From: a virus
Length of the DNA: 64,000 bases
IMG/VR virus record: IMGVR_UViG_3300021429_002604
Location: 32,001 to 96,000 of that record
Reading direction: 5' to 3' (one strand)
Shown piece after piece: positions 1-64,000 of this stretch (its first letter is position 1; the number at the start of each line of letters is the position of its first letter). The notes beneath the pieces were generated by a model. The model had not been told where the DNA came from, did no database searches, and worked only from the letters and a program-made list of their open reading frames with translations. Made by a program: the position numbers and the translations under genes.

Positions 1-282
1 AAAATATATGATACTTTTACCGGTCAAATAAAAGATAACGAGGAATCTTATGATAAGGGTGGGGTAAAAAGTCCAGTGAACCTGAAAGATTCAAATTTAG
101 CTATCTTATTAAAGAATACGGGATATAGGAATGCTCTCTTTGGATTTAAATATAAGTTCATAAGAGAACCTAAGGTTATTTCGGTTAGTGACTGGGCTAA
201 AATACCATATTTGAGGGTAAATTCTATAGAGGGGTTACCTATACAGGGGATATATAAAGAATATCAATCGAAATTAATTTAA
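1..282 (+). CDS. 3' part of a CDS starting before the window; weak resemblance to the T4 gp2 DNA end protector C-terminus
   Basis: The frame of ORF 76..282 is open back to base 1 (KIYDTFTGQIKDNEES...). The ending VISVSDWAKIPYL is loosely gp2-like, and the gene lies next to the portal. Confidence 0.35.
   Translation, partial: KIYDTFTGQIKDNEESYDKGGVKSPVNLKDSNLAILLKNTGYRNALFGFKYKFIREPKVISVSDWAKIPYLRVNSIEGLPIQGIYKEYQSKLI
249..256 (+). promoter_or_regulatory. GATATATA putative late promoter
   Basis: Exact motif 60 nt upstream of portal 1; it recurs before many virion genes. Confidence 0.55.
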
Positions 283-316
283 AAATATCGATAGAATGAA
301 TAAACTATTTGAATAA

Positions 317-1927
317 ATGGCTGGTTTTGTAGACAATAATAACCCATCTCAGACTCCTGTTGTACAGAGGATAAGGGATTCTGTGAGAAGGATTAGCACT
401 TTCGGAATGAAGTACGACGACATGGTTATTAGAAATTCCCAGGCAGTTGGGATAACCGAAGCGGCTTTTTTAAACAAAAATAAATCCAATGTCGAGGATG
501 AGAGTATGTTATGGACTCTTGCCAAACAGGACATCTCTACTAGACAGTTTATTGGATACTTCGACAAGGACTATAAGGGTAAACGTGACTTCCTGAGGAA
601 GTTTTCACTTAATCCGGAAATTGAATGGGTGCTCGATACCGTGTGCGATGAGGCAATTTCTTATGACCCCTCCAACTTTTTTGCATATCCGGATTTTATA
701 GATCTTAGCGATATAAATGAAAAACTCAAGGATGATCTATATGAGACCTATAAAAGACTATATGATACCTGGGGATTCTCTGATGATATAACTGCTTGGC
801 AATATTTCAGACAGTTTATTATTGATGGATTTTTAGCATTTGAGATCATCTATGATGATAAGGGCCAAAATATCATAGGATTTAAAGAACTGGATGCCGT
901 TACACTTGTACCTAGTGTAGAAAAGCAGATAGATGGATCTTTTGTTAATACGTGGACACAATATCCGCAGGATCCCAAGAGAAAAAGAGTTCTTTACGAT
1001 CCTCAGATCATATACATATCATATGCTAAGGGTAATGCTATCTCAAGAATAAGTTATATTGAGAGATTAATCAGGCCTTATAACATCCTTAGGATAATGG
1101 AGTACACCAGAGTTATCTGGTCAGTAATGAATGCTTCATTTAAATTAAAGATGACAGTTCCTATTGGATCAAAATCACCTCAAAAAGGTATGCAGACCCT
1201 TGGTGAGTTAATGAGCATCTATAAGGAGGATATTGAGCTTAATGACGAGAGCGGGGAGTTAACTATAGATGGTAGGCCAAAAATACAGTTCTATAAGAAT
1301 TATCTAATGCCTTCCGGTGTTAACGGTACTCCAACCATAGAGCCTTTAAACACTGAGGGACCAAATTTAAATGATCCACAGCCTCTAGCATACTTCTTCG
1401 ATAAGTTCATATTGGAATCTAAGGTACCTCCTTCCAGATTTCATAATCCTGATGGTGGAAGTACATCACCTTATTCTAACGGAGCTGAGGGATTGGACAA
1501 GGAGGAGATTAGATTCGCCAAGTTTATATCAAGACTTAGATCAACATTCCAGGAGATTATGGTTAAGCCACTTTGGATACAAATGGTTAAAAAATATCCT
1601 AAGCTTGAAGAGGATTTCTTGTTCAAGAGTCAATTGGGGCTTAATTATTTTTCTGATAATCCATTTAAGTTAAATCAAGAGATGGATATGATGAATAAGA
1701 AAAAAGAAGCCATCACAGCAATGGGAGGATTGGTTGGTGATGAGGATAAACCATATTTCTCTAATGCTTTCCTTATTGAAACCTTCCTGGGTATGTCCAA
1801 ACAGGATATAGATGCAAACAAGGAAGCGATGGAGAGAAAAGAGAAAGAGAAGAAAAAAGCCGAAGAAAAAGGCGGTGAGGAAGAGAAAAAAGAGGGTGAA
1901 GAGGAAGCACCAGCAGTAACACTATAA
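317..1927 (+). CDS. gp20: Portal vertex protein, T4 gp20-like (paralogue 1)
   Basis: 536 aa with gp20-like motifs IDGFLAFEI, ERLIRPYNILRIME..VIW, YF..K....SKVP.SRF and EEIRFAKFISRLRSTF. Confidence 0.9.
   Translation: MAGFVDNNNPSQTPVVQRIRDSVRRISTFGMKYDDMVIRNSQAVGITEAAFLNKNKSNVEDESMLWTLAKQDISTRQFIGYFDKDYKGKRDFLRKFSLNPEIEWVLDTVCDEAISYDPSNFFAYPDFIDLSDINEKLKDDLYETYKRLYDTWGFSDDITAWQYFRQFIIDGFLAFEIIYDDKGQNIIGFKELDAVTLVPSVEKQIDGSFVNTWTQYPQDPKRKRVLYDPQIIYISYAKGNAISRISYIERLIRPYNILRIMEYTRVIWSVMNASFKLKMTVPIGSKSPQKGMQTLGELMSIYKEDIELNDESGELTIDGRPKIQFYKNYLMPSGVNGTPTIEPLNTEGPNLNDPQPLAYFFDKFILESKVPPSRFHNPDGGSTSPYSNGAEGLDKEEIRFAKFISRLRSTFQEIMVKPLWIQMVKKYPKLEEDFLFKSQLGLNYFSDNPFKLNQEMDMMNKKKEAITAMGGLVGDEDKPYFSNAFLIETFLGMSKQDIDANKEAMERKEKEKKKAEEKGGEEEKKEGEEEAPAVTL
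1898..1927 (+). repeat. 30-bp direct repeat copy 1 (encodes EEEAPAVTL-stop)
   Basis: gaagaggaagcaccagcagtaacactataa; 29/30 identical to 3525..3554. Confidence 0.95.
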
Positions 1928-1931
1928 TAAA

Positions 1932-3554
1932 ATGGCAGGATTTTTAGATTATTTAAAACCCAATCAATCTGCTCTAGGTAACATTCTAAAAAACCTAGGC
2001 AACATATCAAAATTTGGTATGCAGTATGATGATATGGTTGTGAGAAATTCTCAAGCCATTGGTAAGACTGAGGGATATTTTTTCAATCAGGACGGTACTG
2101 GTTTCACCCAAAATGATGCCTTTTATTGGACTGCTTCGTATCAGGACACTAAGGTAAGAAAATATATCGCTTACTTTGATAGGGATTATATCGAGAAAAG
2201 AAATTACCTTAGAAAATTTTCTCTTAACGGAGAGATTGAATTTATTATCGATACAGTTACCGATGAGTCAATAACTTATGATGATAGAAACTACTTCGCA
2301 CAACCATCTTTTATAAATCTGGATCTTAAGGATAAGATTAAAGATGAGATGTCAACCAATTATAATAGGCTCTATAACGTATTCGGATTTCAGAATAGTG
2401 TACTAGCTTGGCAGTACTTTAAGCAATTCTTGATTGATGGATTTCTAGCTTTTGAAATTATCTATGATAACAAGGGTAAGGAAGTTATAGGATTTAAGGA
2501 ATTAGACCCATCATCTCTTCAGCCCGTTGTTGAAAAAGTCGGTGAAAATGAATATAAACAATTCTGGATCCAGTACCCGCAGAATCCTCAAATGAGCAGG
2601 AAGCTTACAAATGAGCAGGTTATTTATATTTCATATGCTAAGGGTAATAGCGTTTCTAGAGTTAGTTATATCGAAAGACTAGTTAGATCTTATAACATTT
2701 TAAGAATCATGGAAAATTCCAGAGTTATCTGGAATGTGATGAACGCTTCATATAGGCTTAAATTTATTATTCCGATTGGTAGTCAGTCACCTCAGAAAGC
2801 AATGCAAACACTCGGACAACTGATGTCGAATTACAAGGAGGATATTTCAATCAATGATGCTTCGGGTGAATTAACAATTAACGGTAGACCGAAGGTTCAA
2901 TTTTATAAAAATTACCTGTTTCCTGAAAAGGATGGGCAATCACCAACTATCGAGTCTCTAAACCCAAGCGGTCCTGATTTTAATGTTATGGAGAATGTTT
3001 TATACTTCTTTAATAAACTTAAGATGGATTCAAAAATTCCTTATGCTAGATTTGCTTCCAAAAACGGAACACCAGCAAACTATCAGATTTCTATAGATCA
3101 GTTAGAAAGGGACGAAATTAGATTTGAAAAGTTCCTTAGAAGGCTAAGATCGATATTCCAAGAAATACTCGTTAAACCACTTTATTTACAAATGTGTCTG
3201 GATCATCCGGAGCTATCTAGAGATAAAAGCTTTAAAGCAAATATCGGACTTAATTACTATCGTGATAGCGAATTTGAGGAGATGGTGGAGATGTCGGGCT
3301 TTACAAAAAGAAGCGAATTCATAAAAGGACTAGGCGAACTTAAAGTAAAAGCTGGCGAGGAAGAAAAAGCATATTTTGATAACGACTTCCTAATACAGAG
3401 ATATCTGGGTATGAATCCTGATCAGATTAAAATGAATCAGAAGTACAAGGAAAAAGAAGCTAAAGCAGCAGAGAAAACTAAAGGCGGAGCGGAAGGTGAA
3501 GCCGGCGGAGAGGAAGCAGCAGGAGAAGAGGAAGCACCAGCAGTAACATTATAA
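1932..3554 (+). CDS. gp20: Portal vertex protein, T4 gp20-like (paralogue 2)
   Basis: 540 aa, colinear with paralogue 1 (e.g. YISYAKGN..SR.SYIERL.R.YNILRIME; DEIRFEKFLRRLRSIFQEI). Confidence 0.9.
   Translation: MAGFLDYLKPNQSALGNILKNLGNISKFGMQYDDMVVRNSQAIGKTEGYFFNQDGTGFTQNDAFYWTASYQDTKVRKYIAYFDRDYIEKRNYLRKFSLNGEIEFIIDTVTDESITYDDRNYFAQPSFINLDLKDKIKDEMSTNYNRLYNVFGFQNSVLAWQYFKQFLIDGFLAFEIIYDNKGKEVIGFKELDPSSLQPVVEKVGENEYKQFWIQYPQNPQMSRKLTNEQVIYISYAKGNSVSRVSYIERLVRSYNILRIMENSRVIWNVMNASYRLKFIIPIGSQSPQKAMQTLGQLMSNYKEDISINDASGELTINGRPKVQFYKNYLFPEKDGQSPTIESLNPSGPDFNVMENVLYFFNKLKMDSKIPYARFASKNGTPANYQISIDQLERDEIRFEKFLRRLRSIFQEILVKPLYLQMCLDHPELSRDKSFKANIGLNYYRDSEFEEMVEMSGFTKRSEFIKGLGELKVKAGEEEKAYFDNDFLIQRYLGMNPDQIKMNQKYKEKEAKAAEKTKGGAEGEAGGEEAAGEEEAPAVTL
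3525..3554 (+). repeat. 30-bp direct repeat copy 2 (encodes EEEAPAVTL-stop)
   Basis: gaagaggaagcaccagcagtaacattataa. Confidence 0.95.
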
Positions 3555-3573
3555 ACCCTTTAAATTCCTAATA

Positions 3574-4551
3574 ATGGAATTGGATCTACTTAAAAAATTT
3601 TCTCGCAGTAAAATATTAATCGTCGGGGATGTTATGCTGGACCATTATGTGATGGGTTCAGTGACAAGAATTTCTCCGGAAGCACCAGTTCCTGTTCTTC
3701 TGAAAGAATCTGAACATTATTATCTGGGTGGAGCAGGAAATGTTTTTTCCAATATACATTCATTGGGTGGTAATGGTGATATTCTAACCGTTACTGGAAA
3801 TGATTCAAACGGAGACCTAGTAAAAAACATGATAAAGGAAAAATCCTCCCTAAGTATCCTAGTTAAAACCGACAAGAGAAGAACCACTATTAAATCAAGA
3901 TATCTTGGAAATTCGCATCAGCTTCTCAGAGTTGATGACGAAGATTGTGATGATATCGACAAGGAGACAGAGGATTATTTTATAGATCTGCTTGAATCTA
4001 CTATTGAATTTTATGAGTGCGTTATTATCGAAGATTATAATAAAGGATTAATGACTCCCAGAATTATAAGAAGAACGATAGAACTTTGCAATGCTAAAAA
4101 CAAACCAGTTATAGTTGATCCCAAAGTAAAGAATATAGATTTTTATAAAGGATGCACCGTACTTAAACCGAACTTCTCCGAATTTTGCACTATTGCGGGA
4201 AAGAAAATGTCTGCATCTGATTTTGATCAAATAACGGAGGAAGCCAGAAAAATTCTGGACAGTATGGAAATAAAGGGTATTCTGGTGACTCTTTCTGATA
4301 AGGGCATGCTATATGTTACCCGATACGAATCTTATCACAGCCCAGGGTATCCAATAAACGTTTCTGATGTTTCCGGTGCCGGTGACACAGTAACAGCTAT
4401 GTTCTCTCTTTGTATATCATCTGGAGTTGATATCAAAAAGGCATTAAAGCTATGTAACATAGCAGGATCTATTGCCTGCTCACTAGTTGGAGCTGTCTCA
4501 GTTAGTCTTAACGAGATCACGGAGAGCAAATATTTCAGATCTAACCCATAG
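3574..4551 (+). CDS. hldE: D-glycero-beta-D-manno-heptose-7-phosphate kinase (HldE/RfaE domain I, PfkB family)
   Basis: GDVMLDHY..G...RISPEAPVPV, GGAGNV, EDYNKG, VDPK, KPNFSE and VSDVSGAGDTV. Confidence 0.9.
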   Translation: MELDLLKKFSRSKILIVGDVMLDHYVMGSVTRISPEAPVPVLLKESEHYYLGGAGNVFSNIHSLGGNGDILTVTGNDSNGDLVKNMIKEKSSLSILVKTDKRRTTIKSRYLGNSHQLLRVDDEDCDDIDKETEDYFIDLLESTIEFYECVIIEDYNKGLMTPRIIRRTIELCNAKNKPVIVDPKVKNIDFYKGCTVLKPNFSEFCTIAGKKMSASDFDQITEEARKILDSMEIKGILVTLSDKGMLYVTRYESYHSPGYPINVSDVSGAGDTVTAMFSLCISSGVDIKKALKLCNIAGSIACSLVGAVSVSLNEITESKYFRSNP

Positions 4552-4579
4552 AATATTTTTTTTAGCCGAAATCCTTGTC

Positions 4580-4587
4580 TATATTTG
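4580..4587 (+). promoter_or_regulatory. Bacteroidota sigmaA-type -7 element TAnnTTTG
   Basis: TATATTTG in the intergenic gap, 18 nt before the ligase ATG. Confidence 0.6.
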
Positions 4588-4605
4588 TGAAAATTAAAAA
4601 CAAAT

Positions 4606-5937
4606 ATGATACAGGAATTAAGACTATTTAAGACATTAGAAAATCTAACTGGAGAAGGATCACAGAAAGCCAAACAGATCATCATAGGCGATAATCTGAG
4701 TGATAGGTTCTCTTATATGTTGGATATTTGCTATAACCCATTCGTTACAACAAAACTTCATAAGATCTCTTTTAACGAGGCTTTATCTGACGCTAATCAT
4801 AATCATTGGGAAGATTTTAAAAAGCTAATAGAGGAGCTTAAAACGGCTCCTGCAGCAAACGATTTACTAAGAGGGAGAGCTCAGGATTTGGTTTCTCAAA
4901 AAATATCAGAAGACCCGCAGGAAGATCTTGAACTCAGAACAGTTCTTATGAAAATTCTAACCAAAAGAATGAATATTGGGATTGGAGCCAAGCTAATTAA
5001 CAAGGCGGTTAAAAAAGAACTTATTCCGGATCCATCACTCATGTTAGCAACAGACGATCACGAAACCATAGAAAAATGGGACAAAATATACTGTGAGGAG
5101 AAATATGATGGTGTCAGAGTTATTGCACTTTACAAGAATGGGGAATTCTCATATTTCACCAGGGCGTTTAACGAATTAGACTCGAGTTGCTTTCCTAAGA
5201 TTACTTTTGATCTTAAAACATGCCTTATAAACAGCGGATTAAAAGGCGATTGGTTTTTCGACGGTGAATTAACGGACCTCAATAGAAAATCAGTAAGTGG
5301 TAAAGTTACCCAGATATTGAGAGGAAAGGTTGATTCATCAATAGAGTCCGGTTTATTATTCAATGTGTTTGATTTTGAAGAGGCTTCATCACTAGAGAAA
5401 GGCTCCGGTGTTATAGATTACAAAACACGTAGAGACACTTTGGAAAAGATACTTCGTTATATCGGTTCCGATTCCCCAGTAAAACTGGCACAAATGTGGG
5501 AGCTTAGTGATCCTAGCGAGGTAACGGCTATTTATAAGAAAATAGTTGATTTAGGAGGTGAGGGCGTTATTTGCAAGGATAACGGAGTATATGAATGTAA
5601 AAGATCTAAATCTTGGGTTAAATTTAAAGAGGTTAGTGATTGCGATCTTGAAATAACTGGTTGGTATCCAGGAGAGGGCAAGAGGGAAGGATTTATCGGA
5701 GGATTCATTTTGACCGATAGCTCAAGAACACTAAATGTTAAGGTTGGAGCAGGATTTACTGATAATGATCTAAAGGCACTAAGCCAAGATCCCGACTCGC
5801 ATATCGGAAAAATTGCTGCTATCCAATATAACGTGACTATCACGGACAAGCACGGAAATAGATCTTTATTTCTTCCACGTTTCATAGAGGTCAGAAGTGA
5901 TAAAAATTCACCTGACGATTTTTCGGGAAAATTTTAA
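4606..5937 (+). CDS. gp30: ATP-dependent DNA ligase (T4 gp30-like)
   Basis: EEKYDGVR adenylation motif, FFDGEL, EGVICK, WVKFK and an OB-fold ending in SLFLPRF. Confidence 0.95.
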   Translation: MIQELRLFKTLENLTGEGSQKAKQIIIGDNLSDRFSYMLDICYNPFVTTKLHKISFNEALSDANHNHWEDFKKLIEELKTAPAANDLLRGRAQDLVSQKISEDPQEDLELRTVLMKILTKRMNIGIGAKLINKAVKKELIPDPSLMLATDDHETIEKWDKIYCEEKYDGVRVIALYKNGEFSYFTRAFNELDSSCFPKITFDLKTCLINSGLKGDWFFDGELTDLNRKSVSGKVTQILRGKVDSSIESGLLFNVFDFEEASSLEKGSGVIDYKTRRDTLEKILRYIGSDSPVKLAQMWELSDPSEVTAIYKKIVDLGGEGVICKDNGVYECKRSKSWVKFKEVSDCDLEITGWYPGEGKREGFIGGFILTDSSRTLNVKVGAGFTDNDLKALSQDPDSHIGKIAAIQYNVTITDKHGNRSLFLPRFIEVRSDKNSPDDFSGKF

Positions 5938-5965
5938 GAAACAAGCTTCTAATTAACAACTAAAA
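5938..5965 (+). promoter_or_regulatory. Bipartite promoter motif GAAAC-N17-CTAAAA
   Basis: Lies just upstream of the clamp loader; the same spacing occurs at five other sites. Confidence 0.55.
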
Positions 5966-5970
5966 AGAAT

Positions 5971-6915
5971 ATGATACAAGAATTATTAACAGAGAAACTT
6001 AGACCAAAAGAGCTAAGACATATGATTCTCCCTCAGAGAATCTCTAAGATATTTGAGAATGGATTAAATCAGAACGTTCTTTTAAGCGGTCCTCCAGGAT
6101 GTGGAAAAACAACTTTAGCAAAAATTTTAGCTGCTCCGTATCCGCATATTTTTATAAACGGATCCGATGAAAGCTCGGTTGAAACTATCAGAGTCAAGAT
6201 AAATGATTTCTGTTCAACTATATCAGTCCTAGATGGTAGATCGTCTAAGAAGGTTGTTATATTGGATGAGTTTGACGGGGTATCAGATCAGTTTCACAAA
6301 GCCCTCCGCGGAACTATTGAGAAGTTTGCTAGCAATACAAGATTCGTTGCAACCTGCAACTATATAAATAAGATTCCCGATGCAATCCAGAGTAGATTTG
6401 AGGTTATTGATTTTAATCCAGTTAGCAACGACGAGGAGGAATCATTAAAAGCAGAATGGAACAAGAGGGTAAGCCTTATATTATCAAAGCTTAATATCTC
6501 GATCGATGCAGATTCTCTATTGGAGTTCCAAAAGAACTACTACCCAGATTTCAGATCGGCATTGAATAAGATCCAAAGTTGGAACATCGAGAATGTGACC
6601 GTGGTGGATTCTAAAAAAATGCAGGAGCTTGGATGGTCTTATGAATCTTTATATGATCTAATAGTAACATCTAAAGACCCGGTTAAAAATTATCAAACAA
6701 TAGTTGGTGAATATCAAGGTAAGGTTGATGATGTGATGTCTGCCCTTGGCGAGGAGTTTATTAAATGGATAATTGATAACAAACCAGAATTAAGAAAAAT
6801 AATCCCTGGTGTTATCATCCTTGTTGCAGATCACCAATCACAAAGAAACCAGGTGATTGACCCTATGGTTTCTCTTCTATCACTTGTTTATCAAATACAG
6901 AAATTAGTAGAATAG
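5971..6915 (+). CDS. gp44: Clamp loader AAA+ subunit (T4 gp44 / RFC small subunit-like)
   Basis: EKLRP, Walker A GPPGCGKT, Walker B ILDEFD, TCNY and IQSRF. Confidence 0.92.
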   Translation: MIQELLTEKLRPKELRHMILPQRISKIFENGLNQNVLLSGPPGCGKTTLAKILAAPYPHIFINGSDESSVETIRVKINDFCSTISVLDGRSSKKVVILDEFDGVSDQFHKALRGTIEKFASNTRFVATCNYINKIPDAIQSRFEVIDFNPVSNDEEESLKAEWNKRVSLILSKLNISIDADSLLEFQKNYYPDFRSALNKIQSWNIENVTVVDSKKMQELGWSYESLYDLIVTSKDPVKNYQTIVGEYQGKVDDVMSALGEEFIKWIIDNKPELRKIIPGVIILVADHQSQRNQVIDPMVSLLSLVYQIQKLVE

Positions 6916-7446
6916 ATGAGAAGAGTAATATTAGTTGGTAAGGGTGGTTCAGGAAAAGATCACGCAAGAAAGCTTTTAGAAGATAGAGGATTTAGATATT
7001 GCGTTTCACACACGACAAGGCCTCCTAGAGAGGGTGAGATACAGGGAAAAGATTATCATTTTATAAGCAGAGATGCTGCTGCCCACGATTTTGAAGCGAA
7101 GGGACTTTTCTATGAATATGTTATATTTAATGGATGGGTATACGGAACCACGAAGGAGGAGTTCGTAAAATCAAATCTATTTATAATGACACCATCAGGG
7201 ATAGCTAAACTCCTTCCTGAAGATAGAAAAGAATCATTAATAGTTTATTTAGATATAGACGAAGAAACAAGAAGACTGAGACTTTTAGGCCGGAGAGATG
7301 CTGATAGCGTGGAGAGAAGATTAAAAGCTGACGACGACGATTTTGAAAACTTTAAAGATTTTGACCATAGAATAGTAGACCCTGAATTCTCAATTGATGA
7401 GGAATGGGCTTCGGTTGAGAATTATAAAACGGAACAATTAAAATAA
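6916..7446 (+). CDS. gmk: Guanylate kinase
   Basis: GKGGSGKD P-loop, VSHTTRPPREGE..GKDYHF and YGT. Confidence 0.9.
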   Translation: MRRVILVGKGGSGKDHARKLLEDRGFRYCVSHTTRPPREGEIQGKDYHFISRDAAAHDFEAKGLFYEYVIFNGWVYGTTKEEFVKSNLFIMTPSGIAKLLPEDRKESLIVYLDIDEETRRLRLLGRRDADSVERRLKADDDDFENFKDFDHRIVDPEFSIDEEWASVENYKTEQLK

Positions 7447-7449
7447 AAT

Positions 7450-8598
7450 ATGGTTAATATACTGATAGACGGAAATTACATCTTTCATAAAACATTCGGA
7501 ATATTCGGCGGTTACGGAAATGTCGATCCAGGTAAGATACTTAAGGATAAATCTGAACAAGCAGCTTTTATTAGAAAAGTATCAACTGATCTCTGTTCTT
7601 CCCTAAAGATGATACCTCAGGGTGGTAGATTAGTTTTCACCGCAGATAGCAGAAGTTGGAGAAAGGATATTGAAATAGAGGACGGTGGTTATAAATCAGG
7701 AAGAGTTAAGGACGAAGCCGTTGACTGGACTATCTTTTTTGAACTTATGCAATCATTTGGTTCTCATCTCGAAAAGATGGGATTTATTTTTTCTAAGGTC
7801 GAAGGAGCTGAAGGTGATGATCTTCTAATGTTTTGGTCGGATCACTTTAATAGCAAAAAAGAAAATTGTATAATCATAACGGGTGATAAAGATCTACATC
7901 AGTTAGCAAAAATATCTGGAGGTTCATGGACTGCCATATGGAATAATAATTCGAAGAAGAATACCATATCTGTTCCGAGAGGATGGAAAGAATCATGGCT
8001 TGATAAGAACGAGTCAGTTAACATTTTTAATATGGCTTCAACAATCTCTCCCGAGAAGGAAAGATTTAAAGACTTCCTAAAGAAGGTTCAAATCGAAGAA
8101 ATTGAGAGCAGACCTTTTATATTCAATAAGATACTCATTGGCGATAAAGGTGATTCTGTTCCCGGTGTATTCACTTACATGCAAAACAATAAACCAGTCA
8201 ATTTTACGCAGAAGAAATCTGATACCGTATACGAAGCATTTTTAGAATCTGAATGGTGTGACGAATCTTTCGGAACACTAGTCAACTCATCGGAAAGTGA
8301 AGAATTTCTAAACTGGTTAAGTGGATTAGTAATTAGAACATCTAAGGGTGTTGATAGCTCCGAGAATAGAATTAAGGTAAAATCTAATATAATTAGAAAC
8401 TTTAAGCTCATGTGGTTAAATTCATCAATGATACCCGATTTTGTTACTAATGGATGTATGGATGAAATATCAAGAGGTATTTCGCTAGAAAAAAGATCGG
8501 TAACTCTAGATAGAATTAAAATATTAGAAGGAACCGAATGGGTTACCTCCGGATATCAACCTAGGGGATTCGATCCTTTTGAACATCTTATAAAATAA
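7450..8598 (+). CDS. rnh: 5'-3' exonuclease / T4 RNase H-like (FEN family)
   Basis: LIDGNY, EGAEGDD, IITGDKDLHQL and GDKGDSVPGV. Confidence 0.88.
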   Translation: MVNILIDGNYIFHKTFGIFGGYGNVDPGKILKDKSEQAAFIRKVSTDLCSSLKMIPQGGRLVFTADSRSWRKDIEIEDGGYKSGRVKDEAVDWTIFFELMQSFGSHLEKMGFIFSKVEGAEGDDLLMFWSDHFNSKKENCIIITGDKDLHQLAKISGGSWTAIWNNNSKKNTISVPRGWKESWLDKNESVNIFNMASTISPEKERFKDFLKKVQIEEIESRPFIFNKILIGDKGDSVPGVFTYMQNNKPVNFTQKKSDTVYEAFLESEWCDESFGTLVNSSESEEFLNWLSGLVIRTSKGVDSSENRIKVKSNIIRNFKLMWLNSSMIPDFVTNGCMDEISRGISLEKRSVTLDRIKILEGTEWVTSGYQPRGFDPFEHLIK

Positions 8599-8604
8599 AA
8601 GATA

Positions 8605-9024
8605 ATGCAGCTTTTTGATATAGTTAAAAATATATTTTCGACAAACGACAAGAACTGGAAATCTGTGGGGAGGATCGATAAATCAAGGAATTTTTTCATG
8701 GTTAATCGAATAATGTCTATACAGTTCCCCATCCAGGCGAACCAGTTCAATAAATTAAAAGTTACCCCTGCACCTGTTGTTGATTGGTGGAGAGACACAC
8801 TATCGCATAGATTTAGCAAACCACCGGTCTGGATATACACCAAAACAAAAAAGGTGGAAAAGCAGGAGGAAACACAAATCAAGGAATCTCCTGAGGTTGA
8901 GTCCTTTATAAGGGATAAATACAAGATAACAAGAAGGGATCTTCTCCAGATAAAAGAATTCTATCCGGATAGATACCAAGCATGGCTATCCGATATAGCT
9001 GAACAAACCGGACTTCAAAAATAG
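8605..9024 (+). CDS. Possible clamp loader small subunit (gp62-like)
   Basis: 139 aa; the start MQLFD and FMVNRIMS resemble gp62-like proteins; sits in the replication block. Confidence 0.4.
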   Translation: MQLFDIVKNIFSTNDKNWKSVGRIDKSRNFFMVNRIMSIQFPIQANQFNKLKVTPAPVVDWWRDTLSHRFSKPPVWIYTKTKKVEKQEETQIKESPEVESFIRDKYKITRRDLLQIKEFYPDRYQAWLSDIAEQTGLQK

Positions 9025-9038
9025 GAATATATAGAGGA

Positions 9039-9593
9039 ATGAAAAAAGGGAATAACAAATTAATCGACAAAGTTATCTCAAGTTTAGATTGGGATGCTAT
9101 TTACGAGGTGAACAAGTGCTTTAAGCATGGAGTAGGAGACGGAACTTCAGCTATACCTGGTGTTAAAAGAAAACCCTTTGCTGACGGGATAACTAAGAAT
9201 GACATAAAGAATGAACTAAAAAGTCTTCTTAAATATGTCATAGAGAATGATTTAGCTGAGGTTATTTATGGATACTGGATGATATTCTGGAATAATGCAG
9301 AATGGTCGGAAGAATCGATCAACCAACTAAGGGATCAGTATGACGAGGATGAAGAGGATGATGAAGATTTTGATGCCATCATATTGGATTCTACCCTGGA
9401 GGTCATATACTCACCTCAGAGAATTTGTGCTATTGAAAATACCCAATTAAAGGATATAAAAAGAGAAGATTCTGATATGAGTAATCTTGAATCTATGCTT
9501 AAAAAAGCTCTGTCTAGGGAACAATATGAACTGGCATCTAAAATAAGAGACGTGATTAAGCTACAAAATAGCTCTGAGCAATCGGATACATAG
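9039..9593 (+). CDS. Hypothetical protein with an acidic tract and C-terminal UVR (UvrB/C) coiled-coil motif
   Basis: LESMLKKALSREQYELASKIRD fits the UVR pattern L...A...E.YE.AA.IRD. Confidence 0.6.
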   Translation: MKKGNNKLIDKVISSLDWDAIYEVNKCFKHGVGDGTSAIPGVKRKPFADGITKNDIKNELKSLLKYVIENDLAEVIYGYWMIFWNNAEWSEESINQLRDQYDEDEEDDEDFDAIILDSTLEVIYSPQRICAIENTQLKDIKREDSDMSNLESMLKKALSREQYELASKIRDVIKLQNSSEQSDT

Positions 9594-9597
9594 TCTA

Positions 9598-10077
9598 ATG
9601 AAACACATAATCCCAATAAACGAATTTGATAGTAATGCATTTGGCGACACCTATGGATATGGTGGAGCTAATGGTATATTTAAGATAAATTACAAGCCTT
9701 TCAGTGATCTTTCAGTTTCTGTTGGTCCTGATCCAAACGTGGAGCGTACGGTAAAGGGATCCGAATTCCAATTAGGTGACGTGATCATAGCACAACCACT
9801 ACAATCAAAGAAGGATGTTATTGGCGTAATAGTTAGAGCATTTAGAAATCCGGATAACCAACAATATAGGTATTTTATCCAAGTCTATAATAAGGGTAAG
9901 AAAACTGAAAGAGTCATCGAGGTAAAAAGTGATACCGTTAAATTTGCTGAAGGAGGAGACCACGGAAATATGGAAACCATTTCTAAATACAAAAATAACG
10001 AAATCCCAAGCGCTGCATTCAATTCTAAAACAGTATACAGTTCCAGTGAATTGGGACTTGAGACTACTGGGGGATAA
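9598..10077 (+). CDS. Hypothetical protein, putative internal head protein
   Basis: N-terminus MKHIIPINEF; late-like GATACATA at 9585..9592. Confidence 0.55.
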   Translation: MKHIIPINEFDSNAFGDTYGYGGANGIFKINYKPFSDLSVSVGPDPNVERTVKGSEFQLGDVIIAQPLQSKKDVIGVIVRAFRNPDNQQYRYFIQVYNKGKKTERVIEVKSDTVKFAEGGDHGNMETISKYKNNEIPSAAFNSKTVYSSSELGLETTGG

Positions 10078-10084
10078 AATAAAG

Positions 10085-10112
10085 GAAACTAATTCCAATC
10101 CCACGGGTACAA
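10085..10112 (+). promoter_or_regulatory. Bipartite promoter motif GAAAC-N17-GTACAA
   Basis: Intergenic, upstream of the UvsE-like gene. Confidence 0.55.
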
Positions 10113-10128
10113 AGAATAAAGACATTCG

Positions 10129-11031
10129 ATGGTATCCGGTAACAACCAACCAAATATTTCTTATATCGGGCTTCCCAAAAGAAGCATAAATGGAGAATTT
10201 TCAATATCTTCATATGACGATATGCTTGCTCTCATTCTGGATATATGCCGCATAAATTCAGGTATAATGGCAAAGTCTGTTTGTCTCGATGTCAATGAGT
10301 TAGACATCAGCCAATCCTTCTTCGATGACACCATAGAAGAGGAAGATCCAGTGATATCCTCCAAGATCAATGAAATAAATTCCATCATCAATAAGAATTC
10401 AATTAGAATTTGTTTTTTTGCTGGCAAGGAATATTTTTTGGGTAGCCAATTAGAACAGGTTAGAGACAATACGGTAAGACTATTTAACATACTTGGATCA
10501 ATATTGGATTTACTCGGTGTGGACTATCCATCGATAGTTGTTCGTGTTGGTTCTGCTTATGGAAACAGAAAAGCTACAATGAAATCTTTTTGCGAGCGTG
10601 TCTCTCTGCTCGACAAATCAACAGCAGAAAAGCTTTGTGTTACGAATGACGAAAAGCCTAGTCTTTTTTCAATAACGGATCTTCTGTCCGGAGTTTATTA
10701 TGAATCTGGAATACCTTTATGTTTTCGATCGCTACCTCATCAATTTAATGATGGTGGACTTAGTATTAGAGAGGCACTATTCTTAGCTTCCTCAACGTGG
10801 AAAGCTGGTCAAAGACCTTTCTTTATACATGGTGAATCCGAGGACGTAAATGAATACGGGGTTTCCCTTTCTCCTGTCCCAGCAAGATCATTAAGCAGAA
10901 GAATACCAACATTTGGTTTGGAATGCGATATCGTAATAGATTCACCATCAGGGGAATCAGCTTATATCGAATATCTAAAGAATTATAAATCACTACCTCC
11001 CGTAGTGATAAACAAAGTTGCTAAGAAATAA
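10129..11031 (+). CDS. UV-damage endonuclease UvsE/UvdE-like TIM barrel, catalytically degenerate
   Basis: Colinear with UvsE motifs (VGSAYGNRKAT, TNDEK, IPLCF), but the usual His/Glu/Asp metal ligands appear substituted. Confidence 0.65.
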   Translation: MVSGNNQPNISYIGLPKRSINGEFSISSYDDMLALILDICRINSGIMAKSVCLDVNELDISQSFFDDTIEEEDPVISSKINEINSIINKNSIRICFFAGKEYFLGSQLEQVRDNTVRLFNILGSILDLLGVDYPSIVVRVGSAYGNRKATMKSFCERVSLLDKSTAEKLCVTNDEKPSLFSITDLLSGVYYESGIPLCFRSLPHQFNDGGLSIREALFLASSTWKAGQRPFFIHGESEDVNEYGVSLSPVPARSLSRRIPTFGLECDIVIDSPSGESAYIEYLKNYKSLPPVVINKVAKK

Positions 11032-11081
11032 TTTTTTTATTTCGAGTTTATTGTTTATATTTACAGAAATTTTAGAGACCC

Positions 11082-11783
11082 ATGTTTAAAAAAGAAGCAA
11101 TACAGAATTTTTTATATTTTGACGTCGAGACCGCATGTGCGTACGAAGGATACGAAACGATGAGCGAGCTTAATCCTAGATTAGCTACACTTTGGTCTAA
11201 AAGAGCGAATTATTATAGAGGAGCAAATACGGAATTGGCAGGAGCTACCGACGGTGAGATATTTTTACAGAAAGGTTCACTAGAACCTGAATTTTCAAGA
11301 GTTGTTTGTGTTACCTTTGGTACATTCACAGAGGATGGTGAGAAAAAATTCATTTCTTTTGCAGGTCAGGATGAGATTGATATTCTTAATAAAACAAACA
11401 AGGTTTTAAATAATGCCATGGCTAAGAACTGGAAGCTATGTGGACATAATATTAAAGGATTCGATGTGCCATGCCTAGGTAAAAGAATGGTCTTTAATGG
11501 AATAAACCCCTCGGGTAATATTCAGATTTGGGACAAGAAGCCATGGGAAATACCCTATGTCGACACCTCAGATATTTTTGCTTTTGGAAGCTGGGTACAA
11601 CAAAAATATCTAAGTCTTGATCTATTGGCTTGTTCGCTTAATATACCATCACCAAAAGGTGATCTTGACGGATCTAAAGTTAATCACACCTATTGGATAG
11701 AGAAGGATTATGATAAGATCTCCACCTACTGTGAAGCTGATGTGAAAACAGTAATGGACGTCATGGAGAAGGTCTGCTTCTAG
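11082..11783 (+). CDS. DnaQ-like 3'-5' exonuclease (PolB exonuclease-related)
   Basis: ExoI FDVETA, ExoII GHNIKGFD and ExoIII YCEADV. Confidence 0.88.
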   Translation: MFKKEAIQNFLYFDVETACAYEGYETMSELNPRLATLWSKRANYYRGANTELAGATDGEIFLQKGSLEPEFSRVVCVTFGTFTEDGEKKFISFAGQDEIDILNKTNKVLNNAMAKNWKLCGHNIKGFDVPCLGKRMVFNGINPSGNIQIWDKKPWEIPYVDTSDIFAFGSWVQQKYLSLDLLACSLNIPSPKGDLDGSKVNHTYWIEKDYDKISTYCEADVKTVMDVMEKVCF

Positions 11784-11808
11784 CAAATACAAAACCACAC
11801 AATACCTT

Positions 11809-11842
11809 AAAAGCTTTTCTTGATATATAGAGAAAAGCTTTT
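11809..11842. terminator. 12-bp perfect inverted repeat (probable terminator) with GATATATA in its 10-nt loop
   Basis: aaaagcttttct-tgatatatag-agaaaagctttt, followed by a T-run. Confidence 0.6.
11822..11829 (+). promoter_or_regulatory. GATATATA putative late promoter
   Basis: 16 nt upstream of the GTG start of the nucleotidyltransferase. Confidence 0.6.
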
Positions 11843-11845
11843 TTA

Positions 11846-12661
11846 GTGGACGGAGTATTACATTTTATCGAATTCTTAAAAACCAAAGGGGTTTCTCTTA
11901 ATGAAAGGGAGATAAACCCATTCTATCATGATGAATTAAACCCTGTCTTTTGGACTAAGAAAAAAGACAAGGAGAGGAATGAAAAATGGGTATTTGATCA
12001 AAGGGTAAGAAGAAAGCTTCTCCGAATAGCCAAAGAATTCTTCCTTGATTTCGAGGATATCCTAAAGGAGAAGGATATAGTTGACATCCAACTTACCGGA
12101 TCTCTCTCAAATTACAATTACACCGATTTTTCGGATCTTGATGTTCATATCATAGTAAATCTTAAGGGTATAGACGACGAGAACCCGCAAATTCTTAAAA
12201 GAGCCATAGATGGCATAAGGTTCGCTTGGAACCTTAGACATGATATTAGCATCAGAGGATATGATGTTGAACTATACGTGCAAGACGAGGACGAACCTCA
12301 CACTGCTTCAGCCTTATTTTCCTTATTGAATAACGAGTGGATAAAGAAGCCCGTATACGATCCTCCTTCAATTGATGAGAGGGATGTTGAGAAGAAATAT
12401 AATGGCATAGTTTCTGACATCGAGCAAATACATTCCAGATTAATGATTGACTCTGTACTCCCTACAAATGCAAGACAGCTATATAGGAGATGTATAAAGC
12501 TGAAAGTAAAGATCTTCAAAATGAGAAAGGAAGGGCTTGCAAAAGGAGGGGAAATGTCAATTGGTAATTTAGCTTTTAAAAAGCTCAGAAATGAAGGATA
12601 TATAGAAAAACTGATAAATATCATTTCCAAATCGTACGATAAAATTTACACAGAAAAATAA
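11846..12661 (+). CDS. Nucleotidyltransferase (DNA pol beta superfamily)
   Basis: TGSLSNYNYTDFSDLDVH (GS...DxD) with a third acidic residue in DVELY. Confidence 0.8.
   Translation: MDGVLHFIEFLKTKGVSLNEREINPFYHDELNPVFWTKKKDKERNEKWVFDQRVRRKLLRIAKEFFLDFEDILKEKDIVDIQLTGSLSNYNYTDFSDLDVHIIVNLKGIDDENPQILKRAIDGIRFAWNLRHDISIRGYDVELYVQDEDEPHTASALFSLLNNEWIKKPVYDPPSIDERDVEKKYNGIVSDIEQIHSRLMIDSVLPTNARQLYRRCIKLKVKIFKMRKEGLAKGGEMSIGNLAFKKLRNEGYIEKLINIISKSYDKIYTEK
12597..12604 (+). promoter_or_regulatory. GATATATA putative late promoter (inside the NTase 3' end)
   Basis: 65 nt upstream of ORF 12670. Confidence 0.45.
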
Positions 12662-12669
12662 TACAAAAG

Positions 12670-15282
12670 ATGGTTATATTATTACCCAAGAAAGCAGAAT
12701 ATAAGATAGGAGATGATTTTCCTTTTCTAACTATTCCTTTGGACATGGAAGGTGCAGAAAGTGCATCATTTGAGGATTTTCAATGGTGGTCTACCTCGGA
12801 GAATTTCCAAAAGTGGCTTAAGAACAACCCTAGAGAATGGGTAGCTGATTCAGAAGACATGAGCAGATATAGCGGTAATATAACCGAATATTTGAAAGAG
12901 AATTATGGGTATGATTTCGATGACATTGACATCTCAATTGACGAATCCACTGGTGTTGCTTCGTTCACTCAATTTTCTAAACTGAATGAGGACAAAGGGG
13001 AAAAATCTCAGGATGATCCAACATACAGGGAATCTATTAAATTTCACTTTGCATATAATCAATTGAGATCTACTGGTAAGATAGACGAGACAATGAGTCC
13101 CGACGAAGTTACAGTGGGATCAGATAAAGCAATTTTCATTTCTGGTGAGGATCCCAATACTGGTGATAATATATTGGAGACACTAAAGGCAATTAGGGCA
13201 ACTGGTTTTGTAAAAACCTCAGATGATTCTAAAATAATGCTTTTAAATGTTACCGAGATGGTTCCAGGAGGACCAATCGCGGAGGATGAGACTGCCGAGG
13301 GATTAACCCAGAAAATAGTACAGGATGCTACAATTCTTGCTGCTATGGGTGGAGCAGGAGTGGTTTTATACGGTGCTCTTAAAGTAGCAGGTAGTGCTTG
13401 GGCAGGTAATAAATTACTAAAAACTATATCTGGATTTAGTCCAGCTGCTAAAACTGCTGCTACCGGGGCTAAAACCGCAGGACTATTTAGTAAATTTAAA
13501 AGTTATACAGGAGCGGGTATTAAAAGCATCTGGGGAACAGCTAAATCGATGGCTCTTCTTAAAAACACCAGAATAGTAGGATCTGCCATAGCAAGAGGAG
13601 CAAGAGGAGCTAAAGCAGCATACACATTGGGTAAAGTTGGCGTCGGCGGTGCTATTAAAGCATTTGGAAGAGGACTTACGAGAGGTGCCAGTAAGGGTGG
13701 ATTTAAAGCTATACCTTTCGTCGGTGAGGTTCTAATGGTTATTGATGCTGTTGGATCTACCTGGAATTGGTTTAGTGATAAACAGGCACCCAAATATAAC
13801 GAGGTAAAGGATTTTGCTCATAATGAGATGGATCCTAAGAAATTACCAATCGGTGTTCCCATCACTGTTTGTTGGGCTCAACCTGCTGGTGGTGGATGGG
13901 GAACTGCTGTAAGTTTTCTCTATAACAATGAAACAAGAACAACTGCAGAAATCATAAAGATCGGTGAAAAGAATAACTATTCAGTCTTTATTCTAACCCA
14001 GGTTAATTCAAAAGAAGTACAGAAACAATTGGCAGATCATGAACTGGTAATGATTGCTCTTGATAATAATGATCTTGTAAACGACCAGAGTGGATTTTTC
14101 AATACTGTTGCAAGAATTGTTGATAACGAGGATCTAGATTTTAAAATATCATATGTTGATGGTATTTCTAAACTTACATCGATTTTTAATTTTCAAGGAA
14201 TGTGCGATTGGACTGTTTTCGAAGAGGCATTACAGAATTCTTCGGACCAGCTTATAGTATCTGATACTAGTGCACCCGAAACTTATGAATTCTATTATGA
14301 AGACTCTGAGGAAAATGTTATCAACGTGGCAGGAAGATTAATGACTGACGATGAACTAAGATCAACAACAGATTCCGATCTGCAGAAGATATTCTTACCT
14401 AAGGAGGATAAATCTGATTATGGAACTAGACCCGGAGAGAAAGCACCAGGGGCTAAAGAAAATGAGGAATATGCAGGATATGGATCCTTTATAAATGAAT
14501 CGGAAGTGATCACTAGCTTCTCTGCATTCAATAACAGAATGGATGGCATTAACGAGGACGATAAGGCTGCGGATGCTAAAGTTTCAGGAGGTAAAATAGA
14601 ACTTTCTCAGGAACAACTTGCTGGACCTGCAAAAATCGCGATCTATTGGGTAACCGACAGAGAATATGCGGATCCCGATCTTAGAAAATATAAAGCTGGT
14701 CTATTCACCAACTTCACAATAAATCCCGATGATTATACAGCTAAGCCGGGTCAATCTATTGATGTTGAGCTCAATACCGTTAACGAGGACGTAGAGAATC
14801 CAAAAAGAGGTGTCTATGTTTTCAAGAAGAAGAAAGAAGAAGAGGATAAGAAAGATGATGATAAAATCGTAGTGGTAACAAATCCTAAAGTTGAGGATGA
14901 CGATAAAAATGATGATGCAAAACCGGAGGATAATAAAACATCTGATGACTACTACATCAAGGTTGATCCTAAGGATGTTCAGATCAAGGACAGAAGAAGC
15001 TCAACAGTTATCAAAGATAACTCGGTAACTGGAGGGATAAATCTAATAGATAAATTCCTTACTGATAAGGATAAGGAAGTATTAGGAATCCAAAACTGGA
15101 AGGCAATTACTTTTGCAAAAGCACTACAGGATAACAGAGGAGACGTCGTAGAAGTTAAGCTTAAGAACAGATTTGCTGCATTTGGAGACAAAACTAGAAG
15201 GTATAGAGTTACTGACGGTGAATCTTTCCAAATAGGTAAAACATTTGCATCAGAGGTTGAGGACAGAATAAAATACGAATAA
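12670..15282 (+). CDS. Large hypothetical virion/ejection-like protein with a Gly/Ala-rich hydrophobic-amphipathic segment
   Basis: 870 aa; segment DATILAAMGGAGVVLYG...KAIPFVGEVLMVIDAV; lies directly before the head genes. Confidence 0.55.
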   Translation: MVILLPKKAEYKIGDDFPFLTIPLDMEGAESASFEDFQWWSTSENFQKWLKNNPREWVADSEDMSRYSGNITEYLKENYGYDFDDIDISIDESTGVASFTQFSKLNEDKGEKSQDDPTYRESIKFHFAYNQLRSTGKIDETMSPDEVTVGSDKAIFISGEDPNTGDNILETLKAIRATGFVKTSDDSKIMLLNVTEMVPGGPIAEDETAEGLTQKIVQDATILAAMGGAGVVLYGALKVAGSAWAGNKLLKTISGFSPAAKTAATGAKTAGLFSKFKSYTGAGIKSIWGTAKSMALLKNTRIVGSAIARGARGAKAAYTLGKVGVGGAIKAFGRGLTRGASKGGFKAIPFVGEVLMVIDAVGSTWNWFSDKQAPKYNEVKDFAHNEMDPKKLPIGVPITVCWAQPAGGGWGTAVSFLYNNETRTTAEIIKIGEKNNYSVFILTQVNSKEVQKQLADHELVMIALDNNDLVNDQSGFFNTVARIVDNEDLDFKISYVDGISKLTSIFNFQGMCDWTVFEEALQNSSDQLIVSDTSAPETYEFYYEDSEENVINVAGRLMTDDELRSTTDSDLQKIFLPKEDKSDYGTRPGEKAPGAKENEEYAGYGSFINESEVITSFSAFNNRMDGINEDDKAADAKVSGGKIELSQEQLAGPAKIAIYWVTDREYADPDLRKYKAGLFTNFTINPDDYTAKPGQSIDVELNTVNEDVENPKRGVYVFKKKKEEEDKKDDDKIVVVTNPKVEDDDKNDDAKPEDNKTSDDYYIKVDPKDVQIKDRRSSTVIKDNSVTGGINLIDKFLTDKDKEVLGIQNWKAITFAKALQDNRGDVVEVKLKNRFAAFGDKTRRYRVTDGESFQIGKTFASEVEDRIKYE

Positions 15283-15318
15283 TCTCAAAAAATAGTAAAA
15301 AATACTGAAACCAGTATT

Positions 15319-15326
15319 GATATATA
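15319..15326 (+). promoter_or_regulatory. GATATATA putative late promoter preceded by a 7-bp hairpin (15301..15318)
   Basis: aatactg-aaac-cagtatt then gatatata, 25 nt before the protease ATG. Confidence 0.6.
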
Positions 15327-15351
15327 AGAAATACAAAAAGAAGATAGAAAA

Positions 15352-17301
15352 ATGCCAACAACTCAAAAATTGAACGAAGATTTGGTCTTTATCCTCGAAA
15401 GACAAAGTACAGTCCTTGAATCTAAAAAAACAGATTCGGATGATTATGTCTTAGAAGGTACTGCTGCTGTGTTTGGAAAAGAGAACAACAACAACAGAAT
15501 ATATGAAGAGGCCGAATATCTTCCACACCTAAACTACCTTAAGGACAAAATAGCTCAAAAGAGGTTGGTTGGTGAATTGGATCACCCTGAGAAATTCGAT
15601 GTTTCTTTGAAAAACATTTCACACATCATCACTGATCTTAATCACGATAAAGCTAACAGAGAGATTAAGATTAAGGTAAGACTTTTAGATACCCCAGCAG
15701 GACAAATCGCTAAAAAGCTAGTAGATGCTGGAGTACCACTTTCAATATCATCAAGAGCAGCTGGTGCAGTTGGTAATGATAAGAAAGTACAAATCAAGAA
15801 AATATTCACTTACGATTTAGTTGCCGATCCAGGATTTCAGGACGCACAATTAGAAAGAGTATACGAAAGCGCAGGCTATACATTTCAAGAATTCTTTGAA
15901 ATGAGAAATAACAGCGTTTTATCCGATCTAGTTTGTATGAATGAATCATTAGGTCTAGAAAATGAATCTACAGTGAAGATATATAAAGTTGAAAATAACG
16001 AAGAATTCAACAAACTCGTATCAAAATCAGACAAAAATAAAACAATCCTCATGGAGAATAATGAATTTGTTACTGCGGAAGAACTTAATCAATATTCAAT
16101 TTTCTTGAAAAAGGAAATGGATTCGATGAAGTCTACATTGGCAGAAATTAAAGAACAAAAAGAAAAATTAAGCGAATCCGCTGAAGAGTCTAACACTTCA
16201 GACTTGGAAGAGAGAGTAGCAAAACTTGAAAAGTACTCTGAGTATTTAGCTGAGAATTTGGACAGTGCTATTAAATACGGTGAGTATTTAGCAGAGAATC
16301 TAGATTCAAGCATCAGCTACACTAAATACTTGGCTGAGAATTTGGACAAGAACATCTCTTACTCTAAGTATTTAGCAGAAAACGTAGACAAATCAATTTC
16401 TTACTCTGAGTATGTTGCAGAGAGCGTTGATAAATCTATCGAGTATTCTAAATATCTTGCTGAGAAGGTAGATCAAAATATCCAATATTCTGAGTACTTA
16501 GCAGAAAACGTAGACAAAGGTATTGCTTATAGCGAATATCTAGGTGAGAACCTTGACAAAGGTATTGCTTACACTGAATACGTTGCTGAGAAACTAAATA
16601 ATGGTATTGAATACTCTGAGTATCTAGGTGAGAATCTAAACAAATCAATTGAGTACTCTGATTATTTAGCAGAGAACGTTAACAGAGGTTTAGATTATTC
16701 TGAGTACTTAGCAGAAAAAGTTAAAAGATCAATCTCTTATAGTGAATATATTGCTGAAAACGTTAATAACGGAACAATGAATAAAACAGAATCACTAAGA
16801 GAAAGCGTAGATCTTTCAGCTCAAGCAGGTTTAAATGAATCTGGATTTGCTGGAGATTACACTAATCTTTCATCACAAATTGATAATTTGATAGAATCAG
16901 TTAAAACACAAAAAACTGAGTCAAATATAAACGAAGCTTCTAGAAACGTAGAAGCACCAGCCGACACACAAAAGGCAGAAACTCTTAACGAAGAGGAGAA
17001 CACCAACAAAACAGGTCTTAAGTTTATCGATGAGATGCCTGAAGAATACACTCAGGTTTGGGAATCACTTACAGAAAGTCACCAGCAATCTATTGTTGCT
17101 CAAAGTAACTTCTATAGGTTAGATACACCTTACCAGATTAAAAACTTCTGGTCAACACGTCAACTTGGAACTAAAACAGTTGGGGTTCAAAAACTAGACG
17201 AGAGTGAAAACGTAGCTCAAACAAATGCAAACCAGGCTTATTCAAGTGATTACATGAATTACATAGCTTCTGCATTAGAGCAAAAATTCGCAAGAAGATA
17301 A
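15352..17301 (+). CDS. gp21: Prohead protease (gp21-like) fused to prohead core scaffold (gp22-like)
   Basis: N-terminal LEG..AVF...N.NNRIY, GELDHP (His), ISSRAAG (Ser) and DLVADP; the C-terminal half is a coiled-coil repeat scaffold. Confidence 0.9.
   Translation: MPTTQKLNEDLVFILERQSTVLESKKTDSDDYVLEGTAAVFGKENNNNRIYEEAEYLPHLNYLKDKIAQKRLVGELDHPEKFDVSLKNISHIITDLNHDKANREIKIKVRLLDTPAGQIAKKLVDAGVPLSISSRAAGAVGNDKKVQIKKIFTYDLVADPGFQDAQLERVYESAGYTFQEFFEMRNNSVLSDLVCMNESLGLENESTVKIYKVENNEEFNKLVSKSDKNKTILMENNEFVTAEELNQYSIFLKKEMDSMKSTLAEIKEQKEKLSESAEESNTSDLEERVAKLEKYSEYLAENLDSAIKYGEYLAENLDSSISYTKYLAENLDKNISYSKYLAENVDKSISYSEYVAESVDKSIEYSKYLAEKVDQNIQYSEYLAENVDKGIAYSEYLGENLDKGIAYTEYVAEKLNNGIEYSEYLGENLNKSIEYSDYLAENVNRGLDYSEYLAEKVKRSISYSEYIAENVNNGTMNKTESLRESVDLSAQAGLNESGFAGDYTNLSSQIDNLIESVKTQKTESNINEASRNVEAPADTQKAETLNEEENTNKTGLKFIDEMPEEYTQVWESLTESHQQSIVAQSNFYRLDTPYQIKNFWSTRQLGTKTVGVQKLDESENVAQTNANQAYSSDYMNYIASALEQKFARR
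15978..15985 (+). promoter_or_regulatory. Internal GATATATA putative late promoter for a nested scaffold ORF
   Basis: 65 nt upstream of in-frame ATG 16051, which has an A-rich leader. Confidence 0.5.
16051..17301 (+). CDS. Putative nested, in-frame scaffold protein (416 aa) translated from Met234
   Basis: In-frame ATG at the protease/scaffold boundary with leader acaaaaataaaacaatcctc, plus the upstream late motif. Confidence 0.5.
   Translation: MENNEFVTAEELNQYSIFLKKEMDSMKSTLAEIKEQKEKLSESAEESNTSDLEERVAKLEKYSEYLAENLDSAIKYGEYLAENLDSSISYTKYLAENLDKNISYSKYLAENVDKSISYSEYVAESVDKSIEYSKYLAEKVDQNIQYSEYLAENVDKGIAYSEYLGENLDKGIAYTEYVAEKLNNGIEYSEYLGENLNKSIEYSDYLAENVNRGLDYSEYLAEKVKRSISYSEYIAENVNNGTMNKTESLRESVDLSAQAGLNESGFAGDYTNLSSQIDNLIESVKTQKTESNINEASRNVEAPADTQKAETLNEEENTNKTGLKFIDEMPEEYTQVWESLTESHQQSIVAQSNFYRLDTPYQIKNFWSTRQLGTKTVGVQKLDESENVAQTNANQAYSSDYMNYIASALEQKFARR
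16234..16773 (+). repeat. 13 tandem 42-bp (14-aa) coding repeats, consensus YSEYLAENLDKxIx
   Basis: Units counted in the translation from YSEYLAENLDSAIK to YSEYIAENVNNG (last unit 12 aa). Confidence 0.95.
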
Positions 17302-17330
17302 ATTAAAAAATAAAAAAAACAACTAAAATC

Positions 17331-19052
17331 ATGAAATTGATTAACGAACAAGAAATCTATGATACCTGGTCTCCGATTATCGAGAGCAAAGCAGGGATCA
17401 CTGATTCAAGCAAAAAAGAGTGGTTGACTAAATACTGTCACTACCATTCATTAAACGAAAGTGCCGGAGCGTATAACTCATTAGGAGTTGTAAACGGTAT
17501 GGGTGCAGTAGCTCCGCCATTATACCCTGGAATGAGTGCATTCACAGGTACAGCTAACGCTGGTTTCTACAACAGCACAAACCAAGGTTCAGGAGATAAA
17601 TTCCCTTCATTGTTACCATTAGCTATTCAGGTAGCTGCTAAAACAATCGGATTTGATATCGTTCCTGTTATCCCTATGTCTGGTCCAACTGGTATCTTGT
17701 CTTACTTAGACTACGTATACGCAGGTGGTAAATTAGCTGGTACAACTGGTGCTGATGCTTCAGGTGCTGATGCTTTAGCTAAAGCTCCTGCATTGATTAA
17801 ATTCCCAGTTTACCAAGGTTCATCTGCAGGTGCAACTGGTGCTACAGCTGGAACATTCACAGTAGGTACTGGTTATACAGTTACTTCTGCTGCTGGTGGT
17901 GTATTAACATTAAAATTCGTGGGTCTATCAAGAATTGATGGTTTCCCAATCTTCGAAGTTGAAGGTGTTACTGCAAACTACACTGTTGCATCTATCATCA
18001 ACGGTACTTCTGTACAAGTTGCTACTGCTACTGGTATGTACACTGGTACTTCTTCATCATCTAACGGTTATGTTGCTCAATTAGTTAAAGCTTTAGAAGA
18101 TCACATCCAAGGATTCTCTGGTGCTGGTTTCAACAACACCAACGATTGGCAAGGTCCTTACGTTGATGGTACTAAAACTTACAACCCAATGTTAAGAGGT
18201 GTTGCTGAGTCTACTTACTACAACTCAATGGGTCTTTCTACTTTCACTAAGTTCGTAGAAGCTGAGACTTTCCAAGTTGCTGCTTCAGTTACAACTGAGC
18301 AAATTCAAGACCTTAACAAACAATTCGGTATCGACGTTATCTCAATGATCGAGAACGCATTGGTTAATGAGGTTTCTCAAGCAATTAACAAGCACATCCT
18401 TTCAAGAGCATTCGCTTTAGGTTGGTCTAACCACATTCAGTTCAACAATGTTGAAAACCAAAACTTGAACTTGAACCTAATCCTTAGCGGTGCTGCTGGT
18501 ACTACATCAAACTACGTTAACAAATCTGATGTTAATGTAACTATGGCATTGCCTGCAGGTCCTGCATCAACTTCTTACGAGAACTTGTCAACTTTACAAA
18601 GAAGACTATTCTCTAGAATTCTTGCAGCTGCAAACGTAGTAGCTAACAGAGGTAGAAGAGGTCCTGCTAACTTCATCGTAACAAACGCTGCAGTTGCAAG
18701 TGCACTTCAAGACATCTCTCAGTTCACTTTCGCTCCATTCTCTAACACGTTGACTCAAAACAACGGTACTTTATACCCTGTAGGTTCGCTTGCTGGTATG
18801 ACAGTTTACGTTGATCAAAACATGAGCTACAGCGATACAAGAGTATTGGTTGGTAGAAAAGGTGGTGATGACGAACCAGGACTTAAATTCATGCCTTACA
18901 TGATGGCTGAGTCTATTCAGACAATCTCTGAAGGTACAATGTCACCTAAGATCGCAGTTAAATCTAGATACGCTCTAGTTGAAGCTGGTATGTTACCTGA
19001 AACAATGTACTTAACATTCTATGTTAACGTGCCTTCAGGTGGTTTAGCATAA
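17331..19052 (+). CDS. gp23: Major capsid protein (T4 gp23-like)
   Basis: WSPIIE, DIVPVIPMSGPTG, RRGPANFIV, MPY and PKIAVKSRYAL; strongly biased codon usage. Confidence 0.95.
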   Translation: MKLINEQEIYDTWSPIIESKAGITDSSKKEWLTKYCHYHSLNESAGAYNSLGVVNGMGAVAPPLYPGMSAFTGTANAGFYNSTNQGSGDKFPSLLPLAIQVAAKTIGFDIVPVIPMSGPTGILSYLDYVYAGGKLAGTTGADASGADALAKAPALIKFPVYQGSSAGATGATAGTFTVGTGYTVTSAAGGVLTLKFVGLSRIDGFPIFEVEGVTANYTVASIINGTSVQVATATGMYTGTSSSSNGYVAQLVKALEDHIQGFSGAGFNNTNDWQGPYVDGTKTYNPMLRGVAESTYYNSMGLSTFTKFVEAETFQVAASVTTEQIQDLNKQFGIDVISMIENALVNEVSQAINKHILSRAFALGWSNHIQFNNVENQNLNLNLILSGAAGTTSNYVNKSDVNVTMALPAGPASTSYENLSTLQRRLFSRILAAANVVANRGRRGPANFIVTNAAVASALQDISQFTFAPFSNTLTQNNGTLYPVGSLAGMTVYVDQNMSYSDTRVLVGRKGGDDEPGLKFMPYMMAESIQTISEGTMSPKIAVKSRYALVEAGMLPETMYLTFYVNVPSGGLA

Positions 19053-19071
19053 TCTTAAACACTTATAATTT

Positions 19072-19105
19072 AGAAACCCTAGGATTTATCCTAGGGTTTC
19101 TTTTT
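19072..19105 (+). terminator. Rho-independent terminator after the major capsid gene
   Basis: 13-bp stem agaaaccctagga/tcctagggtttct, loop ttta, then a T-run. Confidence 0.9.
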
Positions 19106-19113
19106 GTGTGTGG

Positions 19114-19121
19114 GATATATA
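19114..19121 (+). promoter_or_regulatory. GATATATA putative late promoter
   Basis: Lies between the terminator and ORF 19148. Confidence 0.65.
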
Positions 19122-19147
19122 GAAGGTAAAAAACTAATTGTTCAGAT

Positions 19148-20299
19148 ATGAAAAATATACCGTCGTTTAACGAGTTTAAAAAATACGAAGATTTAATTGA
19201 GAAAGTGGACCCTAGATTGGTGCAGGAACTTAAATCTCTTGAGACTGCCGAACCTTACCACACAGTTAACGAAGGCCAGTTGATGAATGTTGTTAAAAAC
19301 AGTCTCTCCAAATTCTTTTTAGGTTCAATGTCAAGAGTTGGTATGATAGACCAGGCTAGAAAAATTATACTGGATCTTGAGCTTGATATAGTTGAAAAGA
19401 AAGATGAGTTCGAAAGATCCATAGAAAAACTTGACTCTCAAATAGATAGCCTAACAAAAATGGGTGACAAGGATAAGATTTTATCTGTTGAGAAGGAGAG
19501 AGAAACTAAAGCCAGAGAAATCGAGGCATATCTTAAAGCACAAAAACTTAAGATCAAAAAATCTAAAGATGTTGCTCTTAAATTAGTTGACGGAAACTCT
19601 AGAAGGAAGGAATATCTTGACGCTGGTTATTCTGAGGATGAGATTGCTATAGCTGAACTTGAATATAAACTTGCTCAGGAAAGAGCGGAAGATCAGAGCA
19701 AATTGAATGACTATAAGGAGAAGGTCGATGCAGCAAGAAAAGAAGCTGAGGAGAAAGCAAGGGATATCAATAACAAGACTGAGAAAGATAATGAGAAAAA
19801 TGAGGCTCCACAGGAGGATCTTTCTGTTGACCCGGAGAAAGAAAAAAGAAAGATAGCAAGCAGAAAGGGAAAGGATCTTATCCAGAGAAAGAATGAGTTG
19901 GAGAAGGAAATAGCTGATCTAAGATCGTCGATTGAAAGAAAATTGAATCAACTAGAATCAAAAATCAGAAGAAACCCAAAGAGTTTAACAGGGAAATATA
20001 TGGAATCAGTAAAGATCGAGTTACTCGAGATTAGCTCAGCATTGGATTCTAAAGAGAATCTGCTTAGATTATTCAGAGGTTTAGGTAAAACCGAAACTGA
20101 AATTTCTCAAGTACTAAGCAAAGAATCAGATTTCACTAAAATTGCCAATAAAATAAACCAAGGTATTGTTGATGGCGAGGACGCTAATTCTGGAACTAAA
20201 AAGATTATTTCTGATCTTTTCTCCCAAGTTAGTTCTGGGAACGAGCAGACTATAAATCCTTCAGAAATTAAGAATGCTAAATCTAAATTAAATAATTAA
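19148..20299 (+). CDS. Coiled-coil putative internal head protein (paralogue A)
   Basis: MKNIPSFNEF N-terminus, charged helical composition, similarity to 20302..21195. Confidence 0.6.
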   Translation: MKNIPSFNEFKKYEDLIEKVDPRLVQELKSLETAEPYHTVNEGQLMNVVKNSLSKFFLGSMSRVGMIDQARKIILDLELDIVEKKDEFERSIEKLDSQIDSLTKMGDKDKILSVEKERETKAREIEAYLKAQKLKIKKSKDVALKLVDGNSRRKEYLDAGYSEDEIAIAELEYKLAQERAEDQSKLNDYKEKVDAARKEAEEKARDINNKTEKDNEKNEAPQEDLSVDPEKEKRKIASRKGKDLIQRKNELEKEIADLRSSIERKLNQLESKIRRNPKSLTGKYMESVKIELLEISSALDSKENLLRLFRGLGKTETEISQVLSKESDFTKIANKINQGIVDGEDANSGTKKIISDLFSQVSSGNEQTINPSEIKNAKSKLNN

Positions 20300-20301
20300 T
20301 A

Positions 20302-21195
20302 ATGACTCTTAAATTTAAAGAATGGGAAGAGCTAAATGAAGCAAATCTTTTTGGTAAGATAAAGGATTGGTTCAGTAGTAATTTCGGAGGATCTCTTAGT
20401 AAAATTGAGGGTCTTCTATACGATTATAAAAAACTGGAATTGGAATTTGTCGACGAATGGCAGGAAATAGCTGTTGAAATAGACAAACTCGAATTGGAGA
20501 AAGGCCAAGCAAAGAATGATCCTGCTGCACTAAAAAAAGCGGAGAGATATATTCAGAGAAACAATGAGGTTTTAGTTAATGCTAAAAAAGCTCACGCTAA
20601 GAAGATAGATCACCTGATGAAGGTGGTCATGGATGTTATTGGTGATAGCAGAAAGCTTCAGAATTTTTGGGAGACCAATAAATCTAAGATTGATGCTGAT
20701 GTTGCTGAGGAGATGTATAAGAGATCGAAAGATCTAGCTGATACAACGGAATCAAGAGATCTTTATGACAAGTACAAAAAAGCGGTATTAGCAGCTAAGG
20801 AGAGGGACCTAGCATTCAGAAACAAATACGGGGATCTTATTAGCAGAGAGGATAAAAAAGAAGAGGCATCGAAATCTAAGGGTTCTGCGCCATCTACGGA
20901 AGCATCTGCTGATCTCTATATTACAATGTCTCTTGCTGATTTTACAAAAGCGGTATCTGATCTAACACCAGCTCAAGCTAAAAGTCTGGTATCTTTGTTA
21001 ATAAAGCAAAGAAATGAGTTATATGTTCAGATGGACATGGAAAGAGAAGCTCTTAATGATCAGATTGCTAATAAAACGGGATCTGGCGCAACTCGTGATG
21101 ATGCAGCTAAGAAGATTAAAGAGATTAGAGAAAAATACATGGAAACCATCAGGGATCTTAGATCTAAAATAACGATAGCTAGAAAAAATGCTTAG
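20302..21195 (+). CDS. Coiled-coil putative internal head protein (paralogue B)
   Basis: MTLKFKEWEELNE; aligns by eye with paralogue A. Confidence 0.6.
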   Translation: MTLKFKEWEELNEANLFGKIKDWFSSNFGGSLSKIEGLLYDYKKLELEFVDEWQEIAVEIDKLELEKGQAKNDPAALKKAERYIQRNNEVLVNAKKAHAKKIDHLMKVVMDVIGDSRKLQNFWETNKSKIDADVAEEMYKRSKDLADTTESRDLYDKYKKAVLAAKERDLAFRNKYGDLISREDKKEEASKSKGSAPSTEASADLYITMSLADFTKAVSDLTPAQAKSLVSLLIKQRNELYVQMDMEREALNDQIANKTGSGATRDDAAKKIKEIREKYMETIRDLRSKITIARKNA

Positions 21196-21445
21196 TTTTG
21201 ATGAATTCAGATTAACCGAGGCTTCTAATAACACAAAAGCTCAAGAAATTAAACTTCAGATTTCCAAAAAATTCGACGAGATTTCTGATGCTAAGAAGGC
21301 TAAAAAATCTGGTGATCCAAATTCAGAAGCTGAGAGTATCGATAAACAGGCAGCTGCTTATTCTGAAATATCAACACTTATGAAATCACTTTCCGCCGAG
21401 ATAAAATCAAATGCAGGCAAAGGCGATTCAACTAATATATACTAA
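21188..21445 (+). CDS. Small putative internal head protein
   Basis: MLSFDEFRLTE N-terminus; tightly packed in the operon. Confidence 0.55.
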   Translation: MLSFDEFRLTEASNNTKAQEIKLQISKKFDEISDAKKAKKSGDPNSEAESIDKQAAAYSEISTLMKSLSAEIKSNAGKGDSTNIY

Positions 21446-21446
21446 A

Positions 21447-23951
21447 ATGATGAACAAGAATCCATATTTAAATAATCTAGTAGCAAGATCCTTATTTGAG
21501 GGACACTACGATAAAATTTTCGAAAACGAGAAGGTAGATGCTTTGTTGAATAAGATTTCCGACAATGCATTGGATGCTTTCAAGATCTTAACATTCGATC
21601 TTGCTCCAGCGAGAGATAGAAATCCTGATATCATGAGAGTTAAACTTTCCGATATCAGCAACTCTAAAAATGTTAAAGAGCTAACTGCAAAATTGCTAGA
21701 TTATGCGGACGATAACGATCTATTAAATTCAAAGTACGCTGAAACTAAGAGACTTTATTTGGAAGCTTTAAAAAAGCTATCTGATGCACTTAATAGGGCA
21801 GCAGAAATAGGTAAGGATAAAGATGAGGTGATAATGAAATCATTTAGAAAATCCCCACTGAAACTCCAGAATTCCTTAGATAATATAGCTAAACAAGCTG
21901 AGGAGGAATTAAAGGCAAAGAAAGTTGATGAGTCAGCTGAATTTTTAGCCGACGCTGTGAATGAGTCAATCTTCACTGGATACAGAGGAAGAGTCGAGAA
22001 TCTAAAAAAACTTCTTGCTAACTTAATTACTTCTTCTGAGGGTAAAGATCAGAGAAGTGGATATGGAAGAGATTGGAAAAGAACTTTTATCGATCTTGAC
22101 GAGAAAAGAAAAGTTCTGGACAACACTAGAGGCGGATTTGGTGAGAAGGATAAGAAAGCACTTGATGAATTAGAAAAACAAGTTGAAAAATTCCAGGAAG
22201 AATTTAACAAGGCAATCATTCAAGCTGCAAACAGATCTCTACAAAATTTAGAGGATGACGAGGAAGTTTACACATCATATTCTGATGTTACTGATCTAGC
22301 TAGTACTGCTTTGGATCTTTTAACTAGAGCTAAAGCACAATATGCTATAACAGCTAAGGAAATCAAAGAAGATCAGATCGCTGAAGAAAACACAGTTATT
22401 AAATCAGTTTTCCCGCTTAAAAGAGGTGATACAGATTCTGATAAAAAGATTAAAGGAAGCGGATTAATATACGCACTTCAGAGTGCTTTGGTTAATGGCA
22501 TTCCAGCCGCGAGTAAGCTTATAAAATCAAAAGGTGGACCTAACGGAAAATATGGACCAGCTACCACCGCAGTTGTATCCACCCTTCAGAAGATGGTTGG
22601 TAATAAAAATACCAGCGGTGAACTTGATAAGTCATTATTGGATGATATCGTTGCATCTGACTGGGTTTCTGAAAAGGATAAAAAAGCAATACAGAAATCT
22701 TTGGAAATCGTTAGAAACAAAATGAATGAGAGCTCAAGTCCAATTATTAGTTTGTCAGATTTCAAAAAACTTTATGAGGGTAAGATTGTTATTAACAACT
22801 CCGATTTCGAAAAAGAGCTAACCACACAATATAAAAATATAGGTGGAACAGTAGGGACTCGTTCGGCTAAGGGAGAGACTCACGAATCCCCAGGAAGAGG
22901 TGGCTCATCATCCGGTGTTAAATCACTGGCTAAAAATCTAAGATCAGCATATAACTTAAAGGTGGAGGATGACGATTTCGTTAAACAAGATGGATCATTA
23001 AGATCTTCTTACAGTCCACAGTTTATCAAAGCTTGGAATACTAGTTTGGAAAAAGTTATGACTGGTAAGAAAGCTGATGAGTATTCATACTTCTTTTTCT
23101 CCGGCGGAGTTTATAATATAAACTTAGCATCAAGTTCATTAAAAACCCCATGTAACTGGAATAAATGGGCGGATGCCAGAGGAATTAAAACATTGGGTAA
23201 CGATGACGCAACAGATTTTGTTGAGAATTATATCAAAGGCTGGACAACATTCGGTATGGTTAGACCAGGATATAGATATGACGGTATTAAGTCACTATTA
23301 AGGGCTAATGCTCAGAATGACGATCTTGATCTAAGCACAGCTTATGAGATGATGGAAACTTCTGTTAAAAACAAGAGTGTACCTTTTATTGATTATGATA
23401 ATCTTAAGGGAGATATTGCTAAAGCATTTGGATTAGCACTACAAAGAGGAGAAAAAAGTCCAGATCTAGGAAAAGAGGAATTTGTTGCAATTAACAATTT
23501 CCTAATTATGATCGCTAATGCAGTTTCTTTTGATGGAAGCAAATTTATCAGCTGTCTAAAATGGATACATGATAATATACTGGGTGAAGCAACTGCAAAA
23601 AGAGTAAAGAGAGATAACATATATGGACTTTCTAGAAATGCTGATGATGATGACTCGGGTAAATTACTAGGATTTCAGGGATCACAGATCATAATAGCGG
23701 GATCTCAAAAACTTGCAGATAAAAAATTAAATAAAAAAGGAGAGATTAGTGAGGATTTACCGGGTATAAAGGTTTTATCTGAAGATGATCGCGGGGGTAC
23801 TGATATACAAAAAGTGCTAGCTAAAAATTGCTATTACATAGGAGCGGATGTTTATCCTAGCATTAAGCTACATGTGAAAAGAATGAATGCTACGAACTTT
23901 GAACAGGTTCCTCAGTCTGCACCATTTAAATGCCAAGAATTTAAAGCTTAA
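21447..23951 (+). CDS. Large helical protein with a peptidoglycan-binding (PG_binding_1-like) domain; putative internal/ejection protein
   Basis: The track start is 21411, but ATG 21447 just after the upstream stop is more likely. FPLKRGD...LIYALQSAL...NGKYGPATTAVVSTLQ..VG matches the PG-binding pattern. Confidence 0.6.
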   Translation: MMNKNPYLNNLVARSLFEGHYDKIFENEKVDALLNKISDNALDAFKILTFDLAPARDRNPDIMRVKLSDISNSKNVKELTAKLLDYADDNDLLNSKYAETKRLYLEALKKLSDALNRAAEIGKDKDEVIMKSFRKSPLKLQNSLDNIAKQAEEELKAKKVDESAEFLADAVNESIFTGYRGRVENLKKLLANLITSSEGKDQRSGYGRDWKRTFIDLDEKRKVLDNTRGGFGEKDKKALDELEKQVEKFQEEFNKAIIQAANRSLQNLEDDEEVYTSYSDVTDLASTALDLLTRAKAQYAITAKEIKEDQIAEENTVIKSVFPLKRGDTDSDKKIKGSGLIYALQSALVNGIPAASKLIKSKGGPNGKYGPATTAVVSTLQKMVGNKNTSGELDKSLLDDIVASDWVSEKDKKAIQKSLEIVRNKMNESSSPIISLSDFKKLYEGKIVINNSDFEKELTTQYKNIGGTVGTRSAKGETHESPGRGGSSSGVKSLAKNLRSAYNLKVEDDDFVKQDGSLRSSYSPQFIKAWNTSLEKVMTGKKADEYSYFFFSGGVYNINLASSSLKTPCNWNKWADARGIKTLGNDDATDFVENYIKGWTTFGMVRPGYRYDGIKSLLRANAQNDDLDLSTAYEMMETSVKNKSVPFIDYDNLKGDIAKAFGLALQRGEKSPDLGKEEFVAINNFLIMIANAVSFDGSKFISCLKWIHDNILGEATAKRVKRDNIYGLSRNADDDDSGKLLGFQGSQIIIAGSQKLADKKLNKKGEISEDLPGIKVLSEDDRGGTDIQKVLAKNCYYIGADVYPSIKLHVKRMNATNFEQVPQSAPFKCQEFKA

Positions 23952-23974
23952 TATCATATTTTTTTAATAACACT

Positions 23975-24004
23975 AAGGAGGGACCAAAAATCCCTCCTTT
24001 TTTA
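23975..24004 (+). terminator. Rho-independent terminator
   Basis: aaggaggga-ccaaaaa-tccctcctt followed by T-runs. Confidence 0.85.
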
Positions 24005-24028
24005 TTTTTATTGTCCGGGATTTTGTGT

Positions 24029-24036
24029 TACTTTTG
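24029..24036 (+). promoter_or_regulatory. Bacteroidota sigmaA-type -7 element TAnnTTTG
   Basis: TACTTTTG(CA) after the terminator and upstream of the kinase-asnB pair. Confidence 0.65.
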
Positions 24037-24077
24037 CATGATATGAAAACAAAATCCGAAAGGACAATATAATCTAC

Positions 24078-24659
24078 ATGGTATACGTATTTGAAGGACC
24101 CAGAAATTCGGGTAAGACATTCCTCTCTAAATTTATAGCTGAGAAATTTGACATGCCAAGGTATCAGTTTGCCTTTGCGGATTATTTTTCTAAACTTAAT
24201 CTGGAAAGTAGAAATAGTAGGGAAGCCCATGCTTTTGCTATGGGTAAGGAACTTATGCTTATGCAACTTTTTAAAGATCTCGATCCTTGCAATTATTTAA
24301 CAGATCCATTCTCTTTCGTACACGATCGCGGGATTCTTACTGTTCTTGCATGGGGAATAATGGAAGGTAGAATAACTGAAAGTGAAATGGAGGATCAAGT
24401 CAAGATGATTAATCAGATGGGTTTAATGGACGAAATTTCCATTATTTTCGTAACGGGTGACAATCCAGATAAGATGGAGAGAAATAAGGATCAGTGGGAT
24501 CACATAGATGGTGACAACAGGGAACTTGAAGCATACAATAAGGTTATTTCAAAATTCGAAGAGCATGGTATAGCAAAAATCTGGAAATTCACAAATCGCT
24601 TTGGTGACGAGTCACTTACAGATATTACATTAATGTTTGAAAATATATTATTTGATTAA
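24078..24659 (+). CDS. P-loop nucleoside monophosphate kinase (thymidylate/dNMP kinase-like)
   Basis: VFEGPRNSGKT Walker A and the (H)DR motif typical of TMK-like kinases. Confidence 0.7.
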   Translation: MVYVFEGPRNSGKTFLSKFIAEKFDMPRYQFAFADYFSKLNLESRNSREAHAFAMGKELMLMQLFKDLDPCNYLTDPFSFVHDRGILTVLAWGIMEGRITESEMEDQVKMINQMGLMDEISIIFVTGDNPDKMERNKDQWDHIDGDNRELEAYNKVISKFEEHGIAKIWKFTNRFGDESLTDITLMFENILFD

Positions 24660-24661
24660 AT

Positions 24662-26077
24662 ATGTGCGGAATACTATTAACAACTAGAGGTAAATCTAAG
24701 CCTGAAATATTAGATTCAATTAAGCATAGGGGAATAGAAAGCTCCAAGGAAACATTTCCTGGACCTACCGAAGTCACATTGTGCCACCACAGGCTACCCA
24801 TACAGACACTCGATGGTGATGACTGGAATCAGCCGATCGAGCTATCCGAAGGGGTTTATCTGATGTTTAATGGTGAGATCTTTAATTATGACACCAATCT
24901 ATTTGAATCTGATACCGAATATCTCTGTAATTTATTTTCGAAATATCAGGGAGGAAATATAGAATTCTTTGCTGCAATGTATGTTCCCCATATTGTAAAA
25001 TGGGATGGATTTTGGGCGATTGTAATCTATAACTCAAAAACTGGTGATGTTATCTCTTTCACGGATCCACTTGGAAAGAAATGCCTTTATCGAAATGAGC
25101 TTGGTGAGATCTGTTCTGAGATAAAGGGTCTTTATACTCAGCACTCCGATATAGATCAAAAGTTTATCAGCTCTGTTCGGAAATGGGGATATAACAAGGA
25201 TAACAGAACAGCTTACACCAATATAAAAAGATTACTACCTAATAACATCTACTCTCATAATATAAATTCTCCGATGTTCGAGAGCATTTATCCCGAGTAT
25301 TACCGAGCATGGGATCTTCCAATCCCTGAATTGAAAGATGCTGATTATGAAGCACACATTAATTGGCTTTGGGATAAGATGTTCGAGAGTGTTGGAAATA
25401 GATTGGTTTCTAGAAACTATCCCATCTCCATATTAGTATCTGGCGGACTTGATTCGTCTATTATAGCTGCCGTATTAAAAGAGATGGAAGCTAAAGTAAA
25501 ATGGTTTAGTATAGAGAATGGAGAAACCCCCTTTATTAATGATTTAAGCGCTCATTTAGACACTCCTGTGACTTTCCTAGACTATGATATGGATTCGGAG
25601 AAAAACGGTCTTATATACGCTCTATGGAACGAAAGTCCGATAGATTTAGGTTCTGTTATACCCCAGTATCATCTTTTTGAAGCAATACGCAAAAATACTG
25701 ACTATAGGATAGTTATAAGTGGGGATGGATCGGATGAGCTTTTTGGTGGATATTCAAGGATCCATGAATATGATTCACAAAAATCTGATACATTTGAGGA
25801 GCTTCCATTCTATCATTTACCTAGATTGGACAAGATGTCAATGGCACACACTTTGGAGCTAAGGAGTCCTTTCCTAAATCTAGATATCGTTAGATTTGCT
25901 ATGCACCTGCCTCTTGAATGGAGAAAAGATAAGAAAATACTAAAAGACACATTTGGTCCAATGCTTCCTGAGTCCATAGTTAATCGAAAAAAAGAGGCTC
26001 TTAAGAATCCTGAAATTAAAGAGGATAAACTGGCATATCGTCAGAAAGCGGTGGACCTTTTCTTATCTATTGCTTGA
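24662..26077 (+). CDS. asnB: Asparagine synthetase B-like glutamine amidotransferase
   Basis: MCGI (Ntn Cys), HRG, HRL, FNGEIFNY, SGGLDSS, SGDGSDELFGGY and DKMSMAHTLELRSPFL. Confidence 0.9.
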   Translation: MCGILLTTRGKSKPEILDSIKHRGIESSKETFPGPTEVTLCHHRLPIQTLDGDDWNQPIELSEGVYLMFNGEIFNYDTNLFESDTEYLCNLFSKYQGGNIEFFAAMYVPHIVKWDGFWAIVIYNSKTGDVISFTDPLGKKCLYRNELGEICSEIKGLYTQHSDIDQKFISSVRKWGYNKDNRTAYTNIKRLLPNNIYSHNINSPMFESIYPEYYRAWDLPIPELKDADYEAHINWLWDKMFESVGNRLVSRNYPISILVSGGLDSSIIAAVLKEMEAKVKWFSIENGETPFINDLSAHLDTPVTFLDYDMDSEKNGLIYALWNESPIDLGSVIPQYHLFEAIRKNTDYRIVISGDGSDELFGGYSRIHEYDSQKSDTFEELPFYHLPRLDKMSMAHTLELRSPFLNLDIVRFAMHLPLEWRKDKKILKDTFGPMLPESIVNRKKEALKNPEIKEDKLAYRQKAVDLFLSIA

Positions 26078-26102
26078 TATTAGAATATTAAGATCTTCCT
26101 TG

Positions 26103-26110
26103 GATATATA
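26103..26110 (+). promoter_or_regulatory. GATATATA putative late promoter
   Basis: Intergenic, 20 nt before ORF 26131. Confidence 0.65.
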
Positions 26111-26130
26111 GTTTAAATAATTTCATAGGA

Positions 26131-26799
26131 ATGTCAAAAATAAAAAAATTCGAAGATTTTTCATATGAGCCTGAACCTATCCAGGAGGGCTTCATGGATG
26201 ATGTCACTGGTGTAATTGGAAAAATGATCCCATTCCTAGGCACGGGGTTCATTAAGACTGTTAAACAGAAATTAGCAGCTACCCTGCTTGAAAAACTAGG
26301 TATCCTTGAAAATTCAGCAGCTTCTGTGATTGTGCAGGAATTAGTTGACTCGATAGAACTGAAAGAAATGCCAGGCCTATTGACAGGAGAAAATGCAAAT
26401 GCCGAATTTTTGGCACCAAGATTAGCTCAGGCTGTACAGGAATATATTCAAAGAAAAGGTTTCGATTCTCTATATGTTCCGTTTGGTATAGATCCTAATG
26501 GATGGTTAGCTTCAACCATAAGAGAAAGCTTCCAAGAAGAGATTGGTAAGGAGAGATTAACTGCTTTCTTCCTAAGAGCACTTGGAGGTGAATCGGTAGG
26601 AAAGGATGTTTTAAATAAACTGGATCCTAAAAGCAAAGAGCAATTCAAAGACGCACTAACGCAGCAATTAGCTAAAGAATATCCAATTAAGGGCAAGGAA
26701 GGTTCAGGATCTTCTCAATCAGGAGGATTTATGGATACACTCGGAGCAATCTGGGATGGATTTGCAGGTGGAGCAAAAGAAGTAAAAGCTGGATCTTAA
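26131..26799 (+). CDS. Putative internal head protein
   Basis: MSKIKKFEDF...IQE N-terminus; late motif upstream. Confidence 0.55.
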   Translation: MSKIKKFEDFSYEPEPIQEGFMDDVTGVIGKMIPFLGTGFIKTVKQKLAATLLEKLGILENSAASVIVQELVDSIELKEMPGLLTGENANAEFLAPRLAQAVQEYIQRKGFDSLYVPFGIDPNGWLASTIRESFQEEIGKERLTAFFLRALGGESVGKDVLNKLDPKSKEQFKDALTQQLAKEYPIKGKEGSGSSQSGGFMDTLGAIWDGFAGGAKEVKAGS

Positions 26800-26814
26800 T
26801 AAAAAATTTTCAAT

Positions 26815-27153
26815 ATGAATCAACAAAACGTAGCAAAAAGAGAAATCTTAGATTATAAACAATTTTTAGGTAAGGTTCATGACGATACCTATAAACCATT
26901 TTCTCCCGAGAATCAAACCCCTCAGCCAGAGAAAACTGGTCTTTCTAAGATAACAAGAGAGCCTGCATATGATTATGCTGGTTACGCAGATTCAGTATTC
27001 GGCCAACAATCTAAAGTTGATGTACCTGGATACAGAATATCCATAGGTAATCAATCAGGAACAGTTGATGCCTCTGGTGCTGCTGGTATTTTTAATATAG
27101 GAAGTGCTAACGAATCGGAGGAATTCGAAATTAAGAAATTGAGCGATTTCTAA
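26815..27153 (+). CDS. Hypothetical protein (putative internal head protein)
   Basis: 112 aa; ILDYKQFL near the N-terminus and IKKLSDF at the C-terminus. Confidence 0.5.
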   Translation: MNQQNVAKREILDYKQFLGKVHDDTYKPFSPENQTPQPEKTGLSKITREPAYDYAGYADSVFGQQSKVDVPGYRISIGNQSGTVDASGAAGIFNIGSANESEEFEIKKLSDF

Positions 27154-27173
27154 ATTGATATATTATTAAAAAG

Positions 27174-27201
27174 AAAAAGAGAGCATCCGCTCTCTTTTTT
27201 T
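27174..27201. terminator. Bidirectional terminator between convergent genes
   Basis: aaaaagagagc-atcc-gctctcttttt with A- and T-runs on both sides. Confidence 0.85.
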
Positions 27202-27925
27202 ATGTTATGGTCTCTATAAATTTTTCTTTTGCCAGTTTATAGATTTCTGAGTTTTCGTCGAAATTCTCGTATATCTCTATAACATGAAGCTCCGGAGATA
27301 TCCTCTTCTCCTTTGAAAATTCATCCAATATCTCATGGTAGATGTATTCGTAGTTTAGTGAGAAAGTTTGATTCTTGAGATAGATCTTCTTGAGTACACA
27401 AATTTCTTTATCTCCCTCCGAAGTTTTGAGTGTGACTGATCCTTGCCAATAATATGATATGATCTTATCCGTGATCATATTTCTAACTATTAGGATTCCT
27501 GAATTGAGTCTCTCCTCTGAACTTGCGTTCAATTTTGATTTAACCTTGAATATACGGATTTTAGATTCCTCTTCCTTTAATATTTCCAGACAAACCTCAG
27601 AGTACCCATACAGAGTCTCCAGTGAGGATTCTATTATATGATTTAATGTTGATCTGTCATCATCCTCAAGATCTTCAAATTTAAATTTTTTGACATATTC
27701 CTTTTCTTCCGACTTAAGTTGTCTTATGATGGATGGGTTGATGACCTTGGTGTCTTTAAATTCGTTTAGTGATTTTATAATCTGTGAAACGGCTCTTAAT
27801 GTGGAATAGCAATTCCCCGAATCCAGGTCTTTGCTTATTGATTTTAGATAATCTAATAAAACGTACTCTTTGTGCTCCGGGTCTATTGGATCTTTTATGA
27901 ACCAAATTGGGCTTATATTCTTCAT
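27200..27925 (-). CDS. Hypothetical protein
   Basis: 241-aa ORF that fills the plus-strand gap and converges on the terminator. Confidence 0.75.
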   Translation of the reverse strand: MKNISPIWFIKDPIDPEHKEYVLLDYLKSISKDLDSGNCYSTLRAVSQIIKSLNEFKDTKVINPSIIRQLKSEEKEYVKKFKFEDLEDDDRSTLNHIIESSLETLYGYSEVCLEILKEEESKIRIFKVKSKLNASSEERLNSGILIVRNMITDKIISYYWQGSVTLKTSEGDKEICVLKKIYLKNQTFSLNYEYIYHEILDEFSKEKRISPELHVIEIYENFDENSEIYKLAKEKFIETIT

Positions 27926-27989
27926 ATTCCGACTTTTTTAAAAAAACATGCTTCTATTATATATTTGAAACATAAAAATGTTACAAAAG

Positions 27990-27997
27990 GATATATA
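27990..27997 (+). promoter_or_regulatory. GATATATA putative late promoter
   Basis: 18 nt before ORF 28016. Confidence 0.65.
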
Positions 27998-28015
27998 GAA
28001 TAAATAAAAAAATAA

Positions 28016-28465
28016 ATGTCAAGAATATACGATTATACTGCATTCTCAGGAAACTCCAGAAAGGGAGGTAATTCCAACGACTATTCATTCGGTATTGATA
28101 TGAAATATGTTGATATTGATATTTTTGGTAAACCCGAGGAATACGAGGAACTTTCCGATTGTAAGGCTTTTATAGAATACTCCGTTGATTTAATTGTGAA
28201 AAGGGGTGGTATAGATAGTCTAATATTCAATGTTAATTCAATAGAATTTGAGTTTTCTGTTGATGATTATCCTAACGGGTCTAAGGAGTTTGATATCGAT
28301 CTGATCCCGGGTAAGACTGTAGATTACAACCAGATAAAAACGGAAGTTCATGATAGTGCTATTCCAACATATCCGGACAAACTAGAGATCAATATGAACA
28401 AATCAACTGACCCTAGAAACTTCGATATTACCGTGTATTTTGGTAACGACGTGAAATATAGATAA
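28016..28465 (+). CDS. Hypothetical protein (late)
   Basis: 149 aa with an A-rich leader; N-terminus MSRIYDYTAF. Confidence 0.7.
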   Translation: MSRIYDYTAFSGNSRKGGNSNDYSFGIDMKYVDIDIFGKPEEYEELSDCKAFIEYSVDLIVKRGGIDSLIFNVNSIEFEFSVDDYPNGSKEFDIDLIPGKTVDYNQIKTEVHDSAIPTYPDKLEINMNKSTDPRNFDITVYFGNDVKYR

Positions 28466-28467
28466 CT

Positions 28468-29424
28468 ATGAGAATTTTAAAATTTAATGAATTTTACATA
28501 AATGAAAGCGAAAGCGAAGTAGTTGCATATGAAGTTCCCGATGTGAAAAACATCATGGATGACGGATATGAGATATCAGCTGAATCTTTTTTAGACACTG
28601 AATCTACACCACCCACCGGTAAAATATTAGTGACAAAGGATGGAGATAACTCGATAACTATATCATTTTGCGATAGATTCGGAAAGATGGATAACCAGCT
28701 AAATATATCAAAGGATTCTGTAAAGATCACTAAAAATTCGGATGATGAATATACCATAAAGGTGGATCCGAATCTTAGATGGCTAAACACCGGAAACAAC
28801 CGTGACAATCTGGAGGATTTTATCGAGGAATTTGTTAATTGTAAAATGGACACTGAAACATATGGTACTAGACTTAAGGACGGTATTAAAGACGATGTAT
28901 ATTTTATAATGGATGCCATGGGGATACCTTGTGAAGTTACTGAATTTCAAAAACTAGAGGACGATAACAAATACGAGGTCACATTGGATAATGGAATGGT
29001 AATAGATGCTAAAAAAAGAACATCGGATGACCTGGTTGGAAATTTTGACATCTACAAGAAGCATTCAGACATATACCCATCAGTTTCTATAAAGAGCGAC
29101 AGTGGAAAGATGCTGTTTACTTTTAAACCTGAAGAAATGGATCCCGTTGAAATAGAATCAAATATTACGGAGATAGGTAAGGACGATTACCTAAATTATC
29201 TTCTTAAAAAATCTCTAGGTGTAGATAGCACCATTGACGAGGAGAGATTATACAATCACTTTGTTAAATCCATAGAGGATCATGGAGAATATTCCGATGA
29301 CGACGGCGATGAAATGCAGGAAAGAGGAAGAGCATCTGCTAAGCGGATAAAGGACCTTAAGAAATTGATATCCTCATTTCTTCCCGAGAGCAAAATACGG
29401 GAGATATATCCAGATAAGAATTAA
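28468..29424 (+). CDS. Acidic putative internal head protein
   Basis: MRILKFNEFYINE N-terminus. Confidence 0.6.
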   Translation: MRILKFNEFYINESESEVVAYEVPDVKNIMDDGYEISAESFLDTESTPPTGKILVTKDGDNSITISFCDRFGKMDNQLNISKDSVKITKNSDDEYTIKVDPNLRWLNTGNNRDNLEDFIEEFVNCKMDTETYGTRLKDGIKDDVYFIMDAMGIPCEVTEFQKLEDDNKYEVTLDNGMVIDAKKRTSDDLVGNFDIYKKHSDIYPSVSIKSDSGKMLFTFKPEEMDPVEIESNITEIGKDDYLNYLLKKSLGVDSTIDEERLYNHFVKSIEDHGEYSDDDGDEMQERGRASAKRIKDLKKLISSFLPESKIREIYPDKN

Positions 29425-29437
29425 ATCGATACGCGAC

Positions 29438-29465
29438 GAAACAAAGACCATCCTAGATTCTACAA
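29438..29465 (+). promoter_or_regulatory. Bipartite promoter motif GAAAC-N17-CTACAA (overlaps the terminator hairpin)
   Basis: Exact spacing as at the other sites. Confidence 0.4.
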
Positions 29466-29480
29466 TTTAGGATGGTTTTT
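29447..29480 (+). terminator. Rho-independent terminator
   Basis: accatcctagatt-ctac-aatttaggatggt then tttt (one G-U pair). Confidence 0.75.
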
Positions 29481-29515
29481 AATGTGGGGTGCTGTCAAGT
29501 TTTTTAGTAAAACCA

Positions 29516-29543
29516 GAAACAATCCACTTTAAAAAATGTAAAA
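29516..29543 (+). promoter_or_regulatory. Bipartite promoter motif GAAAC-N17-GTAAAA
   Basis: Directly upstream of ORF 29553. Confidence 0.55.
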
Positions 29544-29552
29544 TATATAAAG

Positions 29553-30221
29553 ATGCGTGATCTGATTGCTCTTTTATTTGGTAAAAACAAAAAAAGTAAA
29601 AAAATGGATATAACAGAAAAGAATCTGGATGAAGCTAGAGCTATGTATGCAGGTATGGACTTTCAATGGATTAAGGGTGACGATGCCCTTTCTATCGAGA
29701 CCTTTAAATCGATGAGTTTAAATGGTGAGACTGCCTTTATAGAATTCACTAGCGGGAAGAGAATCAACCTTGATCTCTTGGAGGAGTTCATGACATATTT
29801 CCCCTCACAACCCAAAGCTCCCGCACCGGTAGCAATTGAAACTGTGACCCATCAGGAGCCAAGAGTTTCCAGAGTTACTGAAGTTGTTTATCAGGATCAT
29901 TCATCGGGAATGGCTGATGTTGACTCACCGATATATAAGCTACTAAGAAAGCAAAAGAAGAACATCGTGGAAGTTTCGATTAAGATGAAGCTTAATCTTC
30001 CTCCCAAGGAACTTTATGGGGTTCTTTCCACTTCTTTCGAGGATGCCGATAATGAGATTATAAATTTTGTTTTGGATGGTGTTGACATTGACGATATTAA
30101 AGCGTCACTGGCAGAGTCCATTAAAAAATCATACTACTCAATCGGTAGCAAACAGGAACTAGAAAAAACTGTAAGCACTAAATCAAACAGAAAAAATTCT
30201 ACAAGTAGCCATGAAGAATAA
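29553..30221 (+). CDS. Hypothetical protein
   Basis: 222-aa ORF; the true start may be the second Met (MDITEK). Confidence 0.7.
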   Translation: MRDLIALLFGKNKKSKKMDITEKNLDEARAMYAGMDFQWIKGDDALSIETFKSMSLNGETAFIEFTSGKRINLDLLEEFMTYFPSQPKAPAPVAIETVTHQEPRVSRVTEVVYQDHSSGMADVDSPIYKLLRKQKKNIVEVSIKMKLNLPPKELYGVLSTSFEDADNEIINFVLDGVDIDDIKASLAESIKKSYYSIGSKQELEKTVSTKSNRKNSTSSHEE

Positions 30222-30795
30222 GGAAAAAGTTTTATTAAATACCCCAAAATTTAATGTGGTCGAGAGAGGCAATAAGGCAGGTATAGTTTCAAGTGTTGAA
30301 ACCGTTATGCTTCTCCCTTTCATAGCCGATGATAATGGACTACCTTTAATGTTGGGAGTTCTGAAAGAAAGAAATCTTTTCAGGGAAGGCGGATATTGTC
30401 TAAGCCTAATCACGGGAACGTGCGAGGAGGAAGACCCAGATTATCTACAAACCGCAAAAAGGGAGCTGAAGGAGGAATCTGGGTATGACGTTCCTGATAA
30501 TACTAAGTGGTATTTTTTAGGAACAGTTACAGCTACCAAGTTTGTTGAAAAAGAATATCCATGCTTTGCTATTGATGTTACCGGTATCGAGAAGGGCGAA
30601 CCTGAAACCGACGGGTCTGAACAGGAGGCATTATCATCTTTTCATTTTATACCCGCTAATGACGTTGTTAAATCCAAGGATGTTTTTATACCTGCTCTTT
30701 TTCTTAAACTTTTTAAGTTTGTTGTTGGTATGGATCTTTATAACAGAGACGATTCTGTTTTCTCTAAAACCAAAGGATTTACAGCAGATATCTAA
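30211..30795 (+). CDS. Nudix hydrolase
   Basis: Nudix box GTCEEEDPDYLQTAKRELKEESG. Confidence 0.88.
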   Translation: MKNKEKVLLNTPKFNVVERGNKAGIVSSVETVMLLPFIADDNGLPLMLGVLKERNLFREGGYCLSLITGTCEEEDPDYLQTAKRELKEESGYDVPDNTKWYFLGTVTATKFVEKEYPCFAIDVTGIEKGEPETDGSEQEALSSFHFIPANDVVKSKDVFIPALFLKLFKFVVGMDLYNRDDSVFSKTKGFTADI

Positions 30796-30807
30796 TATTT
30801 TTATTTT

Positions 30808-31107
30808 ATGAGTAACAGAAGAGAAAGAAGGCAGATTTTAAAAAAAATGGGGTTGCTTAGCGAGACCAAAATGAATGGGGCTTCATTAGGAGATTCCATC
30901 GAAATGGGAAGAAATAAGCATCGTCAGCATCTACAAAGAGTAAAAAATGATCTAATTAAGCAGGAGAAGGAAAGATCAGGCCAGGAACAAGATACAAATG
31001 AAGTTTTTTACTACAGAAACCAGTCAAACGAGTATTCTTCATTGCAATCTCTCCTGCTGAATAGAAATTGGAAAAACTTCGAATCTAACGAAGACAATGC
31101 AGAGTAA
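30808..31107 (+). CDS. Small basic hypothetical protein
   Basis: 99 aa starting MSNRRERRQ; operon packing. Confidence 0.6.
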   Translation: MSNRRERRQILKKMGLLSETKMNGASLGDSIEMGRNKHRQHLQRVKNDLIKQEKERSGQEQDTNEVFYYRNQSNEYSSLQSLLLNRNWKNFESNEDNAE

Positions 31108-31426
31108 GACTAAAATAAACTTCCACATATCGAGATACTCTCCGAAAGAAGCCAAAAAAAGAGCAATTGACGGGTGTGACTTCTATGTGGTCGACATCTC
31201 CAAAATTATAAGAGAATTGGGATATGAAACGGAGAACCTCTCAGATGAATCCGAATTTATAATAAACTACACTATTCGCAAGAAAATCCTACAAGGAATA
31301 TATAGTACAAAGTGTGACGGTATACTTGTGTGCTATAAGAGTCTATCCCAGGACTTTCTCGAAAATCTCGAAAATTTCTTGGAAGAACACTCGGAGGAAT
31401 TTGAGTATGCCATTCACAGTCTTTAA
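31097..31426 (+). CDS. Hypothetical protein
   Basis: 109 aa; overlaps the previous gene by 11 nt. Confidence 0.55.
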   Translation: MQSKTKINFHISRYSPKEAKKRAIDGCDFYVVDISKIIRELGYETENLSDESEFIINYTIRKKILQGIYSTKCDGILVCYKSLSQDFLENLENFLEEHSEEFEYAIHSL

Positions 31427-31445
31427 AAAAAAGATTGAATGGTAA

Positions 31446-33293
31446 ATGCCAAGTAACGGACCTAGTCAACAAGAGCTTCTCTTAAAACAGAACACATCCG
31501 ATGTTGTAAATCGTAACAGTAACCTTGGATCTAATAATCCTTTTAAAGGTCCCACTGCGAGAAGCCTTTTCTATGAAGGTGCTAAAAGAAATCCTAGTAA
31601 ATATGGACAGTACCTGTTCTATTCTCTGGGTAAGAACGACAACAACTTCGTTGACTCTTATTATAAATCAGAAAACGCTGACAATAATAGAAAAGTATCA
31701 TCTCTAAAATCTAAAAATCCTTCCGCTGGATATCTGGTGAGAGAAACAGCCGATCTTGAGGCTGTTAGCTCAGAAGCCGGACAGAGAATAGGAGGATTAG
31801 TTTCTAGCTTTGAAAAAAATATAATAGGGGGAATAGCAGCACCTTATTACTGGAAAGATTTTCTATATTGTAAATATTACGGTGCTATACCAAATAATTA
31901 CATGATCACCCTTAGGAGATTTCCTACACCCGTACTCGACAATCTTAGCGTACCCGATTCCATTAAAAGCACAGAAGCATATAGAACAGAAGGTGTGGGT
32001 AGACCCGTTGCACAGGCTGTAACTTGGTTTGGTGGAAATACTAATAACACACTTAGCTCACTGATTGAATTTACTACCGGGTTAGAATGGACCAACCGCT
32101 CTCAAAGTGATGTAATAGAGCAAGAGGCATTCTCCAAGGGATTCTTCAATGATTTGCCCTACCAGTGGTTTTCCCAAGCTGCTAGAGCAGCTAGTGGTAC
32201 TGATGCTATAGGAAATGGTATAGCTTCCGTTGGGGAAGCCACCACCATCGGATTCGATCCAAATAATACATCTGTGGAGAACGCGAGATTTAGAGGATTA
32301 AGGGATAGAGCTAAAGATGGAACGATGGGGTTATTGAGCGAGTATCAATGGGTTCCGATGGATGTTGTTAAGGATACACAGGTGAGAACATCGGGTCTTA
32401 ATTTTACATGGGGTACTCTAAATGTTGTTTTTGAATATGATCTGACCTCTGTTGGTGAGATTAATACAAAGGCAGCTATGCTGGATTTGATGGGAAATCT
32501 TCTCTCCATAGGTACCAATTATGGTAATTTTTTAACCCCTGATGTTAGATACCAATCAAACTTCGCTGGTATCGGATTTCCTGGAGGCGATGAAGGACTT
32601 AAGCTTTTTTATAAGGATCCTCTTTCATTTCTTCTTTCTTACGGGGATAAAATAGTTAATCCAAAGGGAGAGGCTGTCAAATCAGCGGAGGATGCTCAAA
32701 TTTCAGGTCAAATAAATCCAGCTGATGCTACAGGCGGAAATGACTCAGAGATGGCAGACCTAAAGGCACAACTATCCAAAATCACTGAGGATGGTATAAG
32801 TATGGATAAAATTAAGGAGCTTGCTAAAAAATTTCCAGCAGCTTTTGGTAGAATACTTCAAGCCACAGTTACCCCAGGATTTATGGAAAAATACCAAGCA
32901 TCAGCAAGTTTATTAACAGGAGCACCGATCGGAGAATGGCATTTGACCATAGGTAACCCCTGCAATCCAATTGCAATGATAGGTAATTTGATCTGCAAGA
33001 ATGTAAAAATAGCCTTTGGTGATGTTTTAGGGCCTGATGATTTTCCAACAACTCTAAAAGCTACATTTGATTTGGAACACGCTAGAGGAAGAGAAAGGGG
33101 AGAAATCGAAAGCATATTTAACCGCGGAGACGGTAGACTTTACATGTCAACTCTAAGCACATCTGCTAGCGAGCAATCATGGAACGCATTTACAAACACC
33201 AACGGTGAGTTATTAAGTGAGCAGTTTAAGAAGAAAGAATTAAATATGAGTCAAACCAGCGGTCTCGATGATTCGAAGGCGCCTGGTCAATAA
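31446..33293 (+). CDS. Baseplate/tail-tube-associated protein (gp48/gp54-like candidate)
   Basis: First gene of the hub cluster; beta-rich C-terminal part (WHLTIGNP..PI..IGNLI...V.I.F...LGPDDFPT). Confidence 0.45.
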   Translation: MPSNGPSQQELLLKQNTSDVVNRNSNLGSNNPFKGPTARSLFYEGAKRNPSKYGQYLFYSLGKNDNNFVDSYYKSENADNNRKVSSLKSKNPSAGYLVRETADLEAVSSEAGQRIGGLVSSFEKNIIGGIAAPYYWKDFLYCKYYGAIPNNYMITLRRFPTPVLDNLSVPDSIKSTEAYRTEGVGRPVAQAVTWFGGNTNNTLSSLIEFTTGLEWTNRSQSDVIEQEAFSKGFFNDLPYQWFSQAARAASGTDAIGNGIASVGEATTIGFDPNNTSVENARFRGLRDRAKDGTMGLLSEYQWVPMDVVKDTQVRTSGLNFTWGTLNVVFEYDLTSVGEINTKAAMLDLMGNLLSIGTNYGNFLTPDVRYQSNFAGIGFPGGDEGLKLFYKDPLSFLLSYGDKIVNPKGEAVKSAEDAQISGQINPADATGGNDSEMADLKAQLSKITEDGISMDKIKELAKKFPAAFGRILQATVTPGFMEKYQASASLLTGAPIGEWHLTIGNPCNPIAMIGNLICKNVKIAFGDVLGPDDFPTTLKATFDLEHARGRERGEIESIFNRGDGRLYMSTLSTSASEQSWNAFTNTNGELLSEQFKKKELNMSQTSGLDDSKAPGQ

Positions 33294-33305
33294 TAATATA
33301 TTATC

Positions 33306-33899
33306 ATGGGTTATTTTAAAATAGACACATTAGTCAAAAATAAATCGGTATTTAATCCGTCAACATCACTAGAAAATACTAGTAGCTATGGTATATGGGA
33401 TTTGACAAAAGCATCGGTTTCCTACAATAACACGAATGTCGAGGTCGGTAGTATGTTTATAGTGACTGAATTTTACCAGATGAGACCTGACTTGATTGCT
33501 GCAATAAAATTGGGTGACCACGCTAGTGTAGGATCTCTTTTGAAAATAAATAACATCAGTAATCCGTTCGCCCTCAAGGAGGGAAACGTCTTAGCTATCC
33601 CAACTCCAACCACGATAGAAAAAACTTTTAACAATAAGAAATCACTGAATCAAGCACAGGCTTCATCCAATACCAATACGAATCCAAATCAGGTGTTTAG
33701 AAAAAATCAAGAGCAAAAGAAATTTAAAGTTAGTGAAGGGAGAAAGAAATTTCTAGAATCTAAAATTAAAAATCAACCGGCTATGGTGCTACCACCTAAC
33801 GTTGCACAACCAAATGATAAATCTATTGCTAAAAAAGATGGCTTCCTTATATTTGCACCTAGTGCTGGTGGTGGTGGATTTAATAAACCGGTAAACTAA
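33306..33899 (+). CDS. LysM-like baseplate wedge protein (gp53/tail X-like)
   Basis: RPDLIAAIKLG....LLKINNISNPFALKEG.VL.IP. Confidence 0.7.
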   Translation: MGYFKIDTLVKNKSVFNPSTSLENTSSYGIWDLTKASVSYNNTNVEVGSMFIVTEFYQMRPDLIAAIKLGDHASVGSLLKINNISNPFALKEGNVLAIPTPTTIEKTFNNKKSLNQAQASSNTNTNPNQVFRKNQEQKKFKVSEGRKKFLESKIKNQPAMVLPPNVAQPNDKSIAKKDGFLIFAPSAGGGGFNKPVN

Positions 33900-33900
33900 G

Positions 33901-35457
33901 ATGACTTCGGATGATATAAAATTAGGTGCTCTCGCCTTAAATAATATGAAGCTCGACGAGCTTCTTAAAATAGATTCATCTAACGGGTCGGATGATATTC
34001 AGACCAAAAGAAGGATGGGGGCTAACTCTGAAGCTGCAACTGGAGTAGTTTCCCCTTATATTTCTATCAACGGATATAACATCACTAATTTTCTGATCAA
34101 CTTCCATTTGGACCTAAGCGGATTTTTACCAGCCGTTACATTTTCATTTAGTGCTGCCGAAACTGTTTTTATTTCGGTTAATTATCCAAAAGATGGAGAT
34201 ATAGTTTCTATATACATGAGAGCTCCTGGTGATTTTTATAAGCCATTCCGAATGGATTTCCGAATTCTTTCCGTTGATGGAGGCTTATCTAGCAGATATT
34301 CTGATAGTGGATCCGATCCAAACGGGTCATTTTTTAAATTCATGATAATTGCTGAGTGCAATGTACCCGGATTATATACACAAAGAATAAAGTCTTTTAA
34401 ATCGATGCCTTCCAGTGATGTGTTACTTGAAGTTTCGCAAGATATAAATCTGGGATTTTCGACGAATGAAAAGGCAACCGAGGATGCCATGACATGGATT
34501 TGTCCTAACTATTCGTATTATGATTTTATCCAGGAGGTGACGTCAAGATCTTATAAAGATGACGAATCTAGCTTTTATGATTGTTGGGTTGATGGCTATT
34601 ATAATCTGAATTTTGTTAATCTAGGAAACCAATTCTCCTTCGATAGTGATCCCAAGCAAGAAATAACTATCATACCCGGATATACCAATCTGGGATTAAA
34701 AATGGATACCGCTATACCAGGTACACCTACTGCTGATCCAATTAGCTTACCCCTTGTTTTAACGAATGCAGTTGGTGCGGGAATAAATCCATTTATGATA
34801 AATGGTTACACATTAACTTCTAGAGCTGGTAATAACACTAATAACATGGGCTACATTACAACCATCGGGTTTTACGATGAAGCACTTGAAGCTAAGGAAG
34901 AACCAACTAAGAAGTACATTAAATACGAGATTGAGTCATTAACATCAGAACATGTCCCTGTTGGTGGTATATTACAGAAGGGTAGAGCCAGAGGAAATGA
35001 ATACAAGGAAGAAACGAGAAGAGAATGGCTGGGCGTATTAAATACCGATCCTAATACAGGTGAGGGGGTTCATAAAAACTTTTACCATGCTAGATATCAG
35101 AATCTGATCAACATAAACGATGTTACCAAGATGACCCTGGAGGTTGAGCTTATGGGATATTTTCCAGGCATATACAGAGGCCAGGTGATACCGGTTGTTA
35201 TCTATGTTTTTGATGCTGGTACCAGACAGCAAAACGTTGGACAAGAAGCCAATAAAGCACAAAATACAGACCAAGTACCAACTAAAGACGAGTTATTATC
35301 GGGTCTATATGTTGTCATGGGTATGGAAGTTTCCTGGACGGAAACATCAGGAGGTATGAGACAAAAGCTCATATTATCCAAAAGAACTTGGGTGGCTAAC
35401 GCATCTGGTGCTATACCAAAAGCTTTCCCTATATCGGTACAAACTAGACAATTTTAA
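33901..35457 (+). CDS. Baseplate hub protein (gp27-like)
   Basis: Lies between the LysM-like and spike genes; C-terminal G....RGQVIPV...LSGLYVVMGME..W. Confidence 0.6.
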   Translation: MTSDDIKLGALALNNMKLDELLKIDSSNGSDDIQTKRRMGANSEAATGVVSPYISINGYNITNFLINFHLDLSGFLPAVTFSFSAAETVFISVNYPKDGDIVSIYMRAPGDFYKPFRMDFRILSVDGGLSSRYSDSGSDPNGSFFKFMIIAECNVPGLYTQRIKSFKSMPSSDVLLEVSQDINLGFSTNEKATEDAMTWICPNYSYYDFIQEVTSRSYKDDESSFYDCWVDGYYNLNFVNLGNQFSFDSDPKQEITIIPGYTNLGLKMDTAIPGTPTADPISLPLVLTNAVGAGINPFMINGYTLTSRAGNNTNNMGYITTIGFYDEALEAKEEPTKKYIKYEIESLTSEHVPVGGILQKGRARGNEYKEETRREWLGVLNTDPNTGEGVHKNFYHARYQNLININDVTKMTLEVELMGYFPGIYRGQVIPVVIYVFDAGTRQQNVGQEANKAQNTDQVPTKDELLSGLYVVMGMEVSWTETSGGMRQKLILSKRTWVANASGAIPKAFPISVQTRQF

Positions 35458-35463
35458 ATGTCG

Positions 35464-35471
35464 GATAAATA
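35464..35471 (+). promoter_or_regulatory. GATAAATA late promoter variant
   Basis: Intergenic, 21 nt before ORF 35493; close to the T4 late consensus TATAAATA. Confidence 0.55.
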
Positions 35472-35492
35472 TAAGAAATAATAAAACTTTAG

Positions 35493-37799
35493 ATGTCATT
35501 AGGAGCAACAGATAAACAGAGGAGTTTATTCCTGAAAGGATTTAAACTATCAAAGCAGGGTAATTACGAGGATCCAACTTACCTTGGGTTTAAGCTTGTT
35601 TTTGATTTCGGTACACTCCCGATTAGTGCAGAAGATGGTTTACCACCAAGCCCTCTTTTTAAGGATGATAGTTATTATTACGGTGCTAATAATAGTTTCT
35701 TCGGAGAAAATCCATTTGGACAAGCTCAGTATGATTACGTGACTCCCTCCGCAAATGGTAAAGTTGCTTATTATTCAGCTGCTAGTTACCTTGAGCAAAG
35801 AGAATCAGCATTTCCGTATGGTGGGAAAAGAGCGGATATGCTAAGACAGTTTAAAATAATATTGAGCGATCTTCTCTCAAATTCTCCTTGGTTTATACAA
35901 TCCATTAGTGGTCTTGATACACTAGCAAAGGTTGCTAGACCTGGATATCAGCCATCGGCCAGCGACGCCTCTTTTAGCTCACAAAGAACAGCAAACAAGT
36001 CTCTAGAATTCACAACTCTGGAATCTTTGAATATGAGAATGACCACGTTAGCGGATCTTTATAATCAGGCAACTTTTGATTATGATAATATGCGAGAACT
36101 TCTTCCAAGAAATCTTAGAAAGTTCACGATGTACATTTTCGTTTCGGAGGTTAGAAATTTCTTTAAGACATCTAGACTCGTAGGTGCTTCAGCTGCTCTT
36201 ACTGCTATAGATAATCTTTCAACATTGCTTGGATCTGGAAATAATCCAGGAAGTAATCTTGGAGTTGTTGATACCATATCAGGTGGACAAAATCAGAATT
36301 TCAACTCGGGGAGCTCAAATATAAATCCAGCAAGTGGATTTAATTCCTTTGTGGGTAATATTTTGAATCAATCTGGATTGGACAATGATCTATCGCTTTT
36401 TAAAAATCAACAGGATCAGTCGGGTATAAAACCAATGCTTGTTTTTGAGTGTAGAAATTGCGAATTTGATTTCACTGAAAGTACTCCAATAGGAACTAGC
36501 ATAAACATCGGTACCACTGCTGAACAGGCCACTCAGAAATTTAAAATCCATGTGGGTAAAGTTAGGATTAGAAACCAATACCCTAACATCAGACAGGACG
36601 GAAAACCTTTAATACTCGGAGACAGCTGGGACTCTGCTAGATCTTCTGTACAAAAATCCCCAAGAGACACGCAAGATATTCTTTCTTTGGGTGGTGAGCT
36701 ATTAACAAACTTCGTAAGTAATTCACTGAATGACCTAATAAATGAAGGTGTTGCTAATTTTATTCAGCCAAACCTGGCTGGACTAGATAAGTTGGCTTTA
36801 GGTAACACATATAGCTTTAATCCTGCTCAGTTAAGTGCTGGACTTTCTTTCAATAATGCTCAGAATTTTTTAAATAGCTTGGATGGTGTAAACGCAGGAT
36901 TTAGAGAAACAACTTTGCCAAATCCACAAACAACTGGATTAGGTGGTCCACCACAAAGAGTTTATCCTCCTCCAGGAAGCCCTGATGCTTATTCGAAAGT
37001 TCCTGGAAGTGATCTAGGTGTCCCTGACAGAGTATATCCAGCTCCGGGTGGAGACGCTTATTCAAATGTACCGGGATCGGATCTCGGTGTCCCTGATAGA
37101 GTTTATGCACAGCCGAGTGGAGATGCTTATGACCAAGTACCAGGACCCGATTTAGGAGTTCCTGATAGGGTTTATCCACAGCCGAATGGCGACGTTTATG
37201 TAGATGTACCTGGACAGGATCTAGGCGTACCTGACAGAGTTTATCCAGCTCCAACTGGAGATGAATACACAGGAGTTCCTGGACAAGATCTAGGAGTTCC
37301 TGATAGAACATATCCAGCTCCCGGAGGAGACGTTTATGCAAATGTACCAGGATCGGATCTTGGTGCTCCTGACAGGGCATATCCTGTTTTCAATGAGCAG
37401 GTTTATGGAACACCGCCAACACCGGGTCAGCTATCAAACAATCTGGACGTTTATACAAATCCCCCTGTCACAGGTACATTAGAGGAGTCACAGGTGTATC
37501 CAGATGAACCAGCTCGTAATGATGTCGATAATTTGGGTGACCAAGTTTATCCAGAGAAGAAATTAGTTAATACTAGAGGTGAACTTAGAGAGGCATCAAA
37601 TTCATTCGAACAACAGCCAGCTAAAGTTTATGCATCACCTAAAGAGACTGCTAGTAGAGGTGATATAGGTAAGGTGTATCCGCCAACCAGCGGGGACTTT
37701 GTCGTCGAAAAACCTTTGGATTTAGGAAACCTAAAACCACCGACAAAATATAACATAAGTAAGGGTGGGTTTAACACACCCAAAACTGAATTTGAATAA
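35493..37799 (+). CDS. Tail/baseplate protein with a tube-like N-terminal domain and Pro/Gly/Asp-rich C-terminal repeats
   Basis: Located in the baseplate cluster; PWFIQSISGLD...LEFTTLESLNMRM resembles tube-fold proteins. Confidence 0.5.
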   Translation: MSLGATDKQRSLFLKGFKLSKQGNYEDPTYLGFKLVFDFGTLPISAEDGLPPSPLFKDDSYYYGANNSFFGENPFGQAQYDYVTPSANGKVAYYSAASYLEQRESAFPYGGKRADMLRQFKIILSDLLSNSPWFIQSISGLDTLAKVARPGYQPSASDASFSSQRTANKSLEFTTLESLNMRMTTLADLYNQATFDYDNMRELLPRNLRKFTMYIFVSEVRNFFKTSRLVGASAALTAIDNLSTLLGSGNNPGSNLGVVDTISGGQNQNFNSGSSNINPASGFNSFVGNILNQSGLDNDLSLFKNQQDQSGIKPMLVFECRNCEFDFTESTPIGTSINIGTTAEQATQKFKIHVGKVRIRNQYPNIRQDGKPLILGDSWDSARSSVQKSPRDTQDILSLGGELLTNFVSNSLNDLINEGVANFIQPNLAGLDKLALGNTYSFNPAQLSAGLSFNNAQNFLNSLDGVNAGFRETTLPNPQTTGLGGPPQRVYPPPGSPDAYSKVPGSDLGVPDRVYPAPGGDAYSNVPGSDLGVPDRVYAQPSGDAYDQVPGPDLGVPDRVYPQPNGDVYVDVPGQDLGVPDRVYPAPTGDEYTGVPGQDLGVPDRTYPAPGGDVYANVPGSDLGAPDRAYPVFNEQVYGTPPTPGQLSNNLDVYTNPPVTGTLEESQVYPDEPARNDVDNLGDQVYPEKKLVNTRGELREASNSFEQQPAKVYASPKETASRGDIGKVYPPTSGDFVVEKPLDLGNLKPPTKYNISKGGFNTPKTEFE
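36951..37385 (+). repeat. Six 69-bp (23-aa) coding repeats plus a partial seventh, consensus PDRVYPAPxGDxYxxVPGxDLGV
   Basis: Counted in the translation; the first unit is 24 aa. Confidence 0.95.
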
Positions 37800-37801
37800 T
37801 T

Positions 37802-38503
37802 ATGCCAAGTGAAAAAACCTACCTTGGTAGAGTGGTTGATATTAAAGATCCACTTTATCAAGGAAGAGCTAAAATTGATGTTTTTGGTTTCTTTGATGAG
37901 ATTCCTGTCGAGGATCTTCCCTGGGCCGAGCAGATTGCTGGTATGTCCTTTGGAGCAGGCTTTGGTGGTGGAAACATCACCATTCCCAGAGTTGGTTCCA
38001 TAGTTGCTGTTCATTTTGAGGAAAATAACTATTATAAGATTAATTATCATTACATCAAGGAGTTTTCACAGGACCTCCAGGAGGAGCTGAAAAAAGAAAA
38101 CTCTTATGAAGGTACTCATGCTTTAATTTATGATGGCGAGGCCCAACCAGGGCTTCTTAAGATGATATACACCAGAAGCAATGGTTTAGTTTTTCAGCTG
38201 GGGGATGCTACGATACAACTTGATACCCAGAACGCTGGAACCGATAAGGAGAAGCTCAGAATCAAGATAAAAATGAATGATGATGAGATCCGAATGGAAA
38301 AAAGCGGTGGTAAGCAGAAGGTCATTGTAAAATCCGAAAATATAGAACTCGGCGAGGGAGCGGTTGAGAAGGTTATCCTCGGTAACAAGTTTCTACAATT
38401 ATATAATCAGCACACGCACCCAACCGGTGTTGGACCATCGGGTGTTCCGATAGTTCCGATGGTGGATCCTCAGCACTTAAGTCAAGTATCTAAAACTAAA
38501 TAA
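37802..38503 (+). CDS. gp5: Baseplate central spike, gp5-like OB domain with His-x-His apex and no lysozyme domain
   Basis: YLGRVVDIKDP...GRAKIDVFG, PRVGSIVAV.FE and C-terminal HTHPTGVGPSG. Confidence 0.85.
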   Translation: MPSEKTYLGRVVDIKDPLYQGRAKIDVFGFFDEIPVEDLPWAEQIAGMSFGAGFGGGNITIPRVGSIVAVHFEENNYYKINYHYIKEFSQDLQEELKKENSYEGTHALIYDGEAQPGLLKMIYTRSNGLVFQLGDATIQLDTQNAGTDKEKLRIKIKMNDDEIRMEKSGGKQKVIVKSENIELGEGAVEKVILGNKFLQLYNQHTHPTGVGPSGVPIVPMVDPQHLSQVSKTK

Positions 38504-38505
38504 CG

Positions 38506-40305
38506 ATGCCAGCAAATTGGGGAACATTCATAACTAATGTTAGTAGCAAATTAACGTCTCAGTCTATTGGATCATACGATGAGATGGCAGACTTTCTTAG
38601 AAACGAATATATTTCTGCGACTGTTGGTAAAGCTGCATCTCCATATGGTCAAACCCACGTAAAGGGACAGGATGCCATTATGTACGAGGGATTTAAGAAA
38701 GGATTTAAAATGCTCTACGAAGGCGGTGATCTAACATTCGAGGAGAAGAAAACAAATCCAGCATACGCTGATCTTGAGGTTGAACCGCCCACGGTGGATA
38801 TATCAGGAGCTGCTGATCAAGTTGAATTAGATTTTAGAGATTGGGCTGAGGAGAACAAAGCAACAATACCAGATTTTGTATATTCACAATTCTTTTCCCA
38901 ATACCCAGGATTTCCTAAGGATAGAAAGCAAGCAGCACTCGAGATTGCCAGAAAGATATTGCATCAGTTTGACGGAACCGGATCATATCTCCAATGGATG
39001 TATTCATTAAGAACCGGTCCATATAGCGACTGGGGAAACCTAATAATGGATGAAGTTATTAAGCTGATAAATATTGAGGCTAAGAGAGAATTTCAACCAG
39101 GAGATCTTGTTAGAGGATTTGCTAAATATAAAAATATTGATACTATCGCTGTGACTAAAACCAGTAGGAGCGATAAAGATTATACAGTGGTTCCTCTTGG
39201 TAGTCCTTATAACGGGATCTGGAATACAGAATACCGATACGGAAACGACGTTTTCAATTATTTGAAAGGTGACACTAATATAGATAACATTTCTTCGCTT
39301 AACTCAGGAAATCGGAACGATTCCGAATTGATTGAGGGTAAGGTTGTTTCGGTATCTTCTGTAAAGGGGAATAGTAGTATAAAGGTATCCTTTTATAACA
39401 AGAATGTAAAGAAGTACTTTGTAAAGGAACTGATTCCTAGCACAGTATCAAGAAAACTTAATATCTCGGATATAACCGGGAAATTGCCTGCTATAAATAT
39501 AACGAGGGAGCTTTTTCAGGATCAACACTTAAGTAATCCTAATAAGATCCCTGATTATCTAACCTCAAGTTTTATAAGACATTTCACATATTCTAAAAGA
39601 TACGATGCTGGATATCTTAAGCAATGGTTAAAATATTATGGAAGTTGGTCGGATAGCGTTATTGATAATATAAGTAAAAGCTTTGACGATTCTTACAGTT
39701 ATGCTGATGATATAGTAAATATCTTTTCTAGAGACGGATTCAAGAACACTTCATTTTTCCGGAAAAATGCTAATATTTTTAATACCAACTCTGGATTTCA
39801 ATTATCAATTATTAAGCAGAGACTTGATTTTAATAAGTCTGTCGAGTATGATACCGAAGAAAATAGATTTAGAGAACTCAAGATTAGATGGATAAATGAG
39901 TTGGCTGATGCCGCTAGAAAAAACTCAGATCCTGATAAACCGGAGGATCCCTACAATGTTATGGCCAAGGGCGTTCTTGATTATTGGAAATCATGTGCTC
40001 AACAACCCCTTACAAATGAGCCAGGTGCCCCGCCTTGCTTATTTGCACCTCCTCAGGGTGGACTTTACGCTCCGATTTATTATGGTAGTCAAACAATGCT
40101 CGGTAATAATATAAAAAGAGCTTTCAATACGGGAAAAAGATTCAGTCGGGCACCAGAAAAACAGATTGCAGCAAAGCTAGTTGCATCTGCCCTAGCATAT
40201 TCTTTTGGTATGCATTTATTAGAACTTAAATTTATCTATCGTGGTGGTATACCTGGGGCTAATGGCCCAATACCTATGATAGGTTTTATCCCTCTAGTTT
40301 ATTAA
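38506..40305 (+). CDS. Hypothetical baseplate-associated protein
   Basis: 599 aa, immediately after the spike gene. Confidence 0.6.
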   Translation: MPANWGTFITNVSSKLTSQSIGSYDEMADFLRNEYISATVGKAASPYGQTHVKGQDAIMYEGFKKGFKMLYEGGDLTFEEKKTNPAYADLEVEPPTVDISGAADQVELDFRDWAEENKATIPDFVYSQFFSQYPGFPKDRKQAALEIARKILHQFDGTGSYLQWMYSLRTGPYSDWGNLIMDEVIKLINIEAKREFQPGDLVRGFAKYKNIDTIAVTKTSRSDKDYTVVPLGSPYNGIWNTEYRYGNDVFNYLKGDTNIDNISSLNSGNRNDSELIEGKVVSVSSVKGNSSIKVSFYNKNVKKYFVKELIPSTVSRKLNISDITGKLPAINITRELFQDQHLSNPNKIPDYLTSSFIRHFTYSKRYDAGYLKQWLKYYGSWSDSVIDNISKSFDDSYSYADDIVNIFSRDGFKNTSFFRKNANIFNTNSGFQLSIIKQRLDFNKSVEYDTEENRFRELKIRWINELADAARKNSDPDKPEDPYNVMAKGVLDYWKSCAQQPLTNEPGAPPCLFAPPQGGLYAPIYYGSQTMLGNNIKRAFNTGKRFSRAPEKQIAAKLVASALAYSFGMHLLELKFIYRGGIPGANGPIPMIGFIPLVY

Positions 40306-40325
40306 CAAAAAAAGTTCATTGCAAA

Positions 40326-40353
40326 GGAACTTAAGATGGGATATATAGTATAA
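40326..40353 (+). promoter_or_regulatory. Composite promoter GGAAC-N17-GTATAA with GATATATA (40340..40347) inside its spacer
   Basis: Both motifs are present upstream of the S1-like gene. Confidence 0.55.
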
Positions 40354-40390
40354 TAACGATACTTTTAATCACCTTTAAACTAAAAAAAAT

Positions 40391-41551
40391 ATGAATTCCA
40401 ATTCTTTCGACGATTTTAACTGGGATCTTCCTAATGGACTAACAATCAACAAGAAAATCAAAGGTTCTGAGGGACACAAGGTTTATTGCCACGAGCCATA
40501 TGCTCAGGAGTTAGCAGATCTCTATTTTAAATCCTATGCAAATTTAGAAATTGGGTCTAAGGACTTAGTTGATGGTTCAGTATATCTTTGCAAAATAGTT
40601 CATTTGAAGGAAGACGAAGCATTAGCTCAAACCAATTCTGGTCAAACCATCTACATCGATCTTAAAAAAGAGAGAAGAGATGCTGAAAAATTAAACTTAA
40701 TCAACCTAACATTTAACCCAGGCGAAGAAGTTAACGCTAGAGTAAGAAAAAATAACGGTAACTATACAGGATCTGTTATTGAATATTACATCCACAGCCT
40801 GAGAGTTGAACTTTTTGAACAAATCAAAAAAGAAAGCAGCGCATATAGAATAAAAATAGTTAGCGTGAATAAAGGTGGATACATTGCCGAATTATCGGGT
40901 ATCAAATGTTTCCTTCCTGGATCACTAGCAGCAGCTAATAAAATCACCGATTTTGAATCATACATCGGAAAAGAAATGCACGTTATGATCGAGGGTTATG
41001 TTGAATCGAAAGACATATTCATCGTTTCCTATAAGAAATACCTTAATAAGATCATGGATTCTAAAATCCAAGAACTTGATCTTACCAAAAAATACAAAGG
41101 GTATGTTACAGGGACAAGCGACTTCGGTGTGTTTGTAGAATGGGACAGTGTTTACACTGGTCTTATTCACAAAACAGAATTCCCTGATGATAATACGCTA
41201 ACCATGATTTCTCCTGGATCAGAAATTGAATTCTATGTGAAGGAGATCAAGGATAATAACAGATTAACCCTTACATTGGATAAGCCATTGGAAAGAAATG
41301 TTATTATACAGGAAATAGAGAACCAAGTGAAAGAAGGAACTTGTGAACCATTACCAGCTAAGGTTAAACATAGAAGAAAGAATGGCGCTTTAGTTGAAAT
41401 TCCACAATATGGTCTTATGGCCTTAATACCTCAGGATAGACTTGGGAAGAAGGGGAGCAACATCAAAACAGGAGACGATGTGACAATCGTTCCTTATGAG
41501 GTTGATGTTACCTCTGGAAAAATATATGTTGAACTTGTAAATGTCGGATAA
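40391..41551 (+). CDS. rpsA: Ribosomal protein bS1-like protein (about four S1 domains)
   Basis: VSVNKGGYIAELSGIKCFLPGSL (D2-like), GYVTGTSDFGVFVE...TGLIHKTE (D3-like) and two more S1-like units. Confidence 0.8.
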   Translation: MNSNSFDDFNWDLPNGLTINKKIKGSEGHKVYCHEPYAQELADLYFKSYANLEIGSKDLVDGSVYLCKIVHLKEDEALAQTNSGQTIYIDLKKERRDAEKLNLINLTFNPGEEVNARVRKNNGNYTGSVIEYYIHSLRVELFEQIKKESSAYRIKIVSVNKGGYIAELSGIKCFLPGSLAAANKITDFESYIGKEMHVMIEGYVESKDIFIVSYKKYLNKIMDSKIQELDLTKKYKGYVTGTSDFGVFVEWDSVYTGLIHKTEFPDDNTLTMISPGSEIEFYVKEIKDNNRLTLTLDKPLERNVIIQEIENQVKEGTCEPLPAKVKHRRKNGALVEIPQYGLMALIPQDRLGKKGSNIKTGDDVTIVPYEVDVTSGKIYVELVNVG

Positions 41552-42947
41552 TAGAACACATTTTGATAAGATTAATGCTCTTGACTCATCAGTAATAGGA
41601 TTTGAATTTGAGTTTTACACTAACCTGTTAAAGGGTCAAGCTGCCGAGTCATTGGGTAAGCTTATCAAAAAGAAAGTTATAGTTTCCGAAAAATACCATT
41701 CAAAAATACCGGTAGACGCCAACAATTTTAAGCTAGAACCAGATTACTCAGGTGGTAGCAAAATGATGGAGCTTATTACCGGACCTCTTGCATACAGCGA
41801 GGCTATGCCGATTCTTATCAAAATTCTAAATTGGATTGATGAGAATGGGTGGACTAGTGATAGATGCGCATTCCAATTTTCAGTAAGTTTTGATAAGTCC
41901 AGAAGAGACGTAAAGGACAAAATAGAAAACCTGGATAAGCTTAAGTTTGTCTTGGGACTTGACGAGGGATTTATCTACTCAAGATTTGGTAGCAGAGAAA
42001 AGAATGTATATGCCAAATCCATCAAAAAAGTTGTGCCTAGGAACAGATACTCGATATTGGAGAATATCCAATCGATAGATCCGAAAATGTATCGTGTACC
42101 TGAAGATAAGTACTATGGTGTGAACTTCACAAAAACACCAAAGGGGTATATCGAATTCAGATATCTAGGAAACAGAGATTATCAGAAGAAAACCAAAGAA
42201 ATCAGAGAGGTAATAGATTACATTATCTTATACCTCTATGATATATTAAGCCACAGAATAAAGGGGTATACAAAAGACGACCTAGCGGTACTTCAGAAAA
42301 TGATGGACAAATATGCAAAGGTAGTAAGATGTTTCACTAATCCTGATTTCTTCTTTAGAAATTACCCAGATTTCCACATCTTCGTTGATCTTAAGGGATG
42401 GGACGAAAACATAAAAACATATTTTCCCATCATTAGGGATAAGGTATTTGACCTGATTATAGAGGGAAATATCACATCATGTTATTTCAACTACGATACT
42501 GCAACTGGTAGATACCAGGTAAAGGAAGCCAGATGCAGAAATGCTTTCGAAATTGACGGGATGGATTTAATCCTTTGTGATATTAAAAATGCTATTATTA
42601 GAAATTGCAACATCTACAATTCTGACATAAAAAAATCATCGATAGAAGATTCTTATATTTTCGCAGGTACCAAGGTGACTTCATCAAAAATTAAGTCAAC
42701 CATAGTGGATTTCTCAAACGAACTTAAAGATTGCTTTATCGACTGCCAGGGCAAGAATATTAATTGCAAAATCGAAGGTGGGGTATTAAGAGCTGGTAAC
42801 ATTGGTGAAAATGCAGAGATTAGCAAGGAAACAATGAAAGTTAAAAACTTAGAAGACCAGAGGATGGTTAGATTCGTTACTGACAAGAGATTAAAGGATC
42901 TTAATGATAGATACAATAATCAGAGATTCGGTAATATGAATTATTAA
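41541..42947 (+). CDS. Putative amidoligase (COOH-NH2 ligase type 2-like) with a beta-helix-like C-terminus
   Basis: IGFEFEF, PDYSG, MELITGPL, KYYGVNF and IEFRYLG; short NCNIYNSDI-type repeats at the C-terminus. Confidence 0.65.
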   Translation: MSDNRTHFDKINALDSSVIGFEFEFYTNLLKGQAAESLGKLIKKKVIVSEKYHSKIPVDANNFKLEPDYSGGSKMMELITGPLAYSEAMPILIKILNWIDENGWTSDRCAFQFSVSFDKSRRDVKDKIENLDKLKFVLGLDEGFIYSRFGSREKNVYAKSIKKVVPRNRYSILENIQSIDPKMYRVPEDKYYGVNFTKTPKGYIEFRYLGNRDYQKKTKEIREVIDYIILYLYDILSHRIKGYTKDDLAVLQKMMDKYAKVVRCFTNPDFFFRNYPDFHIFVDLKGWDENIKTYFPIIRDKVFDLIIEGNITSCYFNYDTATGRYQVKEARCRNAFEIDGMDLILCDIKNAIIRNCNIYNSDIKKSSIEDSYIFAGTKVTSSKIKSTIVDFSNELKDCFIDCQGKNINCKIEGGVLRAGNIGENAEISKETMKVKNLEDQRMVRFVTDKRLKDLNDRYNNQRFGNMNY

Positions 42948-42961
42948 AAAAACCAAGAAGC

Positions 42962-43738
42962 ATGACACAAGATGAGTTAATACAGGAAATACAAGATGCC
43001 CTTTCTTTTAGCTGTGCATTACCTTACAACTTAAATGCAACAGAAACTGAGAGAATTATCAAAAGAGCTAAAGCTTGGTTTTATGATAACTATCAGTATG
43101 CTGTAGAGGAAAGAGTGTTCGTTTTAGCAAACAATCTTTTCCAGCACCAAGAATTTAAAAGAACTAGACAGATCAGACTTCCTGAATCTATCATAGGAGT
43201 ATATGAAGTTAGAGAACTTGGTGGATATGGACTCTCTGGTAATCCTGATAGGGATTTTGGTGACTCAAAGCTCCTTGGATCTGAACTACTTCTATCGCCA
43301 TTCGTAGGGGATAACTTAGTTTATAGAACAGTGATGTATTCATATTTCGATTTGGCCAAAGCTTATCTACTCAACACATATGCTTTTAAATACAATAAAA
43401 ACACGAAATTCTTAACCATTCTTGGTAGAGATCCTAACCGATCAGGTAAAGGTCAATTAGCACAGGGATTTAATGGTGGTGGTGTTGATGTTTCTGTAAG
43501 ATGCCACGTGGCAATACTCGACGAATACTTATATGACGATGAACTTTTTGTTAGATATTGTATAGCAAAATGTAAAATAGCGCTTTCACAGATGTTAAGC
43601 GTCTTCACATACAACCTTCCTGGTGGGGTTCAAATAAACGCCAGCGAAATAGGAACTCAGGGAGCCACAGAGCTACAGGAAGTGATGGATATGATCAATG
43701 GCGAGAATACCCCATCTTATTTCCTTCAATGGAATTAA
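42962..43738 (+). CDS. gp13: Neck / head-tail adaptor protein (gp13-like)
   Basis: LPGGVQINASEI....ELQEVMDMI motif; 258 aa. Confidence 0.8.
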   Translation: MTQDELIQEIQDALSFSCALPYNLNATETERIIKRAKAWFYDNYQYAVEERVFVLANNLFQHQEFKRTRQIRLPESIIGVYEVRELGGYGLSGNPDRDFGDSKLLGSELLLSPFVGDNLVYRTVMYSYFDLAKAYLLNTYAFKYNKNTKFLTILGRDPNRSGKGQLAQGFNGGGVDVSVRCHVAILDEYLYDDELFVRYCIAKCKIALSQMLSVFTYNLPGGVQINASEIGTQGATELQEVMDMINGENTPSYFLQWN

Positions 43739-43742
43739 TCTC

Positions 43743-43750
43743 GATATATA
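43743..43750 (+). promoter_or_regulatory. GATATATA putative late promoter
   Basis: Intergenic, 19 nt before the gp25-like gene. Confidence 0.65.
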
Positions 43751-43769
43751 ATGGGAAATTAATTTTTCC

Positions 43770-44141
43770 ATGAGAGAGATTTACAATAGAGACCCATTAG
43801 ATCCGGATTACAATCCTTATCAATTAGAGACCACAGATCCTACTGAGATCTGCGTCGGTCAACTTAAAATGCTGCTACTTACTAATAAGGGCGAGGTTTT
43901 AGGCGATCCCAAATTTGGTTTAAATATAGAGGATCTTGTATTTAATCTCGAGCTCTCAGAAACAAGCATAAGGAAAGAACTGGATCTTGCACTTAATGTG
44001 TATGTTCCGCTGTTTTCTTTGCTTGGTGGAACTTATGAACTTCAATTTTACGTGGGGACTTTAAGGGATATCGCTACTTTGGATTTTAAAATACCAGAGG
44101 ACGGAAAACTTAGCCCACTGGTATCGCTAAGACTAACATAA
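43770..44141 (+). CDS. gp25: Baseplate wedge gp25-like protein
   Basis: LLLTNKGEVLGDPKFGLNIEDLVFN. Confidence 0.8.
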   Translation: MREIYNRDPLDPDYNPYQLETTDPTEICVGQLKMLLLTNKGEVLGDPKFGLNIEDLVFNLELSETSIRKELDLALNVYVPLFSLLGGTYELQFYVGTLRDIATLDFKIPEDGKLSPLVSLRLT

Positions 44142-44150
44142 AAAAAGGAA

Positions 44151-45875
44151 ATGAATATATTTAAGAAAAATAACATTCTTATTAACGGTCTTCTAGGAGA
44201 CACGTTTAATTTTTTGCAGGCAACCTATAATCAAACATCGAATGTTTTTACTGTTGCCTCCGCTTGGGGACAAATCTTATTTGTTCTACAAAATCTTTCC
44301 CAGCTTATATTATATTTCATTGAGGATTCGATCACCGAGTTAAATATGCAGGAAGCAACCAGAGACTATTCTGTTAGAAGTTTAGCTAGAATTGCTGGTT
44401 ATGATCCTGGACGTGCTAGCGCAGCTCAAGGTGAGGTTTCTATATCATGGAACACCAGAGAGGGTGATGTTGGTGGTGGATCGGTTATACTCAAAAATTA
44501 CTCCCAGATCAGATGCCAGCAAAATGGTAAATTATACTCTCTGATATTTGGAAGTCCAGAAGTAACTATCCCCTTAGTTAGAGGGAATTCATTGAGAGTA
44601 AAAGTTGCTCAGGGAACTTTTGAAAGCGCGATAGTCACCGGTAATGGTCTGGCACTTCAAAGTTTTAATCTTCCTTCCAGCTCAGGTATTCTATTGGATC
44701 AATTTTATGTTGATGTGTATGTTAATGAGGAAAAATGGAGAAGATATGATTCGCTCTATGATATACCATTAAACGGTAAGGGATACTTGGTTAGAACAGG
44801 AATACAAGAGGGACTGGATGTTTATTTCGGTAACTCCAATTTTGGTATGGTTCCTCAGAGAGGATCAAGAATAAGAATAGAATATTTACAGACATCCGGC
44901 ACTGGCGGAAATACAAACTCAACTAAAGAAAACCCACTTACTTATAAATTTTCCAGTAACGGAACAGATCTATTTGGATCGGAGGTTGATGTTAACCTTT
45001 ATCTTGATATTAAGAATCAAATAGATCCATCATTTGGTACAAACCCAGAGACCACCAACCTAATTAGATTGGTTGCTCCTAAGACTAGTAGATCTTTCGT
45101 TTTTGCTAATGCTGATAACTACGAGGTGTTCCTGAATAAATTGGGAATATTTTCTCAGATACAAGCTTTCTCAACTTTCGACGATGATTACTTAGATGAT
45201 GATAACGTTGTTTACATATATCTGGTTCCTGACATCACTTTGAATCTATCGAGTAACGAAGATTATTTTAGTGTTCCGGTTTCAGACTTTCTTTTAACTG
45301 CTCCACAAAAGGCCAGAGTTGTAAATCTGATCGAACAATCAGGATCTATGATCGCAACCACGGTGATAAAAATAGTTCAGCCCGTTATAACCAGATATGT
45401 TACTAATGTCGTTCTTGGTATTTTCGAAGGATCTGACCCTGAGACAATTAAACAGTCCATAAGAAAAAGAATTTCTGAATATATGTTATCCTTGAAAAGA
45501 AGGGATAAAATACCAAAATCTGATTTCATAGCAATAATAGAAAGCGTACCTGGAGTAGACACAGTATCTTTCTTCTTCGTCGGCCAAAAAAATGAGGAGA
45601 ATCAGATAGCAATTAAAAACTTGACTAATGTTTCCCAAGCACAATTGGACGAGACTATAGGGATGGACCAGTTTGGTGATATTATTATAGGAAGAAATGA
45701 ACTTGTACTATTGAGAGGTGGGTGGACAGACAGAAACGGAACATTCTATACTGAATCCGTTGTTGATGGAAAACCAGGGCCTCTTAATATAACCGTTGCA
45801 TCCATTGTTCCTAGAAATTTTAGAAGTGAATTAAATGCTAGTCTAAAGTCACAAATAATAGCTCAAGGCTCATAA
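44151..45875 (+). CDS. gp6: Baseplate wedge protein (gp6 / baseplate J-like)
   Basis: SVRSLARIAGYDP.RA, VYFGNSNFG..P, YLQTSG..GN, APK..R and IESVPGVDTV. Confidence 0.85.
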   Translation: MNIFKKNNILINGLLGDTFNFLQATYNQTSNVFTVASAWGQILFVLQNLSQLILYFIEDSITELNMQEATRDYSVRSLARIAGYDPGRASAAQGEVSISWNTREGDVGGGSVILKNYSQIRCQQNGKLYSLIFGSPEVTIPLVRGNSLRVKVAQGTFESAIVTGNGLALQSFNLPSSSGILLDQFYVDVYVNEEKWRRYDSLYDIPLNGKGYLVRTGIQEGLDVYFGNSNFGMVPQRGSRIRIEYLQTSGTGGNTNSTKENPLTYKFSSNGTDLFGSEVDVNLYLDIKNQIDPSFGTNPETTNLIRLVAPKTSRSFVFANADNYEVFLNKLGIFSQIQAFSTFDDDYLDDDNVVYIYLVPDITLNLSSNEDYFSVPVSDFLLTAPQKARVVNLIEQSGSMIATTVIKIVQPVITRYVTNVVLGIFEGSDPETIKQSIRKRISEYMLSLKRRDKIPKSDFIAIIESVPGVDTVSFFFVGQKNEENQIAIKNLTNVSQAQLDETIGMDQFGDIIIGRNELVLLRGGWTDRNGTFYTESVVDGKPGPLNITVASIVPRNFRSELNASLKSQIIAQGS

Positions 45876-45890
45876 AATAAATAAACGATA

Positions 45891-46421
45891 ATGCAGAGTT
45901 ATTCACCATTCTTTCCTGGAGAAAATGAAAGTAAAAGCTACACCGTTAATGGAATAAAACCAAGAACGACTAATACAACTTTTTATGACAGTAAAGATTT
46001 GTATGCAACATCAAATTTAGCACTAGACCGAGCCTATAATATAGGGTGTAGTGGATATAGAGCGGTGATTGCTAATGCTACGGGTTCCTATAAATTTGCT
46101 CCTTGCACATCGATTGCCGAATATAAGACAATAATGAAAGAAATGGGAAAGGTCACGGTTGAAAGAAGATATTATGATTTTGATCCAACCCAAAATATTT
46201 ATGACATCAGGGATAGTATAAATGATAATCTATATAATGGATTTGATTACCAAGATCAAATCCTAAAAAGATCGTTATCCAATGTTATCTATCGGGATCC
46301 AGTAAAGGAGGGTATACTTCATTACTTCCAGAGGGTTGTTTATGGATTGATTGAAACAACTAAACAAATAAAGAACTTCTTTAACTACACAGTTAAGAAA
46401 AATAATAAGAGAGTTTTCTAA
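45891..46421 (+). CDS. Hypothetical baseplate-associated protein
   Basis: 176 aa between the gp6-like and gp7-like genes. Confidence 0.6.
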   Translation: MQSYSPFFPGENESKSYTVNGIKPRTTNTTFYDSKDLYATSNLALDRAYNIGCSGYRAVIANATGSYKFAPCTSIAEYKTIMKEMGKVTVERRYYDFDPTQNIYDIRDSINDNLYNGFDYQDQILKRSLSNVIYRDPVKEGILHYFQRVVYGLIETTKQIKNFFNYTVKKNNKRVF

Positions 46422-46427
46422 TTTAAA

Positions 46428-49400
46428 ATGGCAGACATAAGACTTAATTTTTTTGGTAAAGACGGTAATCCGCTAAATTTCAATTATATTGGACCTACCG
46501 GACCAACCCCAGCGGATTCTAAATTTACCTACATCACATCCAATTCAGGTCTTACTAGCAATGGTGACGCCCTTCTTAACTTTGGTTCATCCAACTTTAC
46601 CTGGCAACTCTACAAGACTGATCTTAATAATTTAGACCTTACTGCTTGGCATAACGAGATTGATTATTTCATTAGCCGGGGAGCTGATGTTTATTTGAAT
46701 GGTGAAGTTGCGGGACAGCAAAGTTTTAGTTGTAAAATTCAAAACATAGTTCAGGTTTCATCCGGTAATCTTATAATTAGCGGATTAACTGATGACTATA
46801 AGGGGCAGAGCATAATAAGTGCAAACAACCAGATCTATTTCACCACAACGTATGAGAATAGACCAGGTGGATATTTTAAGGGCAACATCTATTTTGAGCC
46901 CGTTTCATCTGGACTATATGAAAATGAGCAGGTTTTTATTGTACAGGAATTTGAAAATCCATCCACTAATGTTAAGGAGTATGGTCTACCACACACCGGA
47001 GCTACCGGAGCTACCGGAGCTACTGGTTCCCCTAAATGGAGAACCCGATGGTATAATGATAATTATGGTGAAACTGACGTAACCGATATTATATTCACGT
47101 ATGCTATTGAGGATCAGCTTGAAGGTGGAGACGGCGAACCGCTGATTGTAAACTATCCAAACATGGTTATGCCTGTTGATGTAGATCCTAACGATTACTA
47201 TACCCTTGGTTACGTCCATACAGAGAATGTCACATCAGAGGCATTGTCGATAAATGTTGCATTAAATGCATCGGAAGAGGCTGAGGGCATCTACGAGAGA
47301 AAACTTATAGTTGAAGACATCACCACAGGGACTCCTGAAAAAATACTCGAGATTGATTTTTATGGGCAGATCGTAGGGGAGGATGAGAGATTTAAAGTTC
47401 TTTTGGAGAACCTAGGTCGAGCTTTCTATAGAAGTGATTCCGTTATACTAAGGGATCATGACCCGGATGAGCCAAGCCCGAATTTCTTAGAGATTAATGA
47501 GAAAAGGAAGGAGCTACTCGTTGCCGGGGAGGAGATATTCCCGTACATCGGAAGTTATAAGGGGTTAATTAATGCACTAAAATTCTTCGGTTATCAGGAT
47601 TTGAGAATAAAGGAATATTGGTTAAATCTAAATTATAAAAATCTAAAATTAGAATCTCCAGTCCAACAGAATCAATCTTTTCTGAATGCTATTAAAACCC
47701 AGCAATCAAAAGGATATTCACAAAGCTACCAAGTTGGTGATGTTCTAGATAACGAGAATTCAGGAAAATATAAATTAACCCAAACATACGGTCCGGATTC
47801 GACTGGAAAATATGTTTTAAATGTCACTTCGGAAGACTCATTAATACCTAGCAGAACGTATAAAAAAACAGCACTGTTTGGTCTTTATTACGATCTAAAC
47901 AAAGTTACTGATAATACGGATGCTTTTGGTTACCCTGTAGTAAATGACGCATTTAAATTCACACAGGAGGAGGTTCTGATAAAGATATTTGCTTTAAAGG
48001 AGAGACTTAAGAGAGACTATCTACCTCTGAACGCCAGAATTATAGACATAACCGGAGAGGGTGTTTATTTCATGATCTATAACACTAAGTCATGGACCGA
48101 TGTGATGGAAAGAATAGACGTCAATTCTGGTTTCTATTTCGACTTTTTTCCGAATCCTGATTTTGGTTTTCTTGAGGATCTTAGAAACTTTTCAACTAGG
48201 CCTTTATCATCTGGAATTCAAACTCCTAGCTCATACAGTAACTCATACCAAGCCGATGTTGATTTCATAGGCGGAACTGGAAGCGCTATAAGCTTTGTGG
48301 GGGATTTCCCATTTGGCTCCACTGGACCGAATCCAACTCTGGTTGTAAATGCAGGACAGACATATCAGTTCAACGTGGTTGACTCCAATAGCTATGGGTA
48401 TGATTTTTATCTAACAACAGATCCTTTATTAACACCGGTGGATCCACTTGGAGTTATGAATAACGGAGCAACCGGGGGTAGTTCAGTTATCTGGTATGTG
48501 AACCCTGAACAATCTTCACCGATTTATTATTATTCGTCAAATAACACATCCCTTTTAAATGGTAGCATTACTGTTTTACCTGCTACTCTATCGGATCTTG
48601 GTAATATTGTAAATCCACTGGATAATCAGCAAATTTATAATCCAGCACAGAATGATTCGCTACTAACCGCAATTGGTAACTTCTATGAATTAAAACAGAA
48701 CGGTGACATACTAGAACTCGGTGATGATGACTTCGATCCTAGTGCTTATATAGATCCAACCACGGGACAGCAATATCAGCTTCCCCTTGGTATGCCAGTT
48801 ATATTAGAGCTGATCCTGGATGTATGGGAATGGAACGAACTTAATATAAACTGGAATGCACTAATTATACCAACATACAAAGTTGGAGACGTTGTTCAAG
48901 TTAGACAACAAGGCAATTTCTTTTATGGAGTTTTTGGAACTGTTACCGCTGTGAGTTATTCAACTGGTGATTATACAATTTTACTAGATCCCCCGTATAA
49001 CATTCCTCAGAACTTTGCTGAGGCTGATTTACTTTCGAGCGTCCAGATTTACAATCTACTAACTTGGGAAAATATAGATTTTTCTAATGCGGTAGAAATT
49101 GAGTGGATCGTAAATAAGAACGCAACACAATCAGGATCACCCTATAATTTTCAATTTAGAGGTGCCATAGCGGACTTTTATAAACTTGCCCACTTCTTAC
49201 CTTACACTGGGGAATATAAGGTCATATGCAACATCTATGATGCCTTTAATGCAAAGACAACTGTAATCAAGGATCGGATAATAAAAGTTGAACCTAAAAC
49301 TATAGATATTGATGCTTGGACCAGATACAGGGAGGTTGAAAGATACCTATGGGACAATGCCGATAGGGGATGGGATCTTTATGATTCTATGTGGGAATAC

Positions 49401-51239
49401 CCTGCTGAGGGCGAGACTATTGAGGTTGTTGAAAAATCAATACCTAGCGAGATTTTAGATTTCGCAACTTACGGGAATAAATCGGAGGAGGGTCAGAGTC
49501 TTTATGTGTATTCTCCAAATTCAGCAATCGGTGCTACCGGAGAAATCTCATTCACACAAACGATATCACAAATCTCCGAAATATATTCACTTCAGATATT
49601 CCCTGGTCAATACGGATATGCAACAATATCAACTGCAACCCCACATGGTCTTACTAATGGAGACGAGGTAACCATAACAGGAACAGTATCCGAACTGAAT
49701 GGAAGATGGGTAGCAGGAGTGACAGGATCAACAACAACATTTAAAATACAGACATCTCTAAATCCAACTTGGAATGGTATAAATCTGGAGACTTCTCCGG
49801 TAAATAGATATGTTACGGACAACTTAATTTACACCAATCAGCAATTTACAGGAGCAGGAACAATTACTATTTATGCTGGCGGGAGGGAAATAGGGACAGC
49901 TGAAACTGGGGATACACTTTATAACACAGCTAACGCTATCACTTCAGCCGTAAATTCACTAAGAACGTATCCTGATTATTTTGCATCATGCATAAATCCA
50001 TCAACCGATCCCGTGAAGGTTCTAATTTCTGCACCGAACGATCTCGGTGCTGATCAGAACGGTGTACCTTTAAGTGCAACTTTAACCGGATCAATCAGTT
50101 TAGTTTCATCTGATGCTGCTTTAACAGGAGGGGTAAGTCCAGCTGATAGTTACGTTTACTGGTCAGAAAATGATCCTAACCAGCCGAACGAGAATCTTAA
50201 ATATTGGGGAACTAAAAGACTCAACTGGGAGGTTTTCACCGATAACAATTGGGAAAACGCATATGCACACACTTGGTTCGATTTTGAATTCAACAACGAT
50301 TGGCTCGGCGGATATGAGCTTCATACCATTTTACCAGGGGATTATGTTAAGATTAGCACTGCAAACTCGACATATCCATTCCCGGTAGGGGTAACCTTTA
50401 ATAACGGAATTTCTGGACTAACACTTCAGGAGGTAGCAGATCAACTTAACAATTCGGACGAGCCACACATAACCAATTTCTACTATCGACCTATGCCTAG
50501 TGACGTTGGTGGACTTGGTGCGACCGCTGGTCCGATAAACTTAAATATAACAAATAACTTTTTAATAAATAGTGCATTTCAGCCACCACCTTCATTAAAC
50601 GGAGGTAGTCAGCTTCTAATTGCTCAATTTGGTTACACCGGAGGAGTACAGATTACCTCGACGACAACAACTTCAACAACTTCAACGACTACGACATCAA
50701 CATCAACGACATCAACGACTACGACATCGACGACATCGACATCAACGACGACAACGACAACGGCAGCTCCTACGACTACCACGTCAACCACGTCAACCAC
50801 AACTATTAATCCTTGTTTATTAGCTGGTACTGCTAGTATGGTTTATCCTACTACGACAACCACATCGACCACAACTTCGACGTCAACGACCACAACAACC
50901 ACAACAGGGATTATTATAGCTTACTGGGAATACCTGGGAGCTTGTATAACTCAGTCTGCTGAATTCTACCAAAACGGAAACTTGATGGCTAACCCGAGTG
51001 GTTCTGGAACTAGCTCAGGAAGCTTTGTTATAGTGCCTGGGGACGTATTGGAGGTTTATCACACCTCTGGAATTAAAGGTGCTGGCTGTTTAACTGCTAC
51101 TGCTGTAGTGGAAATACCTTATTTAACGTCCTTGGTTGGTGCATTTGATAGTGTTAGCGGTACGAGTGTAACTGCATATGTTAGCTGGACAGTAAGTGGA
51201 TCCGATGACATTGGACTATATGCCGGATTAATGCCTTAA
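46428..51239 (+). CDS. Large baseplate wedge/tail protein (gp7-like core) with Thr/Ser mucin-like tracts near the C-terminus
   Basis: FPYIGSYKGLINALKFFGY..L.IKEYW resembles the gp7/P2-gpI core; 1603 aa. Confidence 0.65.
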   Translation: MADIRLNFFGKDGNPLNFNYIGPTGPTPADSKFTYITSNSGLTSNGDALLNFGSSNFTWQLYKTDLNNLDLTAWHNEIDYFISRGADVYLNGEVAGQQSFSCKIQNIVQVSSGNLIISGLTDDYKGQSIISANNQIYFTTTYENRPGGYFKGNIYFEPVSSGLYENEQVFIVQEFENPSTNVKEYGLPHTGATGATGATGSPKWRTRWYNDNYGETDVTDIIFTYAIEDQLEGGDGEPLIVNYPNMVMPVDVDPNDYYTLGYVHTENVTSEALSINVALNASEEAEGIYERKLIVEDITTGTPEKILEIDFYGQIVGEDERFKVLLENLGRAFYRSDSVILRDHDPDEPSPNFLEINEKRKELLVAGEEIFPYIGSYKGLINALKFFGYQDLRIKEYWLNLNYKNLKLESPVQQNQSFLNAIKTQQSKGYSQSYQVGDVLDNENSGKYKLTQTYGPDSTGKYVLNVTSEDSLIPSRTYKKTALFGLYYDLNKVTDNTDAFGYPVVNDAFKFTQEEVLIKIFALKERLKRDYLPLNARIIDITGEGVYFMIYNTKSWTDVMERIDVNSGFYFDFFPNPDFGFLEDLRNFSTRPLSSGIQTPSSYSNSYQADVDFIGGTGSAISFVGDFPFGSTGPNPTLVVNAGQTYQFNVVDSNSYGYDFYLTTDPLLTPVDPLGVMNNGATGGSSVIWYVNPEQSSPIYYYSSNNTSLLNGSITVLPATLSDLGNIVNPLDNQQIYNPAQNDSLLTAIGNFYELKQNGDILELGDDDFDPSAYIDPTTGQQYQLPLGMPVILELILDVWEWNELNINWNALIIPTYKVGDVVQVRQQGNFFYGVFGTVTAVSYSTGDYTILLDPPYNIPQNFAEADLLSSVQIYNLLTWENIDFSNAVEIEWIVNKNATQSGSPYNFQFRGAIADFYKLAHFLPYTGEYKVICNIYDAFNAKTTVIKDRIIKVEPKTIDIDAWTRYREVERYLWDNADRGWDLYDSMWEYPAEGETIEVVEKSIPSEILDFATYGNKSEEGQSLYVYSPNSAIGATGEISFTQTISQISEIYSLQIFPGQYGYATISTATPHGLTNGDEVTITGTVSELNGRWVAGVTGSTTTFKIQTSLNPTWNGINLETSPVNRYVTDNLIYTNQQFTGAGTITIYAGGREIGTAETGDTLYNTANAITSAVNSLRTYPDYFASCINPSTDPVKVLISAPNDLGADQNGVPLSATLTGSISLVSSDAALTGGVSPADSYVYWSENDPNQPNENLKYWGTKRLNWEVFTDNNWENAYAHTWFDFEFNNDWLGGYELHTILPGDYVKISTANSTYPFPVGVTFNNGISGLTLQEVADQLNNSDEPHITNFYYRPMPSDVGGLGATAGPINLNITNNFLINSAFQPPPSLNGGSQLLIAQFGYTGGVQITSTTTTSTTSTTTTSTSTTSTTTTSTTSTSTTTTTTAAPTTTTSTTSTTTINPCLLAGTASMVYPTTTTTSTTTSTSTTTTTTTGIIIAYWEYLGACITQSAEFYQNGNLMANPSGSGTSSGSFVIVPGDVLEVYHTSGIKGAGCLTATAVVEIPYLTSLVGAFDSVSGTSVTAYVSWTVSGSDDIGLYAGLMP
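46995..47027 (+). repeat. Three exact 9-bp repeats (accggagct) encoding collagen-like TGATGATGATG
   Basis: Read directly from the sequence. Confidence 0.9.
50655..50906 (+). repeat. Two low-complexity Thr/Ser tracts (50655..50804, 50850..50906)
   Basis: TSTTTTSTTSTTTT...AAPTTTT..., then the spacer NPCLLAGTASMVYP, then TTTTTSTTTSTSTTTTTTT. Confidence 0.95.
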
Positions 51240-51251
51240 AAAATATAAAAC

Positions 51252-51821
51252 ATGATCGATAAAGAAAAAATACAGGGTGTGCATGAACAAAAACCGATAC
51301 GTGGTTTATTTGAAATCCCATTGGCAATTTCAAAATTCAGTGGTGAATATTCAATAGAAAAACACTCTAGGCTTGATTTTTTAGTTCTTAAAGGTCCAAG
51401 CGGTCAACTAGGAACAGATCAGGCTGGTTATATACTGGGGCACAATCCGGGGATTCTTGATATTGAATTTGATAGTATTCTAATAATTGGATTGGGACTG
51501 GGCGTAATACCTTATGTTGTCCAGGATTTCTGTTCTGTGGTGGATGTGGTGGAATTACAATCTGATGTGATTAGTTGTGTTAATCAGCTTGGACATCTTA
51601 ATAGCAATGTTAATTTAATACAAGGGGAAATATCAGCATACGCGCCAACTAGAAATTATGATGTGATCTTGCTTGATATCTGGTACACGGATATCACTGA
51701 GGAATTAACCGACGAGCTGATAGAGAAATACAGTCCACATTTGAATGCTGGCGGGTTTCTCTATATACCAATTAATGCTGGTTCTATAGAAGACAAGGTT
51801 AAAATATATAATAACAATTAA
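51252..51821 (+). CDS. Class I SAM-dependent methyltransferase (spermidine synthase-like)
   Basis: ILIIGLGLG motif I, VDVVE motif II, YDVILLDIW and LNAGG. Confidence 0.8.
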   Translation: MIDKEKIQGVHEQKPIRGLFEIPLAISKFSGEYSIEKHSRLDFLVLKGPSGQLGTDQAGYILGHNPGILDIEFDSILIIGLGLGVIPYVVQDFCSVVDVVELQSDVISCVNQLGHLNSNVNLIQGEISAYAPTRNYDVILLDIWYTDITEELTDELIEKYSPHLNAGGFLYIPINAGSIEDKVKIYNNN

Positions 51822-51832
51822 ACGAATAGAAA

Positions 51833-52447
51833 ATGCCATCAGCACTTATAACTTTAACTACTGCGGGAACTGGAACAGGCCCATTTGATCTTTATTCTAA
51901 TGTCGGTGGATATGCCGCTCCATTTGAAACTAATGTACCTAAAAGTTCACTGGTATCTGGTTATACATCGAATTTGGTAACAGCCGGAACCACAATCATC
52001 AGGGTCCAGTCAACCAGTGTGGGATGTCCTAATTATGTTGATATTTCAGTAGCCGGAATTACGACAACCACGACATCAACATCAACTACAGCAACCCCTA
52101 CCAACTCCTGGCTTAATAATAACACAGGAAATACCATCACTGGAACATTTGTATTCAGTGTTAAGATAGGAGCTGGTTCTTTCAATACGGTGTATTCAGC
52201 AACCACCTCAATCTTACCTGGTGCAAAGCTTAATTTCAATCAATTATACTATCCTGGTGCTTTTAATACCAACGGTAATACATTTAAAGTTGACGTGTAC
52301 AGTGCTACCGGTCTTTCAACATCCAATTACATTCAGATGTTCGTTGGCTGGACGAGTACCCCTGGATATTTCACAGCGGGAACTCCATATTCCGCTCAAA
52401 CTTATTCCTCAGGTTCGCAATATCAATTACTTATAGATCTATATTAA
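51833..52447 (+). CDS. Small virion-type protein with an internal Thr tract
   Basis: ITTTTTSTSTTATPT at about 52058..52102; AATATATA variant at 51803..51810. Confidence 0.6.
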   Translation: MPSALITLTTAGTGTGPFDLYSNVGGYAAPFETNVPKSSLVSGYTSNLVTAGTTIIRVQSTSVGCPNYVDISVAGITTTTTSTSTTATPTNSWLNNNTGNTITGTFVFSVKIGAGSFNTVYSATTSILPGAKLNFNQLYYPGAFNTNGNTFKVDVYSATGLSTSNYIQMFVGWTSTPGYFTAGTPYSAQTYSSGSQYQLLIDLY

Positions 52448-52448
52448 C

Positions 52449-52476
52449 GGAACACTTCATTTATAATTAGCTATAA
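52449..52476 (+). promoter_or_regulatory. Bipartite promoter motif GGAAC-N17-CTATAA
   Basis: Intergenic, upstream of the glycosyltransferase. Confidence 0.55.
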
Positions 52477-52495
52477 GTTTCATAAAGTTTGAAAC

Positions 52496-53461
52496 ATGAT
52501 AAATAAAAAAATGACATTCGTCTGTGCCCAGCCGGATGTGCCTTATTTTCACTGGCAGGTTGAAGTACTAATTCACAACTTCATGAAAAATGGGATCAAT
52601 CCAAATTGGATCGAGATTCTATTTGCATATGATGACAGCATCTCATCTGAAGGATTAGAGTTAGCGAAGAAATACCCATTTGTAAGATTCTTTTTTTACC
52701 GAAAAACTCCTTGTGATAATTACGGATATATTCCAATCTTGAGACCTGATATACTCGAACAGCATTTTGAGCGCTATCCTCAGCTTTCGAACGAGATTAT
52801 ATTCTATCACGATTCGGATATCATTTTTAGAGAACTCCCCGATTTCAATTCGTTGATAGATGATGAAACTTGGTATTTAAGTGATACCGTTTCCTATATC
52901 GGATCGGAGTACATCAAGAGCAAATCTGACAAAATTCTTACCGATATGTGTAATATCGCTGGCGTCTCTAAAGAGCTGGTCGAGGAAAATGATAAAAATT
53001 CCGGCGGTGCACAATATCTAATGAAAAATATAGATCATCTCTTTTGGAGAGATGTTAAATTTGTTTCACTTGATCTTTATAAATACATGTTGGATGCTGA
53101 AATATCTGAACGACAAACACTCACTGAAGAACAGCTATTGACTTATAATCCCATTCAAAAATGGTGCGCTGATATGTGGGCGGTTTTATGGTGTGGGCTC
53201 AAGAGAGGTAATCAAGTTAGATTATCCGACGAGCTTGGATTTAGCTGGGGCTCTTCTTGGGGACAGGACGAATGGAAGAAACATAAAATAATGCACAATG
53301 CTGGGGTTGTTAATAACTGCGACGGAAGAGCCTTTTATAAGGGTGAATTTATCGAAAGATCTCCGTTTGAAGCTGACTTCTCAACAATAGACCCAAATAA
53401 CAACACATATAATTACGTACAGGCCATCCTATATGCCAAGGAGATGAGAGCTAAGCTTTAA
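52496..53461 (+). CDS. GT-A fold glycosyltransferase resembling peptide O-glycosyltransferases (HPAT/SERGT-like)
   Basis: IIFYHDSDIIF (DxD), GGAQYL and KWCADMWAVLW (compare W..EMY.Y in HPAT/SERGT). Confidence 0.7.
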   Translation: MINKKMTFVCAQPDVPYFHWQVEVLIHNFMKNGINPNWIEILFAYDDSISSEGLELAKKYPFVRFFFYRKTPCDNYGYIPILRPDILEQHFERYPQLSNEIIFYHDSDIIFRELPDFNSLIDDETWYLSDTVSYIGSEYIKSKSDKILTDMCNIAGVSKELVEENDKNSGGAQYLMKNIDHLFWRDVKFVSLDLYKYMLDAEISERQTLTEEQLLTYNPIQKWCADMWAVLWCGLKRGNQVRLSDELGFSWGSSWGQDEWKKHKIMHNAGVVNNCDGRAFYKGEFIERSPFEADFSTIDPNNNTYNYVQAILYAKEMRAKL

Positions 53462-53482
53462 TTTTATCCCCTGTTTATTTGT

Positions 53483-53490
53483 GATATATA
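53483..53490 (+). promoter_or_regulatory. GATATATA putative late promoter
   Basis: Intergenic, 22 nt before ORF 53513. Confidence 0.65.
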
Positions 53491-53512
53491 GGGTAAGTAA
53501 TCATCATTAAAC

Positions 53513-55318
53513 ATGGCAGATATTCAGATAGGTGTAAATCAGGGAGACACGGTTTATTATTTCGACCAAAGTGTTGGCTCCGTCGTTACCAGAAATTGGT
53601 TTTTCCCTGGAGGAACACCAACAGGGGGAACAGCATTCGGTCCTGCTATACAGTATAATAGCGTTAATTCATTCGGATATAATGCTTCGCTCCTAGTTAC
53701 TGATGCTGCCGGAATAACTGCAGCTGCTAGTAAATCCAATATTATTGTGGTTTCACCGGAGATTGCAAATCCATCAATTACGATAACACCATCCACCCTT
53801 TACATGGGACCAGTTGTAACTTACGGTGCTACTGGATCAACCGGAACTGGGTTTGTATCATATGTTTGGAATATACCTGGTATTGGTGCAACATCAGGCC
53901 CCACTCTTTCTAATGTGTATAAACAATATAATGATTGGTATGCTCTTGCTGGAACATATGCTGGATTACCAGGGGCTTCTTATGTTGCACCCGTCACGTT
54001 ATTGGTGACGACAGCAGTTGGTAACACGTTTAATGTTAGCACAACCGCTACATATTATAAATATGGACCCGTTGAGGAGGTTGATTATAATCAAGCAACT
54101 TATCCTTATGGGATTAGTGGTCCTTATTATGTGCCAACCGTTATCTCTGCAAATTCAGGAGGCATCGGTTTAGGAGGAAGCAGCGTGGTAATTAGTATAG
54201 ACCAGAGCATGGTTGCTGGCTGGGTTAATAGCTATTTTCATTCGACAACAGAAAACTGCTATTATTGGGCGAACACTGATGATCTCGATTACACTAACGG
54301 TACAGTTTTTGGACCTATCCAATTTAAAACAATATTTTCCGGCGCTGCTTTAACATTAGCAGGTGCCACCTACATTGCAAATCCAACAATAGATCTTGGT
54401 AATTATATCAATCCCGGAGGCGTGACGGGTTTGCTGAATAATATTTTTTATATAACTGATTATCCAGCTGGTGGAAAAATAACTGACGCTAAGACTGGCG
54501 GACGTCAATGGTCAAACAATGCTATACAAGCTTATCTTAGCAACACATATTATCTTTCTAACTCGTCCAAATTCATCGAGAACGGCGGAATAGGTAGTGG
54601 TAATTCACCTAATTATAATTTAGCAACTGTTGATGATAGTGTTAATTACGGAACCTATAATCTGAATGGCGGATACGGCGCTACTGCTCACGGACCTTGC
54701 GTACCTACTTCCACGTTTTTTCAAACCGTACATGGCATATCCGGTGTAACGGTTGATGTGTTAGTCCAAATCACTTGCGAAAACAATCCATCCGGATACC
54801 AGTACCCCGTTACATTATCATCCCCCGGAGGAACCGGTAATAGCCCAGATCTTAACTTGGTTAGTGTACAGAACAATTCCAGAGGTGATGGTATAGCAAC
54901 AATCTTAAACAAGGCAACGGATTTAATAGGCGGTCCTACCAAACTTACGGATTTTATTTTATTTGAAGCTTCCCCTTACTATGCACCATATGAGGGAGGT
55001 GGATTCACATTAAGTAAACAATATGATGCTGTCAACTTTAATGGCTTGAGAGTTTCTGTAATGAACCCTGAAGTTAACGGTACGGGTACTATTCTTGATG
55101 GGGATTATATAAAAACTATCACCCTTACATGGGGTTCAGATTGGAACTCCGCTATTGTCGGTAACGGTTTATTTGGACAAGATAGACCGCTGGCATCCGA
55201 TCCTGATCCAGCTTCACCGAGATGGATATCATGGCTTGGAATAAAGGAAACCATGTCGATACCGACTGACGCTCATGACTCGTATTTCAGAGGGTGGAAA
55301 ATCGGTGGATTAATATAA
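53513..55318 (+). CDS. Virion protein with N-terminal PKD/Ig-like domain(s)
   Basis: TVYYFDQSVGSVVTRNWFFPGGTP is a PKD signature; Gly/Thr/Asn/Tyr-rich. Confidence 0.7.
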   Translation: MADIQIGVNQGDTVYYFDQSVGSVVTRNWFFPGGTPTGGTAFGPAIQYNSVNSFGYNASLLVTDAAGITAAASKSNIIVVSPEIANPSITITPSTLYMGPVVTYGATGSTGTGFVSYVWNIPGIGATSGPTLSNVYKQYNDWYALAGTYAGLPGASYVAPVTLLVTTAVGNTFNVSTTATYYKYGPVEEVDYNQATYPYGISGPYYVPTVISANSGGIGLGGSSVVISIDQSMVAGWVNSYFHSTTENCYYWANTDDLDYTNGTVFGPIQFKTIFSGAALTLAGATYIANPTIDLGNYINPGGVTGLLNNIFYITDYPAGGKITDAKTGGRQWSNNAIQAYLSNTYYLSNSSKFIENGGIGSGNSPNYNLATVDDSVNYGTYNLNGGYGATAHGPCVPTSTFFQTVHGISGVTVDVLVQITCENNPSGYQYPVTLSSPGGTGNSPDLNLVSVQNNSRGDGIATILNKATDLIGGPTKLTDFILFEASPYYAPYEGGGFTLSKQYDAVNFNGLRVSVMNPEVNGTGTILDGDYIKTITLTWGSDWNSAIVGNGLFGQDRPLASDPDPASPRWISWLGIKETMSIPTDAHDSYFRGWKIGGLI

Positions 55319-55341
55319 AACAAGTAAATTAAAAGATATAA

Positions 55342-58300
55342 ATGGCAGGCTACAATATAATAATGAATCAAATAGATCTGGATCACGAATTCTATGTTTG
55401 GGGTTCTGGACAAGATTTAAGAAGATTCAACGGAAGCGGTTGGGATTATTATAACTACCAGAATTCTGCTGTTCCCAGCGGTGCACCATACTTTCTAGAT
55501 ACCAGATGTATCTCAATGAGTCCCGACGATAAAGTTTGGGTTGGATGCGCACAAGGACCTACTGCAGGTCTAAATGAAAATGCTGTTTTTTATATTGATA
55601 CTGATGATGTCTCTGTCGGAAAAAAATGGGCTTTCTCCAATCTGGGGACTTTCAATGTTCCGCAGGAGATTTCCCATATTTACGCTTGTCCATTTGGGGA
55701 TGATATACTAGCTTTTGCCACTCCATTAAATGGATTTGGTGGAACCGGTGCAAGCGGATCTTATACGGAGTTTAAGGGTGTAACTGGGGGAAGGTTATTC
55801 TATTATATAATTGAAACAGATCAGTGGAAAGAAACAGTTCCAGGATACAACTGGTCTCACATCTACGATATTAAAGCAAAAGGTTACGGTGGTAAGGATT
55901 ACATATATTACGTCGGAACTACAGAAGGATTATTTGCTATCCCTCAGGGTACACTGGAATACACTGAACTTCTGAATGGTGATAAAATTATCAAACAAGC
56001 TCAGGTTTATAACACCAAAACAAGCGGAATTATATCGGATTATATTTTCTCATTGGATCTTGATGAAAATGGTAATCTATGGATAGGTACCGATTTGGGA
56101 CTTTCTTTCTTTGATGGCACACAATTTTGGAACTACCCTGTTTCTGCTGGCCCAGTTACTAAAATTAAATCGAGGCCAAATGGACATGTTTTCTATGCTG
56201 CTGGTGACGGGGAGATTAATCAGGGAACAGGTCTTTGGCACTTTAATGGGGTTAGCCACACACAATACACATCATCAAATTCCAATCTAAACAACAATAA
56301 CGTATTGGATATAAAATTAGTTGATCACAACATCTCACAGAACGATCTTATTGTTTATGAGAATGGTCTATGGGTTTTATGCTATAATGATCTTGTTTCA
56401 TTTAACTACGATCAGCCACACGTCTACGGGTCTTCTAAATATGCAGGTGCTACCGGATGGAATTTCACATACTTTACCGGTACGGGAGCTAGTGCTGCAC
56501 CGCTACCTAAAGTGGATAAATACACATGGGAGTATCCCGAATGGAGGGTTTATGAGGACGATTACCTGCAGTATAAATTTCCGGGACTTGACCCGAGAAA
56601 TCTTTTCTTAACCACTAAGCTTTCCGATATTGCAAGCGGTGAAGCTGGTAAGCAACCATACTGGGATAATTGGCCAATACCTTCGTACGAAGAGGAAGTC
56701 TTAGTAGAATCTATTTCTGATTATAATTGGGCAGAAAAAATACAGATCACGCAAACCGATGTCCAGGGTGCAACCGGTGAAATCTATATCACTTCAACAG
56801 CGAGCATAAAAACATCAAACGGAGCCAAATATTATGTTGGTGGTTATCTGACAGGAAACACTTCGGCTAATTTCGGTTATTATAACAATTCTGATCCTGC
56901 AATATTGAATAATGAAAATCCAACATTGGGTGGTAAAAACAGTAGCTACGTTGCACAGACTGCTTCCACCGATATAGGATCGATGGGATTTATAGCTTGC
57001 TATAATTCCGCGGGACTTGTTGATAGCTTGCTACCTTTTAGGGGATATTGGACAAGAATAGATGACATGGTTCCCTCACCAGACGGAGTGGAGGTTATTG
57101 CAACCGGGCAATTTAAAAGATTCATCGAGAATGGAGATTATGTATGGGATTCGATCGAGCTCATGAATAACTTCTTTGAAAATGGACCAACGGGTGCACC
57201 GATCGGAGCAACTAATCAGAACATAGTGGGATTAACATCGGGATCATATACATGGATATATGGTTCAACTGGTGATTTCGTGAGTGATATTTGGCTTTAT
57301 AACACCACAAATCCTCCACCAACACAATCATTCTACTTAGCAACCTCTGATTCTCCAGGTACATATGAGAATCTGACATCTTTTTATGTAAACTACACCT
57401 CCGGAACAGCAACCGATCAAACAACAAATTTAAGAAAGTTTGTAACCGGAAACACAATAAGATTAAACTGGTATTCGCCTTTGCTTTCACCTGAAGCATA
57501 CTACAGGATCGACAGAATTTCAAACGTAACCGGAGGATTGAGATACGATGTTACCTACATGACGGGTTCAACCGGACCTATTGGAAACACTTCAGGTAAC
57601 GTTTTTACATTGCGTGGTTATGATTATTCTACGAACACATATCCGATTGTAAGAAATCTTCAGGGAATTACTAGTAAATTAAATGCATGGGAAGCTGGTG
57701 TAAATAAAAATGTTGAATCTGTTGGATTATTTGTAACTAAAATATCGGGAGATCTTGGTAGTGTAGCATCGCTTGCCCCGCTTTCGAATTTCTCGGAGTC
57801 TTTAGATGCTAGAAAATATTTCAGGGTTACTGGATTTAGGCATTTTCCAAGAGCATCCGTTTTCAATAATACTGACAATAGTAACACCATAAAATTAGAT
57901 GTTACCAGGTACTCTATAAATTTAGCTATAGATAATGCTAACGCATGGAATATATTAGCCGGAAGCTCAGAGGGAGGATTTGCTACATTAAAGAATCTTT
58001 GGAATAGAACAAATGATGGATTTCTAACATCTGATTACATTCTCCAGAGTGATAGGAATGTGGTTTACTCATTCAACGAGGATTCAGTTCTATCCTATGT
58101 TAGATTATCAGCGGACGACCTTTCACTATTAACAACAGTAACATCGGAGAGTCTTGACTTCACAAGTGGTGTACCTAAATATAATGCTGGAGTAATCGGT
58201 TCTGTTAAATCTCTAAGAGGTGATAACACGACTCTAATTACTGGATATATTAAAGAATCTTTTACAATCGGAGGTATACAGATTTCAGCAACCGGTTCTA

Positions 58301-59436
58301 ATAAGCCATATTATTTAATAATCAATAAAAATGGTGCAGGAGTAACTGGAGCACTTATCGGTGATGCTTATGCTGGGGGTACACTAAATTTACCTGCTGC
58401 TGATAAAGATGATTCTACGTATTATGTTACCACCATATTTGGAGGCTCCGGGACATATTTCGGTAACAATTTTATTGCAGGTTCAACAGGAACAACATAT
58501 TTGTTAACATCTAATATAACGGAACAAGCAGTTTCAAAATCTATGTTCTCGGTTGATATTGATTATGCGACACAGGCTCAGGTCACTCTAAATTCAGGAG
58601 GTCCGATCGGGGATGATCAATATTATATGGTATATGGTATCTCGATTGGTGCTACAGGTGTCAGTGGAACAAATATCCTAAAAACTAATCGAAGCGGTAA
58701 AATACTTGATTCTGTTAATTTGTATGGTTATCCCTATACTGCAACAACGGATGCTTTCTCTATAAACAGAGATGCTGACGGAAATTTATTTATGAGCGGT
58801 GTTAATAAAATTGGATCTACTGGTGGAGGTTACTACGCAGCAGACCCAGAATCAGGATTCACTCTCCTTACTAAGCAATATGTACCTGAACTTGGAATCA
58901 ACCTAGGTAACATAATATCCAGACCTGGATCGGGAGCTTGGACGTGGTGCGATGTACATTCAACGGATAAAGGAATGCAAATACCTCTTTTATCAACGGT
59001 GGTCTTTAATAATTACGCTTCTAACATTTACGGGAAACAGAACAATAAATGGATATTGAGCGATTCTGTAACTGGAGCTGAAATTTTGAATGTTAAATCA
59101 ACTCCTTATTTTATATACACATTTACAACTTCGGGAAATTATACGATCTACAACAGCGTGGAGGATTCATTTGGTAATGTTTATGCAACAACAAGACCTG
59201 GATATATCGAGGTGATTGATCATAAGGTTAAAAGACCTGATGATAGGAATCCTGATGCAGTTGATTCATTTGACTATGGACAGCCAGAGCCTTTCTATGG
59301 AAGAGATTATCAAGCTCAAAAACTTGATAAGGATCTGATGATAGAACAGCAGAGGATATTTAAATCGGGAGTACCCCCATTCGGAACTCAAGTTATTATA
59401 CCGGGAAATCCTGATGCTACTTTTAGATCCGAATAG
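55342..59436 (+). CDS. Large tail-associated protein: Reg_prop-type beta-propeller plus C-terminal PKD-like domain
   Basis: IISDYIFSLDLDENGNLWIGTDLGLSFFDG, SNLNNNNVLDI and YTFTTSGNYTI; 1364 aa. Confidence 0.65.
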   Translation: MAGYNIIMNQIDLDHEFYVWGSGQDLRRFNGSGWDYYNYQNSAVPSGAPYFLDTRCISMSPDDKVWVGCAQGPTAGLNENAVFYIDTDDVSVGKKWAFSNLGTFNVPQEISHIYACPFGDDILAFATPLNGFGGTGASGSYTEFKGVTGGRLFYYIIETDQWKETVPGYNWSHIYDIKAKGYGGKDYIYYVGTTEGLFAIPQGTLEYTELLNGDKIIKQAQVYNTKTSGIISDYIFSLDLDENGNLWIGTDLGLSFFDGTQFWNYPVSAGPVTKIKSRPNGHVFYAAGDGEINQGTGLWHFNGVSHTQYTSSNSNLNNNNVLDIKLVDHNISQNDLIVYENGLWVLCYNDLVSFNYDQPHVYGSSKYAGATGWNFTYFTGTGASAAPLPKVDKYTWEYPEWRVYEDDYLQYKFPGLDPRNLFLTTKLSDIASGEAGKQPYWDNWPIPSYEEEVLVESISDYNWAEKIQITQTDVQGATGEIYITSTASIKTSNGAKYYVGGYLTGNTSANFGYYNNSDPAILNNENPTLGGKNSSYVAQTASTDIGSMGFIACYNSAGLVDSLLPFRGYWTRIDDMVPSPDGVEVIATGQFKRFIENGDYVWDSIELMNNFFENGPTGAPIGATNQNIVGLTSGSYTWIYGSTGDFVSDIWLYNTTNPPPTQSFYLATSDSPGTYENLTSFYVNYTSGTATDQTTNLRKFVTGNTIRLNWYSPLLSPEAYYRIDRISNVTGGLRYDVTYMTGSTGPIGNTSGNVFTLRGYDYSTNTYPIVRNLQGITSKLNAWEAGVNKNVESVGLFVTKISGDLGSVASLAPLSNFSESLDARKYFRVTGFRHFPRASVFNNTDNSNTIKLDVTRYSINLAIDNANAWNILAGSSEGGFATLKNLWNRTNDGFLTSDYILQSDRNVVYSFNEDSVLSYVRLSADDLSLLTTVTSESLDFTSGVPKYNAGVIGSVKSLRGDNTTLITGYIKESFTIGGIQISATGSNKPYYLIINKNGAGVTGALIGDAYAGGTLNLPAADKDDSTYYVTTIFGGSGTYFGNNFIAGSTGTTYLLTSNITEQAVSKSMFSVDIDYATQAQVTLNSGGPIGDDQYYMVYGISIGATGVSGTNILKTNRSGKILDSVNLYGYPYTATTDAFSINRDADGNLFMSGVNKIGSTGGGYYAADPESGFTLLTKQYVPELGINLGNIISRPGSGAWTWCDVHSTDKGMQIPLLSTVVFNNYASNIYGKQNNKWILSDSVTGAEILNVKSTPYFIYTFTTSGNYTIYNSVEDSFGNVYATTRPGYIEVIDHKVKRPDDRNPDAVDSFDYGQPEPFYGRDYQAQKLDKDLMIEQQRIFKSGVPPFGTQVIIPGNPDATFRSE

Positions 59437-59450
59437 GGATAATATTTAAA

Positions 59451-60203
59451 TTACTTAGAGTTTTTTTCTTCCCATTCATCGAAGGTTTCTTCGATGATTT
59501 TCACGATGGGATCTCTGACTATATCACCAACAGAAAAACTCATTGTTCCAATATCCTCCTTATTCTCGAAGAGTCTAACAACAAGATCTAGTGATGATAG
59601 CTTTGAGTTTTTCATATCAACCTGTTTGGTGTCTCCCGTGATTATCATTTTAGTATCGGTTCCTATACGGGTCATCGTGGACCTCATGTTTTTCTGAGTT
59701 ATGTTTTGAGCCTCGTCCACTATGATAATTGCATTATCTATTGAACGTCCTCTGATGTATGCTAAAGGCAGAACCTCGATATATCCCTGATCTAACATGA
59801 TTTGGGTTAGACCCTCCCCTATTATTTTGTGGAAATTATCAAGGAAAGAGATGGTAAATGGAAACATTTTCTCTTTAAGATCCCCTTTAAGAAATCCAAC
59901 TTCCTCACCCTCCAGTACAGTTACACTTTTAACAAGGAGAATTTTCTTAAATCTAGAATCCGTTTTTAGAAGCTTTAATGCCTGTGCACATGCTAGATAG
60001 GTTTTTCCTGTTCCTGCAGGGCCCGACGCAATTGTGATCTTATTTTCATTTATTAGAGTGATCAGTTTTTTCTGATTCTCATTCTTGTATTTGTAATCTA
60101 TTCTCAGCTTTTGTAGGTCAAATCCAGAGTGATTTGGAACGTACCCGGGCGGGAATGTTTCATAAAACTCTTCTTCAGTAATTCTCTTCTTTCTGTTTGC
60201 CAT
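59451..60203 (-). CDS. phoH: PhoH family ATPase
   Basis: GPAGTGKT, RGRSIDNAIIIVDEAQN and GDTKQVD. Confidence 0.95.
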   Translation of the reverse strand: MANRKKRITEEEFYETFPPGYVPNHSGFDLQKLRIDYKYKNENQKKLITLINENKITIASGPAGTGKTYLACAQALKLLKTDSRFKKILLVKSVTVLEGEEVGFLKGDLKEKMFPFTISFLDNFHKIIGEGLTQIMLDQGYIEVLPLAYIRGRSIDNAIIIVDEAQNITQKNMRSTMTRIGTDTKMIITGDTKQVDMKNSKLSSLDLVVRLFENKEDIGTMSFSVGDIVRDPIVKIIEETFDEWEEKNSK

Positions 60204-60399
60204 TGATATTATTTTTTTTGTAGAGTCACAGATCTGTTACAATCCGGATGATTTTTGATGCTATTAAATAAATTATAGGTATTTTTTGCTATTTGACGGG
60301 AATAAACCACGGAGTTTGCAGTTAAAGATATATCCTTAAAGGCTTTTTTAGAGAGTTTGGTTTTTTGTCCTAGCATATTTAAGTGTTGTCTGCGACAGT

Positions 60400-60407
60400 G
60401 ATATATA
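60400..60407 (+). promoter_or_regulatory. GATATATA putative late promoter
   Basis: In the divergent intergenic region, 30 nt before ORF 60438. Confidence 0.6.
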
Positions 60408-60437
60408 TTTCGCTCTAAAAAACAAATAAAAAAGAAA

Positions 60438-61343
60438 ATGGCAACTGTAAACATTAATGAAATCTTAGGATCCGATTCAATATCAGGATCAAGGGTAACC
60501 ATAAACTCCAACTTTCTGACCTTACAGAACTGGATCAATGGTTACGTAAACGTATTTGGAATCGATACTATAAATGGTATCCTTGACCTTTCTGGAGCAT
60601 CGACAGGAAGGGTGCAAGCAAAAATTGGAAGGTTTGATTCACTTTCCCTTCCCTCGGTAGGAACAGCATTGGCTTCGGTTAGTTCTGCTGGTGCCGCTGC
60701 ATTTGTCGATGTGCAAACAACAACATTCACTGCATCTGGAGCGATTGTAGCAACGTCTACAGTTACTTTGAGTTCGCTATCTACATTCACTGCGAATGGT
60801 ACTTCAACTTTCAACGGAAGCTTAAGTGCAAATGCAGCTTTGTATCTAGGAACGCAGGGGCATGTTATAAGTCAAAATACCACTTATAAAACAGGTGCAA
60901 CCGCAGGAACTGCTTTCCCTGATAATACCGTTGGCGGTGGCGGACGTTATTCTTCGGTTAACTCACCTTATGCCGTTACTGGTTTAGAAGACGTGATCTA
61001 TGCAGAATGCGGTCCCACAGGTTTTTATATTAAGGTCGTAGACGGAACTTCACCAGTTGGTGGAACTCTTCCTTCAATCCCTCAGGGTACTAGAATTACT
61101 GTGGTAAACACATCATCTGCAACAGGCTATATTCACACCGGAGTTACCGGATCAACATCCTACTATACTGGATTTAATACCGCATCAACATACGGCGGAT
61201 TCGATACGGGAGGTTTAGTTGTAAGTGGAAGTAAGGCATACAGATCTTCAGTTACTCTACAATGGGAACCTAGAGTTGGACAGGGACAAGCAACGCAAAA
61301 CGGTTCTTGGATAGTACTAGGAGCTACTAACATCACGGTATAA
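60438..61343 (+). CDS. Putative virion/tail structural protein
   Basis: Gly/Ser/Thr-rich, beta-propensity sequence; N-terminal DSISGSRVTINSNF; late motif upstream. Confidence 0.6.
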   Translation: MATVNINEILGSDSISGSRVTINSNFLTLQNWINGYVNVFGIDTINGILDLSGASTGRVQAKIGRFDSLSLPSVGTALASVSSAGAAAFVDVQTTTFTASGAIVATSTVTLSSLSTFTANGTSTFNGSLSANAALYLGTQGHVISQNTTYKTGATAGTAFPDNTVGGGGRYSSVNSPYAVTGLEDVIYAECGPTGFYIKVVDGTSPVGGTLPSIPQGTRITVVNTSSATGYIHTGVTGSTSYYTGFNTASTYGGFDTGGLVVSGSKAYRSSVTLQWEPRVGQGQATQNGSWIVLGATNITV

Positions 61344-61363
61344 TAAAATAATAATAGGAATCA

Positions 61364-63562
61364 ATGGCAAAGACACCATTTATAAGACCTTTACAAGTTC
61401 AGGGGGGTACATTTTATACCTTCAGTTCTTCCGCTGAAGATCTTTCTTTTACGTTCAATAACTCCGTTAATAAATTCAGGTTTTCTAAATTTGCTCTTTT
61501 AAATATTCCGGATATTGATAACAGTTCAAACTCTGGAACAAATTATATTAGACTGAATGGACCTGATAGCGCATTTCTTGATTGGGCTAACAGCACTGGG
61601 TTAATTATAACCGGGGACGGAAACATTGATTTCTCACAAAGTTTTCAAAGCTATTGTTTGAATCTCGAATCAACAATAACTGGTACTGATGAGTACGATT
61701 CTACATTAAAACAAAATGTATCGGAGAGGATTTTCTTTAAGTGGTTAAGAGAAATCGGAGCCATTAGATTTAGAGCAGCAGATTCAACTGAGGTGGTTGC
61801 CACATTGGATCAGAACACGGTAACTACTGTCGATGGACTACCAGTTACACAAAAAAGATATGTTGAGGGTGACGCAGCATCAGGAACAACCGGAGCTTAT
61901 GGATTAACTGGAGCTGTTTACAATAATGTTATACAGTACATAGGAAATCTTGACATAGTGAATTCGGTAAAGAATTCAACTAATACATACTCCGAAGTTT
62001 ATGTTTATGTACCAACGAAAGATGGTAACACCCCGACAGTTCTTTTAAAGAATGTGGTTGATAAAAACTACTATCCAGATTATCAATGGAGCAATGATCC
62101 ATCAAACCCACTGAATGACGAGTACCTTTTCGGAAGAAATTATGACGAGGCAAATCCTAGCGGATTAACAACATTAGCTATTTTCGATGATGATGTGTTA
62201 GGATCTCCGGCTTCCAGCTATATTGACACTGGAGTAACTGCTTCTTCTGTTGCAGGAAGTTGGTATTCACCAAGAGACACTGCAAACACATACTTTACTG
62301 ATTCATCATTCGTCGATCCTTCTAACTACATCCTTACTAAGACGGATAATTCTAACAGTTTGACCTACGTAAGGAGTAAGCTAGATTCGATTGGTATTGA
62401 TTTCAACCCGAACTCTTATCAGGAGATCATCTCAAATCCTAATATATCAACAATAGAGGAGTTTAATTCCACCGCAGACGCCTCAGATTTTGAGTTTAAC
62501 GCAGTATTAATCTATTATGATGTGTATGATCCTGCTATACCTACAAATGTAGCTACGAACTTGTATGGAGTGTTATTCTTAGACGATGTAAATTCTGCTA
62601 GCGGTGACATCTTTATTCCTAGATTACAGAAACATAGACCTAATCCTGTTACCAAATTAAATGGTAATTCGTATGGATTCAAGATAAATCTGAAGTTTGA
62701 TACTGACGTGGATCAAACTGGTGTGGAGCAAGCAATAAATGACTACTCTCCATTTTCTTTATCTATGTTTATGGATGCTATGAACGTCCTACAGGATGCT
62801 TCATCAACACTAAATAATGCAAGTGTTGACTTTATAAATTTAAGTAATAGAGTTACAAACATAGAAAACATTACTCTATCTTCGCAGACAACGGCAAATC
62901 TAGAAAGAAGAATTGGTGGACTTGAACAATCATTTGCTGCTAATCAGGCTTTGTTTAATAACACACATTCAATAATGGATCTTATTAATCAGAATTATGA
63001 TTTAGTGAGAGCTATTATAAACAATCAGACAAGCGTTGAAGTTTCATATAATCTTGATCTTTTTAAACAGGGGTCAGGAATCATATTAGATAGATCTACC
63101 CCTAACGAGGTAACCGTTAATAATGTAACACAAGATTTTAATATAGGTGCGAATTTAGGTAAGGGAACGCTCACACAAAACGGATCTAACGAGATCACGT
63201 TGCTTAATTTCTCGAATTACTTTAAACATGTTAATAACGGAAATCCTCTAACATTAACTGGGGATTTAACCATAAGCATAAAGGATAATCCAATAAACTG
63301 GAAAAACGGGCAAAGGTTTAGATTGTCTTTTGGAGACATTATTTACCCCGGTAATTATTTCATAAACATATTAACCAATTCTCAGGGTAAATATCCGCTA
63401 TCAAATCCTAGTAACATTAGTTATTCGACTAATATAGTGACTCTCGATGATGATATCTTTGCATCGCAGGATTATAAACCAGTAATAGATATAGTTTGTA
63501 TAGACTCTGAGAATCTAAAATTCCAGGTTGATATGATAGGAAAAAGCTTAACCAACAACTAA
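61364..63562 (+). CDS. Putative virion structural protein
   Basis: 732 aa with a helical segment (FINLSNRVTNIE...LERRIGGLEQ) and a beta-rich C-terminus. Confidence 0.6.
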   Translation: MAKTPFIRPLQVQGGTFYTFSSSAEDLSFTFNNSVNKFRFSKFALLNIPDIDNSSNSGTNYIRLNGPDSAFLDWANSTGLIITGDGNIDFSQSFQSYCLNLESTITGTDEYDSTLKQNVSERIFFKWLREIGAIRFRAADSTEVVATLDQNTVTTVDGLPVTQKRYVEGDAASGTTGAYGLTGAVYNNVIQYIGNLDIVNSVKNSTNTYSEVYVYVPTKDGNTPTVLLKNVVDKNYYPDYQWSNDPSNPLNDEYLFGRNYDEANPSGLTTLAIFDDDVLGSPASSYIDTGVTASSVAGSWYSPRDTANTYFTDSSFVDPSNYILTKTDNSNSLTYVRSKLDSIGIDFNPNSYQEIISNPNISTIEEFNSTADASDFEFNAVLIYYDVYDPAIPTNVATNLYGVLFLDDVNSASGDIFIPRLQKHRPNPVTKLNGNSYGFKINLKFDTDVDQTGVEQAINDYSPFSLSMFMDAMNVLQDASSTLNNASVDFINLSNRVTNIENITLSSQTTANLERRIGGLEQSFAANQALFNNTHSIMDLINQNYDLVRAIINNQTSVEVSYNLDLFKQGSGIILDRSTPNEVTVNNVTQDFNIGANLGKGTLTQNGSNEITLLNFSNYFKHVNNGNPLTLTGDLTISIKDNPINWKNGQRFRLSFGDIIYPGNYFINILTNSQGKYPLSNPSNISYSTNIVTLDDDIFASQDYKPVIDIVCIDSENLKFQVDMIGKSLTNN

Positions 63563-63583
63563 TAAAATAAATAACCAAAGGAA

Positions 63584-64000
63584 ATGTCAGGAACACAGAA
63601 TACAATAAGTTCTTTAGTAGCACAATTTTTAAGACTCCAGAAAAATTCATTAGAAATTATCAATGGATTAAATGAAGTTGCAGTTTCTACTAACAAAACC
63701 GTAAGTATAGAGGTTCTGGATGAACAGGGACTACCCAAGAATGCAAACGTGCCTTCTTATGGATATCTAAGTGGAGAAATTCAAAGACTAGATAACAACA
63801 TAAAAGCTCTTGCAGGAATTGGAGACACTTCAGCAACTGTTAGAAATCCAGATGGAACATACTCTCAGGTTTTCAAATACGAGACTTTAAAGGAACCACC
63901 CAGATTAACTAATTTGGCTGTTCCTAGCACTTTTGGTGTTAAGGATAATTGGTTTTTTGAAAGTTTTCTAAGTCCTCTTCTTTATGTGAATATTAACGTC
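63584..64000 (+). CDS. 5' part of a putative structural protein running off the window
   Basis: ATG at 63584 (MSGTQNTISSLVAQFLRLQKNSLEII...), open to the end of the window; absent from the ORF track because it has no stop. Confidence 0.75.
   Translation, partial: MSGTQNTISSLVAQFLRLQKNSLEIINGLNEVAVSTNKTVSIEVLDEQGLPKNANVPSYGYLSGEIQRLDNNIKALAGIGDTSATVRNPDGTYSQVFKYETLKEPPRLTNLAVPSTFGVKDNWFFESFLSPLLYVNINV

Follow-up and report, generated by a model that had tools for sequence, protein, structure and literature searches.

The 64-kb stretch of DNA analysed here, referred to as the window, comes from the AT-rich genome of a giant, uncultured freshwater phage. Comparative analysis of one of its genes, at 15352–17301 on the + strand, leads us to conclude that a single gene probably gives rise to two proteins: a prohead protease fused to a scaffold, and the scaffold alone, the latter expressed by way of a candidate promoter and a candidate start codon, Met234, both inside the gene. 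The earlier note had proposed a nested scaffold with its own promoter within the protease gene, and comparison of homologous loci supports it, the conservation of both the methionine and the promoter box having held. Setting the ratio of maturation protease to scaffold is a fundamental task in building a virus head, handled by separate genes in T4, by a nested translational start in lambda and by a nested transcript in herpesviruses. The present sequences indicate that T4-type huge phages, too, rely on nesting, and that some clades do so in the herpesvirus manner, with a promoter inside the gene.

A gp21-type protease fused to a putative scaffold

The open reading frame is confirmed as real and encodes a protein of 649 residues. 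In the AlphaFold model, a confidently predicted protease (residues 10–158) is followed by a strand (residues 208–213), a linker of low confidence (residues 225–241) and long helices. The protease domain, spanning residues 1 to ~213 (15352–15990, + strand), terminates in a conserved strand of sequence V-K-I-Y-K-V. It matches Pfam Peptidase_S77 (PF03420) at residues 59–144 (29 bits; cut-off 27) and the head maturation protease family PHROG 207 at residues 19–174 with an E-value of 6e-38. The model, in which pLDDT is 70–87 across residues 30–158, retrieved chains A–C of T4 gp21 (5JBL) in a Foldseek search (E 2e-8, probability 1.00, target TM 0.68), with weak matches to the PrV, HCMV and VZV herpesvirus proteases ranking after these. 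A profile constructed from 71 homologues matches 5jbl only among PDB sequences (E 3e-4). His78, in the motif GELDHP, and Ser133/Ser134, in SSRAAG, are invariant in 86/86 sequences, and the profile alignment pairs His78 with the alanine of GELNAP in the 5JBL chain, which we take to be the mutated catalytic histidine of the crystallised inactive enzyme. By profile and fold, the N-terminal part is a member of the Peptidase S77/T4 gp21 family. The Pfam, PHROG and 5JBL matches bear out the suggestion, made from the letters alone, of a gp21-like protease (about residues 1–233) fused to a scaffold.

The remainder of the protein, residues 234–649, matches no Pfam or PHROG family, and its BLASTP comparison with the gp22-like scaffold of a T4-like cyanophage was insignificant (best E 0.029 over 46 residues); homology to the gp22 family or to known scaffolds was thus not found. 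This part contains thirteen tandem 14-residue repeats with the consensus YSEYLAENLDKSIx (16234–16758, + strand), each with a T4-type L/I/V-x-E cleavage motif, and the repeats are predicted, at low confidence, to form a single long helix at residues 283–472. There are 23 L/I-x-E sites in residues 234–649, 13 of them in the repeats, compared with 7.9 ± 2.5 in shuffled sequences, a threefold enrichment. The T4 cleavage motif and the abundance of L/I-x-E sites in gp22 are described in PMC9026906. Towards the C-terminus lies a conserved helical domain of residues 557–601 (MPEEY..W..L....FW.TR; 17020–17154, + strand; pLDDT 74–79), with F599, W600 and R603 invariant, and this is likely to be the capsid- or core-binding end of the scaffold. 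The position of residues 234–649, their helical repeats and their enrichment in cleavage motifs together suggest a scaffolding role.

The fusion lies directly 5′ of a gp23-type capsid gene, so placed that the order protease–scaffold–gp23 parallels genes 21-22-23 of T4 and those of a cyanophage, in which the genes are separate. The one-frame layout of N-terminal protease and scaffold is kept in more than 80 homologues. The fusion is retained in all 80 IMG/VR loci, ranges from 560 to 830 residues in length among relatives, and also occurs in published genomes of huge phages (LR7565xx and Lak-A1). Homologues number roughly 580 in IMG/VR and more than 3000 among database proteins; two IMG/VR relatives at the 93–99% level are 3300024348_000043 and 3300017917_003822. 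The cultured Flavobacterium phage MaF61 has a 1404-residue open reading frame with a protease domain at its N-terminus; whole-protein BLASTP against this frame gave nothing useful, and the paper that mentions the phage contains neither virion proteomics nor scaffold data.

A conserved candidate promoter box inside the protease-coding sequence

Upstream of the full-length gene, a late-type promoter box, GATATATA, is situated at 15319–15326 (+ strand), 33 nt 5′ of the ATG. A box of the form (G/A/T)ATATATA is found 25–45 nt 5′ of the gene start in every one of ~85 homologous loci, and the 8.4 kb of upstream sequence contains 42 copies of GATATATA and 76 of [AG]ATATATA. The window holds 13 copies of GATATATA, all on the + strand, where 5.3 would be expected over both strands; 11 of the 13 are 26–73 nt 5′ of an ORF start or inside a gap at 11.8–12.7 kb. 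This positioning and strand bias suggest that GATATATA functions as a promoter.

One copy lies within the gene itself, at 15978–15985 (+ strand), exactly where the motif had been reported, and spans the codons aaG ATA TAT Aaa for K209-I210-Y211-K212. Because ~2–3 copies are still expected by chance on the + strand of the window, a single intragenic copy proves nothing alone, and the caveat in the earlier note that the internal motif might be a chance occurrence was fair on the window alone. Conservation across homologues, set beforehand as the test, led us to reject chance. The box is invariant, synonymous sites included, in 13/13 loci of the window's clade, the members of which diverge to 53% identity, and it coincides with a peak of synonymous constraint. 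Among the 640 nine-codon windows of the gene, those highest in synonymous identity cover residues 203–219, with a value of 0.90 versus 0.52 overall; synonymous sites elsewhere in the clade are saturated at this latter value. Only 12 of the 230 columns with an invariant amino acid are also invariant in codon, and I210 and Y211 are two of these. Codon bias was considered and rejected as the cause, since ATA accounts for 24% of Ile codons and the preceding AAG for 35% (CAG, its alternative, for 27%), so that ATA and AAG are minority codons; TAT makes up 64% of Tyr codons. The 84 genes contain 16 copies of the 8-mer, all of them in the 8.4 kb of linker preceding the methionine; their remaining 159 kb has none.

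At the protein level, the β-strand of the protease domain to which I210-Y211 belongs is conserved throughout the family. Protein-level constraint therefore accounts for part of the motif, and the DNA-level case is made by the synonymous sites only. The residue following I-Y is K or R (AAA/AGA) in the window's clade and E or D in the wider family, a change that completes the 8-mer. Overall, the comparison of homologues demonstrates that the internal box is under selection at the DNA level.

Boxes have also arisen elsewhere in front of the same methionine. In loci L022 and L023/L046, which fall on separate branches of a quick IQ-TREE tree, GATATATA lies 34 nt before the Met at a non-homologous position in the linker. 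Only some clades have the putative internal promoter, which has been positioned at least three times. Most of the remaining clades have no box and no synonymous constraint at the box position. A Mahaphage-like clade carries GGATATATG 45 nt before the Met, in a region with a moderately raised synonymous identity of 0.73 that is the 4th-best window and the second-best distinct region; since the split between AGG/ATA/TAT and AGA/ATY/TAY there may follow phylogeny, we make no promoter claim for this clade.

A second coding-embedded box is present at 29930 (CCG ATA TAT AAG) and is conserved at synonymous sites in 4/4 relatives, suggesting that this phage is in the habit of embedding boxes. The in-frame Met downstream of it is not conserved (M, M, I and L), from which it follows that a box is not in itself the sign of a nested protein.

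A candidate internal start at Met234

An in-frame ATG is present at 16051, as had been noted, and it opens a nested reading frame (16051–17301, + strand) encoding a predicted protease-free scaffold of 416 residues that begins MENNEF. The N-terminus of this candidate product reads MENNEFVTAEELNQ, for which the corresponding non-tryptic peptide is MENNEFVTAEELNQYSIFLK, with Leu just before it. Met234 sits at the boundary between the domains, as the earlier reading had it, within the low-confidence segment of the AlphaFold model that joins protease to helices; this linker is predicted to be disordered and is hypervariable in both sequence and length. The residue is nevertheless Met in 84/86 homologues with 35–99% identity, and the other two have a Met 2–4 residues away. 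Such flexibility in position is more in keeping with a start codon than with a structural residue.

The sequence in front of the ATG was evaluated with a position-weight model derived from 49 gene starts of the window. ATG 16051 scores 4.73 bits, compared with medians of 4.09 for real starts (leave-one-out) and −6.28 for internal ATGs, and ranks 7th of 1127 internal ATGs, in agreement with the claim that its leader resembles those of real starts here. In the 71 loci outside the clade, the median for the context of the conserved Met is 4.33 as against −4.11 for other ATGs, and in 36 of these loci no other internal ATG of the gene scores higher than this Met. The internal start thus looks to be family-wide, with a context equal to that of real starts, and in its generality looks similar to that of lambda C/Nu3. 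The linker is K/N-rich and disordered, and the A-rich, start-like context may partly reflect this in an AT-rich genome.

The presumed 5′ leader of the nested transcript (15986–16050, + strand) is A-rich, contains no ATG and is unstructured, its folding being indistinguishable from that of shuffled sequences (z-score 0.06). In 16/16 box-bearing loci, no ATG in any frame separates the box from Met234, where 0.5–1.2 ATGs would be expected per locus. A second peak of synonymous constraint covers residues 224–232, just ahead of Met234. The signature [NDE][ED]F, which occurs in MENNEF, is found in the first 12 residues of 6/49 gene products versus 1.3% of interior windows, the pattern having been chosen post hoc, after the data had been seen. 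Two database gene calls, P0066 and P0085 (419 aa), start exactly MENNEFVT; these come from short contigs and were not counted as evidence.

The capsid gene and a model for expression

The major capsid protein gene of the gp23 type (17331–19052, + strand; Pfam Gp23, E 9e-41) starts 29 nt after the fusion gene. In the window's clade, the gap before the capsid gene is 11–30 nt and contains no ATATATA; in most other clades, a capsid-gene box is present and the gap is 47–200 nt. As the capsid gene of the window's clade has no box of its own, its transcription and that of the scaffold probably both start from the internal promoter. The complementarity between internal box and capsid-gene box is imperfect, because four loci (L037, L041, L043 and L055) have neither. 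An intrinsic-terminator-like hairpin of 13 pairs followed by a T-run, at 19072–19101 (+ strand), would close a protease–scaffold–capsid unit, and the next GATATATA box, at 19114, comes after the hairpin.

In the mechanism that we propose, the box at 15319 would drive an mRNA translated from the ATG at 15352 to give the 649-residue gp21-type serine protease tethered to its helical scaffold, the tether bringing a few copies of the protease inside the core of the head during co-assembly of the scaffold. The box at 15978, in the K-I-Y-K codons, would give rise to a transcript with Met234 (16051) as its first AUG, producing the 416-residue protease-free scaffold, and this transcript would also cover the capsid gene before ending at the terminator near ~19100. 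On this scheme two promoters would serve scaffold and capsid but only one the protease, which would keep the protease-to-scaffold ratio low, as in herpesvirus UL26/UL26.5. Once the head has assembled, cleavage by the protease at the 23 L/I-x-E sites would break the scaffold into small peptides, which would exit the head.

It is conceivable, but in our judgement unlikely, that the internal GATATATA is a real promoter that solely boosts transcription of the capsid gene, in which event the scaffold part of the transcript would be an untranslated or incidentally translated leader, Met234 would be unused, and free scaffold, if any, would come from proteolysis. The clade with the internal box is precisely the one whose capsid gene lacks a box, and the 29930 box is conserved while the Met downstream of it is not. 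Moreover, L233-M234-E235 matches the protease's own L/I-x-E motif, so that proteolysis could yield a similar scaffold fragment without internal initiation. These points are offset by the retention of Met234 in 84/86 homologues, clades without an internal box among them, by its family-wide start-like context, by its being always the first ATG past the box, and by the second peak of synonymous constraint on the 9 codons before it. In L022, L023 and L046, furthermore, the box stands 34 nt before the Met, which is the spacing of an ordinary gene, and more than 1.1 kb from the capsid gene.

We give a somewhat smaller chance to initiation at Met234 on the full-length mRNA, in the mode of lambda C/Nu3, with GATATATA no promoter and conserved through some other nucleic-acid constraint, for example binding by a protein or codon-specific pausing of translation where the two domains meet. 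Retention of the Met without any box in most clades would fit, and the promoter role assigned to GATATATA comes from position and strand bias only. The 8-mer, however, is the same as the box 25–45 nt 5′ of the gene start in all relatives, also precedes 11 other ORFs of the window, and has no further copy in 159 kb of these genes; its occurrence at non-homologous positions before the same Met makes a codon-specific pause hard to uphold. Least probable of all is that there is no internal expression, the I-Y pair being a protease strand, the Met a structural or cleavage residue and the identity of the box a product of codon preference and ancestry: a few chance copies are indeed expected in an AT-rich window, I-Y is kept family-wide as protein and relatives share codons through descent, but minority codons are used, the box is invariant in the top window of 640 while other synonymous sites are saturated, the Met is inside a disordered, hypervariable linker, and the box placements are independent.

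Comparison with known systems

The reading that we prefer, a protease–scaffold fusion together with a scaffold made by way of the internal box and Met234, recalls herpesvirus UL26/UL26.5, where a fusion of the assemblin protease to a scaffold is accompanied by a scaffold-only transcript from a promoter inside the open reading frame. The malacoherpesvirus OsHV-1 has the same UL26/UL26.5-type architecture (PMC11565193). Common to the phage and herpesvirus genes are an N-terminal protease in frame with the scaffold; a shorter, 3′-coterminal in-frame product without the protease, predicted here from sequence; a promoter within the protease-coding part, represented here by a conserved candidate box; the rationale of tethering few proteases to many scaffolds; and a homologous protease fold, to judge from the weak Foldseek matches to the PrV, HCMV and VZV enzymes. 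The phage differs in having a bacterial host and a single-box, phage-type promoter, and in its 14-residue repeats full of cleavage motifs, whereas the herpesvirus protein has one release and one maturation site. The nested transcript, as deduced from the DNA, would also carry the capsid gene.

In lambda C/Nu3 and Mu I/Z, the scaffold is translated from an in-frame internal start inside the protease gene. The phage described here similarly has its putative scaffold nested in frame and C-coterminal in a tailed-phage head protease gene, and a family-wide Met with start-like context suits this translational mode. Lambda C, however, is ClpP/SppA-like and no dedicated promoter serves its nested start, whereas here the protease is of the S77/gp21 type and some clades appear to add a promoter. 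In P2, gpO is a protease–scaffold fusion, and like the present protein it combines an N-terminal protease and a C-terminal scaffolding domain in one polypeptide. To our knowledge, P2 makes no separate nested scaffold, whereas a nested product is indicated here.

The resemblance to T4 genes 21, 22 and 23 extends to a homologous protease (Pfam S77; 5JBL) and capsid protein (Pfam Gp23), to the same order of protease, scaffold and capsid, and to a scaffold that, like gp22 (PMC9026906), abounds in L/I-x-E motifs. In T4, however, protease and scaffold are separate genes, and the scaffold described here has no detectable sequence similarity to the T4-like one. T4 gene 21 has a second, internal start at Met45, giving gp21s (Hintermann and Kuhn 1992, as summarised in PMC9026906); unlike Met234, this start lies within the protease domain and yields a shortened protease, not a scaffold.

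Distribution and significance

Whether the whole picture can be extended to a family seems to us evenly balanced: that an extensive family of huge Bacteroidota phages fused T4 genes 21 and 22 and re-expresses the scaffold internally, from an ancestral start and with at least three gains of a promoter, in convergence on UL26/UL26.5. The family as proposed comprises hundreds of IMG/VR contigs and the 462–735-kb genomes described by Al-Shayeb et al.; the Lak phages probably belong to it as well. Were this true, Ile-Tyr codons (xxG ATA TAT Axx) would encode internal promoters that were acquired on three or more occasions at differing sites ahead of the Met, and each gain would re-tune the ratio of protease to scaffold to capsid. 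The internal promoter of the window's clade would have replaced the capsid gene's own, a tailed phage would have converged on the transcription layout of herpesvirus UL26/UL26.5, and late promoters would be routinely hidden in genes.

The nested protease/scaffold strategy is itself known from lambda C/Nu3 and herpesvirus UL26/UL26.5; we found no description of it for this lineage. The bS21-phage paper (PMC9723584) presents metatranscriptomes for related phages from lakes, and neither promoters nor internal starts are reported in it. The claim is open to testing with existing lake metatranscriptomes or metaproteomes, or with a Flavobacterium reporter. Scans restricted to intergenic DNA would miss coding-embedded promoters, seen here twice as candidate boxes. 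Metagenomic records label the gene 'hypothetical protein' or plain 'prohead protease', and the main scaffold protein of these phages is thus currently unannotated.

Protease–scaffold fusion

The window carries the structural genes of an uncultured huge phage, with nearly all genes on the + strand and a G+C content of 37%. Among published genomes the closest are those of the metagenomic phages LR756500-04 and LR745206 (462–735 kb), the Prevotella Lak megaphages being more distant. The ORF at 15352..17301 (+) encodes a protein of 649 aa, which the earlier note described as a gp21-like protease fused to a scaffold, and the analysis bears this description out. The N-terminal part is recognised both by PHROG 207, 'head maturation protease' (E 6e-38), and by Pfam Peptidase_S77, the family of T4 gp21, where it scores 29 bits and the cut-off is 27. 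With 71 homologues as input, AlphaFold2 gives a model that is confident at aa 10–158; its top PDB match is the T4 gp21 structure 5JBL (E 2e-8, TM 0.68), followed weakly by herpesvirus assemblins, and comparison of the family profile with all PDB sequences gave 5jbl as the sole match.

After the protease, the model places a strand at aa 208–213, a short helix, a low-confidence linker at aa 225–241, helices at 242–275 and 283–472, and a better defined C-terminal helical domain at 557–601. Thirteen tandem 14-residue repeats, with the consensus YSEYLAENLDKSIx, span aa 295–469. T4 gp21 cleaves after Glu in L/I-x-E, reducing the scaffold gp22 to small fragments (PMC9026906). Residues 234–649 hold 23 such sites, against 7.9 ± 2.5 in shuffled sequences, while the 3–4 in the protease part are at chance level. 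None of the known scaffold families searched with aa 234–649 matches; from position, architecture and cleavage-motif load we infer that this segment is a scaffold, which would be cleaved at the repeats. In several relatives (loci L009–L012, L057, L060, L063, L065 and L066) the repeat residues E-Y-I (GAA TAT ATA) spell AATATATAG, the promoter consensus of a Mahaphage-like clade of homologues, so that these loci hold one to three promoter-like boxes within their repeats, those of L057 lying at gene offsets 1223, 1265 and 1307. Such boxes may be firing or may equally be tolerated noise.

A gp23-type major capsid gene (Pfam Gp23, E 9e-41) begins 29 nt 3′ of the fusion gene and is followed by a strong terminator-like hairpin at 19072–19101 (+). 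Given this neighbour and the Pfam and fold matches, the gene order is protease–scaffold–capsid, that of T4 genes 21-22-23, but with the first two fused here; in a T4-like cyanophage, too, the three are separate genes in the same order. The N-terminus of the capsid protein (17331–17460) has L/I-x-E at residues 4–6, 16–18 and 41–43 (…SLNE|SAG…), which suggests that the protease takes off a propeptide of about 43 residues, as happens in T4 gp23.

Relatives turned up at 582 loci in a scan of IMG/VR, and the best 80 of these were fetched (L008–L087). All complete loci among these best 80 of 582 encode fusions of 560–830 aa, as do the published huge-phage genomes. The window belongs to a clade of 13 loci with 53–99% protein identity, which a quick tree recovers as monophyletic (99% support). 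In Lak-A1 (L006) the fusion is intact, at 584 aa; the Lak-B1 homologue (L007, MK250020.1, ~3000–3900) appears as short ORFs under table 11, which would fit an alternative use of stop codons by some Lak phages.

A conserved internal methionine

The proposal that a protease-free scaffold is produced from a nested start at Met234 (ATG 16051) is supported by several independent comparative tests. The ATG is present, in frame and at the domain boundary as the earlier note had it, within the low-confidence linker. Its column holds Met in 84 of 86 aligned sequences, and the other two have a Met 2–4 residues away; this constant presence with positional wobble is the pattern that would be expected of a start codon. 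From the end of the protease domain to Y248, no residue but Met234 is highly conserved; it lies directly 3′ of a hypervariable, length-variable linker that the model predicts to be disordered. Since it is conserved alone beside such a linker, a buried or catalytic role is unlikely.

Free scaffold could also arise by cleavage of the fusion at L233-M234-E235 (16048–16056), which fits L/I-x-E in the window clade (LR756500 has I-M-E) and would release a product differing by at most two residues from the nested one. Such cleavage, however, leaves the Met unexplained in clades that lack the flanking L/I and E.

A position-weight model (−25 to +12) derived from 49 real starts of the window gives ATG 16051 a score of 4.73 bits, against a leave-one-out median of 4.09 for the real starts, ranking it 7th of 1127 internal ATGs; the leader, which is unstructured, thus resembles those of real starts, as had been noted. 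Scored in the same way at the 71 loci that are not in the window clade, the conserved Met reaches a median of 4.33 bits, versus −4.11 for the 2876 other ATGs of these genes; it outscores every other internal ATG of its gene in 36 of the 71 and ranks among the top three in 50, although A-rich sequence is expected anyway of K/N-rich linkers in an AT-rich genome. In all 16 loci bearing the promoter-like box discussed below, no ATG in any frame intervenes between the box and the conserved Met, where 0.5–1.2 ATGs per locus are expected.

The nested N-terminus, MENNEF, carries a signature, [NDE][ED]F, that lies at or before residue 12 in six of the 49 gene products of the window (0.65 expected) versus 1.3% of interior 12-residue windows, the pattern having been chosen post hoc. 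These six genes start at 9598, 19148, 21188, 26131, 28468 and 40391 (e.g. MKNIPSFNEF, MRILKFNEF). The signature is reminiscent of the capsid-targeting sequences with which T4 internal proteins begin (PMC9026906). Two database proteins, P0066 and P0085, are 419-aa gene calls beginning exactly at the homologous MENNEFVT…; as their contigs are short (2.7 and 1.8 kb), these starts may be contig-edge artefacts.

A promoter-like box within the fusion gene

All 13 copies of the 8-mer GATATATA in the window are on the + strand, the expectation for both strands together being 5.3; the shorter ATATATA occurs 18 times on + and twice on −. Eleven of the 13 copies are non-coding and ten of these lie 26–73 nt 5′ of an ORF start. 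(G/A/T)ATATATA is found 25–45 nt before the protease–scaffold gene start in every one of the roughly 85 homologous loci fetched. By distribution, GATATATA behaves like a single-box promoter of the T4 late type. About 2–3 copies are expected on the + strand by chance, so that the copy at 15978, duly found inside the coding sequence, needed an independent test.

Comparison of homologues provides this test. In the window clade the box is spelled xAG ATA TAT ARA (K/Q-I-Y-K/R), invariant in 13 of 13 loci, with codons that are not preferred (ATA 24% of Ile, AAG 35% of Lys, CAG 27% of Gln, TAT 64% of Tyr). A degenerate amino acid is invariant at 230 columns; only 12 of these keep the codon invariant as well, I210 and Y211 among them. 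An unbiased scan with a 9-codon sliding window, confined to pairs below 90% identity, places the highest synonymous identity of the whole gene at aa 203–219 (0.90 versus 0.52 overall) and a second peak at aa 224–232, the codons immediately before Met234. In the family consensus I-Y is followed by Glu or Asp (GAA, GAT), in the window clade by Lys or Arg (AAA, AGA), a replacement that completes the 8-mer. The box is thus under selection at the DNA level in this clade.

At L022 (…NE-IY-TQ…) and L023/L046 (…KP-IY-KV…) the family's conserved I-Y is written ATT TAT or ATT TAC, and another I-Y, within the hypervariable linker, gives GATATATA 34 nt 5′ of the same Met, the spacing of ordinary genes. 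In the tree, L023/L046 are nested in a clade otherwise without the box and L022 lies elsewhere. Across 84 genes, the 100 nt preceding the Met (8.4 kb in all) contain 16 copies of GATATATA and the 100 nt 5′ of the gene starts 42, whereas the other 159 kb of coding sequence has none.

The Mahaphage-like clade (L002, L003, L005 and about 25 IMG/VR loci) keeps GGATATATG, one mismatch from the box, exactly 45 nt before the Met. This is its second-best distinct region of synonymous constraint (0.73 versus 0.53), the best 9-codon window there (aa 181–189) ranking fourth after three overlapping ones at aa 539–549; the codon pattern may simply follow phylogeny. No synonymous constraint at the box position was seen in the remaining clades. 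Of the two conservation checks proposed, that on the Met succeeds across the family and that on the motif in the window clade. On our reading, internal translation initiation would be family-wide, with the internal promoter acquired in addition by certain lineages.

Link to the capsid gene and a second embedded box

In the window clade no ATATATA was found in the gap of 11–30 nt between fusion and capsid genes, leaving the latter without a promoter of its own; the nearest upstream box of the most abundant virion protein is accordingly the one inside the protease gene. Most other clades have a gap of 47–200 nt with one ATATATA, an imperfect pattern in that L037, L041, L043 and L055 have neither box and the L024–L033 group has no exact gap box. 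Were the box at 15978 active, its transcript would run through scaffold and capsid, the counterparts of genes 22 and 23 in T4, as far as the hairpin at 19072–19101. In other clades (L024–L033, L045, L062, L067, L071–L087) the long capsid leader has a recurring block, for example …gttaagaagcaaaa… or …gacagaagcagaaagccc…, with complementary-looking flanking bases and absent from the window clade, which may be a conserved 5′-UTR hairpin or regulatory site of the capsid mRNA.

The sole other intragenic GATATATA of the window, at 29930 in ORF 29553/29604..30221, reads CCG ATA TAT AAG (P-I-Y-K) and is kept at synonymous sites in all three relatives found (L090–L092, 53–72% identity). Embedded boxes are therefore a recurring, selected feature of this phage. 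The first ATG after this box (29985) is in frame and not conserved (M, M, I, L), and the box probably serves the genes from 30211 onward as an internal promoter, and not a nested protein. A box alone is consequently no proof of a nested protein, and the case in the protease gene rests on the Met evidence. The true start of the ORF is probably ATG 29604, not 29553: of the 1127 'internal' ATGs it scores highest for start context (8.2 bits), relatives' proteins start at the homologous MEIT…, and a AATATATA box at 29542–29549 (ATATATA core from 29543) is only 10 nt 5′ of 29553.

Comparison with known systems

In lambda C/Nu3 and Mu I/Z, a protease–scaffold fusion is accompanied by a nested scaffold whose start is translational. 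For herpesvirus UL26/UL26.5 a fusion with a nested scaffold is also established: a promoter lies within the ORF, the scaffold transcript is about 10-fold more abundant, and the arrangement extends to malacoherpesviruses (PMC11565193); the purpose of the product predicted here would likewise be stoichiometric. T4 gene 21 has an internal start, Met45, giving gp21s, but this is a shorter protease and not a scaffold (PMC9026906). A literature search, with most subscription journals outside its coverage, found no nested scaffold described for gp21-type proteases or huge phages. The cultured Flavobacterium phage MaF61 (L088, PQ858689.1) has at 3378–7592 a 1404-aa ORF annotated 'putative prohead scaffold', with the gp21-type protease motifs GALDHD, SISARAIG and IFTYDIV at its N-terminus, and is a possible laboratory model for such fusions.
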